Assembly: GCA_041690135.1 (NCBI GenBank)
Contig: JAWLHY010000001.1
Coordinates: 1,344,001 to 1,408,000 of the forward strand
Length of the DNA: 64,000 nt
Source: Armatimonadota bacterium
GTDB taxonomy: Bacteria > Armatimonadota > SYMT01
Direction of reading: 5' to 3'
In this document: positions 1 through 64,000 of the stretch, in pieces
How the letters are laid out: each line of letters starts with the position of its first letter
Numbering within the stretch: the stretch's first letter is position 1
Notes under the pieces: generated by a model
Told to the model about the DNA's origin: nothing
What the model saw: the letters and a program-made list of their open reading frames with translations, nothing else
Databases searched by the model: none
Program-made: the position numbers and the translations under genes

Positions 1-649
1 CGTGGTCGGACAGCAGAAGGGCCGCGACGCACAGGAGCGCCACCGGCGCAACTTCGGGATGGCGCGTCCCGAAGGCTATCGCAAAGCCCTGCGCTTGATG
101 AAACTGGCGGAAAAGTTCCACCGCCCGATCATCTGCTTCATCGACACGCCGGCCGCCGACTGTACCGTGCCGAGCGAGGAACGCGGCATCAGCGAGGCGA
201 TTGCGCACAACTTGCAGGAGATGTTCTTGCTGCGCGTGCCCATTATCGTGGTGATTCTCGGCGAAGGCGGCAGTGGTGGAGCCATCGGGATTGGCGTGGG
301 CGACCGGGTGCTCATGTTCGAACACGCCATTTACTCGGTCATCCCGCCGGAAGGGTGTGCGGCCATCATCTGGAAGGACGCAAAGCGCGGTGAGGAGGCG
401 GCGGAAGCGCTCCAGTTGACCGCCGAGGACGCGGTGCGATTTGGCGCTGTTGATGAAATTGTTCCGGAGCCTCTGGGCGGTGCCCATCGCGACCCGGATG
501 CGGCCGGCCGGGAATTACGGGCCGCCCTGGAGCGGCATCTGGCGGAACTGACATCACTGGCATCGGATACGTTGACCGGCACGCGTTACGCGCGGTTTCG
601 GCGACTGGGCGAGTTCGTCGAACTCTCCACGGGTACAGCGGCAAGTTAA
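1..649 (+). CDS. accA: Acetyl-CoA carboxylase carboxyltransferase alpha subunit (5'-truncated by window edge)
   Basis: Motifs RNFGMARPEGYRKALRLM, FIDTP, GEGGSGGA, YSVIPPEGCAAIIW, EPLGGAHRD. Confidence 0.96.
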   Translation, partial: VVGQQKGRDAQERHRRNFGMARPEGYRKALRLMKLAEKFHRPIICFIDTPAADCTVPSEERGISEAIAHNLQEMFLLRVPIIVVILGEGGSGGAIGIGVGDRVLMFEHAIYSVIPPEGCAAIIWKDAKRGEEAAEALQLTAEDAVRFGAVDEIVPEPLGGAHRDPDAAGRELRAALERHLAELTSLASDTLTGTRYARFRRLGEFVELSTGTAAS

Positions 650-697
650 GGATTGCATTCGGCAAGAGGCCCAACTTCCACACCATTGGGAGCAAAC

Positions 698-741
698 AAA
701 AGCGAGCGGGGGAAGGCATTACGCCTTCCCCCGCTCGCTTT
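698..741. terminator. Intrinsic terminator between convergent accA and the sigma gene
   Basis: 19-bp stem AAAGCGAGCGGGGGAAGGC/GCCTTCCCCCGCTCGCTTT with 5-nt loop; U-rich tail on the minus strand. Confidence 0.85.
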
Positions 742-762
742 CCAAATATTCGAAGACGTTTT

Positions 763-1623
763 TCAGCAGGCGCCCACCGCCTCGGCCGCATTCTCTTCAT
801 CTTCGGCTTTCGGCAAAGTTTCGGGGAAGAAAAGGCCGTGCTGGCGCGCCATAAATCCGGAAAGACGGCTGATGGCCTGCGCGTGGAGTTGATGTGCCCG
901 ACTTTCACTCCGTCCCAGGTGCTTCGCGATCTGCTTGAGCGTCCAGCCCTCATAGTAATAGTAGATGACGACGGTGCGCTCCTGGAGCGGCAGCCAACTG
1001 ATGCAACGCATCATCAGCGACTTTTGGCTCTCCACGATCGCCATTGTGTCGGGGTCCGGCTCCTTGCTCTTGACGGACTCGAGCACCACCAGCGGATCGA
1101 GGTCCTCGTGCTCGGAGTCACCCACCACGTCTTCGAGCGAGACCACCTGAAGCACGTTGGCTTCATAGTAGAGCTGGTAGAAGGCGTCAATCGGCATGTC
1201 CAGGTGCCTGGCCATATCGGCATCCGCTACGTGCTGGACGCCGGTAGTGAGCATGAGCTCTTCTTCCGCCCGGTGGAGGAGCTTCTGTTTGGTCCGGACG
1301 CTACGGGGTACCCAATCTTCCCGTCGAAGATACTCGAGCATTGCGCCACGGATCATGGAAATTGCATACGACTCGAATTTCACCTTGCGGCGCGGGTCGA
1401 AATGATCGACGGCCTTCACCAGTGCGATGAGACCTTCTTGTTCAAGATCCTCCGCTGCAATCTTCACGGGGACGGTGGGGATGATGCGCTGTCGCGTCTT
1501 GGTGATCAGGTAGGTGTAATGTTCAATGATGGTGTCGCGGGCGCGGAGCGATCCTCGCTCCTTGAACTCGCGCCAGAGACGGGCAAGCGTGGCAAGCAGT
1601 TCAGCGGAGGTTCGTCTGGACAT
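763..1623 (-). CDS. RNA polymerase sigma factor, FliA/WhiG (sigma-28) family
   Basis: DLEQEGLIALVKAVDHFDP, KFESYA..IRGAMLEYLRREDWVPRSVR, region 4 YYYEGWTLKQIAKHLGRSESRAHQLH. Confidence 0.92.
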   Translation of the reverse strand: MSRRTSAELLATLARLWREFKERGSLRARDTIIEHYTYLITKTRQRIIPTVPVKIAAEDLEQEGLIALVKAVDHFDPRRKVKFESYAISMIRGAMLEYLRREDWVPRSVRTKQKLLHRAEEELMLTTGVQHVADADMARHLDMPIDAFYQLYYEANVLQVVSLEDVVGDSEHEDLDPLVVLESVKSKEPDPDTMAIVESQKSLMMRCISWLPLQERTVVIYYYYEGWTLKQIAKHLGRSESRAHQLHAQAISRLSGFMARQHGLFFPETLPKAEDEENAAEAVGAC

Positions 1624-1819
1624 GGGGCACTGACCTTTTCTCTCGCTTCGACGAAATAGGTGTCTCCGGTAAGGGTGGGCTTTCCGGTACCGGGGGGCAC
1701 GCTTAAGAATTACGAACTAGATATATGTGTGGGTAAGGGTCTAACAAAAACTCGGTAATGGGACCGTCGGATGTTGCTTGCTCCTGGAGCAGCCAAGCCA
1801 GGCCACAAAACCAGGATCC

Positions 1820-2092
1820 TCAGCTTGTTAGAGTGGTAGAGAGGGTCCTGCGCTGGGGGCGCGACCGAGTTAGGAACCTTTCCTGCCGATCCGGATCGGA
1901 ACTTGCCCGGAACCGGAGGGCATCGGCCTTCACTTCCCTGTGGGATGAGGGAGAACGCCGTGACGAGCGAAAGTTCGTCGTGACGGCCGTCTCTTCCTGC
2001 CACATTCTGACACGTTTTTCTGGGGTATGCAGGTTCAAGGTGGAAGGAGATCCATCAGCCGTAAAACGCATCGTTTCGTACATGGCTGCCAT
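1820..2092 (-). CDS. Possible small basic hypothetical protein upstream of the sigma gene
   Basis: ATG at 2092 preceded by AGGA; 90 aa, no recognisable motif. Confidence 0.25.
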   Translation of the reverse strand: MAAMYETMRFTADGSPSTLNLHTPEKRVRMWQEETAVTTNFRSSRRSPSSHREVKADALRFRASSDPDRQERFLTRSRPQRRTLSTTLTS

Positions 2093-2397
2093 TTGATAGG
2101 TCCTGCAGGGCCGTGTGGATGAACACCCTACGTGCTGTTGCGCCGGGGGGAGGGAAGGATTAAGTCCGCTTGGCATATGTTATCAGATCTGACCGTGGCG
2201 CGGGGTTGAAGGTTCCCCACTCCGGTGTACTTTCCAACCATTAGCCACCCGCCCCTTTCCACACTCCATCCATGTGCGTAGTGGGCAGGTCGTTCTTGCG
2301 GTGTGACGGCGGCTGGGGGAGCTGGACGTCACCGATCAAACCTTCGCCGGAAGAGCGAAACGGTGTCAAAAAGTGTCAGACCGCTTTGCCACGGCAT

Positions 2398-2430
2398 AAA
2401 AAAACGGCAATCCAGGGGGATTGCCGTTCT
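2398..2430 (-). terminator. Intrinsic terminator of the tRNA gene
   Basis: Minus strand AACGGCAATC-loop-GATTGCCGTT followed by a T-run. Confidence 0.88.
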
Positions 2431-2444
2431 CGCATTCCAAAATA

Positions 2445-2518
2445 CGCGCCCGGAGGGACTCGAACCCCCGGCCTACAGGTCCGCAACCTGTCGCTCTAAT
2501 CCGCTGAGCTACGGGCGC
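2445..2518 (-). tRNA. tRNA-Arg, anticodon GCG (CCA not encoded)
   Basis: Cloverleaf GCGCCCG-TA-GCTC AGCGGATTA GAGC-G-ACAGG TTGCGGA CCTGT-AGGCC-GGGGG TTCGAGT CCCTC-CGGGCGC-G. Confidence 0.95.
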
Positions 2519-2535
2519 ATCTCAAGTGCAGGCAG

Positions 2536-2564
2536 AGTATAGCATCGCGTCGGAGGGGTGTCAA
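2536..2564 (-). promoter_or_regulatory. Sigma-70 promoter of the tRNA gene
   Basis: TTGACA-17 nt-TATACT with extended -10 TG, just upstream of the tRNA 5' end. Confidence 0.88.
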
Positions 2565-2685
2565 TAGCCTTTGGTGTCTCCGGTGCGGGCATTTTTGGTA
2601 GGGTCCTACGGCCGTGCAAAAATGACCGCCGCGGGGGGCGGCGCGGTGGCGTGATCGCTCCACGCGCCGCGTTGCCGAGGCGCGA

Positions 2686-3687
2686 TCAGGCCGGTCGGGT
2701 CCGGAAGTTGACCCAGGTGTGCACGTGGGGAGCGCCGCGGAAATGCCAGACGAGCGTGGGCCCTTCCAGCCGCCAGATGTCCCACTCCCGGTCGTTTCCG
2801 AGGTCTTCATTCCGGTAGAAGGAGAGGTGGACCGTCTCCAGTCCCCCATTCGCCTGGAGAGCGGCCATGGCCTCGCGAACGTCCGGTTCCCGGTAGGGTG
2901 CGAGCAGCTTCTGCATCACTTTCCCCACTAACTCTCGCTGATCCCGCGATAGCTCACCCGCCGCGACACCGGCAAATCCGTTCTTCTTGAGACGTATCGA
3001 GCTTTCCGCGGGTGCCATCGGGAGGAGCGCCTTCTCGCGCTGCTTGCCGTCCAGGGCCTGGAAAACCTCATTCGCCACCTGGGTCTGGTAGTAAAAGAGG
3101 TTGGCCTTTTCGTTTCCGGTGGCCCCATGGCCATAGATGACCGGCCCGCCGAACACCGCGTCGGGAAGGGTGTTCCCATCCGCCCGCAGCGTGAGGTGCC
3201 GCCCGGTCAACAACCAGGAAGGGGTGCCGCCTTCGGGTGTGCCGAACAGCGCGCAGCTAAAGTGCTCGAGCCCGCCGGAGTCATCCTTCATCTGCCGGAG
3301 GAAGAGGTCGTAGCCCTCTTCGGAGGTCACCCCCCGCACGATTTCATGGATGATCCGTTGCTGTTCGGGCGTGTAAAGCTGGCCGATCTGTTGCGGGATC
3401 ACGTGCCAGTTAGCGCCCGCGCGCGTGAGCCGCGGATCCGTGGCGGGAAGGAACGCCACCTTCTTCTGTTCGGCCGTCAGGCTTTCCAATAGCCGCTTTA
3501 CGGAGGCTTCGGCGGGTGGGACCTTGGTCCCCTTGGCTACCGGCTCCGCGGCGTGGGCACGGGGCCAACCGGCGATCCCGCCGGCGGCCGCGGCCAGGGC
3601 GGTCGCCCCTGCACCCAGGATCAGTTTGCGCCGACCCGGGTTTGGCTCGCACTCTGGGCAAGTATTCTTCGAGACGTCTCTGTCCAT
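2686..3687 (-). CDS. DUF3500-like exported protein with twin-arginine signal
   Basis: GRRKLILGAGATALAAA..AHA signal; LTGRHLTLRADG, WDIWRLEGPTLVWHFRGAPHVHTW; RBS GGAGA. Confidence 0.7.
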   Translation of the reverse strand: MDRDVSKNTCPECEPNPGRRKLILGAGATALAAAAGGIAGWPRAHAAEPVAKGTKVPPAEASVKRLLESLTAEQKKVAFLPATDPRLTRAGANWHVIPQQIGQLYTPEQQRIIHEIVRGVTSEEGYDLFLRQMKDDSGGLEHFSCALFGTPEGGTPSWLLTGRHLTLRADGNTLPDAVFGGPVIYGHGATGNEKANLFYYQTQVANEVFQALDGKQREKALLPMAPAESSIRLKKNGFAGVAAGELSRDQRELVGKVMQKLLAPYREPDVREAMAALQANGGLETVHLSFYRNEDLGNDREWDIWRLEGPTLVWHFRGAPHVHTWVNFRTRPA

Positions 3688-3817
3688 GATCTTTCTCCAG
3701 CTTCCGGCCTGGGCAGGCACAACTGCTTGGGGAGGTGAGAGCCCGCGGCGGGTCCCGGACCGGACAGCCGTCGAGCCCTTTCACGGATGAGACAGCACAG
3801 GGTGCTCGGGGTTTCGC

Positions 3818-5104
3818 CTACTCCACCCTGGCTCCGGCATCGATCCAGGCTCGTAGCAGGGCGAGTTGTTCCCGGGTAGGTTCGCGGTCGGGGGGCATCC
3901 GGGGGTTGCGATCTCCCGTCATCGTCAAGTAGAACAGGCTTTCTCCGCTGTTTCCAGGCACCAGGGCCGGCCCACGGTTTCCACCGGCCAGTAGCCGCTC
4001 CCGGGTCTCGACAGAGAAGCCGCTAAGTGCCCGCCCATCCTTGTGGCAGGAGAGACAGTTCGCTTCAAGAAACGGCTTCACATCCCTGCGGTAGTTGACG
4101 GTACGACCGGCGGGAATGACGCGGACGACCTGGCCCGGTTTCAGAGGCGCCAGTGGGCCCCGTAGGTCGAGTAGGTTGCCGCCGGAGCCCGTCGAGGCCT
4201 TTTGTACCTGGACCAGCGCTCCGGCGGCATCACGAGGAGCCTCGACGGGCACTATGCGGACCTTTGCCATCGGGTTGAGTTGTTGAGGCCAGCCTGCGAA
4301 ATCGGGAAACAATTGGAGCTTGCCGCTGGTGCCGGTAACATCCTTCACATACGCCGGCGCGCCCTCCACATTGGCCCGTGCGATCATCCGAAGGGTTTGC
4401 TGCCTCTGAAACCGCGCAAGCGTTGCTGCGTCCAGTACCTCCCGCGCCATGCGAGGAGCATTCCCTCGGTATCCGCTATTGACCCACACCTTCGTTCCAG
4501 GCGCAACTTTGAACACGTACACCGGGTTCTCGTTCAACACCAGGCGGGTATCCCGCCCATATTCCAGGGTCAGGCGGTCCGGCAGCGCCTCCCTTTTCTC
4601 CACCTGAATACGTTCGGCGGTTAAGGTGTAATTGAGGGTATCCTGGCCGACGATCCGGTAACACTGGCCGCTTTGCACCTGCTGGGAGATCTCATCTCGC
4701 ATTTCGAGTAGATAGCTCGATGCGGGATGGGGCGCCTGATCGTTCCTGCCCGCCAGGGTCAACAGCACGCGCTCGCCGGCCGGGAAGTCTTCGGCTGCCG
4801 CGCCAGGCTCGCCGAAGCGCCAGAGGGAGGCATAAGGGAGAAACCGAAAGCGGTAAGTTTTCCGGTCCGCCTCTCCCCGGGCGATCCCGAAGCCGGCTTT
4901 GCCGTTGAGCGTCTCCAGCACCGCCCAGATCGGCTGCTTACCTTCCGCTTGCAGGAACCAGCCCGGCGGCGGGTCCGCCGGCAAGCAGGCCGATGCCGGT
5001 GGCAATCCGGTTGCCTGCGCCCGGGCACCCGGCGTCTGGACCCACGTGAGCCCGGTAACCAGCAGGAGCAGCGCCGCGCCGAGGCAGTGTCGTTTGACCC
5101 CCAT
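3818..5104 (-). CDS. Secreted protein with C-terminal planctomycete-type cytochrome c domain
   Basis: Signal peptide; VNYRRDVKPFLEANCLSCH...GPALVPGNSGESL...RMPP...LLRAWIDAGA. Confidence 0.75.
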   Translation of the reverse strand: MGVKRHCLGAALLLLVTGLTWVQTPGARAQATGLPPASACLPADPPPGWFLQAEGKQPIWAVLETLNGKAGFGIARGEADRKTYRFRFLPYASLWRFGEPGAAAEDFPAGERVLLTLAGRNDQAPHPASSYLLEMRDEISQQVQSGQCYRIVGQDTLNYTLTAERIQVEKREALPDRLTLEYGRDTRLVLNENPVYVFKVAPGTKVWVNSGYRGNAPRMAREVLDAATLARFQRQQTLRMIARANVEGAPAYVKDVTGTSGKLQLFPDFAGWPQQLNPMAKVRIVPVEAPRDAAGALVQVQKASTGSGGNLLDLRGPLAPLKPGQVVRVIPAGRTVNYRRDVKPFLEANCLSCHKDGRALSGFSVETRERLLAGGNRGPALVPGNSGESLFYLTMTGDRNPRMPPDREPTREQLALLRAWIDAGARVE

Positions 5105-5566
5105 GTTTCCCTCCCCTTCCAACCCGTCTTGGCACGTCCGAGGGCATCTCTAGCCTTCCACACGACCCCAGGGTTATCCTTTGTCTTTCAGGCGCCTGGA
5201 CTTCCGCTGGGTGCAGGAGGCCGGTGGGTGTGCGGTACGGGGTGCAGAGGCAGTGATCGCGAGGGCTAACGCCGGTAGAGCGGCGGGGGTGGCAGAACGG
5301 GAGGCCGGGGCCGGGTCGCGAAACGCCGATGCAATCGGCGAGTCCACGCTAAGGGCCAAGACCAGCACGGGGGGGCATAGCGGGGGCCGGAGCGATGGTC
5401 GCAAGGAGATCCGTCGCTCCGCCCGTACGGGCTCCGCCCAGAAGGACGCAACCCACTATGGGGTGTGCAATTAACTGGGCAGGTACCGTACCCCTAGCCC
5501 CAGGGGGACTCCAAACCTCGACCGCTCGTCCCGCGCACTTCGCCCCTCATGCTTCGCACCTCGCCC

Positions 5567-5643
5567 CAACCTTCAACCTTCAACCTTTAGCCCCCGAGGG
5601 GGGCTGCCAACCTTCAACCTTCAACCTGCAAACCTTCCAACCT
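5567..5643. repeat. Heptamer tandem repeats (CAACCTT)n in two blocks around a small GC hairpin
   Basis: CAACCTT x3, then AGCCCCC-GA-GGGGGGCT, then CAACCTT x2 plus degenerate copies. Confidence 0.8.
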
Positions 5644-5796
5644 GGCACCCACCCCTGTTCGCTAGTAGCAGCCCAGGTTTTCAGGGGACTCGCCACGGAG
5701 AGCGGGGGTGCGGTAAACTCAACGCTGCCGGTTAGCGGCCGGCGGCTGCCAAGAGGCTTAGCTAGCAGCCCCGTCCCTCACTCACCCAAGGTATTC

Positions 5797-6201
5797 ATGG
5801 TTCTTTACGATCCCCAGGGCACTCTCGTCAGGGTGGCCGCACTGGTAACAGCGGCCGGAATGCTCTGGGCGATGGTGGCGGTGAGCCTGATCTACCTGGG
5901 ATCGACGCGCCTGGAACCCCGGATTCCCCAGGGGCAGATCTGGGCTCGCTGGCGGGAGCGGCGTATCCTCTGGGGGGCGAGCCTCATCCTGACGTTTTCC
6001 GCGACGTTACTCACCGCGGACGCGATCTGGAGACAGGTCGCCTACCCGGACCTTTACTGGCAGGCCCGGGTAGGTGAAATCACGATGATCGCGATGACAG
6101 GAGCGGCAGCGGCGTACTTGCTGGTGCTGCTGCTCTTTGTGCTGGCACCTCTGCTCCACCGTGCCCGTAGGGGCCGTTTGCGGCGTCCGCCGGGCCGGTA
6201 G
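5797..6201 (+). CDS. Hypothetical membrane protein (about 3 TM helices)
   Basis: Three hydrophobic stretches and a basic C-terminal tail; start MVLYDPQG chosen by eye. Confidence 0.55.
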   Translation: MVLYDPQGTLVRVAALVTAAGMLWAMVAVSLIYLGSTRLEPRIPQGQIWARWRERRILWGASLILTFSATLLTADAIWRQVAYPDLYWQARVGEITMIAMTGAAAAYLLVLLLFVLAPLLHRARRGRLRRPPGR

Positions 6202-6211
6202 AGAACAGGAT

Positions 6212-9200
6212 CTACTCGAAAACCACCAGCAGGTCACCGGTATCGATGCGGTCGCCCGGCCGCACCAGCACCTCTTTGACGGTGCCGCGCACGGGGCTGT
6301 TGATGTACATCTGGACCTTCATCGCCTCGATCGCGATCAGCAGGTCATCCTTCTCCACTGCCTGGCCCGGCTTGACCGCCACCTCCACCACGGCGCCGGG
6401 CATCGGTGCGCCCACGTGGTGCATGTTGTCGGCCTGAGCTTTCGGATGCCGTTTCACTTCGGCCGCCGCCTTGCGATCCGGAACCTTGACTTCACGCGGA
6501 TGGCCGTTCAGCTCGAAGAAGAGGGTGACCATTCCTTCTGCGTCGACTTCCGTGCGGGTGACGAGCTTGATGAAGAGCGTTTTGCCCTTCTCGATCTCGA
6601 CTTCCGTTTCGTCGCCGGGCTCCATTCCATAGAAGAACACATCGGTGGGAATGTAGCCGACCTCCCCGTACTCCTTCCGGAAGGCGGCGAAGTCCAGGAA
6701 CACCCGCGGGTACATCAGGTAGGACATCACGTCCAACTGGCTCGCGTTCCGCGCGAGCTTCTGGGTCAGCTCGCGGTGGACCTCGTCGAAGTCCACCGGC
6801 GGCAACAGCGCGCCCCAGCGGCCCTCGACCGGCTTCTGGCCCTTGAGCACCACTTCCTGGAGGCGCTGCGGGAAGCCGCCTTCCGGGAAACCGATCTCCC
6901 CCGCGAATAGCCCAACCACCGACTGCGGGAATTGGATTTCTTCGCCCCGTTGCAGCACCTCTTCCGGCGAGAGGTTGTGGGTGAGCATGTACAGGGCGAG
7001 GTCCCCCACGACTTTGCTGGACGGGGTCACCTTCACGATATCGCCGAGCATTTCGTTCACGACGGCGTACATCCGCTTCAACTCCGGAAGCCGGTCGCCC
7101 AGACCCATGGCTTCTGCCTGCGGGCGCAGGTTGGAGTACTGCCCGCCGGGGATCTCGTGGAGGTAGACATCGCCCGAGTTGGACTTGAGATCGCTTTCGA
7201 ACGGCGCGTAGTACTCGCGGACTACCTGCCAGTAGTCCGCGTGACGGAGCAATGCGTCGAAGTCGAGACCGGTGTCCCGCTTCTGCCGCTGGAGTGCCGC
7301 TACCAGGGCCTCCAGGCTGGGCTGGCTGGTGAGGCCGGACATCGAGCTGATCGCCACATCCACCACATCCACGCCTGCCTCCGCGGCGAAGAGCAGCGAG
7401 GCCATCTGGCCGCCGGCGGTATCGTGGGTGTGGAAGTGGACGGGGAGCCCCGTTTCTTCCTTGAGCGCGCGGACCAGCACCTGCGCCGCGTAAGGGCGCA
7501 GGAGGCCCGCCATGTCCTTGATGGCCAGCATGGTGGCGCCGGCCGCCTGCAACTCCCGGGCCAGCCGCAGGTAGTAGTTGAGATCGAACTTTTGCCGTGC
7601 CGGGTCGAACAGGTCGCCAGTGTAGCAGATCGTCGCCTCGGCGATCGCCCCGGCTTCGCGCACCGCCTCGATGGCCGGGATCATGGCCGGGACGTAGTTC
7701 AGCGAGTCGAAGATGCGGAAGAGGTCGATCCCCTCGCGGGCCGCCACGCGTACGAACTCCCGGACTACGTTATCGGGATAGTTGGTGTAGCCGACGGCGT
7801 TGGAGCCGCGCAAGAGCATCTGGAAGAGGATGCCGGGGATCCGCTCGCGGAGCTCGGCGAGCCGCTCCCACGGGCATTCGTAAAGGAAGCGCATCGCCAC
7901 GTCGAAGGTCGCCCCACCCCACATCTCCAGCGAGAACATCTGGGGAAAGTCCCGCTGGATGGCATCGGCCACGCGCAGCATGTCGTGCGTGCGCAGGCGG
8001 GTCGCCAGGAGCGACTGGTGGGCGTCGCGCAGCGTGGTGTCGGTGACCAGCAGGCGCTGCTCATCGCGCACCCAGTCGGCGAACTTGTCCGGTCCCAGCC
8101 GCTTCAACACGTCCCGCGCGCCTTCCACGCGGGGCGCGTTTCCATTCCCATGAGCGCCAAGTGGGACCGGCGCCGCGCGTAGCTTTCGGGGTTTCGCGCC
8201 GGCCGGGACGGTGGGATTCCCATTGACGATGACATCCCCGATGAACCGCAGCAGGCGGCTGGCCCGGTCGCCCCTTTGCGTGAACTGGAACAGTTCCGGC
8301 GTATCCTGGATGAAGGTGGTGGTGCACTGCCCGGCGAGGAAGGCCGGGTGGCGAATGACGTTCTCCAGGAAGGGGATGTTCGTCTTCACGCCGCGGACCC
8401 GGAACTCACTGAGAGCCCGGTGCAGTCGAGCGCAGGTGTCCGGGAAAGTCAGGCTCGATGCGGAAAGCTTCACGAGTAGGGAATCGTAGAACGGCGTGAT
8501 GATCGCGCCGGTAAACGCCGTGCCGCCATCCAGACGGATTCCGAAACCCGCCGCCGAGCGGTAGTGGGTGATCCTGCCGTAGTCCGGAATGAAGTTGTTC
8601 GCCGGATCCTCCGTGGTGATCCGGCATTGGATGGCGAACCCGCGCATCTCCACGGCATCCTGGCTCGGGATGTTGATGGTGGGGTCCGAGAGCGGGCGCC
8701 CTTCGGCGATCCGGATCTGCGCCTTGACGATGTCGACCCCGGTGATCATCTCGGTGACGGTGTGCTCCACCTGGATGCGGGGGTTCATCTCGATAAAGTA
8801 CCAGGCGCCGCTGCCGTCCACGAGGAACTCCACGGTGCCGGCGTTCCGGTAACCGGTGTCTTTCGCCAGCCGGACCGCGGCCTCGCAGAGGGCCTCACGC
8901 AGTTCCGGATCGATTGACGGACTCGGAGCGATCTCGATGACCTTCTGGTGACGCCGCTGGACGGAACAGTCGCGCTCGAAGAGATGGACGGTGTTCCCGA
9001 AGCCGTCCGCCAGCACCTGCACCTCGATGTGCTTGGGGCTGGCCAGGTACTTCTCCAGGAAGATCTCTCCCTTCCCGAACGCCGCCTCCGCCTCGCGGGA
9101 GGCCGCGGTGAAATGTTCGGCCAACTCGCGGGCGTCGTTGGCTACGCGCATTCCGCGTCCGCCCCCGCCGAACGAAGCCTTCAGAATGACGGGATAGCCC

Positions 9201-9667
9201 ACCCCATCGGCCCAAGCGACGGCGGCATCTGGGCTGGGCAGCGGCTGATCGGTACCGGGAACCACCGGAATCCCCAGGGCTTGGGCGCGACGCCGAGCGG
9301 CTGTCTTATCGCCCATTGCCTCCAGCACTTCCGGCGTGGGGCCGATGAACACGATACCGGCCTGCTCGCATGCACGCGCGAAATCCGCGTTCTCCGAGAG
9401 AAAGCCGTAGCCGGGATGGATCGCGTCCGCCTCGTGTTCTTTCGCGATCGCGACGATGGTATCGATGTCGAGGTACGCTTTGAGCGGATCCCGTTTTTCC
9501 GGCAGCGCGTAGGTCTCATCCGCCTTGTAGCGGTGCAGGGCCCCTCGGTCTTCCTTGGAGAAGATGGCGATCGTGCGGATATCCAACTCCGCGCAGGCGC
9601 GGAAGATGCGGATGGCGATTTCGCTGCGGTTGGCGACCAGGATACGTTGGAAAGAGCGTACGGACAT
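6212..9667 (-). CDS. pyc: Pyruvate carboxylase
   Basis: BC domain (ILVANRSEIA, HPGYGFLSE, ERDCSVQRRHQK), CT domain (RDAHQSLLATR, EMWGGATFD), biotinyl motif EAMK. Confidence 0.97.
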   Translation of the reverse strand: MSVRSFQRILVANRSEIAIRIFRACAELDIRTIAIFSKEDRGALHRYKADETYALPEKRDPLKAYLDIDTIVAIAKEHEADAIHPGYGFLSENADFARACEQAGIVFIGPTPEVLEAMGDKTAARRRAQALGIPVVPGTDQPLPSPDAAVAWADGVGYPVILKASFGGGGRGMRVANDARELAEHFTAASREAEAAFGKGEIFLEKYLASPKHIEVQVLADGFGNTVHLFERDCSVQRRHQKVIEIAPSPSIDPELREALCEAAVRLAKDTGYRNAGTVEFLVDGSGAWYFIEMNPRIQVEHTVTEMITGVDIVKAQIRIAEGRPLSDPTINIPSQDAVEMRGFAIQCRITTEDPANNFIPDYGRITHYRSAAGFGIRLDGGTAFTGAIITPFYDSLLVKLSASSLTFPDTCARLHRALSEFRVRGVKTNIPFLENVIRHPAFLAGQCTTTFIQDTPELFQFTQRGDRASRLLRFIGDVIVNGNPTVPAGAKPRKLRAAPVPLGAHGNGNAPRVEGARDVLKRLGPDKFADWVRDEQRLLVTDTTLRDAHQSLLATRLRTHDMLRVADAIQRDFPQMFSLEMWGGATFDVAMRFLYECPWERLAELRERIPGILFQMLLRGSNAVGYTNYPDNVVREFVRVAAREGIDLFRIFDSLNYVPAMIPAIEAVREAGAIAEATICYTGDLFDPARQKFDLNYYLRLARELQAAGATMLAIKDMAGLLRPYAAQVLVRALKEETGLPVHFHTHDTAGGQMASLLFAAEAGVDVVDVAISSMSGLTSQPSLEALVAALQRQKRDTGLDFDALLRHADYWQVVREYYAPFESDLKSNSGDVYLHEIPGGQYSNLRPQAEAMGLGDRLPELKRMYAVVNEMLGDIVKVTPSSKVVGDLALYMLTHNLSPEEVLQRGEEIQFPQSVVGLFAGEIGFPEGGFPQRLQEVVLKGQKPVEGRWGALLPPVDFDEVHRELTQKLARNASQLDVMSYLMYPRVFLDFAAFRKEYGEVGYIPTDVFFYGMEPGDETEVEIEKGKTLFIKLVTRTEVDAEGMVTLFFELNGHPREVKVPDRKAAAEVKRHPKAQADNMHHVGAPMPGAVVEVAVKPGQAVEKDDLLIAIEAMKVQMYINSPVRGTVKEVLVRPGDRIDTGDLLVVFE

Positions 9668-9917
9668 TCTTGAAATTACCGCCCTGTAAGAGGCCAGAGT
9701 GAGGCCGCGGAGTTTGCCCGTGGAATGGCCCGGAAGCCGGCGGAAACCAGGCACGCGCACGCGGCGGAAGGAGCGCTCCCCAGCGAGCGTCACGGGAATC
9801 ACGAAAACAGGCGCCCCGACTCCGGTGGGTCCGGGACGCGCAATTATACCGCGCTTTGGGGATTGCCGTGGATGCTTATACCACGAGCACGTGCTGGGGG
9901 TTAAGCCGGCGCTCGGC

Positions 9918-10703
9918 TTAGCGTTCTACCAATCCGCTCCGGCTATCGGTACTTGCCGGCACCAGGCGACCGGTGTGGCCTCTTTCACGGGAATGGGTGC
10001 CGCGGGCGACCAACAAGCGACCCATGCCGGTAGGTACGATCCCGAGCGAGGCATCGAACTGGAAATGTTCGACCCGGTTCAGTGCCTCATTTGCCTTCAA
10101 CAGGATCTTGGGTTCGCCGTAACAGCCGAACCACCAGTGATCGTCGGCGAAGGTTGCGGTCTGGATTCCCATCAGCGTGTAACCGCCGGGGAGCGAGATC
10201 TCCCGGTCGAGTTTGAACGCCGGGTCGTACAGGTAGACGCGGTTCGCGGTTGAGCCAGGCGAGAGGCCACCCACCACCAGAAATTTGCCTGCATGGTAGG
10301 CGATGCCGCCGGCACCATAGATCAGTTCCGGTACGGGATGCCGGGAAAGCAGAGTGAGATCACGCGCGGAGTAGACGTAGACCCAGGAATCGGCCTTTCC
10401 GCCGGGATCGTTGAACTTGCCCAGGTTCACCGCCACGTAGATCTTGCCGTCGTGGTGGCAGAGATCGCCGTGGTGATTGGCGGCAGGCACTTCGGTGATG
10501 CGTTTACCGGCGCGATCCGTCTTGACCATCCGGGTAGTGAACGACCAGAAGATCGCCTCCTCGTCCAGGCACACTCCCTGTAGATGGTGGGGGTAATAGC
10601 CGGGGCAGGTCACCGCACCCGTCGGGGTGCTGCTTTCCGTCGCCCAACCGGGCTTCATACAGAGTAAGGCCGGAATGGCCAGGGCCAGATCCCGTCGTCG
10701 CAT
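9918..10703 (-). CDS. Secreted hypothetical protein, probable beta-propeller
   Basis: MRRRDLALA signal; HHLQGV, HHGDLC, YGAGGIAY, GIQTATF repeats; RBS GGGAGG. Confidence 0.65.
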   Translation of the reverse strand: MRRRDLALAIPALLCMKPGWATESSTPTGAVTCPGYYPHHLQGVCLDEEAIFWSFTTRMVKTDRAGKRITEVPAANHHGDLCHHDGKIYVAVNLGKFNDPGGKADSWVYVYSARDLTLLSRHPVPELIYGAGGIAYHAGKFLVVGGLSPGSTANRVYLYDPAFKLDREISLPGGYTLMGIQTATFADDHWWFGCYGEPKILLKANEALNRVEHFQFDASLGIVPTGMGRLLVARGTHSRERGHTGRLVPASTDSRSGLVER

Positions 10704-10910
10704 CGCTTCCTCCCTTCTCGGTGTATCACGCTGTGTGCTCCCTCCGAAGGTAAACCGGCGCAGGCCCGCAGATTGCTGCCTGTTCCGTATCGCGAACCCT
10801 TGGAAAGGAATGCTGTAGGGAACGTCTCGCAGTAGCGTTCCGTCGGACTGAACCTGATCTCGTTTGGCCAACCCGTAGGGATTCCGGCTTTGGGCCGGTT
10901 CGATGCAGAT

Positions 10911-10956
10911 CAACCAAAAAGGGAGCGCCGCAAGCGCGGCGCTCCCTTTTTGGTTG
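10911..10956. terminator. Bidirectional intrinsic terminator after the ABC/TPR operon
   Basis: CAACCAAAAAGGGAGCGCCGC-AAGC-GCGGCGCTCCCTTTTTGGTTG. Confidence 0.9.
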
Positions 10957-10974
10957 ATGATTCCCAGAGGGAGA

Positions 10975-12450
10975 TCACTCGCTCTTGTAGAGGACCTTCT
11001 TTTCCTTGCCGAGGATGTCGTCACGCTTGAGCACGACAACCTTCTCGACGTAGCGGAGCGGGTACTCTTTGCCTTCCATCCGCGCCCCCCGAGATGCGTC
11101 GACCTTGAGCAACTCGGGAGCGGCGGTGAGTCCCTCACCATTCCAGCCATAGCGGTCCTGGATGAAGGCCGCCTGCAGGCGCGGGTTGAAGGTGAAGACC
11201 ACCTCGAACTCGTCCGCCTTGAGCGGATAGATCTCGGACGGCTGCCGGCCCATGTCGGCCGGATCGCGGTCCAGGTCGATCACGTGCTTGAACTTGCCCT
11301 GGCGAATCTGGACGTTCTCCCACTCCAACGTGCACTCGTTCATCTTGAAGTCGAAGCCGCGTGCCTTGCGGGTGAGATAGTCCTTGTCCTGGAACTGCAC
11401 CCAGATGCGGGCGAGGTTGAGCACGTCGATCGAGCCTTCCACCTGGAGCTTCCGCGGGGCTATCCGGGTGATCGTGAACCGGATCTTCGGATCCGTCTGA
11501 TCGAGCGGCACCAGCTTGCCGGCGCTCAGGCGGGACACCTGGTTGGCAGCCACCTGCCGGTCTTTGGACACGTCCGGATGGCCGGGGAATTCCTTCAGCC
11601 ACTCGTCGGCGAGGGTCAGGTTCTTCTGCCAGAGCCTGTGCGCTTCGGCAGCGTCCTTTGCCCGTTCGGCGGAAGCGGCGAGACGTTCGTTCATCCGGCG
11701 CTCGGTGATGTACAGATTGTGGCGTGCGGCCATCGTATTCGGCCCCGCCGCCTGACCCGGCTTCAGACCCAGGTCTTCCGTGTCTTTCGCCAGCTTGAGG
11801 TTCGTCCGCCACTGCTCCAGCGCCGCATCGATGTCACCCATCTTCTCGACGGCGTGGGCCAGCTGGTGGCGCACGTAGGCCGGGGCGAACTTGTGGCCCG
11901 GTAGCGACGTTCCGCGGGTAGAAGACTCGCGATACGCGTTGACGGCCTGGCGATAGTCCTTGGTTTTGTCGTAGTGCATGTAACCGAGCTCGAAGTACAG
12001 GTCGTACACCGAGTCGTTATTACGACACCCCTCCTCCAGGAACTGGATCCCATCTTCGATGAGACGCTTGTCCATGAAGTTGTAGGCCATGTGCCAGGCG
12101 CCGGTGGCGTACACGTCCAACTGGTGCGGGTCGATGGCCGTGATCTGCCGGACCATTTTCAGGATGGGCCGGTATTCGCCGCGGTGGAAATAGTCGTCCG
12201 CCCGGACCCACATAAGGGAGGCGAGCACTTCGCGCACACCGAGAAGGGTGGGAATGAGGGCCTGGAAGCTCGTTTTGGCCAGAACGGACTTCTCGGCTTC
12301 CTTCTCCCGTACGCCGGCGTCCGCCTCGGGCCGAGCGGCCCGGAGATACTCCTGGTGCCCGGGGCGAAGCACCTCGCTGAGGGCCGCGCTGCCGATGAAG
12401 CAGACCGCCAGGAAGATGAAGAGCAAGCGCCGTTGCGCGTTCGTAAGCAT
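10975..12450 (-). CDS. Membrane-anchored TPR-containing protein (PilG-like partner of the ABC transporter)
   Basis: N-terminal TM; ASLMWVRADDYFH, AIDPHQLDVY, LYFELGYMHY TPR-like helices; operonic with the permease. Confidence 0.7.
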   Translation of the reverse strand: MLTNAQRRLLFIFLAVCFIGSAALSEVLRPGHQEYLRAARPEADAGVREKEAEKSVLAKTSFQALIPTLLGVREVLASLMWVRADDYFHRGEYRPILKMVRQITAIDPHQLDVYATGAWHMAYNFMDKRLIEDGIQFLEEGCRNNDSVYDLYFELGYMHYDKTKDYRQAVNAYRESSTRGTSLPGHKFAPAYVRHQLAHAVEKMGDIDAALEQWRTNLKLAKDTEDLGLKPGQAAGPNTMAARHNLYITERRMNERLAASAERAKDAAEAHRLWQKNLTLADEWLKEFPGHPDVSKDRQVAANQVSRLSAGKLVPLDQTDPKIRFTITRIAPRKLQVEGSIDVLNLARIWVQFQDKDYLTRKARGFDFKMNECTLEWENVQIRQGKFKHVIDLDRDPADMGRQPSEIYPLKADEFEVVFTFNPRLQAAFIQDRYGWNGEGLTAAPELLKVDASRGARMEGKEYPLRYVEKVVVLKRDDILGKEKKVLYKSE

Positions 12451-12451
12451 C

Positions 12452-13273
12452 TTACACTTCTCTCCGATCGAAGACCGCCGCCCCGGCCAGCACGATCACG
12501 AGAGCGTAGGCCACCGCGTAGAGGGAAACTCCCGCGGCATACGCCCAGTGATTGACCTGGAAACCGGCAAAGGGGTGGACGATGCTGCCCATGATGTTGA
12601 AGTCGTGGAAGTGCGGCAGCGCGTAATAGAGCGGCCGGGTCAGGATTCCTTCCGACAGCCCCAGGAACGACTGGAAGCTTCCCACGATCCAGATCAGCGC
12701 CGTCACGGCAAAGTTCACCGTGGGGGCGAGGAAGAGCGACAGCGTAGTGGCGATGGCCGTGATGATGAAGAGCTGGAAATAGAGCACAATGATCGCCCGG
12801 AGCACCAGCAAGAACTCGTGCTGACAACGGGCTAACCATTCATTCATCTTGAACGCCGCCGCCGTGGTCTCGATAGCGCTCGTCTGGGGCTTGGCCGCCA
12901 GTACGAACAGGACCAGGATCAGCGCCACGCTCATCAGTCCGACCATAAAGGCCACGGTCATCGCTCCGCCCAGGAACTTACCCAGGAAGAACTCCCACCG
13001 CTGCACGGGCTTGGCGAGGACCGAATAGATCGTCCGCCGTTCCATCTCCGTGGGGATCAGGTAGACTGCGGTGGTAATGGAGATCAGTGCCCCGAAGATC
13101 AGGATGATCGTGAGCTGCGTGGACTTGAAGATCGTGCTCTGCTCGCGCGCGGTGAAGTAGTTCAACAGCAGCGCGAGGGTCAGCATGACGAACGCCAGCA
13201 GCAGGAAGATCAGCAGGACCCGCTTGCGGAGACTGTCGCCAAAGGTGTTGCGTGCAATCACCCAGGTATTCAT
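12452..13273 (-). CDS. ABC-2 type transporter permease (PilI/NosY-like)
   Basis: IPTEMERRTIYSVLAKPVQRWEFFLGKFLG; about 6 TM; C-terminal FDRREV. Confidence 0.88.
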   Translation of the reverse strand: MNTWVIARNTFGDSLRKRVLLIFLLLAFVMLTLALLLNYFTAREQSTIFKSTQLTIILIFGALISITTAVYLIPTEMERRTIYSVLAKPVQRWEFFLGKFLGGAMTVAFMVGLMSVALILVLFVLAAKPQTSAIETTAAAFKMNEWLARCQHEFLLVLRAIIVLYFQLFIITAIATTLSLFLAPTVNFAVTALIWIVGSFQSFLGLSEGILTRPLYYALPHFHDFNIMGSIVHPFAGFQVNHWAYAAGVSLYAVAYALVIVLAGAAVFDRREV

Positions 13274-14229
13274 TAGTCCCTCGTCAGGGTGTTCATCGTG
13301 CCGATGCGGCGATGCGGACCGGCGAGGCCGACGGTTTCAACAAAGATCTCTTCCAGCGACCGCTTCAGCGGCACCACGGAGATAACGCGGCCGCGGGCTC
13401 CCCGGATCACGTCGAGGATGTCGTTGACCAGATTCTCGTCGCTGCAGGTGACGACGATCTTCTCGTTGTCGCTCTTCACGGCGCCCGTCAGTTCGGTGAG
13501 CCTGCCGGTCACCTCGGCCGGTACGCCGGTGGCCGTGATCTCCGTGCGCCCCTCCGCCACCAGTTCATCCACGCGGCCGGCCTTCACCAGCTTGCCGTAG
13601 TTGAGGATGCAGATGCGGTCGCAAACCAGTTCCACATCGGAAAGCTGGTGGCTGCTGAGGAAGACCGTCTTCCCCTGGTCGCGCAGCGATTCGATGAGGT
13701 TGCGGATCTCGATGTGCGCCACGGGATCGAGACCGGAAGTCGGCTCGTCGAAGATCAGCAGCTTGGGATCGTTGATCAGCGCCTGGGCGATCCCGACGCG
13801 CTGCATCATGCCCTTGGAATACTGCTTGAGCTGTTTCGCCTTGTCGTTCCGCAGCCCAACCAGGTCCAGCAGCGAATCCACCCGCTTCGCCCGGTCTTTC
13901 GCCGGGATGCCGAACAGGCGGCCGTAGAAGTCCAGCAGTTCCCCGCCCGTCAGGTGGTCGTAGAAGTAGGGGTTCTCCGGCAGATAGCTGACCAGGCGCC
14001 GCATCTCCTGCGCGCCGGCCGGGTACCCCAGCACCTCGGCCTTCCCGCCATCGGGGAAGATCAAGCCGAGCAGCATCTTGATCGTGGTCGTCTTCCCGGC
14101 CCCGTTGGGCCCGAGGAACCCGAAGATCTCGCCGGTTTCCACCTCGAGGTCCAGGTGATCCACGGCCACTACTTCACCGCGCTGGAAAAATCGCTTGGTG
14201 AGTCCTTCAGCGCGTATTGCTACGGCCAT
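13273..14229 (-). CDS. ABC transporter ATP-binding protein
   Basis: Walker A GPNGAGKT, signature YSKGMMQR, Walker B LLIFDEPTSGLD, H-loop SSH. Confidence 0.95.
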   Translation of the reverse strand: MAVAIRAEGLTKRFFQRGEVVAVDHLDLEVETGEIFGFLGPNGAGKTTTIKMLLGLIFPDGGKAEVLGYPAGAQEMRRLVSYLPENPYFYDHLTGGELLDFYGRLFGIPAKDRAKRVDSLLDLVGLRNDKAKQLKQYSKGMMQRVGIAQALINDPKLLIFDEPTSGLDPVAHIEIRNLIESLRDQGKTVFLSSHQLSDVELVCDRICILNYGKLVKAGRVDELVAEGRTEITATGVPAEVTGRLTELTGAVKSDNEKIVVTCSDENLVNDILDVIRGARGRVISVVPLKRSLEEIFVETVGLAGPHRRIGTMNTLTRD

Positions 14230-14373
14230 GTGGGTAGCGTCCTCCGTATGAATGCGTTGCGACAGCAGCTTGCGGCCTTACAGAGCTGTGTGTAGGAGTG
14301 GGCCTGTGGGCCGGTCGTCAGGATGAGGTTGAAACAAGTGCTCCAGGCAGGCTGCCCTGAACACACCATCACA

Positions 14374-14400
14374 TACGCCCGCCCATTTCCGGGGAGTTCC
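14374..14400 (-). promoter_or_regulatory. Possible ECF-sigma promoter for the ABC operon
   Basis: Minus strand GGAACT-17 nt-CGTA about 150 nt upstream of the start. Confidence 0.25.
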
Positions 14401-14505
14401 GAAGTTTTGCGCTCTCCTTGCGAACGGTGTCGCCCCTGACAGCCTGCTTTGGAGGGTGCTTTGTAGTGGTGATTTTCAAGGAATGAAAAAATTTTCGAAA
14501 TCTAC

Positions 14506-14534
14506 TTGCGCACCATAAGTCCGACTGCTACAAT
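14506..14534 (+). promoter_or_regulatory. Sigma-70 promoter
   Basis: TTGCGC-17 nt-TACAAT with extended -10 TG, preceded by an A/T-rich UP-like tract. Confidence 0.8.
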
Positions 14535-14539
14535 ATGCC

Positions 14540-14610
14540 TGCGTGAAACCTCATTTTCACCTCCTTTCGTAGCGACTGACCTGCCGGGTTAAACCGGCAG
14601 GTTTTTTTTT
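14540..14610 (+). ncRNA. Candidate ~70-nt small RNA or attenuator carrying an anti-Shine-Dalgarno sequence
   Basis: Lies between a promoter and a terminator; 5' hairpin GTGAAA/TTTCAC; contains CACCTCCTTTC. Confidence 0.6.
14579..14610 (+). terminator. Strong intrinsic terminator
   Basis: ACCTGCCGG-GTTAAA-CCGGCAGG followed by T9. Confidence 0.9.
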
Positions 14611-14632
14611 CGCCGGGACCCTATCTATAGAG

Positions 14633-15397
14633 GTGAAACCCAGGATCGGAATAACCAGTGGCGTGCGCCCGGGATGGGCGCCCAAAGGCGAAACCTGGCG
14701 TCCCTACGCCGAGGCGATCGCGCTCGCCGGGGGCGAACCGGTGCATCTCGGCCCGGATCTCCTCGGACGGGAACGCGCGGTACTGTTAGAACTTGAGGGT
14801 GTGCTGTTTTCGGGCGGCAACGACGTGGACCTCGACCTTTATCCCAACCCTCCTGAACTGGGGATGGGGCGGGAAGAAGCGATCCGCCGATTCCGCCTCG
14901 TGCCCGAGCCCGACCGCGACCGTTACGAGCTGGCGCTGCTCCAGGAAGTGCTGGCCCGGGATCTCCCGATCCTGGGAATCTGCCGGGGCTGCCAGGTGAT
15001 GAACATCGGCTTGGGCGGCCGCTTGATTCTCGATATTCCCACCCAGGTGTCTACGCAGATCCGTCACCCCGCCCACGCCGAAGGAGAGGCGCACAGCTCG
15101 TCTCACGATCTCCATATTCAGGACGCAACGGCGCTGGCCGCAGTCCTGAGCCCCCAGGTGTACACGGTCTGCAACAGCCGCCACCACCAGGCGGTGGATC
15201 CCGTGGACTCGCTGCCGAAATGCGTGCGGATTTCCGCTTACTCGCCGGTCGACGGCCTGGTGGAAGCGATCGAGATCACCGGGCGCCGCTGGGCCATCGG
15301 GGTGCAGTGGCATCCCGAACACCCGCGCGACCACGAAGTCCGCACCCGGTACGCTCCTCTTTTCCGCGCCTTTGTCGAGGCCTGCATGGCCTCTTGA
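14633..15397 (+). CDS. Gamma-glutamyl-gamma-aminobutyrate hydrolase family (peptidase C26, class I glutamine amidotransferase)
   Basis: KPRIGIT, SGGNDVD, LGICRGCQ, NSRHHQAV, GVQWHPE. Confidence 0.9.
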   Translation: MKPRIGITSGVRPGWAPKGETWRPYAEAIALAGGEPVHLGPDLLGRERAVLLELEGVLFSGGNDVDLDLYPNPPELGMGREEAIRRFRLVPEPDRDRYELALLQEVLARDLPILGICRGCQVMNIGLGGRLILDIPTQVSTQIRHPAHAEGEAHSSSHDLHIQDATALAAVLSPQVYTVCNSRHHQAVDPVDSLPKCVRISAYSPVDGLVEAIEITGRRWAIGVQWHPEHPRDHEVRTRYAPLFRAFVEACMAS

Positions 15398-15418
15398 ACG
15401 TAGGAGTTCCCACGCACT

Positions 15419-16963
15419 ATGAGCAGTTCTGCCCCCCAGGTCTTGTTTCTCCGGGAAGGTGACGATGTCGCCGTCGCCTGCCGCCCGCTTTCCGCCGGGT
15501 CGGTGGTCGCGGTAAATGGCAGCGAAGTCCAGTTGCGGACGGACGTTCCCGCCGGTCACAAGATCGCCCTGCACCTCGTTCGGGAAGGCGATCCGGTCCG
15601 GAAATACGGCCAGATCATCGGGTTCGCCACTCGCAGCATCGAACCGGGCGACCACGTCCACGTCCAGAACATGGCGGTCAAACCGCTGCAACTGGACTAC
15701 GAGTACTCCACGGCGGTCCCCGAGGTACAGTACGTGCCGGAAGCGGAGCGCCGCACCTTTCAGGGCTTCAAGCGCCCGGATGGCCGCGTGGGCACGCGTA
15801 ACTACCTGGCCGTCGTTTCTACGGTCAACTGTTCCGCCTCTGTGAGCCGCTTCATCGCCGAGCGCTTCCGGGGAGACGCGCTGAAAGAGTTCCCGAACGT
15901 TGATGGTGTGATCGCGGTCAAGCACATGACCGGCTGCGGCATGAATATCAACGGCGAAGACCTGCGCATGCTGGAGCGTACGCTGGCCGGTTATGCGCGG
16001 CACGCCAACGTGGCCGGGTACATCGTGGTGGGCCTGGGCTGCGAGGTCAACCAGGCCGTAAGCATGGTCCAGCACACCAACCTGATCTCCCTCGGCACGC
16101 CGAGCCGGGTTCCCACGGTCGTCTCGATTCAGGAAGAAGGCGGCGTGACGAAGGCCGTCGAACGCGGCATCAAGGAGATCGCGGCGCTCCTCCCCTATGC
16201 GAACGGCTTCACCCGCTCCACCCAGCCCGCCTCGGAGCTCTTCGTGGCCACGAACTGCGGCGGCAGCGACGGCAACTCGGGCGTAACCGCCAACCCGGCC
16301 GTCGGCTGGATGACGGACGAAATGGTCCGGCATGGCGGGACCTCGGTCCTGGCGGAGACCAGCGAGACCTACGGCGCCGAACACCTGCTCACGCGGCGCG
16401 CCGTGAGCCGCGAAGTGGGTGAAAAGCTGGTGGCGTTGATGCGGTGGTGGGAGAAGTACACCTCCATGCACGGCGCCGAGATCGACAACAACCCCTCGCC
16501 GGGCAACAAGGCGGGCGGCCTCACCACCATCTATGAGAAGTCGCTCGGCGCCCTGGCGAAGGGCGGCACGAGCCCGCTGGTGGACGTGCTCCAGTTCGCC
16601 GAACCGATCCGCAAGCGTGGCTTCCTCTTCATGGACACGCCGGGACACGATCCCGTCTCCATCACCGGGCTGGTGGCCGGTGGCTGCAACGTGGTGGTCT
16701 TCACCACGGGGCGCGGCTCCGTGTTCGGCTGCAAGCCGGCGCCGAGCATCAAAGTGGCCACGAACACTCGCCTGTTCGAGCATATGAACGACGACATGGA
16801 CATCAACGCCGGCGTGATCCTGGAAGGGGCCTCGGTGCCGGACGTGGGTCGCGTCCTCTTCGAGAAGATCCTCTCCGTGGCCAGCGGCGAGCGCACGAAG
16901 AGCGAACTGAGCGGAATCGGAGACGAAGAGTTCGTGCCGTGGATGACCGGCGCGGTGCTGTAA
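15419..16963 (+). CDS. uxaA: Altronate/galactarate dehydratase family (SAF + UxaA domain)
   Basis: VPAGHKIAL, KYGQIIG, HVHVQN, GRVGTRNY, CGGSDGNSG, NPSPGNKAGGLTTIYEKSLG. Confidence 0.9.
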   Translation: MSSSAPQVLFLREGDDVAVACRPLSAGSVVAVNGSEVQLRTDVPAGHKIALHLVREGDPVRKYGQIIGFATRSIEPGDHVHVQNMAVKPLQLDYEYSTAVPEVQYVPEAERRTFQGFKRPDGRVGTRNYLAVVSTVNCSASVSRFIAERFRGDALKEFPNVDGVIAVKHMTGCGMNINGEDLRMLERTLAGYARHANVAGYIVVGLGCEVNQAVSMVQHTNLISLGTPSRVPTVVSIQEEGGVTKAVERGIKEIAALLPYANGFTRSTQPASELFVATNCGGSDGNSGVTANPAVGWMTDEMVRHGGTSVLAETSETYGAEHLLTRRAVSREVGEKLVALMRWWEKYTSMHGAEIDNNPSPGNKAGGLTTIYEKSLGALAKGGTSPLVDVLQFAEPIRKRGFLFMDTPGHDPVSITGLVAGGCNVVVFTTGRGSVFGCKPAPSIKVATNTRLFEHMNDDMDINAGVILEGASVPDVGRVLFEKILSVASGERTKSELSGIGDEEFVPWMTGAVL

Positions 16964-16997
16964 CTGCTTGCACCAGAGCGCCCCACCGCGTACTTTC

Positions 16998-17035
16998 GAA
17001 GCGGGGGCGGATGGGTACCCATCCGCCCCCGCTTC
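16998..17035. terminator. Perfect 38-bp palindrome after uxaA (terminator or stabilising hairpin)
   Basis: GAAGCGGGGGCGGATGGGTACCCATCCGCCCCCGCTTC; only a weak U-tail. Confidence 0.7.
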
Positions 17036-17074
17036 TTGCGGGTGATTGCGATCGAATCGGACAGGAGCGGGCCA

Positions 17075-17719
17075 ATGGAGATCGAAGAGAGGCTGGCACT
17101 CGTGGAGGCGCGTCTGGCGCGCTCGGAGCAGCGAGAGGCACGTTACCGGCGTACCGCCCTGGCTTCGCTGGCTCTGGTGCTGGGGGTGGGTTTCCTCGCG
17201 CTGGCTAGGCCCGCGGAAACGGACAAGGTGGGGACCGAACTGAAGGGCCCGGTCAGCATCGTGGACAAAGACGGGCGGACCATCTTCGAGATGGGCTCCG
17301 GGAACGGAATGCCCTACCTCCTGATGTTGAACGACCAGCAGGAACTGGTGGCGCGGATCGGCGGGTCTACCGAGACGGGCGGCGGCTTCCTCGACCTGCT
17401 CCACTCGACGGGGCGCGAGGGTCTCAAGCTGGCGCTGGATGATTACGGCGGGTCCGTGCGGACCTTCGACAAGAAGCGGCGACCCCGCGTGACCATCGAC
17501 GGGGACCGTCACGGTGGGCGGGTAGTCCTCTCCGATACTGAAGGCTCCTTCAAAGGCTGGTTCCACATGCGGGAACGGGGCGGCGTGCTGCTATTGAGCG
17601 GCAACGAACTGAAGAATACCGCCTACCTGGGCCCCGCGGAAGACGACGCGGGACAGTTAATTCTCTACACCCCCCAGGACCAGAAGGGGAACCGGATCGC
17701 CCCCGAGAAGAAGCAGTAG
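17075..17719 (+). CDS. Hypothetical protein: coiled coil, TM helix and Gly-rich beta repeats
   Basis: MEIEERLALVEARL, hydrophobic helix, then ~22-aa GG-x-L repeats; RBS AGGAG. Confidence 0.7.
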   Translation: MEIEERLALVEARLARSEQREARYRRTALASLALVLGVGFLALARPAETDKVGTELKGPVSIVDKDGRTIFEMGSGNGMPYLLMLNDQQELVARIGGSTETGGGFLDLLHSTGREGLKLALDDYGGSVRTFDKKRRPRVTIDGDRHGGRVVLSDTEGSFKGWFHMRERGGVLLLSGNELKNTAYLGPAEDDAGQLILYTPQDQKGNRIAPEKKQ

Positions 17720-17749
17720 CGTTAGGGGCAACACCTGAATAGAGCGAGA

Positions 17750-18991
17750 GTGAAGACGATGTCTGAGAAGAACCTGGACCGACTGGTCAGAGAAGCCCTG
17801 GAGGCGGGTGAAGGTTTATTGCGGCTGGCGCCCAACTGGGTGCCTCGCTCCTTCCTGATGCCGGGGCGGCGGCTAAAGCTGCACCCGAACGACTACTACG
17901 CCCTCGGCACGCACCGGGGCGGCATCGACGAGCGCTGGTTTGCCTCCACCACGCAGGCCATGAACGAGGGCGCTCCTCCGGATGAGGGCCTGAGTTACGT
18001 GGTCCATGAAGACCACCGCTTTACTCTCCTGGATGCCGTTCAGGCGGCTGGCGCGCAGTTGATCGGGAAGGAGCTCTGGGACAAGTACCAGCGGTGGCCC
18101 GTCTACTCCAAGTTCTTCGACAACATGGGGCCCATCCCCCACCACATGCACCAGGACGACGAGCAGGCCGCCCGGGTGGGGCAGCAGGGAAAGCCGGAAT
18201 CCTACTACTTCCCGCCGCAGTTGAACAACGTCGGCAACAACTTCCCCTACACCTTCTTCGGCCTGGAGCCGGGCACCACCAAGGCGGAGCTCCGCCGCTG
18301 CCTGGAGCGCTGGAACGAGGGCGACAACGGGATTCTCGACCTCTCCAAGGCCAGCCGCCTCAAGCCCGGTACGGGCTGGCTGGTGCCGCCCTGCGTGCTC
18401 CACGCCCCCGGCTCGCTCCTCACCTATGAGCCGCAGTGGGGTTCGGATGTCTTCGCCATGTACCAGTCGATGGTCGAGGGCCGCGCCGTGGGCTGGGACC
18501 TCCTGGTGAAGGACATGCCGGAAGACAAGAAGCAGGATCTCGACTTCATCGTCGAGCAGCTCGACTGGGAAGCCAACACCGACCCGCGCTTCCGCGAGAA
18601 CCACTATCTGGAGCCGATCCTGGCGGACGGCGGTCCCGAAGCGGGCTATGAGGACCGCTGGATCGTCTATGGAAGGATCCGCGGCGAAAGCCTGTTCAGC
18701 GCCAAGGAGCTAACGGTCCAGCCGGGCGCCCGGGCCGTCATCCGCGACCACGGAGCTTCCGGCCTGATTGCGGTCCAGGGCTCCGGGCGGATCGGTCGCC
18801 TCCCCCTCCAGACTCCGGTGATGATCCGCTTCGGAGAGATGACCCAGGACGAAGTCTTCATCACCCAGGAAGCGGCCCAGGGCGGCGTCGAGATCGTGAA
18901 CACCGGCACCGAGCCGCTGGTCACCCTCCGCTACTTCGGCCCCGAGCAGGCCCCCGGCGTCCCCGAAGTCGGCGCCTATCGCAGCGCGTAA
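17750..18991 (+). CDS. Cupin-fold, mannose-6-phosphate-isomerase-like protein
   Basis: PIPHHMHQ, GKPESYYF, VLHAPGS, YEPQWGSD metal-binding pattern. Confidence 0.7.
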   Translation: MKTMSEKNLDRLVREALEAGEGLLRLAPNWVPRSFLMPGRRLKLHPNDYYALGTHRGGIDERWFASTTQAMNEGAPPDEGLSYVVHEDHRFTLLDAVQAAGAQLIGKELWDKYQRWPVYSKFFDNMGPIPHHMHQDDEQAARVGQQGKPESYYFPPQLNNVGNNFPYTFFGLEPGTTKAELRRCLERWNEGDNGILDLSKASRLKPGTGWLVPPCVLHAPGSLLTYEPQWGSDVFAMYQSMVEGRAVGWDLLVKDMPEDKKQDLDFIVEQLDWEANTDPRFRENHYLEPILADGGPEAGYEDRWIVYGRIRGESLFSAKELTVQPGARAVIRDHGASGLIAVQGSGRIGRLPLQTPVMIRFGEMTQDEVFITQEAAQGGVEIVNTGTEPLVTLRYFGPEQAPGVPEVGAYRSA

Positions 18992-19190
18992 CCCACGGTT
19001 CGGAATTCCGCAGGGCTTGCCCGCGGAATCACACGGATAAGGAACGCGGAAGTTCCGAGCGACTGCGTAGACACAGTAGGTGTTCGGTCTGGCTGCTGCT
19101 GGAGGTGGTAGCCAGGCCGAACTACGGTGGCCAACGCGAGAGGGAGTATTCCGGCAAGTAATCCAAGGTCCGGCATGAATCCCCACAAAT

Positions 19191-19217
19191 GTAGGGGCGT
19201 GCCGCTGTGCCTGCCCT
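19191..19217 (+). repeat. REP-like element (GTAG foot plus imperfect palindrome)
   Basis: GTAGGGGCGTGCCGCTGTGCCTGCCCT. Confidence 0.55.
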
Positions 19218-19388
19218 ATTCTGGGTTGAATGACTCATGGCAAACGCGTACTCGAACCAACGGTTGCGGGACTGGTAGGCCGGACAATTTGCGGGCCAAC
19301 GCCCGTCCGGACCCGTATGGGCGAAAACGCGACGCCCCAGGGGCACCCGGCGAAAGACGCGAAAAGGAAGGCCCATCCCCTAGCCAGG

Positions 19389-19470
19389 AGCCCCGGAGGG
19401 GCGAAGACAATAGCCGGGGGTGCAAACCCCCGGACGCGCGCCCCCACACAACAGCCCTGAAAGGGCGACA
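19389..19470 (+). repeat. Small multi-hairpin repeated element (second REP-like class)
   Basis: AGCCCCGGAGGGGCGA...CCGGGGGTGCAAACCCCCGG...AGCCCTGAAAGGGCGA. Confidence 0.65.
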
Positions 19471-19563
19471 GAGCAGCGCGTCTTGAGGAATGCGGAACCG
19501 CCCAGACGGGCACCCGATGTCCGAAGGGAGTAACCCGCTCAAGTACGCCCACGAGAATGCCCC

Positions 19564-20013
19564 ATGCCACGCAAATCCGCTGGGCACAAAACCCTTCGCA
19601 AGCCGACCCAACTCGGTGGCGACCGCGTCAAGCTCCTCGTGGTCGGGTTCTACGAAGTGGATGAGGAAGAAGGCCCCATACTGGTAGAGGGCATCCTCAT
19701 CGGCCCGGCCTATTTCGTGGATGATCCCGAAAACTTCCGGTTCTACACCCCGCTGGGTTACGAAGAACCGACGCCGATCACCCGCATCTTCTACCTGGAC
19801 CCCCTGGGAGAAAAACTGGTCGGCAGCTATCTCCATCCACGCCCCAGCGTCAATCCCCGCAAGTGGCCGGAGTGTATGCAAACGACCCGCCAGCGGTTTG
19901 TAGCCATCCTTCCCCACGGTGAAGGACTCATGACGCCGTTCGGGACGGTGCTGGCGGAGGAAATCGAACCGATCCCCGAACGACTCCTTCGCCTGATCTG
20001 GCTGGAAGACTGA
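19564..20013 (+). CDS. Hypothetical protein
   Basis: 149-aa ORF with protein-like composition, co-oriented with neighbours. Confidence 0.55.
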   Translation: MPRKSAGHKTLRKPTQLGGDRVKLLVVGFYEVDEEEGPILVEGILIGPAYFVDDPENFRFYTPLGYEEPTPITRIFYLDPLGEKLVGSYLHPRPSVNPRKWPECMQTTRQRFVAILPHGEGLMTPFGTVLAEEIEPIPERLLRLIWLED

Positions 20014-20105
20014 TTTTCCACCGGAAAGCGTGCAGGCACTCCTCGCCCTCCCGGCTAACCTGAAGGCGGCGCCCGCATCGCCGCGGCGCGTATCGGGAGG
20101 GCTCA

Positions 20106-21002
20106 ATGAAGAGGATTTCCATCGGGTCGTGGGCGTACACCATCGGCCCTTACGCCGGCAATCCGGTACCTTTCGACGAAGTAATCGACCGCCTAGCCGG
20201 CCTCGGTTTCGACGGCGTGGAACTGGGCGGCTTCCCCCCTCACCCCAACCCGGATCAGCTGATTACTCGCGAGGAGCGACAGGCCGTCGCGGCGCAGGTC
20301 CGTGCGAAGGGGCTCGCCTGGTCCGGGCTCGCCGCCAACCTCTGGGGCGAAAAGCTCATCAACACCGACGACCCCGCGAAATACATCTCCGAGTTCGAGA
20401 AGAACGTCGTCTTCTGCAACGACCTCGGCATCGACGCCATCCGCGTGGATACCGTCCAGCCGCCCACCATTTTCTCGGAGGTCGACCCCGAAACAGCGCG
20501 CCGGCGGGTGGTGAACACCTGGAAGCATTGCTCCCGGTTCGCCGCCGACCGCGGGGTGCGGGTGGTGTGGGAATTTGAGCCCGGTTTCGCCTTTAACAAG
20601 CCGTCCGACATCTTCCGTATCCTGGACGAGGTGAACGACGACAACTTCAGCGTGGAATTCGACACCTGCCATGCGCACATGGTGGCCGCGGTGGGAGCCC
20701 GCCAGCCGGGCGAGAAGGAGACCCTTCCCGGCGGCGCGCTGGAGTTGGCGCAAAAGCTTCGCGGTAAGATCGGCCACGTGCACCTGATCGATTCGGACGG
20801 CACCCTTCACGACGACGAGACCTCCACCCACGCCCCCATCGGCGAGGGGCTGCTGGACTTCGACGTGCTGCTGCCGGAGTTCAACCGCGGCGGCGTGCCG
20901 ACGGACTGGTGGTGCATCGATCTCTGCTGCTGGCCGGACGCCTGGGCCGTGACGGAGAAGTGCAAGCGGGCCGTGGATGCCCTGAACGCGAAGTACGGGT
21001 AG
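20106..21002 (+). CDS. Sugar phosphate isomerase/epimerase (AP-endonuclease-2 TIM barrel)
   Basis: [27 protein letters not shown]; RBS GGAGG. Confidence 0.88.
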
Positions 21003-21007
21003 TCACC

Positions 21008-22150
21008 ATGAGCAAACCCCTCAACATCGGATTGATCGGCTACGGATTCATGGGGCGGGCGCACTCCAATGCCTATCGCCAGGTGAACCAATTCTTCGAT
21101 CTGGAATACCGGCCGGTCCTTAAGGCCGCATGCGCGCGCAACCCGGAGAAGATCCGCGCCTTCGCGGAGAACTGGGGCTGGGAGTCGGTGGAGACCGACT
21201 GGCGGCGCTTGATCGAGCGGAAGGATATCGACGCCATCGATATCGGCAGCCCAAACAACACCCACCGTGAGATTGCCCTCGCCGCCGCCCAGGCCGGGAA
21301 AATGGTCCTGTGCGAGAAGCCGCTGGCCATGAACGGCGCCGAGGCGCGGGAGATGACCGACGCCATCGAGCGGGCGGGCGTCCCGAACATGGTATGGTTC
21401 AACTACCGGCGCGTCCCGGCGATCACGCTGGCGAAGCAGGTGGTGGACGAAGGCCGTATCGGCCGCCCATTCCACTACCGGGCGCAGTATCTGCAGGATT
21501 GGACCATCAGCCCGGACCTCCCGCTCGGCGGGCAAACGCTGTGGCGCCTGGACGCGGACGTCGCCGGGTCCGGGGTCTCCGGCGACCTGGTGGCGCACTC
21601 CATCGACACGGCGATGTGGCTCAACGGCCGGATTGCCTCCGTATCGGGGATGACGGAGGTCTTCGTCAAGGAACGGCCCGTGCAGGACGAGCCCGGCCGG
21701 ACCAGGCCGGTGACCATCGACGACGCCTGCCAGTTCATGTGCCGGTTCGAAAACGGCGCGCTCGGCCTCTTCGAGTCAACGCGCTACGCCCGCGGACGCA
21801 AGAACTTCAACACCTTCGAGCTGAACGGCGCCGACGCTTCGGTGTACTTCAACCTGGAAGACCCGCACCGGCTTCAGTTCTATGATCATGGCGATCCAGA
21901 CCACCTCCACGGCTGGCGGGGCATCCACGTGACCGGGTTCGAGCACCCCTACATGAAGAACTGGTGGGTGCCGGGCTGCACCATCGGCTACGAGCACACC
22001 TTTATCAACGCGCTGGCCGACTTCCTGAAGGGACTGGAAACAGGCATCCCCGCCCAGCCCACCTTCCGCGACGCCCTCCACACCCAACTGGTCCTCGACG
22101 CCGTCCTGGAATCCGCAAAGACCGGGCAATGGGTAGAGGTCGCTTACTAG
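21008..22150 (+). CDS. Gfo/Idh/MocA family oxidoreductase
   Basis: [39 protein letters not shown]. Confidence 0.92.
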
Positions 22151-22158
22151 GAACCCTG

Positions 22159-23019
22159 ATGATTCACCATAAAGTCAAATTCGGAATGAACCTGCTTCTC
22201 TGGACGGCGGGTGTTACGGAAGCGCACTTCCCCCTTCTCGCGAAGATCAAAGAGTGGGGTTTCGACGGGGCCGAGCTGCCCCTCTTCGACGCCGACGAGG
22301 CGACCCTCAAGCGGACGGCCGCCGAAGTCGCCAACCTGGGGCTGGGCGTGACCACGGTCACCGTCTGCTCCGCCGAGACGAACCCCGTCTCCCCGGATGC
22401 TGCCGTCCGGCAGGCGGCCCTCGACTATCTCAAGCAGCGCATCGACTGGACCGCCACTCTCGGCGGCGAGCTGCTGTGCGGGCCGATCCACTCCGCCCTC
22501 GGCTATTTCACCGGCACGGGCCGGACGGACGACGAGTGGCGGCGGGGGGTAGAAGTGCTGCGCGCCGCCGCCGAGCACGCGGCACAGGCGGGGGTGAAGC
22601 TCTCGGTCGAGCCCCTGAACCGCTTCGAGTGCTACTTCCTCAACACCGCGGAAGACGCCGACCGCTTCGTGGCGGAAGTCGATCACCCCAACCTGGGCTA
22701 CCTCTACGACACCTTCCACGCCAATATCGAAGAGCGGGACATTCACCGGGCCATCCGCGCCAACTTCAAGGGCATCAACCACGTCCACGTCTCGGAGAAC
22801 GACCGCGGCGTCCCCGGCCGGGGCCATGTCCACTGGCGTGAGACCTTCGAAGCCCTCAACCGCTCCGGCTACGAAGGTTGGCTCACCATCGAAGCATTCG
22901 GCCGCGCCCTCCCCGAGCTCGCCGCCGCCACCCGCGTCTGGCGCGACCTCTTCCCCAGTGAGGAAGAAGTGGCCACCCACGGCATCGACTTCATCAAGGG
23001 AAGCTGGTCGATGTCCTGA
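22159..23019 (+). CDS. D-psicose/D-tagatose 3-epimerase family protein
   Basis: VEPLNRFECYFLN, YDTFHANIEE, HVHVSENDRGVPG, LTIEAF. Confidence 0.9.
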   Translation: MIHHKVKFGMNLLLWTAGVTEAHFPLLAKIKEWGFDGAELPLFDADEATLKRTAAEVANLGLGVTTVTVCSAETNPVSPDAAVRQAALDYLKQRIDWTATLGGELLCGPIHSALGYFTGTGRTDDEWRRGVEVLRAAAEHAAQAGVKLSVEPLNRFECYFLNTAEDADRFVAEVDHPNLGYLYDTFHANIEERDIHRAIRANFKGINHVHVSENDRGVPGRGHVHWRETFEALNRSGYEGWLTIEAFGRALPELAAATRVWRDLFPSEEEVATHGIDFIKGSWSMS

Positions 23020-23162
23020 TCGAGTGCCACCGCGCCCGTCCAGATTTCGCCGCCAGGGATATCAGGTAGCGAAGTCGGGCGGGTGCGCCTGGCAGTTTCT
23101 ATTCCCTCTCCCACAAGTCCGCATGCTCCGCACGCTCAGCACCTGACCGGCAAGCCCAATTC

Positions 23163-23188
23163 GTAGGGGCATCGGCCCTGGTTGCCCT
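23163..23188 (+). repeat. REP-like element, identical to the copy at 35366
   Basis: GTAGGGGCATCGGCCCTGGTTGCCCT between convergent genes. Confidence 0.8.
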
Positions 23189-23286
23189 GTCCAGGCTGAG
23201 ATGAGTGCGTGCAAAACCGTAGTCACCCGCGGATCCAGAGCCGGCTTATGGCAGGACCACGAGGTGACCCGATCTGATCCGCATCC

Positions 23287-24378
23287 TCATACATGCCCTC
23301 GCCGCTCCCACTCGGTGCGAATCGCCCGGTATAGCGAGCGGATTTCCTGTTGCTCCTTCGGGCTCAGAAAAGAAGACCCTGCGTGTGCCAGCGCCCGCTG
23401 CCACATGAAGAGACTGCATAGGAGCTCCTCGAGGGTGCCGGCCCAGTGCCCGGTCCGCTGGAACTGCTCCCGCATCCGCCGATCTACCGCGGCGGCCTCC
23501 TCGTAGCCCCCGTAATACCGGTAGGCGTCAAACGACCGCGCATGGCGCATGATCGCCGCCATATCCTCCGTGTCCGGCGGCTCCGGCCTCAACTCGGAGC
23601 AGTTCCCCACCCGCCCCTCCGGGCCGAGCAACCGCGTCACTTCCGCGCGCACCAGGGTCCCCAGGTCCGGCAATTGCCCGTTATCGTCCAGTTCCCATCG
23701 GTAGTCGCCTCCGGGATGCTGGTCGAAGAACGCCACGCAGCACCGGGCCAGGCGTGCCGCGTTCCGGTGCGCCGCCTCCAGGTCAAGACCTGTCTTGAGC
23801 GGCCACTCCCCGTCCGGAGTAGCGTCCGATGGATGTGCCTGATACTCCGACCACGCGTGCGACGCCCACCCGAGGTAGAGGTGAGCGGTGGCGCCCTCGC
23901 AGTAGGCCAGTAGCTCCAGGATCGGAACCCGGACACCGGGAGAGCGCCCCCGGATCCGCTCCAGCAGGATCCAGCCGGACGCGCTCGAATCGTCCATTGC
24001 ATATTCCAGCCAGGTTGCTCCCCAACACTCCAGGCAGGGGTTGAAATTCGCACGGTCCTCCACCCAGTGCAGCCAATCCTGCCGGATGGCCTCGCGGGAC
24101 TCGCGCCAGTTCAGCGCTCCCTCCGGGTGCGCAAGCGTCGAGAAATCCGTGCCGGGTAGCGGCTCCTCCGCGGGGAATGGCGGCGGATTGAACGGAGGTG
24201 TCGGGGTAAGCGACCCTTGGATCGTTCTCCACTCTCCCGAGCCGCCGTGTTCCCCGAAGGTCATCCCCACAGGAACAACCAGGCTGTCAAAGAAGGCGCG
24301 CCCGACCCGCACGAACAGGTCTCGGGCGTCACCAAACGGCCAACAGGACAGGATGAGGGTGGAACCTGAGATACCCAC
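23287..24378 (-). CDS. Hypothetical protein
   Basis: Trp-rich coding-like ORF; GTG start chosen just after the SMI1/KNR4 stop. Confidence 0.55.
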   Translation of the reverse strand: MGISGSTLILSCWPFGDARDLFVRVGRAFFDSLVVPVGMTFGEHGGSGEWRTIQGSLTPTPPFNPPPFPAEEPLPGTDFSTLAHPEGALNWRESREAIRQDWLHWVEDRANFNPCLECWGATWLEYAMDDSSASGWILLERIRGRSPGVRVPILELLAYCEGATAHLYLGWASHAWSEYQAHPSDATPDGEWPLKTGLDLEAAHRNAARLARCCVAFFDQHPGGDYRWELDDNGQLPDLGTLVRAEVTRLLGPEGRVGNCSELRPEPPDTEDMAAIMRHARSFDAYRYYGGYEEAAAVDRRMREQFQRTGHWAGTLEELLCSLFMWQRALAHAGSSFLSPKEQQEIRSLYRAIRTEWERRGHV

Positions 24379-24383
24379 ACTGA

Positions 24384-24914
24384 TTACCCTCCGGGCTCGA
24401 ACACCGGCTCCAGGGGTTCGATGAGATCCTCCGGAAAGCACCCGGGCACGATCTCCCGTCTCACCCACTTCGCTAGAAAGGTGCTCATGTCCATCGCATA
24501 CTCCTCGTATCCCAGGAATTCGCTGTCCACCAGCACTACCGGCCACGCCTCCGGTTCCCCCGCCATTCGCCAGTACACGCTGTCTCCGTTGTTGCTGCCG
24601 CCCCAGCACAGCAGACCCCCCGGCACCGGGTAGGTCGGAAACGGCAGCCGCTCCGGCTGATTGGCGCGATGGATGTTGTAGATCTCCAGCCACGCCTCGT
24701 TGCACTTCGCCAGCGACTCCAACGTCGAAAACGGGTTGGCGGGGAAGAGGAAGCCGTAGAACCCTCCCCTACCATAGTGGAAGACGTATTGCTTGTAGTC
24801 CATCGGCAGGCGAAGGCCCAACTCGCGTTCAACGCTTTCCCAGTTGGGAGAAGTGGGAATGTCCAGGGGTTCCGCCGGGGGCGGCGCAACCGAAGTAAGG
24901 TCATCTATAGACAC
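24384..24914 (-). CDS. SMI1/KNR4 (SUKH) family immunity protein
   Basis: WESVERELGLRLPMDYKQYV..YGRG, LLCWGGSNNGDSVYW, WPVVLVD, MSTFL. Confidence 0.88.
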   Translation of the reverse strand: MSIDDLTSVAPPPAEPLDIPTSPNWESVERELGLRLPMDYKQYVFHYGRGGFYGFLFPANPFSTLESLAKCNEAWLEIYNIHRANQPERLPFPTYPVPGGLLCWGGSNNGDSVYWRMAGEPEAWPVVLVDSEFLGYEEYAMDMSTFLAKWVRREIVPGCFPEDLIEPLEPVFEPGG

Positions 24915-24994
24915 GGCAAACCCTCCTGTGTATCCGATGCATTACAGCGCGGCTCCTGGCGAACGGACCGGCCTTTGTCCACCGCACCTGTGTA

Positions 24995-25228
24995 GGTAGG
25001 GTCGGCGCCGTACACCCGGAGCGGCATAGGGCTATCCCCGACCGGGATGTTGTCTCCGAACCCGGAATGCACCACGGTAGCCGCAATGGTGGTGGTAGGG
25101 TCGACGCCGTACACCCGGCGAAGCAGAGGGCTGTCCCCGACCAGGATCGTGCCTCCGCACCTGGATTGCATACCGGCACCAGCCCCCGCCCCTGATCCCG
25201 CCTCCGCACCCGGATTGCAAAACGGTAG
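24995..25228. repeat. Degenerate 99-bp tandem repeat (two copies plus a partial third) with GTAG-footed hairpin
   Basis: GTAGGGTCGRCGCCGTACACCCGG...GGGCTRTCCCCGACC...CTCCGMACCYGGAWTGCA at 24996 and 25095; tail repeated at about 25200. Confidence 0.8.
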
Positions 25229-25261
25229 TTCCGGAGCATGCCCCCGTCGTGCCTGGAAGGA

Positions 25262-25420
25262 CTACCCTCGCGCCATCACAAAGGGCGGGGATGCAGCCAT
25301 TAAGAGTGCGTCATCGGGAGAGAACGCCAGCCTGCGAGGACAGCAGGAGTCGCTCGCCGCGATGGAGCGCACGCGGTATTCCCCGACGAGAGCCTCCGCT
25401 GCGGCGAATGCCTCATCCAT
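25262..25420 (-). pseudogene. Short ORF, probable WD40 fragment
   Basis: 52 aa MDEAF...RRLAFSPDDALL, overlapping the upstream stop codon. Confidence 0.3.
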
Positions 25421-25988
25421 CGGCTTCAGCCATCAAGCGGCGCCGGCGGGCAAGCTCGATTGGGTTCGGGTACGGCCAATCAAGCATCAGGGAGAGTTCG
25501 TAGGTGTCGATCTCTTCAACCAGTTGGGGAACGAATTGGTTCTGGCGCACGTGCTCCACCATCTCCGGCGGAAGCCGTACGTGATGTTGCTCCACGTAGT
25601 GAACCAGGGGACGGAACCATAACCAGACCCCGTCCGTCACCATCACACCCCCCTGTTTATCGCTAGATCTACAATTAAGGACGCAGTAGCCCTCTCCCCC
25701 AGTGATTGTCAGTTGCCGGGATCGCTGCAAGTAGTTGAGGATCGCGCGCTGGTCCGGGTCGCGATAGCCCGGATCGATGACGTCATGGATGCTTGGGAAG
25801 ACGTTTGGGTCCCGCTCAACTCCCGTGCGGTCCTCTCTCCACCACCCATACCAGCGGTAGGGGTGTACGATCGGAAACGGCTTTGGCGCAGTATCTTCAG
25901 GGGTCTGGTCAGTGAACCCCGGCAATAGCCGGCGCAGGCGTTCCTTCCACGGGCTCCACGGCGGCTTTCCTGGGTCGTTGCCCATCAC
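25413..25988 (-). CDS. Hypothetical protein, putative immunity-associated family
   Basis: Motif TDGVWLW...LVHYVEQHHVRLP; RBS GGAGG. Confidence 0.7.
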   Translation of the reverse strand: MMGNDPGKPPWSPWKERLRRLLPGFTDQTPEDTAPKPFPIVHPYRWYGWWREDRTGVERDPNVFPSIHDVIDPGYRDPDQRAILNYLQRSRQLTITGGEGYCVLNCRSSDKQGGVMVTDGVWLWFRPLVHYVEQHHVRLPPEMVEHVRQNQFVPQLVEEIDTYELSLMLDWPYPNPIELARRRRLMAEADG

Positions 25989-26054
25989 GACTTTCCTCCA
26001 CCGGACGGCGATGGTCCGCGCATTTCTTGGTGCTTCGTTCGCCGCCCTACCGTA

Positions 26055-26438
26055 TTACCACCACGCTAACAGCAGATACCGCTGACCGGTGTCCGGGGTC
26101 GGGTCGTAGATCCCCTTCTTGTCCCACTTCGCCACCCAGGAGAACAGGCGCTTGCGGCTCTCCGGGTCGTCAGGCAGTTCGATCACCAGGCGATCCGTGT
26201 CCTGGTGCTCTGGCTTACCATAGATCTTTGTGGCAACCACCTTCACCGCGCCCATTTCATAGAGGCGGTTCACGAGGGCCACCAGTTGCTCGCGCGACAT
26301 TGCGCCCCGGCTCCCCTCGGAGCCTGTAATGGTCCGGCGCCCCGGCTCCTGCAACCACTCGAGCGCCTCTCTACTGTTTGGCTGCGCGAGATCACATCGG
26401 TAGAAATCGTCATACCGGTTCTGGTTCCTGTCTGGCAC
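26055..26438 (-). CDS. Hypothetical protein
   Basis: EALEWL...LYEMGAVKV...LVIELPDDPESRKRLF...DTGQRYLLLAWW; globular composition. Confidence 0.7.
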   Translation of the reverse strand: MPDRNQNRYDDFYRCDLAQPNSREALEWLQEPGRRTITGSEGSRGAMSREQLVALVNRLYEMGAVKVVATKIYGKPEHQDTDRLVIELPDDPESRKRLFSWVAKWDKKGIYDPTPDTGQRYLLLAWW

Positions 26439-26471
26439 TTTTCCACTCCGATCTCGAACAAGCAGGACGGG

Positions 26472-26903
26472 CTACATCTGGTTCCACGCAAACGGCAACG
26501 GACCGAAGTGGCGGATCTCCAGCTTCCGGTCCACTCGGTAAGGGTCATCCCAGCCGATTTGGTAGGCGTTGGCAGCCTCCGTCTGCTCCTCTTCGTACAA
26601 CACAACAACGCGGTGATGGGATAATGGGAGACCGGGCCGCCGCTCACCGAGGATATCTGCCCAGAAGGGGCGCAGTTCCTCGACGAACTGCTCGACATCC
26701 GTCGCATTTCCGACAAGACCCCACAACAACAACCCGCCCTTGGGTCCGAAGTTCTTGCCTTCGCGCTGGGAGAGTTCTTGCAAGTACCACTGGCTCTCCC
26801 TGGTTAGTCCCTCGGACCATTGCAGGTGCTCACGGGCGACTTCAGCGACCGCCTCATTGCGGTCGCAGTTGAAGGCGACGTGGAGGTGAACGTAGTAGCC
26901 CAT
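26472..26903 (-). CDS. Hypothetical protein
   Basis: 143-aa acidic/aromatic ORF, tightly packed in the array. Confidence 0.7.
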   Translation of the reverse strand: MGYYVHLHVAFNCDRNEAVAEVAREHLQWSEGLTRESQWYLQELSQREGKNFGPKGGLLLWGLVGNATDVEQFVEELRPFWADILGERRPGLPLSHHRVVVLYEEEQTEAANAYQIGWDDPYRVDRKLEIRHFGPLPFAWNQM

Positions 26904-26927
26904 GGGAACCCTCGCCTTACGCGCATT

Positions 26928-27911
26928 CTATTGCTGTGATCCCTCCTGGGATTGGAGATCCCAGAGGCGCAACTCGCCGTCCGCTCCGCCGCACGCCAGG
27001 TACCGGCCGTCAGGAGAGTAGGCCGGGGAGCGGTATTGGCAGCCTCGCTTGCTGATTGGGTCCTGGCAGGTATACAACTGCTCCCCGGTCCCGGGGTCCC
27101 ACACCTCTGCCGCCCCCCAGATCACGGTCGCAATTTGTTTCGAATCCGGGGAGAATCTTGCTCTTCCGCCTCTCGGCGGAATCTCCGTCTGATACTGCCG
27201 GTACTGTTGGGCATCAGTATCCCAGATCGACAATTGGCCCCCACCGCCGCGCAGATGCCAGGATACGGCGGCCAGCGCACCCTCTTCGGACACGGCGACT
27301 TCCGCGGACACGCACTTCATCCCCTTCGTCGTGTGCACTAGCTCACCGGTGTCCGCGCACCACATGCGCACGTCTTTTACACCACCGAGTGCGTGGCTGG
27401 AAGTCCCCGCGGTGGCAACCAGCGATCCGCAGGCCGAGATGTCCACGCCCACGGCTTTGACTCCGTGTTTGACGACTCGGAGGGAGTCTTCGGCGACGTG
27501 GTAAATGGCGATTGTGCCGTCGGCGAACGTCGCCGCGACAATATGACCATCGGGAGAGAATGCCGCTCGATAACAGGGCGCGGCGCAAACCGCCAGTTCC
27601 CGACGACGGCCAAACGGCATCAGGTCCCACAGGTGGACCGTGCCGGCAGGCGCATCATCCATCCTGAACAGGCCCAACGCCTCTCCCTGTGGAGTCGTTC
27701 CGATGGCCAGGATCTGCCCGGCCACGAAACCCATTGTTTGGTGCAAGTCCGAATGCAGGTCGCACAGGTCGATCCGGGCCGCTCCGATCCCTTTGGCCCC
27801 CACGAAGAGCTGGGTGCCGTCGGCGGTAAACGCCAGTTGCCCAGGGGCCCCGGAATGCTCACTCGGGCCTTCGCCGATGTACCAGTTGTAGAGTGGGGCA
27901 AGAGTGATCAT
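26928..27911 (-). CDS. WD40-repeat protein
   Basis: LAFTADG, VHLWDL, AAFSPDG, LSIWDT, ARFSPDS, AYSPDGRYLACGGADGELRLWDL. Confidence 0.88.
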   Translation of the reverse strand: MITLAPLYNWYIGEGPSEHSGAPGQLAFTADGTQLFVGAKGIGAARIDLCDLHSDLHQTMGFVAGQILAIGTTPQGEALGLFRMDDAPAGTVHLWDLMPFGRRRELAVCAAPCYRAAFSPDGHIVAATFADGTIAIYHVAEDSLRVVKHGVKAVGVDISACGSLVATAGTSSHALGGVKDVRMWCADTGELVHTTKGMKCVSAEVAVSEEGALAAVSWHLRGGGGQLSIWDTDAQQYRQYQTEIPPRGGRARFSPDSKQIATVIWGAAEVWDPGTGEQLYTCQDPISKRGCQYRSPAYSPDGRYLACGGADGELRLWDLQSQEGSQQ

Positions 27912-28365
27912 TGTAATGAACTCTCGGCGAACTGTTGGGGGAGATCCAGCGCAATGCGTTGCGTCGTCCAGCCCGCGACCAGGCAGGCGGCATACGCCTC
28001 AGGTCCGACCTGGACCCAATGGTGATCCCCCAATGGACCCGCCGACACGAGCCACAGCACCGCGAGGGTTACCCCATTCGCCAGCGTAAACATGAGCCTC
28101 GACGCGGCCACCTTCAATGGGTGTATTTACGGCTGGCAAATGGATGGTCAAAGGAACGCCTTATTGATAGCTTCATTGGGATTGCGAGAAACTCCTACAC
28201 TTTCCGGGAACAAGAAGGGGAGAGCTTACTCCGACCTGGCGTTCTTATCCGGGAGTTGGACGAAGCGGGCGTCTCGAAGCACAGTCCCCCCAGCGTCCGG
28301 GAGGACGCCACGTCCAGCGAGGTGATTTCCAATCCCTCGCGGGGGCTGTGTGGGCGCGTGAGGGA

Positions 28366-28785
28366 CTACGTCTCCGGGCAGGTGTCGAAGGGACCGGTAA
28401 TGACGGCCGAGCGGGCGACCACTTCGACAACCCCGTGGTGATCAAAGTAGAGCTGGTAATGGGCGAAGTCGGCGTCGGAGTCCGTGAACTGCGGCCCCAG
28501 CCGTTCTCTGCGTCTCCGGATTACCTCCTCCAGCCACGGGGAGGCACGGATGCAGAGCATCTGGTTCGTGGAGATCCAGTCCTCGTCCGTTAGACACTGC
28601 TCGCGCCGCAGTTCCACGGTTTGCGCGCAGAGGAACTCGATACGGGCCCACCGCACCTCGCCCGCCACCCAACCGTCGTAACGGACCACCACCGCCGGGT
28701 CCACCGTCAACAGCGGCCCCCGCGAAGTCCCACTCGTACTCACCGGCAAAGCAATCCGCTCCTGTTCCCGGTGCATCGTTGTCAC
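28366..28785 (-). CDS. Hypothetical protein, putative immunity-like
   Basis: SPWL...AHYQLYFDHHGVVEVVA pattern; start uncertain. Confidence 0.65.
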   Translation of the reverse strand: MTTMHREQERIALPVSTSGTSRGPLLTVDPAVVVRYDGWVAGEVRWARIEFLCAQTVELRREQCLTDEDWISTNQMLCIRASPWLEEVIRRRRERLGPQFTDSDADFAHYQLYFDHHGVVEVVARSAVITGPFDTCPET

Positions 28786-28910
28786 CCACCCCCAATGGAT
28801 TTGTTCTAGATTGGCGCGGGCTCCGGGCCCTGTGCCTTATGCAGCCTCAATATGCCGCCCCCGACTCCAGTGGTGGGTACGCTTGTGCAGGCTCTCATCC
28901 TCTTCAGGAA

Positions 28911-28947
28911 AGGGCAACCAGAGCCTTGGGTGCACTGGTGTCCCTAC
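28911..28947 (-). repeat. REP-like element, inverted relative to the 23163 copy
   Basis: Minus strand GTAGGGAC...CTCTGGTTGCCCT shares the foot and the 3' 11-mer CTGGTTGCCCT. Confidence 0.55.
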
Positions 28948-29062
28948 GGAAAGGGGGCTCAGACAGGTGCTGACCGCAACGTGATCGCACATGTCTCTCC
29001 ACCCTCTCCGGGAAGACTCTCCGTGTGCCCTCAGTGTCTCTGTGTCTCCGTGGTGAGAAACA

Positions 29063-29950
29063 CTATGCGGTGCCGGGACCGGGATTGAAGTCCTGGGCCG
29101 GGACAGGGCCGCCGAGGCTGATGAGCAGGCGGCGGATGTCGTCGGCATAGGTGACCTCGCTGTCGTCCTGGGGTACGTAGCCGATCACCTTACGGGCGTT
29201 GGTGATGCTCCAGAACTTCCGGGTGTTGTCGGAGATCCCGTAGAAGATCTGGAACGGGATGCCGTGTTCGTCACGGAGGTCCTCGGTGTCGAGGCTCTTC
29301 ACGAAGAGTTGGGTCAGGTCGCGGGGGCTAATCCAGGCCCCCATGTCCCGGTTGTAGCCGAGCGGGTTCCCCACGAACCTCTCTGCCACAATGGGCCGGG
29401 GAGCGCCGATCCGGATCTGGACCACCTCCAGTGGGCGGCCCAACTGCCCACTGGCGAACACGAAGCCCAGGTGCTCGTAGGCCTCCTTCGCCCAGCCGTA
29501 GAAGTTGTCGCTGATGGCGCGCTCCCACGGGTCGACGATGTCCTTCTTTCGGGCGTGGATCAGGCCTTCGTACCAGTCAGCGGCGTGGTTGCTGCTCGCC
29601 ATCACTACGCGTCGAACCCCCTCTTCCAGCGAGAGTTGGTAGACGTTGAATGCCATGTCCACATTGGTGCGCTCGGTGTAGTAGTTGATTGGTCCGCGGC
29701 TCGCCTGCCCCCGCGCCGGCTGAACGTAGCCCAGGTGGACCACCGCGTCGATACCTTGGAACCAGTGGCGGTTCGCCTCCAGGTCCGCGAGGGTCAGGTC
29801 CGCGATCTGCACCCCCTCCACCGGGTTGCCGTCCCGGTCCGCATCGCGCACGTCCACCAGGGTGCACTCATACCGCTCGCGCAGCGTGGGCAGCATCTGC
29901 GACGCAACATACCCACTCGCACCAGTCACCAGGATCTTCTTCTTTGCCAT
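29063..29950 (-). CDS. NAD-dependent epimerase/dehydratase (uronate-dehydrogenase-like)
   Basis: ILVTGASGYVA, VVMASSNHA, YGWAK, RIGAP, WISPRD. Confidence 0.88.
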   Translation of the reverse strand: MAKKKILVTGASGYVASQMLPTLRERYECTLVDVRDADRDGNPVEGVQIADLTLADLEANRHWFQGIDAVVHLGYVQPARGQASRGPINYYTERTNVDMAFNVYQLSLEEGVRRVVMASSNHAADWYEGLIHARKKDIVDPWERAISDNFYGWAKEAYEHLGFVFASGQLGRPLEVVQIRIGAPRPIVAERFVGNPLGYNRDMGAWISPRDLTQLFVKSLDTEDLRDEHGIPFQIFYGISDNTRKFWSITNARKVIGYVPQDDSEVTYADDIRRLLISLGGPVPAQDFNPGPGTA

Positions 29951-30129
29951 TTCCACCTTCGAAGCAAAAAATTCCGAACGAACCGTCGTGAGTTAAGCAG
30001 CAATCTTCGCCGTCGATCAGCCGACGTAGGTCGGCTTCGCTGTTTGTAGCCGCGAGTTTACTCGCTCATCCGCACACCCGAAGGTGCGCTGCAAACCCCC
30101 GTGTCCAGCCACTCGCCCAGCCGGAGCGC

Positions 30130-30960
30130 TCATGCACTTGATTTCTGTTCTCGCAGACCCAGGGCCGCCAGGCGACCGGAAATCATGTCGTATGCGATCT
30201 TCGCCTTGTCTTCCCGCCAGAACGAGAACGTCTCCACGCTGATGCAGCCGGTGTAGCCGGCCTCCCCCAGCGCCTGGGCGAAGGTATCGAAGGGGAATTC
30301 GTCGCCCCGTTCTCCCGGCACCAGGAAATGGTGGAAGGGAAAGGTCCCCACCACCCCTTTCAGATGGCAGTGGATGGTCCAGGGAGCCACCCGCTCCACG
30401 GCAGAGGCCACGTCCGATCCCAGGATATAGTAGTTCGTGATGTCGCAGAGCGACTTGAGGTTCGGGAGACCTACCTGCTCGATAATCAGGCGGGTTTTGT
30501 CAGGGGTGTCCAGGACCATATTCTCGTGGTTGTGGATGGTCATGTTCACCCCGCGCTCTCCGGCGTAGTAGAGGAGCGGCTTTACGGTCTCCACAATCTT
30601 CCGCCACGCGGAAGCACAGTCCTCGGGGAAGCGGCCCGGCAGGAAGTTGACGGTGGGTGCCTCCAGGGCGGCGGCGATATCGATCAGTTTACGGTAGAAC
30701 TCATGCACGTCGGCTTCCAGCGCGTACTGGGGGAGCGGCTTCACTCCGTAGGGGTTGATAGCCGCGACCCGCAGGCCGGTGGCGGAAAGCAGCTTCCGGG
30801 CCGCCTCCAACTGCGGCTCGAGCGGATCGCCGGTGCGGATATGCGCGGTCGGGCCGCAGACGATCTCTAGCGCGTCGTAACCCAGCTCACTCAAATGGGT
30901 GGCGACCCAGGAGAGCGGCTTGTCCTGGAAACCGCCGGTATGGAAAGAGATACCGATCAT
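30130..30960 (-). CDS. Sugar phosphate isomerase/epimerase (TIM barrel)
   Basis: GYDALE, IHNHE, CDITN, HCHLKG, GYTGCISVE; RBS AGGAGG. Confidence 0.85.
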   Translation of the reverse strand: MIGISFHTGGFQDKPLSWVATHLSELGYDALEIVCGPTAHIRTGDPLEPQLEAARKLLSATGLRVAAINPYGVKPLPQYALEADVHEFYRKLIDIAAALEAPTVNFLPGRFPEDCASAWRKIVETVKPLLYYAGERGVNMTIHNHENMVLDTPDKTRLIIEQVGLPNLKSLCDITNYYILGSDVASAVERVAPWTIHCHLKGVVGTFPFHHFLVPGERGDEFPFDTFAQALGEAGYTGCISVETFSFWREDKAKIAYDMISGRLAALGLREQKSSA

Positions 30961-31213
30961 GGGAGTCCTCCTTGGGACGTCACGCGGAGGAAGCGCACAT
31001 GCCTCGGCGCGTCTCACCGCGGATGGTCCCGCTCACAGGACGGGTGCGTGTCATCCTGAACGAAGTAAAGGATCTCATCGCGAAACTGAGACCGGTCCCC
31101 GACCTGTAATACGGTGGGGCGTGGATCTTGCAAGCACCCGCCGGACTCCGTTCGTCATCGGGTTAGGAATTCCTCGCCTTTTCGGTCCGCTCCGGACCCA
31201 GGAGAGAACCCGG

Positions 31214-31534
31214 ATGGAAGCGATCCTCGTATTCGTTACTGCCGGTAGTGAAGAAGAAGCGGAACGCGTGAGCGGCGCGCTTCTGGATGAGCGGCTCGTC
31301 GCGTGCGTGAACCAGGTCCCCGGAGTGCGTTCCGCGTTCTGGTGGCAGGGAGAGCGGGACAGCGCGACGGAGGTGCTTTTGCTGGCGAAGACCCGCCGCG
31401 AGCTGTGGCCGCAGGTGCTGGAGACGATCCGCCGGCACCACAGCTACGAGGTCTTTGAAGCGATTGCCGTTCCCCTGGTGGAAGGCAATCCGGATTATTT
31501 GCGCTGGATCTGGGAATCAACTCGCGAGCCATGA
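31214..31534 (+). CDS. cutA: Divalent-cation tolerance protein CutA
   Basis: LVACVN, SAFWWQG, EVLLLAKT, HSYEV, GNPDYLRWI. Confidence 0.93.
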   Translation: MEAILVFVTAGSEEEAERVSGALLDERLVACVNQVPGVRSAFWWQGERDSATEVLLLAKTRRELWPQVLETIRRHHSYEVFEAIAVPLVEGNPDYLRWIWESTREP

Positions 31535-32043
31535 ACGGAAAACTCCGCACAGGACTGCTTTCGGTGATGTTGGTCGGCACGCTGGCATTGACGCCGTTCC
31601 GAACCCTTAAGGTGGCGGGACGCTCGATGGAGCCGACGCTGCAGAACGGCGAGACCTACCTGCTGGACCAGTCGTATTGGAAGCGGGGCGGGCTCAAGCG
31701 GAGCGACATCGTAGTCGTCCAACACGGGGACGAAAAGTGGGTGAAACGCCTGGTGGGAATGCCGGGCGACCGGCTGGCGCTCACCTACCGGCCGGACGGC
31801 TGGATTACCTTCGTGGCCAACCTCACCGTGAACCCGGCACTGCGCAACCGGCAGCAGGAGCCGAACACCCATGTGCGAGAACGGGTGGTGGGTGATGGCG
31901 AAATCTTCGTCATCGGCGACAATCTCAACTGGTCCGCCGACAGCACCAACCAGGAAGCGGGCGCATTCAAACTGGAACACGTGCTCGGCGTCGTCCGAAC
32001 CTTCACTCTGCGCCGCGACTTCCCGTTCCGCAAGCATCTCTAG
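31531..32043 (+). CDS. lepB: Signal peptidase I
   Basis: GRSMEPTL (Ser), VKRLVGMPGD (Lys), FVIGDN...ADS. Confidence 0.9.
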   Translation: MNGKLRTGLLSVMLVGTLALTPFRTLKVAGRSMEPTLQNGETYLLDQSYWKRGGLKRSDIVVVQHGDEKWVKRLVGMPGDRLALTYRPDGWITFVANLTVNPALRNRQQEPNTHVRERVVGDGEIFVIGDNLNWSADSTNQEAGAFKLEHVLGVVRTFTLRRDFPFRKHL

Positions 32044-32099
32044 CCGCCGCGCCCACCTGAACTTACGCAAATGGTAACGGGGCAAATTGGTCCGGTGGA

Positions 32100-34640
32100 T
32101 CAGCTCCGCCGGGAACTGCGCGTCCCCACTCCCTCGCCGGCTGCACGCCGTCGACCAGCGGTCTCTCCGCGGCGGTTGAACTTGTCGCTGTACATTCGCT
32201 GATCAGCCACGCCCAATAGCGACCGGACGTCGCGCCCCTCGCGCGGGAAGCAGGCGATGCCGATGCTGGCGCTGAGCCCTCCCGCGATCCACGCTTTGGA
32301 TTTCTCCTCCAGCGCCTGGCGGAAACGGGTTCCGAACTGGCGCGCTTCTTCTTCGCCCGCATTGGCCAGCACCACCACGAACTCGTCGCCCGCGTACCGG
32401 CAGGGGAGGTCCGTGTCGCGCGTCAGCTGCCGGAGCAAGTCGGCGATTTTCCGGAGCACCTCATCGCCGTGGAGGTGGCCGGTCGTGTCGTTGACCTGCT
32501 TGAAGCCATCCAGGTCGATCATCATCACCGCGAAGCGGTCCGTGATGTCGCCGGGGTCGCAACCCTCCGAGGGGCTGCAAAGGGTTTCCACGTGGTGGAT
32601 CAGGCTGCGGCTGTTCGGAAGTCCCGTAAGCGGATCGGTGAGCGACAACTCGCGGGTCTGCTCGTACCGGCGGGCGCTGGCGAGGGCGGCCGCGGTGTGT
32701 TCGGCGACGATGTTGATCACCCCCAGATGGTGCTCCGCGAGGACGCTGTAACCCGTGGTGTACAGCGCAAGAACCCCGATGGTGGCGCCGCTTTGCACCA
32801 GGGGCACGCAGGCCGCGGCGGAAAGCTCTATCATCTCGTTAGGGTTGAAGCGTCGTCCCACGTCCAGGGAGGCCTGGGCGTTCATCTGGGGCTGCAGCGT
32901 TTCCGCGACCCAGCCGGACACGCCTTCGCCCCGGTTGATGGTCAGTCCCGCTAGCTTCTCGGAATAAAGGCCGCTGATGCCGGTGGCCTGCAGGTTTCCG
33001 GTGCCCTCATCGCAGAGATAGATGATCGCCGTGTCTGCCGGGAGCAGCAACAGCACCCGGTCCAGAACTACCTTAAGCACGTCGTGGACGGTGGACGCTT
33101 CCGCCAGGCCCTGGGCCAGGTCGCACGCGGCGGACATCTCCGCGGCGGACTGGCCGATCTGAGAGAGGGCCCAGTTGGAGTCGAGTTTCTGCGTCTCACC
33201 GGGCTCGCCGGAGCGCAAGGCCGCTTCCCGGGCTTCCATCTCGGCCACGCGCGCGCTGACTTCCGGCAGGATCTGGCTGAACAGTTCCACCAGTCTCGGG
33301 TCGAACTGCTTGCCGGAGCCGTCCCGCAGCACGGCAATGGCGCCGTCCAGGCTCATAGCAGGGCGGTAAGGCCGGTTAGAAGTGAGCGCGTCGAATACGT
33401 CGGAGATGGCCATGATCCGCCCGCCGATGGGAATGTCCTCACCCTTCAGGCCCATCGGGTAGCCCAGGCCGTCCCATCGCTCGTGGTGGGTCAGCACGAT
33501 CGGAATCACCGGCCAGGGGAACGGCACCGGCGCCAGGATCTCCGCCCCGATGGTCACGTGCGATTGGATGCGGCGGAACTCTTCCGGCGTCAGCTTGCCC
33601 GGTTTCCCCAGGATTCGCTCCGGAATGCCGATCTTGCCGATATCATGGACCAGCGCACCGGTGCGGACGGCCTCCAACTCGGAGCCGCTCAACCCCGCCG
33701 CCTCTCCCAGGGCCACCGAGTACATTTGCACCCGGTTGATGTGGGAACGGGTGTAGCGGTCCTTCGCGTCGATCGCTCGCGCCAGGGAGGTCAGGATGGC
33801 CGAGTTCATCTCCTTCAGTTCCTCGATATGGCGCCGGTCCTGTTCGACCTTGTCCGCATAGAGGTTCATCCGGTCCACGTAGACGCGGTAGAAGTGGTAG
33901 ATGAAGTAGATCGGCGCGACGAGGATGAGGGCCCAGCCCCGGATGTAGGGCGTGGAGTAGGCGGCGTAGATCACGACCGCCACGGAAGCCGACACGTAAT
34001 AGCTCAGGCCGGTCCACAGGAAGTTCTCGCGCCAGATTCGGAGCACGCTCTGCGAATTGATGAGCGCGAGGGCCAGGGAAACGCCGGCCGTGTTGATCAG
34101 GAAGTAGACGGTCTGAAACGCGAACGCCCCCGTGGCATAGGCGCCGATGCCCGAAAGGTTATCCAGATTGCTGCGCGTAGCCCCGGCGGCGACTCCGGAC
34201 GGGTCTATCCCTAGCGCCCGTAGGGACCACGCGCGAGCGGCTTCGTAGGCGAAGGCCGCGGCAACACAGGCGAGAATGCAATTGGCGGCGTTAAAGGCCG
34301 CCCTGTAGTCCTGCAACCGGATGGTCGGGGGTTTGCCGGGAGAATGCTTGACCATCGTGCCCGACATTGCGCCGAGCGCGGCGCAGAGCACGGCGGCCCA
34401 CGGTCCCTGCAGGAGCATCGCGAGGCAGACGATGGTCGAGGTGAGGGTCATCCGACCGTCCCGGACGGTCAACTCGACCTTCCAGATGCTGACGATGACG
34501 CTGAACGCCACCAGGATGCCCAGCATCCCCAGGTTATCCGGTGGACGGAGGAACGTTAGCGCGGAAAGGCTGGCGAGACCGACGCCAACCGTCGCCACGA
34601 TATAGACCTTCAGCAGAGAAGGAAGACTGCTGAATTTCAT
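32100..34640 (-). CDS. Membrane c-di-GMP enzyme: TM sensor + HD-GYP + GAF + GGDEF
   Basis: HDIGK, HHERWDGLGYP; TDPLTGLPN, DLDGFKQVND..GH, RDTD I-site, RYAGDEF. Confidence 0.93.
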   Translation of the reverse strand: MKFSSLPSLLKVYIVATVGVGLASLSALTFLRPPDNLGMLGILVAFSVIVSIWKVELTVRDGRMTLTSTIVCLAMLLQGPWAAVLCAALGAMSGTMVKHSPGKPPTIRLQDYRAAFNAANCILACVAAAFAYEAARAWSLRALGIDPSGVAAGATRSNLDNLSGIGAYATGAFAFQTVYFLINTAGVSLALALINSQSVLRIWRENFLWTGLSYYVSASVAVVIYAAYSTPYIRGWALILVAPIYFIYHFYRVYVDRMNLYADKVEQDRRHIEELKEMNSAILTSLARAIDAKDRYTRSHINRVQMYSVALGEAAGLSGSELEAVRTGALVHDIGKIGIPERILGKPGKLTPEEFRRIQSHVTIGAEILAPVPFPWPVIPIVLTHHERWDGLGYPMGLKGEDIPIGGRIMAISDVFDALTSNRPYRPAMSLDGAIAVLRDGSGKQFDPRLVELFSQILPEVSARVAEMEAREAALRSGEPGETQKLDSNWALSQIGQSAAEMSAACDLAQGLAEASTVHDVLKVVLDRVLLLLPADTAIIYLCDEGTGNLQATGISGLYSEKLAGLTINRGEGVSGWVAETLQPQMNAQASLDVGRRFNPNEMIELSAAACVPLVQSGATIGVLALYTTGYSVLAEHHLGVINIVAEHTAAALASARRYEQTRELSLTDPLTGLPNSRSLIHHVETLCSPSEGCDPGDITDRFAVMMIDLDGFKQVNDTTGHLHGDEVLRKIADLLRQLTRDTDLPCRYAGDEFVVVLANAGEEEARQFGTRFRQALEEKSKAWIAGGLSASIGIACFPREGRDVRSLLGVADQRMYSDKFNRRGETAGRRRAAGEGVGTRSSRRS

Positions 34641-34930
34641 CGGAATGTGATCCCGAGCATGACAGTGGCGTCCGGGGGCGCGTGTGGATGGATTTGCGGC
34701 GAGTGTGCCGCGTTGAACCTATATTCGGACATCTATTCGGAAATTATATGTCTGTTTAGGAGAAAGCGAGATGGGGGCAAAACGCCCGGACGGATGGGGA
34801 CGAATTACCCCCCGATCGCCTGCCGGGATCCCGGCGCCGCTCCCTTTCTCATTCGCCGACGGTCCGCCGTCCCCCTTTGGATACGGAATCGGCGCACGCG
34901 GGTGCGCCCACAGCAAGCAAAGGACCTGAA

Positions 34931-35191
34931 ATGCCCGAGGATGCCAACCCTTCCGCCTTTTTTTTGCAGATGCGGGACGAGCTGTTCCGCGAGCTGGCGG
35001 ATGCCGAACAGGAGTGCGCGCAGGTACGCGTGGCGGTGGAGCGGATGGAGAGCGATCTTCGGATCGGCAGGCCCGAGCCCGCGGAGTACGCGGAGACCAA
35101 GGGGCACCTTCTACCTCGCGCCGAGCGCCGGATCATCGAGGCCTACCAGCAGCTCCTCAAATTGGAAGACAAAATCGCCGGTCGCGCATAA
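34931..35191 (+). CDS. Small helical hypothetical protein
   Basis: Coiled-coil-like 86 aa; RBS AAGGA. Confidence 0.6.
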   Translation: MPEDANPSAFFLQMRDELFRELADAEQECAQVRVAVERMESDLRIGRPEPAEYAETKGHLLPRAERRIIEAYQQLLKLEDKIAGRA

Positions 35192-35365
35192 GTAGTTGCC
35201 CACTACCCAGCTCCCGTCAGGCCAAACCAGTAAGCTCCCGGAGCCTCAGTGTGGACCCGCCGTTTGCATCGGCGCCTTGCGGCCTTGCCCTCGGCTCCCG
35301 TCCCGCACTACGGACCCTACCAGCGAAACACCGCGTCCACAGGCCCCAACCAGGTGGACCGGAAT

Positions 35366-35391
35366 GTAGGGGCATCGGCCCTGGTTGCCCT
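35366..35391 (+). repeat. REP-like element, identical to the copy at 23163
   Basis: GTAGGGGCATCGGCCCTGGTTGCCCT between convergent genes. Confidence 0.8.
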
Positions 35392-35485
35392 CGTCTTGCC
35401 TCTGATCAGCGACCGCAAAAGGGTTCGCCATCGGGCATGCCGCCGCCGTTGCACTTACCCCAACTCTCGCAATGTGCAGGTACGT

Positions 35486-37549
35486 TCATCGGGATCTCCG
35501 CTCCGGCGACCCCGGTTCGGCACGATTCCGGATTGGCATCACCAACTGCCGGAGATCGAACCGCTGCCGTTCCGGAATCCAGCCGTATTCCCAGTAGGAA
35601 CGGTCGGGAAAGGCCGCCACCACCCGTGGAAGATGCGCTCCCGGATGCAGCGCATAGATCACGTCCTGTTCGTGAGGCCAGGGCGAGTTCGCCCAGAGCC
35701 CCAGGCTGATATTGCTGCTGATACCGTTGGGGTCGATCCAGGGCGGTTCAGTGCGCTGGTGTCGGCGCACCGAACCGCGAACGGCCTTCAGCAGGGCTTC
35801 CGTCAATCTCTCGGTACGGTCCGAACGCGTGGACTTGTCCCACTCCGTTAGCCGGGCATCCAACCAGCCCGGATCCAGGCGATCCACGGCCGCCTGGGCC
35901 GCTGCGAGCGTCACCCCGCGCCGCCGCAGCTCCTCGCAGCGTAGGCGGCCGTAGTCGCGGATGAAGACCACGGCTCGCCCCACCTTTCGTCGTTCCGCTT
36001 CCCGCACCAGTCGTGTGCTCGCCCCCCAGAAATCCCTACCGTACCAGTGAAGGAGCAAAGGCAGGTTCACCAGCAGGCCTGCAACGGTGAGCAGGAATAG
36101 TGCCTCTCGCAGCCGCCCTAGCCCCAGCGCCGCAGACTCCCCGCGGCGGCGGGAAAACGCAATGCCGGCAGCCATCAACCCCCGCGCCGAGAGCAGGATG
36201 AGGGCCGGCACGCCGGCGTAGAGGAACCGGGGTCCCAGGCAAAGGTCCTGGAAGAAGTAGGGAAGATAGGCAAGGCTCAGGGAGGCGAGCATCGCCAGCA
36301 GCACCCCATCAGCGCGCTTCCGTCTGGGCAGTAGGAGGCAGCACAGGAGCGGCAGCAAGCTCGGGAGCGGCCACTCAAAGAGGTACCTGGCGGCGCCGTC
36401 CCAGTTGGCGGCGAAGTGGGCGAGCCCGGCCGCCAACGTATGCGGCGACCCCCACTGGGCCTGGCCGAACCCCCATCCGCTGTTCCCCCACTGGGCCTGG
36501 TAACCGGTAACCCATGGCGAGCCGGTGGTCGCCGCGTTGAACAGCAGGAGGGGTGCTCCACCCATCAGGCTTCCCGCAGCGAGCGCAATGGCTTTGCGAC
36601 CGCGGTCACCGGTCGGTCGGGTGAGCGCGGCAACGATCAGAGGAAAGGCGACCGCCACGCCGCACAGAGGGCGCGTGCACATGGCAAACCCCAGCGCCAG
36701 CCCACCCAGGAGAAGCCTCGCCGGCCGAGGGTCGGGTGCGCTGGCCTTCAACGCCGGTGCGAGGCAACACAGCGCCGCGCAGACCCAGAACAATGTGGTG
36801 ACGTGGTTCATCCGCTCGCCGGACATGAACCAGACGAACGGAGAGAGGCAAAACAGCCAGAGTGCGAGGCGAGCGGTCCGGGGCCCGTACAGTTGCCTCG
36901 CCGTTGAGTGGAGCAGCACTGCGCTCAGGGCCGCCAGCACGGGCATGCTCAGCCACGGCACCCCCAATACCACCCCCAGGGCAAGTACGGCGGCATGCCC
37001 GGGCGGGTACTGCGCGTACCAGCGTCCCGCCTGCTGGACCATGTACTCGCTGCGTAGGACCCAACCTTCCTCCGGGACTGGCGCCCAGGCTCGACCGCGG
37101 GCGAAGATCTGGGCCTGGAACTGCTGCGCGATACTGTCCTGGATGTGGGGAATCCCCTCGAAGACCCCCAGCGAAATCGCCGTCGCGATAAGGAACAGCA
37201 GGCCGGCCGGCAGCCACGGATAGGCTTGGCGTGGGAGCGAGGGGACCCGTATTGGGCGACTGCTTTGCGCGCGAAGGAACAGACCCCAACCAAAGAGGGT
37301 CGCCGGGAGCCATTCCCAGAGTACGCCGGCCAGGGCTGCCTCCCAGGACCACTGCCCCGAAACCGTGCCGATGTGCAGCCACCCCTCCAGCTTGTTGTCC
37401 AGCAGCACCCGCGGGTCGCCCCAGGCCCCCGCCGGCAACCCCCGGGAGAGGCAGATCCCGTTGCGGAATCCCAGCAGGAGCAGGGCCGCCGCCATCCAGG
37501 CCCAGCCTCTCCCCGCACCGCCTTGCTCTTTCAAATAGGTTGCTGCCAC
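35486..37549 (-). CDS. GT-C fold membrane glycosyltransferase (ArnT/PMT-like)
   Basis: PHIQDSIAQQFQAQIFARG, YAQYPPGH, many TMs, LGPRFLY; start uncertain. Confidence 0.75.
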   Translation of the reverse strand: MAATYLKEQGGAGRGWAWMAAALLLLGFRNGICLSRGLPAGAWGDPRVLLDNKLEGWLHIGTVSGQWSWEAALAGVLWEWLPATLFGWGLFLRAQSSRPIRVPSLPRQAYPWLPAGLLFLIATAISLGVFEGIPHIQDSIAQQFQAQIFARGRAWAPVPEEGWVLRSEYMVQQAGRWYAQYPPGHAAVLALGVVLGVPWLSMPVLAALSAVLLHSTARQLYGPRTARLALWLFCLSPFVWFMSGERMNHVTTLFWVCAALCCLAPALKASAPDPRPARLLLGGLALGFAMCTRPLCGVAVAFPLIVAALTRPTGDRGRKAIALAAGSLMGGAPLLLFNAATTGSPWVTGYQAQWGNSGWGFGQAQWGSPHTLAAGLAHFAANWDGAARYLFEWPLPSLLPLLCCLLLPRRKRADGVLLAMLASLSLAYLPYFFQDLCLGPRFLYAGVPALILLSARGLMAAGIAFSRRRGESAALGLGRLREALFLLTVAGLLVNLPLLLHWYGRDFWGASTRLVREAERRKVGRAVVFIRDYGRLRCEELRRRGVTLAAAQAAVDRLDPGWLDARLTEWDKSTRSDRTERLTEALLKAVRGSVRRHQRTEPPWIDPNGISSNISLGLWANSPWPHEQDVIYALHPGAHLPRVVAAFPDRSYWEYGWIPERQRFDLRQLVMPIRNRAEPGSPERRSR

Positions 37550-37736
37550 AGGTAGGTGAAAACGTCTCCAGCCACGCGATCAAAGCAGTAACTGGTCCGG
37601 CCGCATCACGGGATGCTTCACCAAGCATAATACGGTTGGCGCTATCCGTGGAGGAATGATCGAAGCAAATTCGGATGTGGGGACGGCGGGTATTCCTTCC
37701 GGCAGTAGGCACCGGGTAGACCGGCGGAGGAGTCAA

Positions 37737-38177
37737 ATGAAGTACTTCACTCGGGAATTGTACGAGAGTATCCAGCCAGGCTCGGGGGTGCCGGAGGAAG
37801 AGGCGGACCGGCAGTGGCAGGAGCGTAGTCAGGCCTATCAACGGCACCTCGATGCGATCCGCGCGCGCCTCCCTGCGGGCATGCAGTTGCTGGCGGAAAA
37901 CTCGCTCCACGACGGGGTCGTTCTCGGCGTGAAACAACTCCCGGATGGACGGCTTCGCCTGGAAACTGACGCAACCCAGAACCCCTGGGGACCGCGCGGG
38001 GTGTTCACGTTGACGTTTTCCGGCGTTCGAGAAGTGGAAGGTCTGGAAACCATTGTCGGGGACTGGTGGCTCTACGAGGAAGCACACCTGCACCCCCGGG
38101 CGGCTTTCGATTTCCGTGTACTGTTCTCCCAATCCCAGTTCAGAGTGGTAGCCGAGGAAGTAGAGCTTGCCGGCTGA
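37737..38177 (+). CDS. DUF4085-like hypothetical protein
   Basis: MKYFTRE..., SLHDGVV, WWLYEE; strong RBS GGAGGAG. Confidence 0.7.
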   Translation: MKYFTRELYESIQPGSGVPEEEADRQWQERSQAYQRHLDAIRARLPAGMQLLAENSLHDGVVLGVKQLPDGRLRLETDATQNPWGPRGVFTLTFSGVREVEGLETIVGDWWLYEEAHLHPRAAFDFRVLFSQSQFRVVAEEVELAG

Positions 38178-38490
38178 CCGGGAAGGACAATCTTCCGGAC
38201 CACCAGTTCCCTTTGGGCTTTCGCAACCATGGAAGACCTCCACAACGACGCATTCTCCATCTACCTCTGCAGTCGTCGCTTGGGTTATGTGGAGTTGCGG
38301 GTTTGATGGGCCCGCGCTCGACGTCACATGAATACGCCCATGACGACTAGCCAGAAATTCAAGGGGATGACGAAGCCGCCATACAGCTACGGATAGGGCA
38401 CCAAACCGATGTGAGGAACGCCCCAATCCAGCACATCGCGAAGACGATTAGCGAAAGTTTGAAAAGCCGCTACTCCGGACGCCCCGCGAT

Positions 38491-38850
38491 GTGCGTGAGA
38501 GCCATCTCCGCCGTCTGGTCCGGCAGGTCGCCGTGCAGCAGCAGGGTCAAGAAATAGCCCGGTTGAGCACCAGTTCCATCATGGCCGTCATCGATCGCTT
38601 GGAAAAGGCCGGCTTTGCACGGGGGGACAAAGATCCCCACGACCGCCGTAAAGTCATCGTCGTGCCGGTCGCGGAAGCGGCCAAGAGTCGCATCGCACCA
38701 CTCTTCGAGGCGATGGGATCCGCTATGGAAGAGCTGGGCTCCCGTTACAGTCCGGAGGAGCTGGCTCTCATTACGGATTTCGTACGCCGCAGCAACGACA
38801 TCACCCAGGCTGTGACCCAGGAATTGCGTACCCAAGGGGATGGCGAATGA
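38491..38850 (+). pseudogene. MarR-family regulator, apparently lacking its N-terminal helices
   Basis: VIDRLEKAGF..DPHDRRKV wing motif; no convincing N-terminus or RBS. Confidence 0.65.
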
Positions 38851-38936
38851 ATGTCCGACCAACCGCCCCATCGAAAGAACGTGGCCTGTGATCCTGGCTG
38901 ATCCCCGCACGTGACGGTGGCTGGCTTCCGATCTTT

Positions 38937-40385
38937 TTATGGCTCCCGGCTGACCAGATCGAAGATTTGTCCGCGGACGGGCGAAGCCTGGAAATGGTGG
39001 TCCTGGGGTACGGCACGCGCGGGCATCCCACCCAGTGGACGCATGTGGAGCCCGGTGCGGATGTGGGAGCCCGGCCGTAGGGTGAGGCGATAGCGCGGCA
39101 GGAGCAGTGCCAGCACCAACTTGACCTCCTGCATGGCAAAGGCCCAACCGATGCACATGTGCGGTCCGGCGCCGAACGGCAGGTACTCGTAGGCAGTTCG
39201 CTCCAGTTCTGCCCAGCGCTCCGGTCGGAACCGGTTCGGCTCCGGGTATAGTTCCGGTATTCGATGGGTGATGAACTCGCTGTAGAAGATCGTCGCCCCG
39301 TCCGGTAACGCGTATCCCCCGAGTTCACAGGCAACCGCGGCGGTCCGCACGCCAATAGGTGCGGGGGGAAGGAGCCGTAGACTTTCTCGGACCACACCGT
39401 CGAGCAGGTTCAGGCTTTCGAGTTGCTCGACGCTTGGCGGTTGCCCCGCATCTAGTATCCCTTCTAGTTCGTCGAGAAGCCCGGCAGCGATCCGCGGGTG
39501 TTGGTCCAGCAGGAAAAGCGTCCAGGTCAAGGCATTCGAAGTGGTCTCGTGACCCGCTACAAACATGGTGAACGCATGGCCCACCAACTCGTCATCCGTG
39601 AGTTGGGCGTCCTCCTCGTCGCGGGCCCGCACCAGGGCGGCGAGCATGTCGCTCGCGGCCCCGTCCGGGGTAATGCCGGTCAGGGGCTCGCTGCGTTTGC
39701 GGGCGATCACCGACCGAATATAGGCTTCCAACTGACCGGACAGATGCTCGGCGCGGCGTGGAGGCATCCCCGGCGCCTTCCAGAAGGGCCCCCGCGTCGC
39801 CAGGAAGAATGGCGAGGAAGTCAGGTCGATCAGCTTCCGCAGGAGCCGTCCAACGCGGTCCAGTTCCGCCTCGTCATAGACGCCGAACAACGTCTTCACG
39901 GCGATCCGCTGTGTCAGTTGCCGCATCTCCGCATGCAGATCGAACTCTGGCTGCGAGCGCCAGCGGTCCAGCATTTGGCCGGTCAGGACCGCCATGTCGG
40001 CGCAGTACCGGCGGATCTGCGGCTTGTGGAAAGCGGGCTGCATCAGGCGGCGCTGTTGCCGATGCTGCGGGCCGTTCATCGTGGGGAGGTTGTTCTGGAA
40101 CAGGCGTCCCAGTACCGTCCCTTCCGGGAGGCGGAGCAGGTTCACCTTTCCAGACAGGAAGACCTGCGGTTCTGAGAGCAGCCGGTGATTCAGTTCCGGG
40201 CCGAAGGCAAAAACGAGTGACGGATCCCCCTCTGCCCCCGCCACCAGTGGGCCGTAAGTGGCGTACAGCCGGCGCAGCATCCCGAAGGGGTCTCCGTAGA
40301 GCTTTAGCAGTGATAGCCGGCCGCCCACGCCGGGAAGCCCGCGGGGGCCGGGAATGGCCGTGGACGGATGCGTAGCGGCGGTCAT
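38937..40385 (-). CDS. Cytochrome P450
   Basis: AGHETT, ESLR, FRPERW, heme motif FGAGPHMCIG; RBS AGGAG. Confidence 0.95.
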   Translation of the reverse strand: MTAATHPSTAIPGPRGLPGVGGRLSLLKLYGDPFGMLRRLYATYGPLVAGAEGDPSLVFAFGPELNHRLLSEPQVFLSGKVNLLRLPEGTVLGRLFQNNLPTMNGPQHRQQRRLMQPAFHKPQIRRYCADMAVLTGQMLDRWRSQPEFDLHAEMRQLTQRIAVKTLFGVYDEAELDRVGRLLRKLIDLTSSPFFLATRGPFWKAPGMPPRRAEHLSGQLEAYIRSVIARKRSEPLTGITPDGAASDMLAALVRARDEEDAQLTDDELVGHAFTMFVAGHETTSNALTWTLFLLDQHPRIAAGLLDELEGILDAGQPPSVEQLESLNLLDGVVRESLRLLPPAPIGVRTAAVACELGGYALPDGATIFYSEFITHRIPELYPEPNRFRPERWAELERTAYEYLPFGAGPHMCIGWAFAMQEVKLVLALLLPRYRLTLRPGSHIRTGLHMRPLGGMPARAVPQDHHFQASPVRGQIFDLVSREP

Positions 40386-40679
40386 CAGCAAATCTCCTCG
40401 TAGCAACGCGGTTTCCCGCGTTGCCCGCGCCTCACGACCCCGGATCTACCCGCGGAAGTATCGTCCTCACACAGTACGGGAGCGCAGGCACTTAATTGAA
40501 TGATGAAGCTCTATGAACGGAGTTCGCCGAAGTGTGGGAGAGATCGACAATCTGGGAAAGCGCAGATCATTCGCTGCGACTGACCCAACGACCCGAACTT
40601 CGTACCCGATCGGTGGTTGAGTTGGACCCGTAATAGGCGGCGGTTAGCAGTCAGGAGTCCGCGGCACGTCTGCGTTGAT

Positions 40680-40990
40680 CTATACGGAGCCTTCACCCTG
40701 GCAGCGGCAGTGGAACTCCGGGTGCGTCGTAAAGCTGTGCGAACCCCACCCTTCCGGACATAGGCCGGACAGGTAAAGTGCTCGAACACCGTCTCCAGGT
40801 GGTGACGCGACTGCGGGTGGGCGCAAAGACCCCAGTCCGCATTGAACGGTGCGAAAAAGGAGCAGCCCCCGCACTGTGCGCCTTCTTCGTAGGCCGCCCG
40901 CACCTCCGGCTCATCCGGCCAGCGCCTCTCGTAGAGCCGGCTGGCATCCCCATTCGACCAGGTGTCGGTGATGATCTGATTCTTGTTCAT
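40680..40990 (-). pseudogene. Small Cys-rich protein (CxxC..WGLC) with apparent 1-nt frameshift near 40755
   Basis: QCGGCSFF..WGLC..EHFTCPAYV continues sensibly only in another frame (EGWGSHSF..FHCRC). Confidence 0.55.
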
Positions 40991-42078
40991 GGCTCAATCC
41001 AGTCTTGACTCGGCGGGGCCTCATTCGGCTCGGAACCAGGTCGCTCGAAACCGATTGCCGCCAACAAGCGCTCGAACTGCTCTCGCGAAACGATTCCGCC
41101 GGTCGCTTGCGCGTGGCCCTGTCCAAGTTCGTCGGCGCCGGTCGCATTCCGGAACGCACGGAGCCGATCCAGGAGATTCTCTCCCGGACGCCGAGTGCGG
41201 ACCGAAAAGTGGACTCTTCCCGGGGTGTATCCTTCGTTCGCGGCCATCACGATTTGCCGCGGGAGCCGACCGGTCCAGGCCGAGGCCACCAGCCCGTGTA
41301 CCTGGCACGGGGAGGCGAACCGCAGCAGTGCCCAGTCGCCTGCGAAGCGGGGCGCGGTCTTTGAGCACCGGGCACGCTCCGCTTGCACTTCCTCGCGGTA
41401 CTCCGCCAGGCACGCGGTTTGCGGGACCCCTCCCTGTGCGATATCCGCCGGCTGATCCGCCGCTCGCAGCGCGGCTAGCGAGAGATCTGTATCGTGGTTG
41501 GCGGAACGTTTGGCTGCGTTAACGAGCGCCACCACTTCCGTCAGGTTCCTGGCTCCATAACGCTTCTTCGCTTCTGTTACCTCGGGGAAGGGTGCGTTGG
41601 CGCCGAGATCGCCCATCGCCCCCACCGACGCCAGCCAGCCCCGGTCTTCCAGGTCCGCCAGTGGTGCCAGCAACCGCCACACCATGATACTGGTGGTCGG
41701 TACCGGCTCTTCCTTCAGGCCGGAGAGATAGACCTCTACCGGCACGCCTTCCGGGGGAGCGTCATGGTGGTCAACCACCAATGTCGGGATGCCAGGAAGT
41801 ACCGGGCGCGGACGGCTCCCCTGGTCCACCACCACCAGGGCCGAGGGCTCAGAGTTGCGCAGGCGCTCCGGAAAGGGTCCGGTATAAAGATCCTCCCCCT
41901 TGCCGGGCGCCAGGGCGGTGGCCGGGCGCCCGGTGCGCTCGAAGTAGGAGAGCATCAGCGCCGCGGATGCCGTACCATCCGCGTCCCCGTGGAAGGCAAC
42001 CGCTACCCGTGAACCTGCGGGCAGAGCCGTCAGGAATTCGCGCGCCTCTTCGTAGTTTGCGTCGTACTCTCGCGGCAT
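40987..42078 (-). CDS. DHH family phosphoesterase (RecJ-like catalytic core)
   Basis: HGDADG, VVVDQG, VVDHHD, GAMGD, GQGHAQATGG. Confidence 0.85.
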   Translation of the reverse strand: MPREYDANYEEAREFLTALPAGSRVAVAFHGDADGTASAALMLSYFERTGRPATALAPGKGEDLYTGPFPERLRNSEPSALVVVDQGSRPRPVLPGIPTLVVDHHDAPPEGVPVEVYLSGLKEEPVPTTSIMVWRLLAPLADLEDRGWLASVGAMGDLGANAPFPEVTEAKKRYGARNLTEVVALVNAAKRSANHDTDLSLAALRAADQPADIAQGGVPQTACLAEYREEVQAERARCSKTAPRFAGDWALLRFASPCQVHGLVASAWTGRLPRQIVMAANEGYTPGRVHFSVRTRRPGENLLDRLRAFRNATGADELGQGHAQATGGIVSREQFERLLAAIGFERPGSEPNEAPPSQDWIEP

Positions 42079-42269
42079 GCCGGTTCTCCACAGCCCTGCT
42101 AAGCGCGTATCCCGGCGATCCTGCGGGAGCCTCGCCGGGATACACAGCTATTTCCCGCCATGCAGACCATACACACCCAGCGGGCAGACCGGGCAAAGGG
42201 TTAGACAGGGTACGCGCCGGGAATGACGGATCAGGAACGAAGGATCGCCAGAGAGGAGTCGCTGATCCG

Positions 42270-43010
42270 GTGGAGCTAGCAACGCCACCCGAAACCCCCA
42301 CGAACCGCGAGGTATGCGCGGCCGCGCTGAAGGTTGCGCTGGGTACCGCGGCCTTTGCACTGCTCCACAGTGCCCTGGCCAGCCGGTCCGCAAAACAGGC
42401 GACGGAGCGCGTTCTGGGAGAGCGGAAGCGTAACGCTCTCTACCGCCCCATCTACAACGCACAGGCGTTCGTCACTCTCGGCGTCCTCTGGATCTATGTG
42501 CGCCCGCTTCCGGACCGCTGCTTCTATCACGTCCGGGGGCCGCTGCGCTGGCTACTGCACGTGGGCCAGGCTGCCGGTGTGGCAACGGCCCTGGCGGCGG
42601 CGCGGCAGGTGGGCTTGCTCGAGATTTCGGGTCTGCGGAGCCTCGTGGCCTGGTTGCGAGGCCAGGACGGAGTGCCGTCGGAACCCGAGGCTCAAGGCCC
42701 TGCCCCGGGAGCGGACGGCCAATTACGGATCGCCGGGCCGTTCCGGTGGAGCCGCCATCCTCTTAACCTCTCACCGCTTCCCATGCTGTGGCTCATGCCC
42801 CGGATGACGGTCAAGCTGGCGGCGTTCAACACGGTGGCCACGCTCTACTTTGTCCTCGGCTCGCGCCACGAGGAGGCCCGGCTGGAAGAGGCTTACGGCG
42901 CGGCGTACCGGGCGTACCAGCACAGCGGATGTCCCTTCTTCCTGCCTATCCCCCGGAGTGAGAACGCCACCGCTTCGCTTCCCGAGACCGAAGATGCGCC
43001 GCCATCCTGA
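42270..43010 (+). CDS. ICMT/NnrU/MddA-like membrane methyltransferase
   Basis: FALLHSALAS, YRPIYN, GPFRWSRHPL, HEEARL..YG..YRAYQ. Confidence 0.75.
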   Translation: MELATPPETPTNREVCAAALKVALGTAAFALLHSALASRSAKQATERVLGERKRNALYRPIYNAQAFVTLGVLWIYVRPLPDRCFYHVRGPLRWLLHVGQAAGVATALAAARQVGLLEISGLRSLVAWLRGQDGVPSEPEAQGPAPGADGQLRIAGPFRWSRHPLNLSPLPMLWLMPRMTVKLAAFNTVATLYFVLGSRHEEARLEEAYGAAYRAYQHSGCPFFLPIPRSENATASLPETEDAPPS

Positions 43011-43039
43011 CCGGGCGACGGCTTCACTTTGCTCTCAAT

Positions 43040-43231
43040 ATATCTCGCGGACTACGACGAACACCTGCCCAACCGAAGCGCCCTTCCCGCCTGGCCAGGC
43101 TACATCGGGATGGGGATTGCGGTTTCGGTCTGGCCATCTGCCGGAGCATCGTAGAGGCGCATCGCGGGCAACTCCGGATCGAAAGTGAACTGGGACGCGG
43201 AACCACCGTGATGGTGGATTTGCCGGTTTAG
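43040..43231 (+). pseudogene. Remnant of a histidine kinase HATPase_c C-terminus
   Basis: In-frame [36 protein letters not shown]-stop (43121-43231) with no upstream gene body. Confidence 0.75.
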
Positions 43232-43308
43232 GGAGTTGCCGCTTCCCTCCCGTTGTGCGAAACTTCGGGAGTAATCGTTCCGTTGATCCGTTCCAGGAAC
43301 CCGCCTTG

Positions 43309-44427
43309 ATGAAAGCCGTCGCCGTCCGACCCGGCACGCCGCATAGCGTGCACCTGCGTGAGCTGCCCGTTCCCGAGATCACCGACCAGCCCCACCCGCA
43401 CGTAACCCTCATCCCGGAAGGCCGCGCCGTACGAGTCAAGGTCCTGCAGGTCGGGGTCGACGCCACGGACCGCGAGATCAACGAGGCCCTCTACGGCAAC
43501 GCGCCTCCGGGTGGGGAGCACCTGGTGATCGGCCATGAGAGCTTCGGGCAGGTGGTGGAGGTTGGTGACCGCGTGACGGAGCTGCAGCCGGGCGACTACG
43601 TTTCCTGCACCGTGCGGCGTCCGGGAGGGTCGCTGCACGACCGGATCGGCCGCAACGACATCACCAGCGAGGAAGTCTACTACGAGCGCGGCATCAATCT
43701 CTGCCACGGCTTCCTCACCGAGTATTTCGTGGACGACGCTGAGTACGTAGTGAAGGTGCCGATAGGCCTGCGACACCTGGGCGTGCTGGCGGAGCCCGCC
43801 AGTGTCTGCGCCAAGGCGATCGAACAGGCGTTCCTCGCGCAGCAGCGTCTCCAGGTCTGGAACCCCCAGCGGGCATTCGTGCTGGGCGCGGGCCAGATCG
43901 GCTTGCTGGCCACGATGATGCTTCGCCTCCGGGGCCTGGAAGTCTACACCCTCGCCACCAGCCCGGCGCCCAACCTCAAGGCGGAAATCGCGCGGGCCTA
44001 CGGGGCCACCTACGTGAGCACGCGCGAAACCCCGCTCGCGGACCTGGCGCGCCAGGTAGGACGGCCGGACCTCATCTTCGAGGCGACGGGCAATGCCGAG
44101 TCGTGTTTCCGCGCGATGGAAGTCCTGGCGATCAATGGCGCCCTCATCTGGACCAGCGTTACGGGCGGGAGTCGCGAGGTATCCATCGACGCCGCGAAGA
44201 TCAACCTGGAGTGGGTGCTCGGCAACAAGCTGCTCGTCTCCAGCGTCAACGGCAACCGCCGGCACTTCGAGCTGGGCATCCAGGCGCTCTCCCACGGGGA
44301 GCTCACCTATCCCGGTGTTACGGGGCGGATCCTCACCCATCCTATTGCCGGATTGGAGAACTTTGGGGAGATGATGCGCCTGCTGGAAGACCGGTCCGCA
44401 CTGAAGGTCTTCTGCAACGTGGGATGA
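43309..44427 (+). CDS. Zn-dependent glucose 1-dehydrogenase (MDR family)
   Basis: [38 protein letters not shown]. Confidence 0.88.
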
Positions 44428-45062
44428 GCTACCGGCTCGTCATCTTCGATTTCGACGGAACGCTGGCGGACTCGTTCCCGCTGTTCAACCGCGTGTTCAA
44501 CGAGGTAGCCGAGCGGTTCCACTTCCGTCAACTGACTCCCGAGGAGTTGGAAGCGCTCCGCACGCTGAGTTCACGCGAGGTCATCGCCCACCTGGGGGTG
44601 CCGATCTGGAAGCTGCCCCTCATCGCGCGCTACATGCGGCAGGTGATGGCCCGGGAGATCGAGACGATCTCGCTGTTCCCGGGCGTCCCGGATCTGTTAA
44701 GGGGCCTGGCGGATGCGGAAGTCACGTTGGCCGTCGTGACTTCCAACTCTCAGGAGAATGTCCGCCGGGTGCTTGGCCCCGAGAACACCCGGCTCATCCG
44801 GTATTTCGGATGCGGTGTGTCGCTGCTGGGGAAGCGGGCGGCCCTGCGCCGGGTGGTGCGACAGAGCGGCATCCTCCCGCACGAGGTGCTCTCCATCGGT
44901 GACGAACTCCGGGATCTGGAGGCGTCCCGTGCGGAGCGTCTGCCCTTCGGGGCGGTCGGGTGGGGCTATACGTCCCTGGATGCCCTGGAGAGCCGTTCGC
45001 CGGAGGAAGTCTTCCGGACTCTCGATGAGATTCGCGAACGGGTCCTGTCTCCCGGAAACTGA
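44424..45062 (+). CDS. HAD-family hydrolase (phosphoglycolate-phosphatase-like)
   Basis: [29 protein letters not shown]; ATGA overlap. Confidence 0.9.
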
Positions 45063-45087
45063 AGCTTGTCGGAAGTTCAAGGCTCCT

Positions 45088-46215
45088 TCAGAAGAGGGTG
45101 ATGAGGGCCAACTGTTCCGCCTCCCCGGAGCCGATAAACCGACGGAGCAGTTCCCGGTCCCGCGTCGCGAAGTGCTGGTAGGTCACATCCATGTGGCACT
45201 CCCCCGCGGTGTAGAACCAGGGCGCCTCCTGGAGAATCGCATCGGTGACCGGGAAGCGGGACGGATACGCTTCCTCCAGGTAGCGGCGCAGCAACAGCCG
45301 CGCGGTTGCTTCCGAAAGCTCTCCCGGGAGCGTCTGGCTCGGAACGCCGTTCACAGGCTGGAAGCGGCGCGCTAGCCTTGTGAAAACTTCGGGACGGTTG
45401 ACGCGGTAGAGCCAGCGCGATCCTTCACTCCATGGCGGTTGCGACAGGAGTTCGCCCAATACCTCCAATTCCCCGCTGTCCGCCAGGCTTTGCGGAGTGG
45501 TTTCCCAGAAGTCCTCCGGCGACGGCTCCTCGTCCATGGCAATCTCACGGGTCCAGCCGGTTTCGAACTCCCAGTCCAACGAGCCGGTGGAAAGATAGAG
45601 CGAGCCTCCCGCCGGCACGGCGACCTCCCAGAGACGGCTACCCGGCTCAAGCTCATCTTCGACTACCGCTATCTGCGCGCAATCCGCGAGGGACCGCTGC
45701 ACGTCATGGCGGGCGATCAACTGGTTCCGCTTTGCGCTAACCAGGCGTCGCGCGGGCAGGTCCCAGAGTGGCATCTCAACCGCATTGGAAGTATCCTGGA
45801 TGACTTGCTGCATGAGCTCGGCATCCGCGGTTACGAATGCCAAGCTCTCGTCCGTCATGAACCCGCCCCACGGTATCACTGCCCACGAATGTCGTCGGGC
45901 CAGGTCCGAGAGGAAAGCGTCGAGGGAGGGGAGTTGATTGCGACCCGCCCAGTGGTACTCCCCTATTTCCGGCAGTGGCTCCTGCTGTGAACGCGGGACC
46001 ACGAGCCAGAGCCGGTCGGGATAGGGGTTTACCTGAACCGGCAAGTCTTCCGGCCCGTGGACCCCCTGACGCCGGATCTGCCGGACCACCTGGCGCCGGG
46101 ACTGGTGGCGCACCCGAACCCACTCCATGCGATCCCACTCACCCCCAACAAGGGAAGAGAGTTTCCGGCGCAGGAGCTCAGGATGGAACTCGTAGAAGGC
46201 GATTTGGTAGGCCAC
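45088..46215 (-). CDS. Hypothetical protein
   Basis: 375-aa aromatic-rich ORF, no motif recognised. Confidence 0.65.
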   Translation of the reverse strand: MAYQIAFYEFHPELLRRKLSSLVGGEWDRMEWVRVRHQSRRQVVRQIRRQGVHGPEDLPVQVNPYPDRLWLVVPRSQQEPLPEIGEYHWAGRNQLPSLDAFLSDLARRHSWAVIPWGGFMTDESLAFVTADAELMQQVIQDTSNAVEMPLWDLPARRLVSAKRNQLIARHDVQRSLADCAQIAVVEDELEPGSRLWEVAVPAGGSLYLSTGSLDWEFETGWTREIAMDEEPSPEDFWETTPQSLADSGELEVLGELLSQPPWSEGSRWLYRVNRPEVFTRLARRFQPVNGVPSQTLPGELSEATARLLLRRYLEEAYPSRFPVTDAILQEAPWFYTAGECHMDVTYQHFATRDRELLRRFIGSGEAEQLALITLF

Positions 46216-46241
46216 GGTTCGGGATTCCCTTCAGCTTGATC

Positions 46242-46964
46242 TCATCCCGTGCCCCAGCGACGCTCAGGCACGAACGAACCCCGGTCTTCCAGGTGCATGG
46301 CACGGCGCACCAGTTCTCCCCGGTTCGCCAGTACTTCTTCATAAGGGGATGGGTCGCTCAGATCGGCGATCATGAAGCAGCGCGGCCGGGACAATTCCGC
46401 GAGCCACTCCGCGTTGTGCTCAGCCGCCGCCTCGTTCCACATGCTGCGGCGGACCAGGAGTTGCGTTCTCCGGCGATGCTGGCTGTAGTGGCAGATAGCT
46501 CCCACGGTCGCAAGCGCAATTACCCGGGGGTTCCGCCAGGAGAACGGGAGAAACAGCACCCGCTCCGCGCCATGCTGTCCTCCGAAGGTATTGAGCAGGA
46601 AGTCCAGGTCGAAGAAGAGCTTCCAGACGTGCGGCATGTGCGGCGGGGTGATCGCCATTGCATCGAGAGGCCCGTTCCGGGGGTGGTATCGCATTGAAAC
46701 CGCCAGCGGCCACGGGAGCCGGTCAGAGCGAACTGCGGTCAGGGGGCGCCCACAAGGGGTTGTAGCCCGCGGAAACGCCCCAGGTGCATAGGCTTCGAAG
46801 GCCTTGCCGGCAGTCTGCTCGATCCGTTCCCGCAGCGCGGCGGTCTTCCCGAACAGAAGCATGTCCGCGGGAATATCGAATGCGTCCGCCCGGTGGATCT
46901 CCAGGCGTATGCCGCTGGGATGCTTGTAGGCAGAGGTGAGCGTCGTGGTCTCCTGATAGCTCAT
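46242..46964 (-). CDS. Hypothetical protein
   Basis: ATG with RBS GAGGA; N-terminal LEIHRADAFDIPADML weakly macrodomain-like. Confidence 0.6.
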   Translation of the reverse strand: MSYQETTTLTSAYKHPSGIRLEIHRADAFDIPADMLLFGKTAALRERIEQTAGKAFEAYAPGAFPRATTPCGRPLTAVRSDRLPWPLAVSMRYHPRNGPLDAMAITPPHMPHVWKLFFDLDFLLNTFGGQHGAERVLFLPFSWRNPRVIALATVGAICHYSQHRRRTQLLVRRSMWNEAAAEHNAEWLAELSRPRCFMIADLSDPSPYEEVLANRGELVRRAMHLEDRGSFVPERRWGTG

Positions 46965-47144
46965 TTGTCCTCGGGACTCATGTTCCATCGGTGTGGGCAA
47001 CGGTCCACGGGTAACAGACCTCACCCCTAGAGAAGGAATAGCCCAGGTAAGCAATGGGGTGTATGGATGTTTCCCAAGTTACCGGGGGGCTGCCTTTGAG
47101 TTATAAATTGTAAGCAGTCTTCTCCACTGTCCAGGAGTTGTCCG

Positions 47145-47651
47145 ATGCCGGTGCCGCCAGAGCTATACCCATTTGTCGCTCTCCGCCATGTCCAATCGCC
47201 AGAACTGATACCCCTATTTCAGGACCTCTGCTCTCGCGCCGAGGCGTTGGCTGCATTGGAAACGGACCTCTCGGAGACCATTCTCCGGAACCGTGAGGCT
47301 CGCGATGGTAAGCCCCTTCAGTACACGCGGCGCCAACGGGAGTTCCTCGAAGAGGCGGATGCGGATGCAGTGAAAGCTCGGTCCGATATGGAACGATATG
47401 CGCTGCAGATGGACGATGCCGGCTTCCTTGTTAATGCCATCATGAATGAACGGCAGATGATCCAGATGAAAGAGTACTTAAGCCGCGGTTGGAGCGATGG
47501 GGACGTCCGGGAGAAGGGCACGGCAACCGTCGAGTTCCGCAAGGAGACGCTCCGCATTCTCCTGGAATTCCTGGAAGCGTCACCCCTTCGAGACCAGGTC
47601 GTCCCATTGCTGTCCGTACTCGATCCGAAGCTGGAAGTCTCACTCCGATGA
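47145..47651 (+). CDS. Hypothetical helical protein
   Basis: RBS AGGAG; AT-rich promoter-like region upstream. Confidence 0.65.
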   Translation: MPVPPELYPFVALRHVQSPELIPLFQDLCSRAEALAALETDLSETILRNREARDGKPLQYTRRQREFLEEADADAVKARSDMERYALQMDDAGFLVNAIMNERQMIQMKEYLSRGWSDGDVREKGTATVEFRKETLRILLEFLEASPLRDQVVPLLSVLDPKLEVSLR

Positions 47652-47701
47652 ACCCGGCCGCCACCACCGGTGGCGAACAAGCGAAAGCGACACAGCCGAT
47701 T

Positions 47702-48511
47702 TCAGCTTTCCATCGCCCGTAAGTAGCGTTCGGCAGAGCGGAGGACAACGTTCCGGCCGTCTTCCGCCACGGTGAGGCCGGGAAAGGCGCCGTAGACGCG
47801 GTCGAAGGGGAGCGGCTCCAGCGCCTTCACGATCTTCCGGATCTTGGCCGGAGAGAGCGGGATCATATTCGGGTAACTCCACATGAAGCTCACCCAGCGC
47901 CGGTCCATGCAAACCTGCGGCTGATCTCCGGACATTAACACGCCCTTGTCTCCCGCCCCGTCCGGCCAATGGAGCACCTGGTAACCCTCGAAATGGCCTC
48001 CGGTGCGAACCAACCGCAGTCCTTTCCAGAGCTCGCGCTCCTCCCCTTTCCAGAACTGCACGGCGTTGTCCGTCCTCATCACCCAGGGCTGTTCGGACTC
48101 GTGGAGATAGATCGGGACATCGCCAAAGGCCCGGCTCCATTCCACCATCGCCGAGTAGTAGTGCGGGTGGGAGATGGCGATCGCCCGGATACCGCCCAGT
48201 CGCCGCACCGCTTCGCGCGTGGGATCATCCAGCAGGGTGATGCAGTCCCAGAGCAGGTTGCCCTGATCCGTCTGGATAAGAAACGCTCGTTGCCCGATCC
48301 CGAACTTGGGCTCCGTGCGGAAGGAATGGAGGTTCGGTTCTTCTTCCCGGATCTCGTTGCGATGATCCGCCGTCAACGCCGCCAGAGTGGTCCACTGTTG
48401 GCCTTCCCAGCCAACGTATTGGCGCTCGTCTTCGCAGATGGGACACTGGCGCGGCGGGGCCGCGGAAGCGGGAAACTGCGTGCCGCAAGTAACGCAGATG
48501 AAGTGCTCCAT
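47702..48511 (-). CDS. Metallo-beta-lactamase-fold hydrolase with N-terminal CxxC/CxxC
   Basis: CVTCG..CPICEDERQYV, FGIGQRA, ISHPHYY, GGHFEG, SFMWSYPN. Confidence 0.88.
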   Translation of the reverse strand: MEHFICVTCGTQFPASAAPPRQCPICEDERQYVGWEGQQWTTLAALTADHRNEIREEEPNLHSFRTEPKFGIGQRAFLIQTDQGNLLWDCITLLDDPTREAVRRLGGIRAIAISHPHYYSAMVEWSRAFGDVPIYLHESEQPWVMRTDNAVQFWKGEERELWKGLRLVRTGGHFEGYQVLHWPDGAGDKGVLMSGDQPQVCMDRRWVSFMWSYPNMIPLSPAKIRKIVKALEPLPFDRVYGAFPGLTVAEDGRNVVLRSAERYLRAMES

Positions 48512-48607
48512 GCAGGTGCCTTTCATGGCTTTCATGTGCGGAGAGCGCCCAGCATGGGAAACTGCTGCGCGCTCTGCCGGCCCTTCTGAGATTGGAAGTC
48601 TCGGAGG

Positions 48608-48901
48608 CTAGAAGCCCATCTTGTCGGCGAACCGGTCTTCCTCGGTCAAATCATCGTCGGTGATGGGGCGCCACTTCCCGTTGCCGAGATAGCAGATCAC
48701 GGTGCCGCAGCCACTGCACTTCGCGCGGCTCTCGTAGCCGGTGCCGACCGGTGGGGCCTTGGGTTCGCCCGTGACTTTACAGCGAGGGCGGAGCGGCTTG
48801 CCGCAGACCGGGCAGCGCCCGAAAATAGGGGGCGCCTCGCTCGTCGTCTCTTCGGGGGCATCCCGCGTAATGATCTCCGGCTCAATCGTAATCGTGCTCA
48901 T
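48608..48901 (-). CDS. Small zinc-ribbon protein
   Basis: CPVCG and CSGCG pairs; RBS GGAG. Confidence 0.65.
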   Translation of the reverse strand: MSTITIEPEIITRDAPEETTSEAPPIFGRCPVCGKPLRPRCKVTGEPKAPPVGTGYESRAKCSGCGTVICYLGNGKWRPITDDDLTEEDRFADKMGF

Positions 48902-49022
48902 TCTGCTCTCCGTGAGGATTGGACGTCGTCGAGGTCTTCAATACGATAGCGTTTCCCGGCGGATTTCGAAAGGGGGAATGCAGGAGAGGCCCCCGGGCAG
49001 GACCTCTCCCAAGGGGAATCTT

Positions 49023-49697
49023 CTAATAGAAACGGGCGAGATCCTTCGCCTTGAAGCCGGGCGCCTTAGCCACTTCCATGATCTCCGCCTCGCGGTCGAG
49101 GATCTTCTGCGCCGCATCGGCGATGTCGTCGGCGATCTCGAACGGCACGACCACGGCGCCATGCAGGTCCATGTGGATCAGGTCGCCGGGATGGACGGTG
49201 AGGCGGCCGAGGCGGACCGGACGGCCGACTTCGTGGAACTTGACCTGCCCGTGGGAGACAATGATGCCGCTCGCCAGGTACTGGAAGTCCATCTCCTCCA
49301 CCTGTTCCAGGTCGCGTACCGCGCCGTTGGTCAGGCAGCCGACCGCGCCCAGCGCCTTCATGCAGGTCGCCATCACTTCTCCGACCAGGGCCCCCTGCAT
49401 CGGCCAGAGCGGGGAATCCTCGATCACGCAGATGGCGGGCTTTGGGCTATCCTCGATGGCCTGGCAGTAGTCCAGCCAGCCCTGACGCCAGCCCTGCTCG
49501 CCCACGTCGCGCGGGCCCATGATGGAGGTTACGGCGTAGCCCAACCGGACTCCCATGTCCGGGAAGAGGCAACTGATCTCCGGGCCGGTGTAGCCCCAGG
49601 TGTCCGGGCGGACCCCGAACTTCTCGATGGCGTTGGCGACCGTGCAACTGTCGATCGCCTTCAACTTCTCGAACGTTTCGTCGGATATCGTCTTCAT
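49023..49697 (-). CDS. RraA/HMG-aldolase family protein
   Basis: DSCTVANAIE, ALVGEVM, TNGAVRD, PGDLIHMDLHGAVVVP. Confidence 0.9.
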   Translation of the reverse strand: MKTISDETFEKLKAIDSCTVANAIEKFGVRPDTWGYTGPEISCLFPDMGVRLGYAVTSIMGPRDVGEQGWRQGWLDYCQAIEDSPKPAICVIEDSPLWPMQGALVGEVMATCMKALGAVGCLTNGAVRDLEQVEEMDFQYLASGIIVSHGQVKFHEVGRPVRLGRLTVHPGDLIHMDLHGAVVVPFEIADDIADAAQKILDREAEIMEVAKAPGFKAKDLARFY

Positions 49698-50299
49698 TGA
49701 GTGTGTGACCAGCGCTGCCAGAGTTGCGCGGTGCGGGCCACCACATCGGGCCCGCCTCGCACCATCTTGCCCGTCTCGGGATCGAGGCGCGCCTCGGTCT
49801 GGCCGACCAGTTGATCGCGCACCCGCTTCAGGACGAACTTGTACCGCCGGACCAGGTAGCGCACTTCCCCGGTCTCCAGGTAGAAGTAGTACCCCACCTG
49901 CTCGGACTCCTGCCGGGCCGCGTCCCAATCCGGAATTTGGACGAGATACTTCTCCGCCAGCCATTTCTCCGGCACGCGCGGCGCGAAGGGCAGGCCGTGC
50001 AGGTGCGCGTGGGGGACTTCTTGACGAGCGCCCCCATTCTCATAGAAGGCGGCGTGCCCGAAGGAGTCCCGGAGGAAGCGGCGCATGCGCTCCTGGGCCT
50101 CGTGGAACTCGGGCATCCACTCCCGGGGCGCGGACATGTGGCTGGGAAGATGGGCACGGGTCACGAGGAGGACGTGACCCGTGCACCGGGGGTATTCGTC
50201 GGCCAGGACGCGATAGTGCTCGCTCTCCCAGAGTGCCTGCCGCTCGATACTGGGGCGGCAGAAGGCACAGTCCAGGAGAGCATTCGCTTCGGACGGCAC
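49694..50299 (-). CDS. HIT family nucleotide hydrolase
   Basis: DCAFC, GHVLLV, QEVPHAHLHGLP. Confidence 0.85.
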   Translation of the reverse strand: MPSEANALLDCAFCRPSIERQALWESEHYRVLADEYPRCTGHVLLVTRAHLPSHMSAPREWMPEFHEAQERMRRFLRDSFGHAAFYENGGARQEVPHAHLHGLPFAPRVPEKWLAEKYLVQIPDWDAARQESEQVGYYFYLETGEVRYLVRRYKFVLKRVRDQLVGQTEARLDPETGKMVRGGPDVVARTAQLWQRWSHTQ

Positions 50300-50304
50300 G
50301 AGAC

Positions 50305-51660
50305 CTACTTGTCGGCGCAGGTGATCGGGGAGATGATGTTGCCGTCCGCGTCGAACTCGATCGGCCGGGCGTTGGAGCTGATCTCCACGTAGCCACGCTG
50401 CCGCACCTCGTCCAGGAGGGCCGGGCTCACCCAGAGTTCACTGATTTCAAGCGTGCTGTGGATGATCGCCAGGCGGATGGTATCCGGCGTCCAGCGGGTG
50501 GCCGTCTTGATGGCCGCCGCAATGGTGGCGCGGTCGTTCTCCATCACCACCGGCAGCATCGCGCCGGCCAGGTGCGAGGCCGTCATGCAGTTGGCGTAAG
50601 TGGAGGGCAGATCGATCTTCTGGAGCACCCGCAGCGACATCAATTCGCCCAGGCCGATCCCCGCGGCATTTCCGTGCGTCTCGGGGGTGAGGTCGAGGAC
50701 TGCGATGTGCTGGATGACCGGGTGGTCCGTGTAGGCGGGGCCGTTGCTGCGGACGAAGCGCCCACAGATGTTGGGGTCCATCCCGCTGCCGCTGATGTTT
50801 TTACCGATCTGCTGGATCACCAGCACGTGGGCCATGTCGAACGGCAGGCTCGGCATCAGCGACTTCGCCTCCTCCAGCAGCTCGATCTCGCGCTCTTCCA
50901 GACCCTCGGCCAGCACCGCTTCGATACGGGCCGGCTCGTCGAAGGCGTTCTCCACAATCGCGAGACCGAAGACCACCGGCTGGGTCGCCAGGATGATGCG
51001 GGCCGCGGCGGGGATCAACTCCCCAAAATGCTCCATCCCATGGGCATGCAGCGTATCCGCGCCGTGCTGCTTGCCGAGGCCGATGGTGAGCATCTTCATC
51101 AGGCCGCTCTCGATCGGGCCCCGGAAACCGGTATGCGGCTTTACCCGGCCGATGGGGATGATGGCGTCCGCCGCCGAGGCGTCCTTCGAGCAGTAGACCG
51201 GCACCTCCCCGAGGGCCAGGCCAATCTGGTTCGTCTCCAGGGAGGAGATGATCGGCACCCCCATCGTCTCCGGGGTGATGTTGTAGTCCGCCAGCACGCG
51301 GAGCTGTCCCTCCGGCGTGGCGCCGCCGTGGCTGCCCATTGCGGGAATGATGAACGGCTCGGCCCCCAGCGCCTGGACCTCCCGCACGACGGCCCGCACG
51401 ATCTTCGCAATCTGAGCGATGCCGCGGCTGCCGACGGCAAGGCACACCCGCTTGCCCGGCTGTATGGTCGCCCGGACTTCCGACCGCTGGAACTCCGCCG
51501 CCACCGCCGCCTCGACATCTTCGATGAGAGGGCGCGGGAAATTCTGCCGCACGTGGTGCAGCGGCGGGATCGGCACGCCGGCAACTTCGCGGGAGAGCCC
51601 CGGTCCCAGGCGGGTGGAGAGGTCGGTCAGTTGGTCGATCCAAGGAAGAATAGAACTCAT
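50305..51660 (-). CDS. LarA-like (lactate racemase N-domain / DUF362-type) protein
   Basis: AVGSRGI, IPAMGSHGGAT, RVKPHTGF, ESGLMKM..IGLGK, GKNISGSGMD. Confidence 0.8.
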   Translation of the reverse strand: MSSILPWIDQLTDLSTRLGPGLSREVAGVPIPPLHHVRQNFPRPLIEDVEAAVAAEFQRSEVRATIQPGKRVCLAVGSRGIAQIAKIVRAVVREVQALGAEPFIIPAMGSHGGATPEGQLRVLADYNITPETMGVPIISSLETNQIGLALGEVPVYCSKDASAADAIIPIGRVKPHTGFRGPIESGLMKMLTIGLGKQHGADTLHAHGMEHFGELIPAAARIILATQPVVFGLAIVENAFDEPARIEAVLAEGLEEREIELLEEAKSLMPSLPFDMAHVLVIQQIGKNISGSGMDPNICGRFVRSNGPAYTDHPVIQHIAVLDLTPETHGNAAGIGLGELMSLRVLQKIDLPSTYANCMTASHLAGAMLPVVMENDRATIAAAIKTATRWTPDTIRLAIIHSTLEISELWVSPALLDEVRQRGYVEISSNARPIEFDADGNIISPITCADK

Positions 51661-51705
51661 GCGGGGCTCCCAGCGCGTCAAGATGTTACTACCGCTTATT
51701 ATCGG

Positions 51706-52059
51706 CTAAGGCAGGGCCTCATGTGCCTCACTGCACCCAGGTCCTTCCTCATCCCAGCGGTAAGTACCGAGGTCGATCGCCCCCTCCGGCGCGAACCGAA
51801 CCCCTTCCTCCTGGAGTAGCTCCTTCTGTAACTCCGCCCCGCCGGGCCGCCAGGAGATACGCCCCTCGCGGTTGATCACACGCCACCAGGGCACGTCGGA
51901 GCCATCCGGGAGAGTGGCAAGCGCCCAGCCCACCTGCCGGGATGCGCGGGGAGACCCGGCCATCCGGGCCACGTCGCCGTAGGTGGCGACTCGTCCGTGG
52001 GGGATGGCTTTCACCACCGCGTAGACTCGTTCCCGAAGGGTCCCTGAAGGAACACTCAT
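51706..52059 (-). CDS. Alkyltransferase-like (ATL) DNA-binding protein
   Basis: IPHGRVATYGDVA, RQVGWAL, PWWRV (Trp replaces the catalytic Cys). Confidence 0.92.
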   Translation of the reverse strand: MSVPSGTLRERVYAVVKAIPHGRVATYGDVARMAGSPRASRQVGWALATLPDGSDVPWWRVINREGRISWRPGGAELQKELLQEEGVRFAPEGAIDLGTYRWDEEGPGCSEAHEALP

Positions 52060-52065
52060 CGCTGT

Positions 52066-53217
52066 CTAGGTGGGGGTGGAGGGGTCGAAGAGGCGGCGGT
52101 GTTCTTCCAGGGCTTCCCGGTCCGTCAGGCCCGCCAGGTAGTCGGCGATGCAGCGGTGCAGCCCTTCCCCTTCGCGGTGGACGCCAGGCGGAAGCTGCCG
52201 CGGGTACTCCTCGTAGGAGTTGAACAGGGCTTCCAGGATGCGGCGCGCCTTGATCGACATCCGGTAGACCCGGTAATTGCGATAGACGTTCTCCCGCAGG
52301 AAGACGCGCAGCTCTTCGTTCTGCTCCGCCATGTCCGCACTGAGGCTGGCGGTGCAGTCGGGCGCCTGCCGGACGTCCTCTACTGTGTGAAGGCCCCACC
52401 CCCCGATGCGCTGCTCGACGGTGCGGGCCACGTCCTGGATCTGCTCGTTAATCAACGCGCGGACCCCCAGGAATTTGGCCTGGGCCGAAGTGAGGCCGGT
52501 GTAGTTGTCGAGCGCCGCGAGGCGCTTCCAGACCGCCACACCCTGAAGTTGCTCCAGGGTGATCAAACCGGCTGTCAAACCATCATCCAGGTCGTGGGCG
52601 TTGTAGGCGATCTGGTCGCAGGCGTCGGCGAGCTGCGCCTCCAGGGAAGGCCACCGGGATCCGGCAAACTCCGCGAATTCCGGTCCGGGAGCGTCGGGAT
52701 CGAACGACTTGCTGTGCTTCGCTATGCCCTCGCGCACTTCCCAGGTAAGGTTGAGGCCGCGGTACTGTGGGTAGCGCGACTCCAGATGGTCCACCACCCG
52801 CAGCCCCTGCCGGTTATGCTCGAAGCCGCCGTGCCCCGCGAGTAGCTTCTGCAGGGCCTCTTCGCCGGCGTGACCGAAAGGGGGATGTCCCACGTCGTGC
52901 ACGAGGGCGACGGATTCCGCGAGGTCCTCGTTGAGGCGCAGGAACCGGGCGAGCGAGCGCGTGATCTGGGTGGCTTCCAGGGTGTGCGTCAGGCGGGTGC
53001 GGTAGTAGTCGCCCTCGTGGTTGACGAAGACCTGGGTCTTATACTCCAGCTTCCGGAACGCGCTGCTGTGGATGATGCGGTCCCGGTCGCGCTCGAAGGG
53101 CGACCGCAGCGGGTGCTCCGGCTCCGGGTGTTGCCGGCCCCGTGTTTCCGCGGCCTTCACCGCCACGGGGCTCAGCTGCGCTTTCTCGCGCTCCAGGTAC
53201 TCGTCGCGCGTTCGCAT
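52066..53217 (-). CDS. dgt: Deoxyguanosinetriphosphate triphosphohydrolase
   Basis: RDRDRIIHS, KTQVF, RTRLTHT, HDVGHPPFGHAGE, DYLAGLTD. Confidence 0.95.
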   Translation of the reverse strand: MRTRDEYLEREKAQLSPVAVKAAETRGRQHPEPEHPLRSPFERDRDRIIHSSAFRKLEYKTQVFVNHEGDYYRTRLTHTLEATQITRSLARFLRLNEDLAESVALVHDVGHPPFGHAGEEALQKLLAGHGGFEHNRQGLRVVDHLESRYPQYRGLNLTWEVREGIAKHSKSFDPDAPGPEFAEFAGSRWPSLEAQLADACDQIAYNAHDLDDGLTAGLITLEQLQGVAVWKRLAALDNYTGLTSAQAKFLGVRALINEQIQDVARTVEQRIGGWGLHTVEDVRQAPDCTASLSADMAEQNEELRVFLRENVYRNYRVYRMSIKARRILEALFNSYEEYPRQLPPGVHREGEGLHRCIADYLAGLTDREALEEHRRLFDPSTPT

Positions 53218-53222
53218 CGACC

Positions 53223-53954
53223 TTAACAGGAGTGGGCGGCGGCGATCTCGGCGGCGATGCCTTCCGCGGCGAGGCGCGGATCCGCCACGCCGGTGATGGC
53301 CCGGCCGACCACCAGGTAGTCGGCGCCCGCACGGGTGGCGGCGGCGGGAGTGGCTACCCGGGCCTGGTCGTGCGTATCCCCGCCGGCAGGGCGCACTCCG
53401 GGCGTGACGATCAGGAATTCCCGACCACAGGCAGCCCGGATCGCCTCGATCTCGTGGGGGGATGCCACCACGCCATCCAGCCCGCTCTCACGTGCGAGTA
53501 AGGCGAGCCGGACAACCTGGTCTTCCACCGCCCCACCAATTCCGATGGCGCCAAGGGCAGACTGGTCCAGGCTCGTCAGCACGGTGACCGCAATCACCAG
53601 GGGGCGTGGGACTCCGGCGTCGGAGGCGTAGGCGACGGCCGCATCCCGTGCCGCGCGCATGGCGGCGGCCCCGGCCATGGCGTGGACGTTCAGCAGCCAG
53701 GGGTTGAGGGCACAGGTCGAGCGGACGGCCCCCGCTACCGTGTTCGGAATATCCGAGAACTTGCCGTCGATGAAGAGCCGGTCCGCGCCGGCCGCCTGCA
53801 CCGCGCGAACGCCTTCCGGCCCCGCCGCATGCAGGAACTCCAATCCGAGCTTGAATGCCCCGACCGAACCCCGGAGCGCTTCAACCCACTGCGTGGCCTT
53901 TGCGACGTCGGGAGTGTCCAGGGCGACGATGATCCGTTCAGTTGCTGTATTCAC
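53223..53954 (-). CDS. pyrF: Orotidine-5'-phosphate decarboxylase
   Basis: IIVALD, DGKFSDIPNTV, VTVLTS, VTPGVRP, LVVGRAI. Confidence 0.96.
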   Translation of the reverse strand: MNTATERIIVALDTPDVAKATQWVEALRGSVGAFKLGLEFLHAAGPEGVRAVQAAGADRLFIDGKFSDIPNTVAGAVRSTCALNPWLLNVHAMAGAAAMRAARDAAVAYASDAGVPRPLVIAVTVLTSLDQSALGAIGIGGAVEDQVVRLALLARESGLDGVVASPHEIEAIRAACGREFLIVTPGVRPAGGDTHDQARVATPAAATRAGADYLVVGRAITGVADPRLAAEGIAAEIAAAHSC

Positions 53955-53963
53955 ACGTATGTT

Positions 53964-54881
53964 TTAGAGCGTCGGGACGAGTTTGGCCCCTCTTTCGTGG
54001 GGTTTGAAGCCATCGGGCCAGCGTGTGGCACTGTCGTAGACGGCACCTGCCAGGCTCGCTTCCTGAATGATCAGGACTTCCGACAGGTCGGCGCCACACA
54101 GATCGGCCCCGCGCAGGTCGGTTCGCTGCAGGTTCGTTCCCTTCAGCACGGCACGCGACAGGTCCGTCCGCCCGAATCGGGCCCCCGCCAGGTTGGCATC
54201 GATCAGGACGGCGCCACAAAGCCGCGCCCCCGTGAGTTCCGCCCGGACCAGGTTGCACTCCGTGAGGTCGGCCCCGGTGAGTTCCGCATCGGTCAGGTCG
54301 ACGTTTTTCAAGTTGGCGCCGTTCAGGTTCGCCTCGGCCAGGTTCGCCTCGAAGAAGTTTCCGTACTGCAGATTCGCGTCGGTGAGGTCCGCTCCGGTCA
54401 GCTTGATTCCGCGCGCGCTGACGTTCAGCATCCGCACGCAATCCATGAGGGCCCGGCTGAAGTCCGCCTTGCGCAGTGTTGCTTCATCCAGGCAGGCCTG
54501 GCTCAGGCGCGCTCCCCGCAAGCTGGCGCGAGATAAGCGCGCCCCCAGAAGTGTCGCCTGCGTGAGGTCGGCGCCGTCGAGGTGGGTTTCCTCCAGGTTG
54601 GCGTCGATCAGCCGCGCCACCACCAGGGTCGCCTGGGAGAGGTTGGCGGCGTTCAGGTTCGCCCCTTCGAGGTTGGCGCGCGTGAGGTCCGCTCCGCGCA
54701 TGTTGACGCCGGCGAGCCGGGACGAGAGCAGGTTGGAGTGGGCCAGCCGTGCCCCGGCAAGGTTGAAGCTTTCGAGATCCGCACCGACGAGTCCGGTCGA
54801 TCTCAGGTCCGCTCCTTCCAGGCTGGGGAGATTGAGTTGGAGGAGGAGGCTGCGGGTCGCGCGATGACGGATCTCAACCAT
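53964..54881 (-). CDS. Pentapeptide repeat protein
   Basis: Nearly continuous A(D/N)Lxx repeats; C-terminal YDSATRWPDGF. Confidence 0.95.
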   Translation of the reverse strand: MVEIRHRATRSLLLQLNLPSLEGADLRSTGLVGADLESFNLAGARLAHSNLLSSRLAGVNMRGADLTRANLEGANLNAANLSQATLVVARLIDANLEETHLDGADLTQATLLGARLSRASLRGARLSQACLDEATLRKADFSRALMDCVRMLNVSARGIKLTGADLTDANLQYGNFFEANLAEANLNGANLKNVDLTDAELTGADLTECNLVRAELTGARLCGAVLIDANLAGARFGRTDLSRAVLKGTNLQRTDLRGADLCGADLSEVLIIQEASLAGAVYDSATRWPDGFKPHERGAKLVPTL

Positions 54882-54958
54882 GGGTCGCTCCGGAGGGTAG
54901 GACGTGTGAGTGCGTCGAGCTGCATGGGTCGCCGTAGTCTCTGCGTGGATCTGTTTTT

Positions 54959-55402
54959 TTAGCTGCCGGAGTAGGGCTGGCCCGTGATGGCGGCACGGAC
55001 GGCCAACTCGTCGGCTCGTTCATTTGCAGGGACGCCCGCATGGCCTGCGACCTTGCGCATCTGGAACTCTCCACACTCGGTCACCAGGCGCCGCACGTCG
55101 TCCACCAGTTCTTTGTTTTCTTTAACCTTCCATCCCTTCGTCAGGCAGCCTATGGCATAAGCGCTGTCTGTATGGATGCGGACGGAAGCCGTTCCACGGT
55201 CTCGAATCTTGAGCAGTGCTTCCTTGATCGCGAGGAGCTCGGCCTTCTGATTGGTGCCTCTGCCGAGCGGGACCGCCCACTCGCGGTGGAAATCGCCGGA
55301 ATCAGCCACGATGCCGGCTCCCATCTGCCCTCCGCCCGGCTTTCCGTTCCCCGGGCAGGCACCGTCGGTATAAAAGTCAATACGTGTGAGACCGGGTTTC
55401 AT
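54959..55402 (-). CDS. rnhA: Ribonuclease HI
   Basis: YTDGAC.GN, TNQKAEL, TDSAY, VAGHAG..NERADELA. Confidence 0.93.
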   Translation of the reverse strand: MKPGLTRIDFYTDGACPGNGKPGGGQMGAGIVADSGDFHREWAVPLGRGTNQKAELLAIKEALLKIRDRGTASVRIHTDSAYAIGCLTKGWKVKENKELVDDVRRLVTECGEFQMRKVAGHAGVPANERADELAVRAAITGQPYSGS

Positions 55403-56289
55403 CAGGACCAGATTACGTCGGCCAGGGTGAACAGGAAGAGCCCAATGCTCACGAACCCGTTCACGGTAAAGAACGCGGCATTCACACGCGACAGGTCGTT
55501 CGGTTTGACCATCGCGTGCTCGCACACCAGAAGCGCGGCGACCACCGCGACTCCCGCGCAGTAGGCTGCCCCCAGGGTGACCAGGGCAGGCAGGCAAAGG
55601 AGCAGAGCCACGGCGACGGCGTGCATAAAACGGCTTACCAGCAGTGCCCGGGCCGCGCCAAGCCGTGCCGGGATGCTGCGCAGCCCCTGCTTCCGGTCGA
55701 AGTCGATATCCTGCAGGGCGTAAATGATGTCGAACCCCCCCACCCAGAGCATCACGGCGGCGGTGAGCAACACGGGGGCCCAGTCCAGCCGCCCCGTCAC
55801 TGCGATCCACGCCGCGGAAGGAGCGATGCCGATGGCAAGACCCAGTACGAGGTGGCAGTACGGAGTGAAGCGCTTGGTGTAGGAATAGCCCCAGATCACG
55901 GCCAGCGCCACCGGAGACAGTATGAGCGTTAGCGGGTTCAACTGCCAGGCCGCCAACAGGAACAGCAGCGTCGTGACGACAACGAAGAGCCACACCTGCG
56001 CGGGAGTGAGCTGCCCGGCAGGGAGCGCCCGGACCTGGGTGCGGGGGTTCCGGCGGTCGAACTCCACGTCCACGAGCCGGTTGAACGCCATGGCGCTGCT
56101 CCGCGCGCCCACCATCGCCAGCAGGATCCAACCCAGGACCGGCAGCGAGGGGATCCGGTGTTCGGCAAGCACGGCGGCCATCAGCGCGAACGGCAACGCG
56201 AACACCGTATGTTCGAACTTGATCATCTCGAGGATGACCTTGAGTTGTCTCCCCGCTTTAGTAATGGGGTTCACCGATTCGGCTGTCAT
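55402..56289 (-). CDS. mqnP: UbiA-like polyprenyltransferase (MqnP type)
   Basis: IKFEHTVFALPF, NRLVDVEFDRRNPRT, YSYTKR, FDIIYALQD. Confidence 0.88.
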   Translation of the reverse strand: MTAESVNPITKAGRQLKVILEMIKFEHTVFALPFALMAAVLAEHRIPSLPVLGWILLAMVGARSSAMAFNRLVDVEFDRRNPRTQVRALPAGQLTPAQVWLFVVVTTLLFLLAAWQLNPLTLILSPVALAVIWGYSYTKRFTPYCHLVLGLAIGIAPSAAWIAVTGRLDWAPVLLTAAVMLWVGGFDIIYALQDIDFDRKQGLRSIPARLGAARALLVSRFMHAVAVALLLCLPALVTLGAAYCAGVAVVAALLVCEHAMVKPNDLSRVNAAFFTVNGFVSIGLFLFTLADVIWS

Positions 56290-56326
56290 TCAGGTTCCAA
56301 CCCTACTGCTGCTAGATGGCGGCGCC

Positions 56327-57775
56327 CTAACGGTCCAATCCCAGTTGGCCCCAAATCTTATCGACGTTCTTGCGCACCTGCTCGTCCATCTCAATATCAG
56401 GCGGCCACTCCCGGTTGTACCCTTCGGTGGCCCACTTGGTGGTGGCGTCGATCCCCATCTTGCTGCCGAAGAACTGCTGCGGGCTGGCATGGTCGAGGTG
56501 ATCGATCGGTCCGCGGGTGAAGAGGATATCCCGCTGGGCGTCGATGTTGTTGCTCACACGCCACAGCACCTCGACCGGGTCGTGCACGTTCACGTTCGCG
56601 TCCACCACCACGATGCACTTGCAGAACATCATCTGCCCTAGGCCCCACAGCGCGTTCATCACCTTGTATGCATGACCGGGGTACCGCTTGTTGATCGATA
56701 CGATTACCAGGTTGTGGAAACAGGCCTCAACCGGCAGGTTCATATCCACGATCTCGGGGACCACCAGCCGGAGAAGCGGCAGGAACAGGCGCTCCGTCGC
56801 TTTGCCCAGCCACGCGTCCTCCATGGGTGGGCGCCCGACGATGGTGCTGGGGTAGATCGGCCGCTTCCGACGGGTGACGCACGTGAGGTGGAAAACCGGG
56901 AAAGGCTCCGGCAGGGTGTAATAGCCGGTGTGATCGCCGAAAGGCCCCTCCATCCGGCGTTCCGTCGGATCGACGTACCCCTCCAGAACCACATCACAGC
57001 AGGCAGGGACTTCCAGGTCACTCGTTTCGCATTGGACCAGATCGATCGGCTTCTGGCGCAGCCAACCCGCAAACAGCAGCTCATCGATCTCCGGCGGGAG
57101 CGGCGCCGTGGCGGCGTAGGTGAGCACCGGATCTCCACCCAGGCACACGGCCACGGGGAACGGCTCGCGCGCCAGGCGCTCGTGCTCCGCCCCGACCTTG
57201 TGGAGCTGCCAGTGCATTCCGGTGGTGCGGCTGTCGTACTTCTGCATCCGGTACATCCCCATGTTCCGCTTGCCGGAGACGGGATGCCGGGTGATGACCA
57301 GCGGGAACGTGATGAAAGGTCCGCCGTCCTGCGGCCAGCACGTCTGGATGGGTAGGAAGTCGAGGGACGGGTTCTCTCGGATCAAGACTTCCTTGCAGGG
57401 ACCGTCCTTCACCCGCCGTGGTGGCGCCGTGGTCGCCGTACTCAGAAGCGCTCCGCCCAGGCCCAGCTTGTCCCCCAGGGTTTTGGGCATGCGCATGAGC
57501 TGGCCCATGAGGCCTTCGATGCGCCGCGCGCCCTCGTCGAGCTCCTTCAGGCCTAGCGCCGCCGCCATCCGGTTTTTAGAGCCGAAAGCGTTGATCAGCA
57601 GCGGCACGTCGTAGCCCCTGGGCTTCTCGAACAGGAGCGCCGGACCGCCGGCCTTCACCACCCGGTCGGTGATCTCGGTGATCTCCAGGTAGGGGTCCGC
57701 GGGGTACTGGATGCGCTTGAGCTCGCCCATCCGCTCGAGGCGAGCCACAAAATCGTCAAGTGTTGAATAGGCCAT
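56327..57775 (-). CDS. mqnL: Menaquinone biosynthesis decarboxylase, UbiD family (MqnL type)
   Basis: GGPALLFE, NMGMYRMQ, EGPFGDHTGYY, ALWGLGQMMF, KMGIDAT. Confidence 0.9.
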   Translation of the reverse strand: MAYSTLDDFVARLERMGELKRIQYPADPYLEITEITDRVVKAGGPALLFEKPRGYDVPLLINAFGSKNRMAAALGLKELDEGARRIEGLMGQLMRMPKTLGDKLGLGGALLSTATTAPPRRVKDGPCKEVLIRENPSLDFLPIQTCWPQDGGPFITFPLVITRHPVSGKRNMGMYRMQKYDSRTTGMHWQLHKVGAEHERLAREPFPVAVCLGGDPVLTYAATAPLPPEIDELLFAGWLRQKPIDLVQCETSDLEVPACCDVVLEGYVDPTERRMEGPFGDHTGYYTLPEPFPVFHLTCVTRRKRPIYPSTIVGRPPMEDAWLGKATERLFLPLLRLVVPEIVDMNLPVEACFHNLVIVSINKRYPGHAYKVMNALWGLGQMMFCKCIVVVDANVNVHDPVEVLWRVSNNIDAQRDILFTRGPIDHLDHASPQQFFGSKMGIDATTKWATEGYNREWPPDIEMDEQVRKNVDKIWGQLGLDR

Positions 57776-57778
57776 CCG

Positions 57779-57842
57779 GGTCAGGTGTACAGGCAGTCAG
57801 GTGTACAGGCGGTCAGGTGTTCAGGCGGTCAGGTGTTCAGGC
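57779..57842. repeat. 16-bp tandem repeat x4 abutting the mqnL start codon
   Basis: RGTCAGGTGTWCAGGC x4. Confidence 0.9.
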
Positions 57843-57959
57843 GTTGGGCCCCCCCTGTGGGGGGTAAACGTTGGGCATTGGGAATTCAAGCGGTCAAGTG
57901 GTCGGTTCATCAACCGAGTGAATGAGCTGGCTACCGTGGCCGCATGCTGGGTGCAATTC

Positions 57960-58008
57960 GTAGGGCGGGCGAGGGGAGCGGTGGAGTTGAGCATTGGGGC
58001 AGCCTGCC
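57960..58008 (+). repeat. Degenerate REP-like element
   Basis: CAATTCGTAGGGCGGGC...GCCTGCC; same CAATTCGTAGGG context as the 23163 copy. Confidence 0.4.
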
Positions 58009-58253
58009 ACGAAGGGTTCGAACACTGAAAGAAGCTCCCTTGCATGCCGGGTCATTGTATCACCGGGCCCTCGAGACGATACGCGCCATAGCGCAGTGGG
58101 CGGGGTTGGGCGGCATGGGGAATCCGAACTGGAATTCAAATCAAGAGAAGTTGATGAACCGTGCAGACCCACCGCCGTTCAGTGGGAGAGGAATCAACAT
58201 GGCGGTTGTCTGACCCTAAGGGCAGACGCAAGAAGGTCCGATAGGAGATCGAC

Positions 58254-59651
58254 GTGCTTATCCCCTGCCCGGCATGTGAGAACCAGGTATCGGTACAGGC
58301 GCCCATCTGTCCCCGGTGCGGCCATCCGATAGCCTCCGGTGTTGAGGGGGGGAGACTGGAAGCCGCGCACCCCCCGGACCTGGCCTCTTACGCGGCTCCA
58401 CCGGGAGTTCACCAGGAGGGGGCACCGTTTCCGCCCAATAACATCGGCATCTCCGGCGTGGATGCTTCGCGCTCCGCGGCAGAGGAGAGTGTGCCCGGGG
58501 AGGCGACGCCAGGGCAGGTGCAGGAAGCGTCTGCGAATCTTGTGGAGGCACCCGCATCCGGACCCGATGCAGCGGTTCCTTGCGGAACAGAGGCAGTTCC
58601 CGCCCCTGCTTCCGAAGCGCGGCAGCCCGATCCCCCAGTTTCAGCGCCATCGCCAGCCGCGGGGATCCCCCAGCGGGCACGCGAGATTCCTGGAAGCGTG
58701 CCCGCCGCCGTGACCATCCTCTTGTTGATGGTGGTCGACGTGGCAGCCTATCTGATGGTGGAAGAAGCGCGCCAGGGGCCGCGCGCCTCCATTTGCGGCG
58801 CACTGATTGTCGCGTTGGGTCTTCTCTTCGGAGGACCCGGATTTCGGACCTGGGGCGTCTTCGCCTTCTCGGCAGGGCTGCTTCTCTGGCCGCTAATCCT
58901 GGCCTCCGGATTGCGGGGACAGGCCGTACCTTCCGATTATGTGAGCATCCTGCCCAACATCGGGATCATTATGCTGCTTTCGGGCATTCCAAGCCGCCGG
59001 CGCATCCGGGCCGGCGTGGGCGTGGTAGTAGCGGCAATGGCCCTTTCGTTTGGCGTAGGGGTGCTGGAGGGATTACACCCGGAGTGGGGACGCTCACTTC
59101 CAACGACGTTACCGGATGCCGAGGCCCCGCCACTCGAGGGCGCGACCACGCACTTTGTGCTTCCTGACCAGTTCGGCGGGCTTGCGCTCGACGTGCCCGC
59201 GGAGTATCCGCAGTTCTATGAGGATCCGTCACAGGCGACCACGGAAAAGTCCAAATACCTGGAAGCTTCCGCACTCTACACCATGGACCCAGAGCGGGTG
59301 TTCATTGTCGCGTACGCCCTCACCCCCGACGGCGATTACGACATCAACAAAGGCGCCGACGGCGTAGAGGAGAATGCCAGGAGCGAGCACCCGGAGTTCA
59401 AGCTGCTTTCGCGTAAGCGTGCGAAAGTAGCGGGCCTCGACTCGGTGCGGCTCATCACCCGGATCGCCTCCGACCCGCCCGACTACCTGCGCTACGAGCT
59501 TCTCCGCGATGGGCGCTATGTTTACATCTTTGGCGCTCATGCATCGGAGGCTTCCGATTTGACCACGGGTCAAGTCCAGAAGATGTTCGCCTCGATCCGG
59601 TTAGGCGACCTGCCGGAACCGACAGCCTGGGAAGCGAAAGGCGGCGAATAG
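58254..59651 (+). CDS. Membrane protein: zinc ribbon, Pro/Ala linker, about 5 TMs, extracytoplasmic domain
   Basis: CPAC..CPRCG at the N-terminus; hydrophobic core; RBS AGGAG. Confidence 0.7.
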   Translation: MLIPCPACENQVSVQAPICPRCGHPIASGVEGGRLEAAHPPDLASYAAPPGVHQEGAPFPPNNIGISGVDASRSAAEESVPGEATPGQVQEASANLVEAPASGPDAAVPCGTEAVPAPASEARQPDPPVSAPSPAAGIPQRAREIPGSVPAAVTILLLMVVDVAAYLMVEEARQGPRASICGALIVALGLLFGGPGFRTWGVFAFSAGLLLWPLILASGLRGQAVPSDYVSILPNIGIIMLLSGIPSRRRIRAGVGVVVAAMALSFGVGVLEGLHPEWGRSLPTTLPDAEAPPLEGATTHFVLPDQFGGLALDVPAEYPQFYEDPSQATTEKSKYLEASALYTMDPERVFIVAYALTPDGDYDINKGADGVEENARSEHPEFKLLSRKRAKVAGLDSVRLITRIASDPPDYLRYELLRDGRYVYIFGAHASEASDLTTGQVQKMFASIRLGDLPEPTAWEAKGGE

Positions 59652-59654
59652 ATT

Positions 59655-59837
59655 GTGGAATTCGCAAATCGCGCGTTCCCGAATACACGCAGCATCGAAG
59701 TCAGGGACCTCGCTCCTGTCGGGAAGGAGACGACCCACGAGATCATCCTGAGTGACGGGCGCCGCGGCAAATTCGAGGTCCTGTGGGAGACCGGCAAGAG
59801 TCGGCCCAAGCCGCGAATCCTATCGATCACACGGTGA
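59655..59837 (+). CDS. Small hypothetical protein or gene fragment
   Basis: 60-aa ORF starting 3 nt after the upstream stop. Confidence 0.35.
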   Translation: MEFANRAFPNTRSIEVRDLAPVGKETTHEIILSDGRRGKFEVLWETGKSRPKPRILSITR

Positions 59838-59932
59838 GCCATTCAGGACCCGGAGCTCGGCCGGGTCCTGTAATCATCCCTGCTGCCGAGCGGGCCGCGT
59901 TCTGGGAGTCTTCAGGCTGCGGGTCGAAGCAG

Positions 59933-61648
59933 TCAGAGCAGCCGGCCGGCTGGGCCGGCGGGGTGCCAGGCTTCGATGTCCGGCTCCTTGTCGAGCGGCA
60001 TATAGTACTCGCGGGTCAGGGTCTCCCGGAGCTGCGGCAGGACGTCTTTCCGGGCGAGGATGAGCACGTATCCCCCACCCCCGGCACCCATCAGGCCCGC
60101 GCCCAGCACGCCGGGAACGCGCTGGGAAAGATCCACCAGGCGGTCGAGCTCCCAAATACTGGCACCGTAGAACCCCGGCTCGTGCCGGAGGGCGCGCTCT
60201 TCGCCGGAAATAACGGCCTGGAGGGACTCTGAAAGGAAGCCGTCCGCGAGGCGTTCGCGACTGGTCCGATACTCTTCATCCCCGGTAAAGAGGCGGTCGC
60301 CGTCGTGCGTGATCGACATCAGGCGCCCGAACTCCGCCATGGCATTGGGATCGGCCGCATCCAGCAGGTCCGGCATCTCGCGACCGCGGTCGACGCGTCC
60401 CAGGCCGTAGACGGCTGCTCCGCGCAGCGGGATATCCTGGGGCACCTGCGCGGGGTCCTCGGTGCCGAAGCAGCCGCGCGCGGCGGCACCGAACACTTCG
60501 GGGAAGCGCTGGGCCAGTTCCACGCCCGATACGGACTCCGGCAGCCGCAGAAGGAGGCGGTAGAGGTCCGCGGGAGCGATCCGCCCGGTGTGCAGGTCGC
60601 CCAGGCTGTACGTCTCCGCGATGACTTCCGGCGGCAATCCCAGGGCTGCCATCTCCTCTTTGAGGGCCAGGAAGGCGAAGCGGTAGGCGAAGATACCCCG
60701 GTTGAAGAGAAGGCGCTCCTCGGCGCTCTTCTCGCTGCGGGTCTGTGAGTTGGCGACGATCAACTGGTAGTCGGCCGGGAAGCGCGAGTATTTCACGCCG
60801 CGCACGCCGAACGGTGCCCGGAAGCAGAGGTGGGTCAACCCTTCCGGGTTGCCGAGCAGCATCGACGCGTGATCGCCGGAGCCGCCCCGCGTCCCCACAT
60901 ACCACTCCGCCTCTCCGCAGCGCTCGGCGAGTTGGCGCCGGTCGGCCGCGACCTGGCCCAACTGCGCCAGCGCCAGGATCGACGTAACGACCAGGGCCGA
61001 TGAAGAGCTCTGGCCGCCGCCCTGCGTGATGTTACCGTTCAGGGTGAGGCGCAGGCCGGGAAGCGGCGCTTTGCCATGGGCGTGGTGCATCCGCATCACG
61101 CCGGCCTTCACATAGTTGATGGTCCCGCGACGATCCCGTTCCTGGGCCTTCGCGTCGAGGTTGCGGCGGACCTCCGCCACCACGGCGGGGGTCTCCAGGT
61201 AACTGAACCAATCCGCCATCCATGCGGCGCGGTCCCGAGCGATCTCTTCTTCGACGGAAAAAGCCAGCCTTGTGTGGAAACGCGGGTCGCAATTGGTAAT
61301 CTCAACCCGGTCGTCTTCCGCCGGCGCCACCACGGTCAGCAACTCGCGGACGTGCAATCCGTAAGGCACCCATGCCCCCTGGTGGTCCGAGTGGGGGTTG
61401 AGGGAGATCCGGGAAGGCGACCGGTAAAGCGCACAGGGGCGATCACCGTAACTTTCCAGGAAACGGTCCAGCACCTGGAGGGCCGCCGCCCTTCGCTCCT
61501 GGACCACCTCGGGATCGCGCCCGTAGATCTGCGCGAACCGGTCCTGGACCGTGGCCGTGTCTAGGGCTATGGCGGAGTGGAGTTCCGCGGCCGGCGTCAG
61601 CGACGCGGGCTCATTTGGCAACGCTGAAGGGAATATCGAATCGGGCAT
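59933..61648 (-). CDS. Divergent GHMP-family sugar kinase (galactokinase-like)
   Basis: SRISLNPHSDH, GGGQSSSSALVV, AEWYVGTRGGSGDH, GAGLMGAGGGG. Confidence 0.8.
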   Translation of the reverse strand: MPDSIFPSALPNEPASLTPAAELHSAIALDTATVQDRFAQIYGRDPEVVQERRAAALQVLDRFLESYGDRPCALYRSPSRISLNPHSDHQGAWVPYGLHVRELLTVVAPAEDDRVEITNCDPRFHTRLAFSVEEEIARDRAAWMADWFSYLETPAVVAEVRRNLDAKAQERDRRGTINYVKAGVMRMHHAHGKAPLPGLRLTLNGNITQGGGQSSSSALVVTSILALAQLGQVAADRRQLAERCGEAEWYVGTRGGSGDHASMLLGNPEGLTHLCFRAPFGVRGVKYSRFPADYQLIVANSQTRSEKSAEERLLFNRGIFAYRFAFLALKEEMAALGLPPEVIAETYSLGDLHTGRIAPADLYRLLLRLPESVSGVELAQRFPEVFGAAARGCFGTEDPAQVPQDIPLRGAAVYGLGRVDRGREMPDLLDAADPNAMAEFGRLMSITHDGDRLFTGDEEYRTSRERLADGFLSESLQAVISGEERALRHEPGFYGASIWELDRLVDLSQRVPGVLGAGLMGAGGGGYVLILARKDVLPQLRETLTREYYMPLDKEPDIEAWHPAGPAGRLL

Positions 61649-62009
61649 CGGGTTGGCTCTGGCGGGATACGGTAACCGCGGCCTCCCACTTGCCGTTCAT
61701 CCCGGTCGAAAGCTCGTTGGCTTCATAGCGACCGGGCGCCGTTTCCGTGCAACTGGCGGTGGGGCCGGGCTGGTTCATCGACTTGTAGAACAGCGCCAGG
61801 TTCACCCGGGCGCCCGTGATGGGAGCGTTGTTCTCAGTCAAGATGACGGCAAAACCGCTGTCATGCCCTACACGCGGAGGGTCCGGATTTGTCTCCAGCC
61901 TCGCCTGCAGAACCCCCACCGAACGGACCCGCTCGTCCGTTCCCTTTTCTTTGCCGCCGCATCCGGCCGTGAGTACCACAGCCAACAACCCTGGAAACAC
62001 GCCACGCAT
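61611..62009 (-). CDS. YtkA/FixH-like lipoprotein
   Basis: Lipobox LTAGC; PITGARV..SM..PGRYEA..MNGKW. Confidence 0.75.
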   Translation of the reverse strand: MRGVFPGLLAVVLTAGCGGKEKGTDERVRSVGVLQARLETNPDPPRVGHDSGFAVILTENNAPITGARVNLALFYKSMNQPGPTASCTETAPGRYEANELSTGMNGKWEAAVTVSRQSQPDARFDIPFSVAK

Positions 62010-62020
62010 AACCCCTCCCT

Positions 62021-62036
62021 GTGTCGCATGCGACAC
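62021..62036. promoter_or_regulatory. Perfect 16-bp palindrome next to the lipoprotein RBS (possible operator)
   Basis: GTGTCGCATGCGACAC. Confidence 0.4.
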
Positions 62037-62173
62037 TCTGGCTGAGTTCGGCGCGCGGCGTCTCATTCCCTGGAGAGATCCGGCAATCGCCTGGATGCGG
62101 ACCGGGCAACAACGCTCCCGATGCTCAACATCCACGGTGCCGATCTGCGCCACCTGCGTGCATGGCGATCCGA

Positions 62174-62620
62174 TTACGATGCGGTTACCGGTGCCTCGCC
62201 GGCCCCTTCGATCCAGACCTCCCCACCCTCCCAGACTTCGCGCTTCCAGATCGGGACGCGCTCCTTCAGGGTGTCGATGGCGTACCGGCAGGCCTCGAAC
62301 GCTTCGCCGCGGTGGCCGCACGCCGCCGCGATCAGGACACTGGGTTCTCCGATCTCCAGGCGCCCCACCCGGTGCAGGATCGCGATCCGCCCTTCCCAGC
62401 GGGCGACCACCTCTTCGGCGATCCCGAACATCTCCTTCTCCGCCATGGGACGGTAGGCATCGTACTCGAGGTATTCCACCTGCCGGCCCCGGTTGTTGTT
62501 GCGGACGTTCCCGCTGAAGGTCACCACCGCGCCCATGTCGGGAGCCTCGACAAAGGCCACCAACGGCGCGGGATCGAGAGGCGCCTCTGAAATTTCCACC
62601 CAGATCCGTTCGTTCTTCAT
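62174..62620 (-). CDS. moaE: Molybdopterin synthase catalytic subunit
   Basis: GAVVTFSGNVR, LEYDAY, HRVGRL, HRGEAF, LKERVPIWKRE. Confidence 0.96.
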   Translation of the reverse strand: MKNERIWVEISEAPLDPAPLVAFVEAPDMGAVVTFSGNVRNNNRGRQVEYLEYDAYRPMAEKEMFGIAEEVVARWEGRIAILHRVGRLEIGEPSVLIAAACGHRGEAFEACRYAIDTLKERVPIWKREVWEGGEVWIEGAGEAPVTAS

Positions 62621-62792
62621 CTAAACCCCCACCGTTGGAACCTCAACCGCCGCGTCTCTCGGAAGGCGACTGAAGTCGCAAGCTGAAAAGGCACTAAGTC
62701 GGCACCCCCTCGGGGCATAAACCTGCGCCGACTCACAAGCGCGGACACATGGCGATGTCTTGCTCTGGGACATGCACAATGTGGACCTGGTA

Positions 62793-63038
62793 TCAGCCGC
62801 CGCTTACCGGAGGGATAAAACTGACCTCATCACCTTCGGACACCGGGTCCGCCCAGCGACCGTACTCCAGGTTGCGTGCGGGGCGGCAGATTTCGGGGAT
62901 CCAGTCCAGCACGGGAAACTGCTCCACGAGAGCCAGCGCCACATCCCGGAGGGTCGCTCCCGTGGGGACCTCCACCTGCACATCGCGGACCCCGCTTTGC
63001 GTGGCCGCGCGCCCGAATAGCTCCACTCTCACGTTCAC
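62793..63038 (-). CDS. moaD: Molybdopterin synthase sulfur carrier
   Basis: Ubiquitin-like size; C-terminal GDEVSFIPPVSGG; adjacent to moaE. Confidence 0.93.
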   Translation of the reverse strand: MNVRVELFGRAATQSGVRDVQVEVPTGATLRDVALALVEQFPVLDWIPEICRPARNLEYGRWADPVSEGDEVSFIPPVSGG

Positions 63039-63098
63039 GGTCGCCGCTATCCTTCCTCGGCCGGACACCAGGGAGCGGTGCCGGTCGGCCGCGAAGGA

Positions 63099-63107
63099 AG
63101 TATAGCA
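63099..63107 (-). promoter_or_regulatory. Extended -10 promoter for moaD
   Basis: TGCTATACT, identical to the tRNA promoter -10; no clear -35. Confidence 0.55.
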
Positions 63108-63189
63108 CCGACCCGCGCCGAATGTTTGCCCGGCCGCGGGTGAGGCCGTGCGCGAGGTGACAGGTGTAAGGGGGGCGTTTCCGCACCCC

Positions 63190-63676
63190 TGTAGGTTCAG
63201 GCGGTGTTGGTCGGCCGACCAGTGCCACATCTGTTGGGCATTTGCCTTTGGGTTAGCTCGGTTCCGGAGTGTTGCCTCGGCTGGCGAGACCGGTACCGTG
63301 TCCATCACCAGGCCGGGACGGAGATCCGGCCCTACATGCCGCGCGACCCTGGCATGTGTGATGGCATGCTGGCGAGCACGCACCTGGGTTAGGGGACCTT
63401 GCCGTCTCGTTGTTCCCGGCACGATGTAGGGCAGGCTTTCCGATGCCTGCCCCGACATGGGCTTTTCCTCCGTAATGCCGGACGGTAACGACTGCAGGGT
63501 CGCGTGGCCAGAGGCGTGTGCCTCTGGAACAGAACCATTGGCGTTGGATCGGTTCCACGATGCTGTCCCGGCCGGCCAGACTGGCGGAGTGTCCATAGCC
63601 AGGCCGGGACAGAGATACGGCCCTACATTTCACGGACCCTTGGACAACTGGGGGCACGTCGTTGGCTGCACGCACT
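63190..63676. repeat. REP/BIME-like cluster upstream of the RAYT gene (about 291-bp period)
   Basis: GTGTCCAT..CCAGGCCGGGACRGAGATMCGGCCCTACAT at about 63298 and 63589; opposed GTAGGGCAGGC..GCCTGCCC at 63426. Confidence 0.8.
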
Positions 63677-63782
63677 TGCGCGGTAGACCTCCCGGTGAAG
63701 GTGCCGACTGCTGCCCTGACTAATCGTTATGCGGTATACAGCCTGGCCAGCATGCCAGGCCCCGAGTCCCGTGGATTCGCGA

Positions 63783-64000
63783 ATGCCACGCTATGACGAT
63801 TTCGATGAAGTCACCGACTTTCTGAACGCTCGGGACCTGCGCCGCAGCCGGAGGCGGAAGAACCATCACCTGGATGCTCCTGCCTACAGGCAGGTCGAGC
63901 CCTGCTACTGCCTCACGCTCTGTGCTCGCTCCCACGGCAAGCCGTTTCTGTTGAACTCGGTTGCCGCGGAGGTAGTCCAGGCCATCCGGCACCCTCGCGA
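63783..64000 (+). mobile_element. 5' part of a REP-associated tyrosine transposase (RAYT, IS200-like Y1), running off the window
   Basis: Open frame absent from the ORF track: MPRYDD...RRKNHHLDAPAYRQVEPCYCLTLCARSHGKPFL..VAAEVVQAI, matching the RAYT N-terminal RK..L..Y...Y.xT.C...F pattern; flanked by REPs. Confidence 0.75.

Follow-up and report, generated by a model that had tools for sequence, protein, structure and literature searches.

The window, that is, the whole stretch of 64,000 nucleotides analysed here, carries a small non-coding element between a divergent ABC-2 exporter operon on the minus strand and a gene of the Peptidase_C26/class-I glutamine amidotransferase type on the plus strand (Table 1). 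Genomes are designated by G-numbers, with G000 for this genome and G004 and G005 for the relatives bearing the same small RNA (sRNA), and loci are designated by L-numbers. The exporter, formed by an ATPase and a permease (Pfam ABC_tran, 2.3e-28, and ABC2_membrane_2, 2e-09), is DrrA/GldA-like, with scores below the equivalog cut-offs. Its operon adjoins the sRNA in 9 of the 13 loci known to carry the latter, the remaining four being without the operon or unable to show it. An orthologous operon is present without the sRNA in three relatives (G001, G003 and G006), where it is also preceded by the GGAAC/CGTAT motif, presumably a promoter of the ECF-sigma-like type.

Table 1. Features of the sRNA locus and its neighbours, with positions in the window.
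Feature	Position	Strand	Remarks
ABC-2 exporter operon, divergent	12452..14229	-	ATPase 13273-14229, permease 12452-13273
Promoter motif GGAAC-N18-CGTAT, ECF-sigma-like, conserved ahead of the ABC operon	14373..14400	-	ATACGCC and AGTTCC invariant in 9/9 aligned intergenic regions
A/T-rich tract AAAAAATTTT	14486..14495	+	upstream of the -35 box; possible, weak UP-like element
-35 box TTGCGC	14506..14511	+	TTG in 13/13 copies, fixed 17-nt distance to -10
Extended -10 TGcTACAAT	14526..14534	+	TG 14526-27, TACAAT 14529-34; TAnnnT in 13/13 copies, TG (-15/-14) in 10/13
Predicted sRNA, about 70 nt	14541..14611	+	5' end deduced from the spacing to the -10 box and the point where invariance sets in; 3' end in the U-tract
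Invariant 5' domain, 34 nt, GCGUGAAACCUCAUUUUCACCUCCUUUCGUAGCG	14541..14574	+	2 substitutions in 13 copies
5' hairpin GUGAAA (14543-48)/UUUCAC (14555-60)	14543..14560	+	predicted, MFE and ensemble; -3.3 kcal/mol alone
Anti-Shine-Dalgarno (anti-SD) strand UCACCUCCUUUC, 12 nt	14557..14568	+	copy of the 16S rRNA 3' tail
Single-stranded linker	14569..14577	+	conserved GUAGCG, then variable bases
Intrinsic terminator	14578..14610	+	10-pair stem 14578-14603 (7 G-C), 6-nt loop, T9 14602-14610
Peptidase_C26/class-I glutamine amidotransferase gene	14633..15397	+	Pfam 2.3e-43; 21 nt past the terminator

Promoter, predicted fold and 16S-tail identity

The sRNA is assigned to the plus strand because of its promoter, the U-tract that follows the stem, and an invariance starting 7 nt past the -10 box. 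In a scan for consensus promoters, the sRNA promoter is absent from the list, its -35 box matching at 3 of 6 positions; therefore, the promoter call rests on the comparison of the 13 copies, all of which keep the TTG-17-TAnnnT geometry unchanged. Upstream of the -35 box, most group-1 copies have an A-rich/T-rich tract, in a part of the alignment that is poor. The original prediction had described TTGCGC-17-TACAAT with an extended TG, followed by a GTGAAA/TTTCAC hairpin, and both are found exactly where it placed them, the hairpin being predicted in the minimum free energy structure as well as in the ensemble. Its terminator is likewise borne out as to place and T9 run, but the stem, announced as 9 bp of GC, counts 10 pairs of which 7 are G-C.

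Transcription from this promoter would yield an RNA whose fold, computed over 72 nt, reaches -24.9 kcal/mol versus -13.9 +/- 2.8 for 200 shuffles (z -3.99, 0/200 as good). Apart from the terminator, little structure is predicted beyond the 6-bp hairpin. The loop of this hairpin, CCUCAU (14549-14554), holds a second CCUC motif and has a predicted unpaired probability of about 1.0, and the corresponding values for nt 21-33 lie between 0.68 and 0.98, with C21-C28 of the anti-SD strand predicted to be 68-98% unpaired. An exposed core copying the 16S tail, as first proposed, agrees with these values and with its identity to the tails of two relatives in the phylum.

Indeed, all 12 bases of UCACCUCCUUUC are identical to the 16S 3' tail of these relatives (G027 and G040), which reads GGAUCACCUCCUUUCUA and contains the 12-mer TCACCTCCTTTC. 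Over the two strands of the 9.1-Mb genome, the latter is present four times, and the longer CATTTTCACCTCCTTTC is positioned at 14552-68. Because the 16S genes are unassembled in this genome and in the two sRNA-bearing relatives, a match to the tail of the organism itself is deduced from G027 and G040. Whereas sRNA and tails share these 12 nt, the sRNA copy sits inside a predicted independent transcript of 70 nt, has UU in front of it where the tails have GA, and lacks helix 45. Its flanks also add pairs at some ribosome-binding sites, as at rpsF, where 14-17 pairs can be formed versus 12 for the tail. Complementarity of the sRNA to 16S rRNA shows no run beyond 8-10 nt, and none lies inside the G027 and G040 16S genes.

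Conservation and distribution of the unit

Compared with its own genome by BLAST, the locus matches only itself. Within the family, two further genera carry the unit, which also occurs on 10 metagenome contigs, giving 12 further loci and 13 copies in total; 4 of the 14 pattern matches in metagenomes (L032, L034, L040, and L043), in which promoter and terminator are missing, were dropped as chance matches. The distribution of the core is patchy: it is present in three genomes, out of 7 for the family and 401 for the phylum, and in these three the covariance model scores 84-93 bits.

BLAST similarity in the relatives is confined to window positions 14517-14617, from the -10 box to the terminator, and the flanks diverge (mean column identity of 59% in the promoter alignment). 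Within the 34-nt domain, the substitutions are U14G in L036 and U30C in L042, whereas the neighbouring ABC ATPase displays 79-90% protein identity between loci. The linker reads GUAGCG in 12 of the 13 copies (GCAGCG in L042), and the U-tail varies from 5 to 9 in length. The complement of an AUG start codon that had been noticed in the core is kept in 12 copies and lost in L036, which has CAG. All six pairs of the 5' hairpin are invariant, leaving no covariation within the family. In the terminator stem, compensatory changes affect 6 of the 10 pairs, 98.3% of the cells are paired, and none of 500 shuffles reaches the covariation score. Retained at the 12 further loci with its anti-SD core and a covarying terminator, the element shows the conservation in relatives on which the original prediction depended.

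That prediction had also proposed a stand-alone sRNA gene, a proposal consistent with alignments in which conservation begins exactly 7 nt past the -10 box and stops at the terminator. The gene is regarded as stand-alone because the downstream genes vary between loci (C26 at three, GCS2 at three, then pilin-like, transposase-like, M55, and unknown) and because, among the 10 loci whose downstream sequence is long enough, five have a next gene in convergent orientation. Its own promoter and intrinsic terminator, its non-coding nature, and a conservation independent of the flanking genes are the generic marks of a trans-encoded sRNA. Judged from sequence comparison, the feature is far beyond chance, 12 further loci having preserved it as a unit.

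A diverged variant retaining the 14-nt UUUCACCUCCUUUC is present in two of the five genomes of another family, f17 (G035 and G060). The six hairpin pairs are kept with an A-U to G.U change, the loop is longer and CU-rich, and the linker is replaced by CUUUC or CUUUU; the 12-nt copy of the 16S tail is retained. Covariance-model matches of 30 bits or less in other families were rejected, as they correspond to antisense ribosome-binding sites followed by terminators (L056 and L060), bare terminators, and a different sRNA of sigma-54 type (G026).

The 34-nt block, invariant across genera, exceeds the needs of a 6-10-nt seed. Such an invariance suggests that something more, or something else, constrains the sequence.

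Comparison with described RNA families

The original prediction had not recognised a known RNA family, and the Rfam 15 scan of the region (E<=10) concurs, as no family attains its gathering score. The best overlap is sroD (18.9 bits for a gathering score of 50), followed by STnc400 (16.0/80), mmgR (15.6/41), and ncS16 (15.5/48). For the whole window, the gathering scan returns only tRNA and Acido-Lenti-1, both elsewhere, and the G035 and G060 variants have no Rfam match at E<=0.01. MmgR/suhB (RF00519) is likewise a small sRNA ended by a terminator and aligns weakly over its full length, but with such a score (E 3.5) the element is no member of that family. In Gram-positives, RoxS/RsaE and 6C expose C-rich motifs that pair with the G-rich Shine-Dalgarno (SD) sequences of several mRNAs. 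By comparison, the motif described here is CU-rich and identical to the tail, not CCCC/UCCC, is carried by a 5' hairpin-linker-terminator architecture, and has no Rfam match.

The cuckoo/alpha-r14 sRNAs of Alphaproteobacteria, including CcsR/RSs0680 and NfeR1, are described as combining an ultraconserved unpaired anti-SD motif, the sole sequence conserved in them, with stems varying by compensatory change (PMC4615179, PMC10746234). According to the same articles, occlusion of ribosome-binding sites is predicted for them, one member is reported to be Hfq-bound, and the candidate targets of NfeR1 are mostly ABC transporter mRNAs (PMC4615179, PMC10746234). They consist of 2-4 adjacent hairpins, each with CCUCCUCCC in the loop (PMC4615179). 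The likeness lies in a small stand-alone sRNA with a conserved and exposed anti-SD motif. The differences are the phylum and the architecture, since the element has one 5' hairpin whose loop is CCUCAU, together with the single-stranded UCACCUCCUUUC running into the complement of spacer and AUG, and CCUCCUCCC is absent from 14541-14611. None of the papers listed by a full-text literature search describes a regulatory RNA from Armatimonadota.

Candidate targets and proposed mode of action

The reading favoured here, held with somewhat more confidence than doubt, is that of an independently transcribed gene for a non-coding sRNA of about 70 nt, acting in trans and occluding ribosome-binding sites by base pairing. 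It would associate a sigma-70-type extended -10 promoter, a 5' hairpin with a CCUC loop, the single-stranded CUCCUUUCGUAGCG, and a Rho-independent terminator with a long U-tail. The exposed strand containing CCUCC would nucleate in trans on the SD regions of mRNAs, and pairing could then spread into the weak 5' hairpin, up to GAAAGGAGGUGAAA(AUG). Such pairing would block the ribosome-binding site, resulting in less translation initiation and, secondarily, in a lower mRNA stability. A stem followed by a U-tail of at least 6 is the usual Hfq-binding 3' end; the genome includes an Hfq gene (91 bits), and Hfq probably assists the sRNA.

A rough count gives about 170 sites in this genome where an uninterrupted stretch of 8 or more complementary bases, GGAGG among them, lies ahead of a start codon and an ORF of 80 aa or longer. 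Outside the locus, complementary runs in the genome reach 14 nt at most. A 16-nt target word, allowing up to 3 mismatches, is not enriched over a control with the pattern read backwards (25 vs 51 in G000, 11 vs 33 in G004, and 28 vs 32 in G005). Only rpsF is a candidate target with orthologues in G000, G004, and G005 alike, forming 14-17 consecutive pairs at -26 to -29 kcal/mol. The same rpsF ribosome-binding site exists in G001 and G006, which are devoid of the sRNA, and no match is found in the variant genomes G035 and G060, so that rpsF is a weak candidate for a conserved target on the basis of such matches. No specific conserved target was established in the searches of G000, G004, and G005, and the repression of strongly translated mRNAs envisaged by the original prediction drew no support from them.

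Several other candidates were rejected. The two best matches among the ribosome-binding sites of G000 precede genes for a 782-aa protein and a 525-aa protein of the phosphodiesterase family, for both of which a search of G004 and G005 at E<=1e-30 gave no orthologue. The divergent ABC mRNA offers an SD, ACGGAGGAC, that gives a 5-bp GGAGG core only, as read from the alignment, and its operon occurs without the sRNA in the three relatives mentioned above. A genome-wide ranking of targets by seeded RNAduplex was discarded, being dominated by GC-rich noise.

The missing enrichment of extended target sites would also suit a decoy of the 16S 3' tail, titrating a factor that recognises this tail (Era, 3'-end maturation nucleases, or toxins cleaving the anti-SD) or, at high copy, competing with 30S for SDs globally. 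The 12/12 identity to phylum tails and an invariance of 34 nt in excess of seed needs point the same way, as does the retention of the 14-nt UUUCACCUCCUUUC by the diverged variants, even though SDs could also pair with other CCUCC seeds. Era reportedly recognises GAUCACCUCC, a finding associated with Tu et al. 2011; however, the GA of this motif is UU in the sRNA, and helix 45 is missing. Any optimal anti-SD seed copies the tail by definition, hence identity alone has no discriminating power. Toxins cutting the anti-SD are reported (PMC12274833, PMC12620021), but none of the loci is linked to a toxin, Era, or nuclease gene. A decoy is considered unlikely; if true, and in the form that competes with 30S genome-wide, it would constitute an RNA throttle of SD-dependent initiation with a preference for long-SD messages such as rpsF, better paired by the sRNA than by the tail.

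Marginally less probable is that the RNA is structured or binds a protein and serves a different role, e.g. as an Hfq sponge or a ligand of another RNA-binding protein, its SD-like complementarity being incidental. That all 34 nt are invariant, beyond CCUCC, and that the target searches established none could be so explained. Nevertheless, the variants retain precisely the anti-SD strand, little structure exists past the 6-bp hairpin, and the sRNA contains no GGA motifs for CsrA, the gene of which was not found.

It is improbable, more so than the two preceding roles, that the element is a cis-acting leader or attenuator, its promoter driving the C26-uxaA operon while the terminator and the anti-SD strand set read-through or mask the start. 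The short distance of 21 nt between the U-tract and the GTG of C26 would be compatible with it, as would the lack of any other plus-strand promoter-like site among those listed within 13800-15200 and the presence of C26 directly downstream in L031 and L039 too. The pairing over this start that had been put forward, 9 nt between UUUCACCUC and GAGGUGAAA, holds in this genome, where GAGGUGAAA (GAGGTGAAA) at 14630-38 spans the GTG (14633), but is found in neither of the other loci linked to C26, L031 having an ATG 5 nt past the U-tract without SD and L039 an ordinary GGGGAGGA SD. A leader would be expected to change along with its gene, whereas the sRNA is invariant while the gene varies. As C26 is next in 3 of the 13 loci, and half of the 10 that can be judged have a convergent gene there, the element is not constantly upstream of, and co-oriented with, one regulated gene, and the attenuator of the amidohydrolase-uxaA operon suggested by the original prediction does not stand as a general function. 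Given the 21-nt gap, a local, attenuator-like read-through role at C26 may exist in this genome.

Finally, a very improbable reading sees in the conserved block the translation start of a tiny ORF on the minus strand, whose product might be a leader peptide of the exporter operon: its perfect arrangement (GGAGG, 5-nt spacer, ATG), its first five codons MRFHA in 12 of the 13 copies, and the ABC-2/DrrA-like exporter downstream on this strand are outweighed by a length of 8 to more than 50 codons with MRFHA alone shared, by a similarity past codon 5 that tracks the plus-strand -10 box, by CTG in place of ATG in L036, by a terminator U-tract on the plus strand, by the conserved promoter that the ABC operon has between the mini-ORF and its gene, by the four loci without this operon or unable to show it, and by the orthologous operon found without the element in G001, G003, and G006.

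The trans-acting sRNA that occludes ribosome-binding sites remains the preferred reading. Most likely, the element represents an uncatalogued sRNA family of soil Armatimonadota acting by an already known kind of regulation. If it is one more anti-SD sRNA, it would be a useful annotation and no surprise. Armatimonadota gain a well-delimited sRNA family of 13 copies and 2 variants, provided with a covariance model. Its seed copies the tail exactly and over an unusual length, and this family thereby offers a clean natural case in which to distinguish between regulation of a few genes and a throttling of SD-dependent translation at large.

Anatomy and position of the predicted RNA

The source genome, G000, is a 9.1-Mb draft of 65% G+C, in which the predicted small RNA (sRNA) gene occupies a 403-nt intergenic gap between a leftward ABC-2 exporter operon and a rightward Peptidase_C26 (C26) gene. 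The letters quoted in the original prediction for the promoter boxes, the 5' hairpin, the CATTTTCACCTCCTTTC strand and the terminator stem with its nine T were all found in place.

Coordinates of the predicted RNA, its parts and its neighbours in the window
Feature	Position	Strand	Remark
ABC-2 exporter permease	12452-13273	-	leftward operon
ABC-2 exporter ATPase	13273-14229	-	leftward operon
-35 box TTGCGC	14506-11	+	sequence
TGcTACAAT (-10)	14526-34	+	17-nt spacer from TTGCGC
5' hairpin stem GUGAAA/UUUCAC	14543-48 with 14555-60	+	sequence
CATTTTCACCTCCTTTC	14552-68	+	sequence
Terminator, 10-pair stem then nine T	14578-14603 (stem)	+	terminator listing
Peptidase_C26	14633-15397	+	rightward, 3' of the sRNA
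Altronate/galactarate-dehydratase	15419-16963	+	after Peptidase_C26

In the predicted fold of the 72-nt RNA, 17 nt of open linker separate the 5' hairpin from the terminator (-24.9 kcal/mol; z -3.99; none of 200 shuffles equally stable). The predicted unpaired probability is about 1.0 in the CCUCAU loop and 0.68-0.98 across nt 21-33, and UUUCAC is paired inside a weak predicted hairpin (-3.3 kcal/mol). The promoter is absent from the output of a consensus promoter scan because its -35 box agrees at just three of six positions, so that it was called by comparing the copies.

Two further observations concern the window. On the minus strand, a 926-codon open frame (14786-17566) runs antisense to C26 and the dehydratase gene, both of which have strong Pfam support; it is most likely an artefact of the high G+C content. 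An Acido-Lenti-1 RNA (RF01687) match at 19389-19433 (minus strand), at 37.9 bits barely over the gathering score of 37, is in an Armatimonadota genome, outside the phyla named in the family title.

Conservation and diverged variants

A BLAST search with 14230-14700 against 41 genomes, G000 among them, gave two significant matches, in G004 (5.5e-14) and G005 (1.2e-14), which represent other genera of the same family. Both span window 14517-14617 only, from the -10 box to the terminator. The 32-nt core pattern, with up to three mismatches, occurs in 3 of 401 phylum genomes and 3 of 7 family genomes; among species-representative genomes, the exact 28-mer is found, besides G000, in those two other species only. 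A metagenome pattern scan that left the loop free returned 14 stretches, ten of them with the full architecture; L032, L034, L040 and L043, with neither promoter nor terminator, were discarded as chance matches.

Over 13 copies, just two substitutions occur in the 34-nt 5' domain GCGUGAAACCUCAUUUUCACCUCCUUUCGUAGCG (U14G in the loop of L036, U30C in L042). The -35 TTG, the 17-nt spacing and TAnnnT are unchanged, TG at -15/-14 is present in ten copies, and the remaining promoter region has a mean column identity of 59%, invariance setting in 7 nt past the -10 box. In the 12 full-length copies, the terminator shows compensatory changes at six of ten pairs, with about 98.9% of its cells paired versus 37-50% when the partner is slid, a covariation score matched by none of 500 shuffles. 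All six pairs of the 5' hairpin are constant and are thus uninformative for or against it. Judged by these alignments, the element is a conserved gene unit, and the stand-alone RNA first proposed held up in relatives, recurring in G004, G005 and ten metagenome contigs.

A covariance model built from 12 copies and searched across 151 phylum genomes scores 84-93 bits in G000, G004 and G005, and 42 and 36 bits in G035 and G060, two of the five genomes of a different family, f17. These variants (L054 1501-1582, minus strand; L055 1501-1590, plus strand) retain GCGUGAAgCCUC, UUUCACCUCCUUUC, the 6-pair hairpin (with A-U replaced by G.U) and the terminator, with a CU-rich loop of 15-19 nt and a changed 3' linker. 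In place of ABC or C26, their neighbours are methanol/corrinoid methyltransferase genes: in G035 MtaB, in divergent orientation, and in G060 a URO-D and B12-binding fusion ending 35 nt upstream. Other matches, at 30 bits or less, were rejected as terminators, antisense ribosome-binding sites (RBSs) or a different RNA. In another family of the phylum, contig G026:C71 carries three tandem units of about 70 nt (L059 1171-1241, 1368-1439, 1501-1570), each with an upstream sigma-54-type TGGCACG-N4-TTGCA box, a 5' hairpin, a CUCCUUCC strand and a terminator; they match no Rfam family at E<=0.01 and are a candidate for a separate anti-Shine-Dalgarno (anti-SD) sRNA array.

Candidate pairing partners and the 16S tail copy

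By its anatomy, the predicted RNA most likely belongs with the trans-acting base-pairing sRNAs and would occlude ribosome-binding sites, as suggested by its own promoter, the invariant exposed CU-rich strand, the covarying terminator with its U-tail and the Hfq gene present in G000; a CsrA gene was not found in that genome. We infer that the RNA is transcribed. Trans repression through anti-SD pairing, as originally proposed, agrees with the exposed conserved strand, and the target searches did not decide for or against it. In none of the three sRNA genomes was the 16-nt target word, at up to three mismatches, commoner than a backwards-pattern control (25 vs 51, 11 vs 33, 28 vs 32), and the two best G000 target genes were dropped, having no orthologues in G004 and G005. 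The G000 genome holds about 170 RBS-like sites with at least 8 contiguous complementary bases and no long complementary site elsewhere, the longest run being 14 nt.

The sole gene recurring in the target searches of all three sRNA genomes is rpsF (bS6), whose RBS UCCGAAGGGAGGUGA forms 14-17 consecutive predicted pairs with the sRNA (-26 to -29 kcal/mol) and 12 pairs with the 16S tail (about -21 kcal/mol). Two relatives lacking the sRNA have the same RBS, and the variant-carrying genomes show no match to it, which makes rpsF a weak target candidate. Its 5' leader, highly conserved across the family (CCCUGCCCC...GGGGCUGCCC...GGGU.UCCGAAGGGAGGUGA; G000:C3 ~273500-273605; L076; L102-L104), resembles a hairpin and closes with an SD of unusual length. 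Rfam gave no hit to it at E<=0.01 in L076 or L104; it may be an autoregulatory r-protein leader.

As the 16S genes of G000, G004 and G005 are unassembled, the tail comparison uses two complete phylum genomes, whose 16S 3' ends read GGAUCACCUCCUUUCUA; UCACCUCCUUUC (14557-68) is therefore a 12-nt copy of that tail. This 12-mer is present four times in G000, the other three copies lying in unrelated places, two of them as the opposite strand of SD-like sites. Invariance over the entire 5' domain and retention of the tail copy in both f17 variants leave room for the sRNA acting as a decoy of the 16S tail. Era reportedly recognises GAUCACCUCC, and toxins cleaving the anti-SD exist.

Neighbouring genes and known RNAs

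A divergent ABC ATPase (79-90% identical) lies 257-364 nt from the sRNA in 9 of 13 loci; two of the four loci without a visible one have insufficient upstream sequence to judge. No such RNA lies close to the orthologous operon (75-80% identity) of three sRNA-less relatives, G001, G003 and G006 (best covariance-model score 9 bits, filters off). A box pair, GGAAC-18 nt-CGTAT (14373-14400, minus strand), about 145 nt upstream of the ATPase start, is unchanged in 9/9 aligned intergenic regions and also precedes the orthologous operon in three sRNA-less relatives; we take it to be an ECF-sigma-like promoter.

The proposed cis attenuator of the downstream operon was rejected as the general function, since downstream genes vary. 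C26 directly follows the sRNA in three of 13 loci (the window, L031 and L039), and the next gene is convergent in five of the ten loci with enough downstream sequence (three GCS2, one pilin-like and one transposase-like gene, the latter under the Pfam cut-off). The C26 start codon can pair over 9 nt with the sRNA in the window but not in the other C26-linked loci. Read-through from the sRNA promoter may nevertheless feed C26 in the window, as the terminator ends just 21 nt before its start and no further plus-strand promoter-like site is listed near the two. In L031, C26 apparently begins about 70-85 nt past the sRNA start (minus strand of the locus), at an ATG 5 nt after the U-tract and without an SD, so translation would be from a read-through transcript, with its start right against the hairpin. 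A minus-strand peptide, starting at a perfect SD-ATG across the sRNA, was dismissed: MRFHA is followed by 3 to >45 variable codons, one copy has CTG, and similarity past codon 5 reflects the -10 box of the plus strand.

No Rfam family matches the sRNA, in a scan of its region or of the whole window, or, at E<=0.01, the variants, which agrees with the initial view that this is not a known family; a full-text literature search on small RNAs and Shine-Dalgarno in Armatimonadetes gave no relevant paper among those listed. The cuckoo/alpha-r14 sRNAs, as described in two reports (PMC4615179, PMC10746234), have an anti-SD motif that is unpaired and ultraconserved, next to stems that vary, and offer a documented parallel in that motif to the trans-acting sRNA proposed here.
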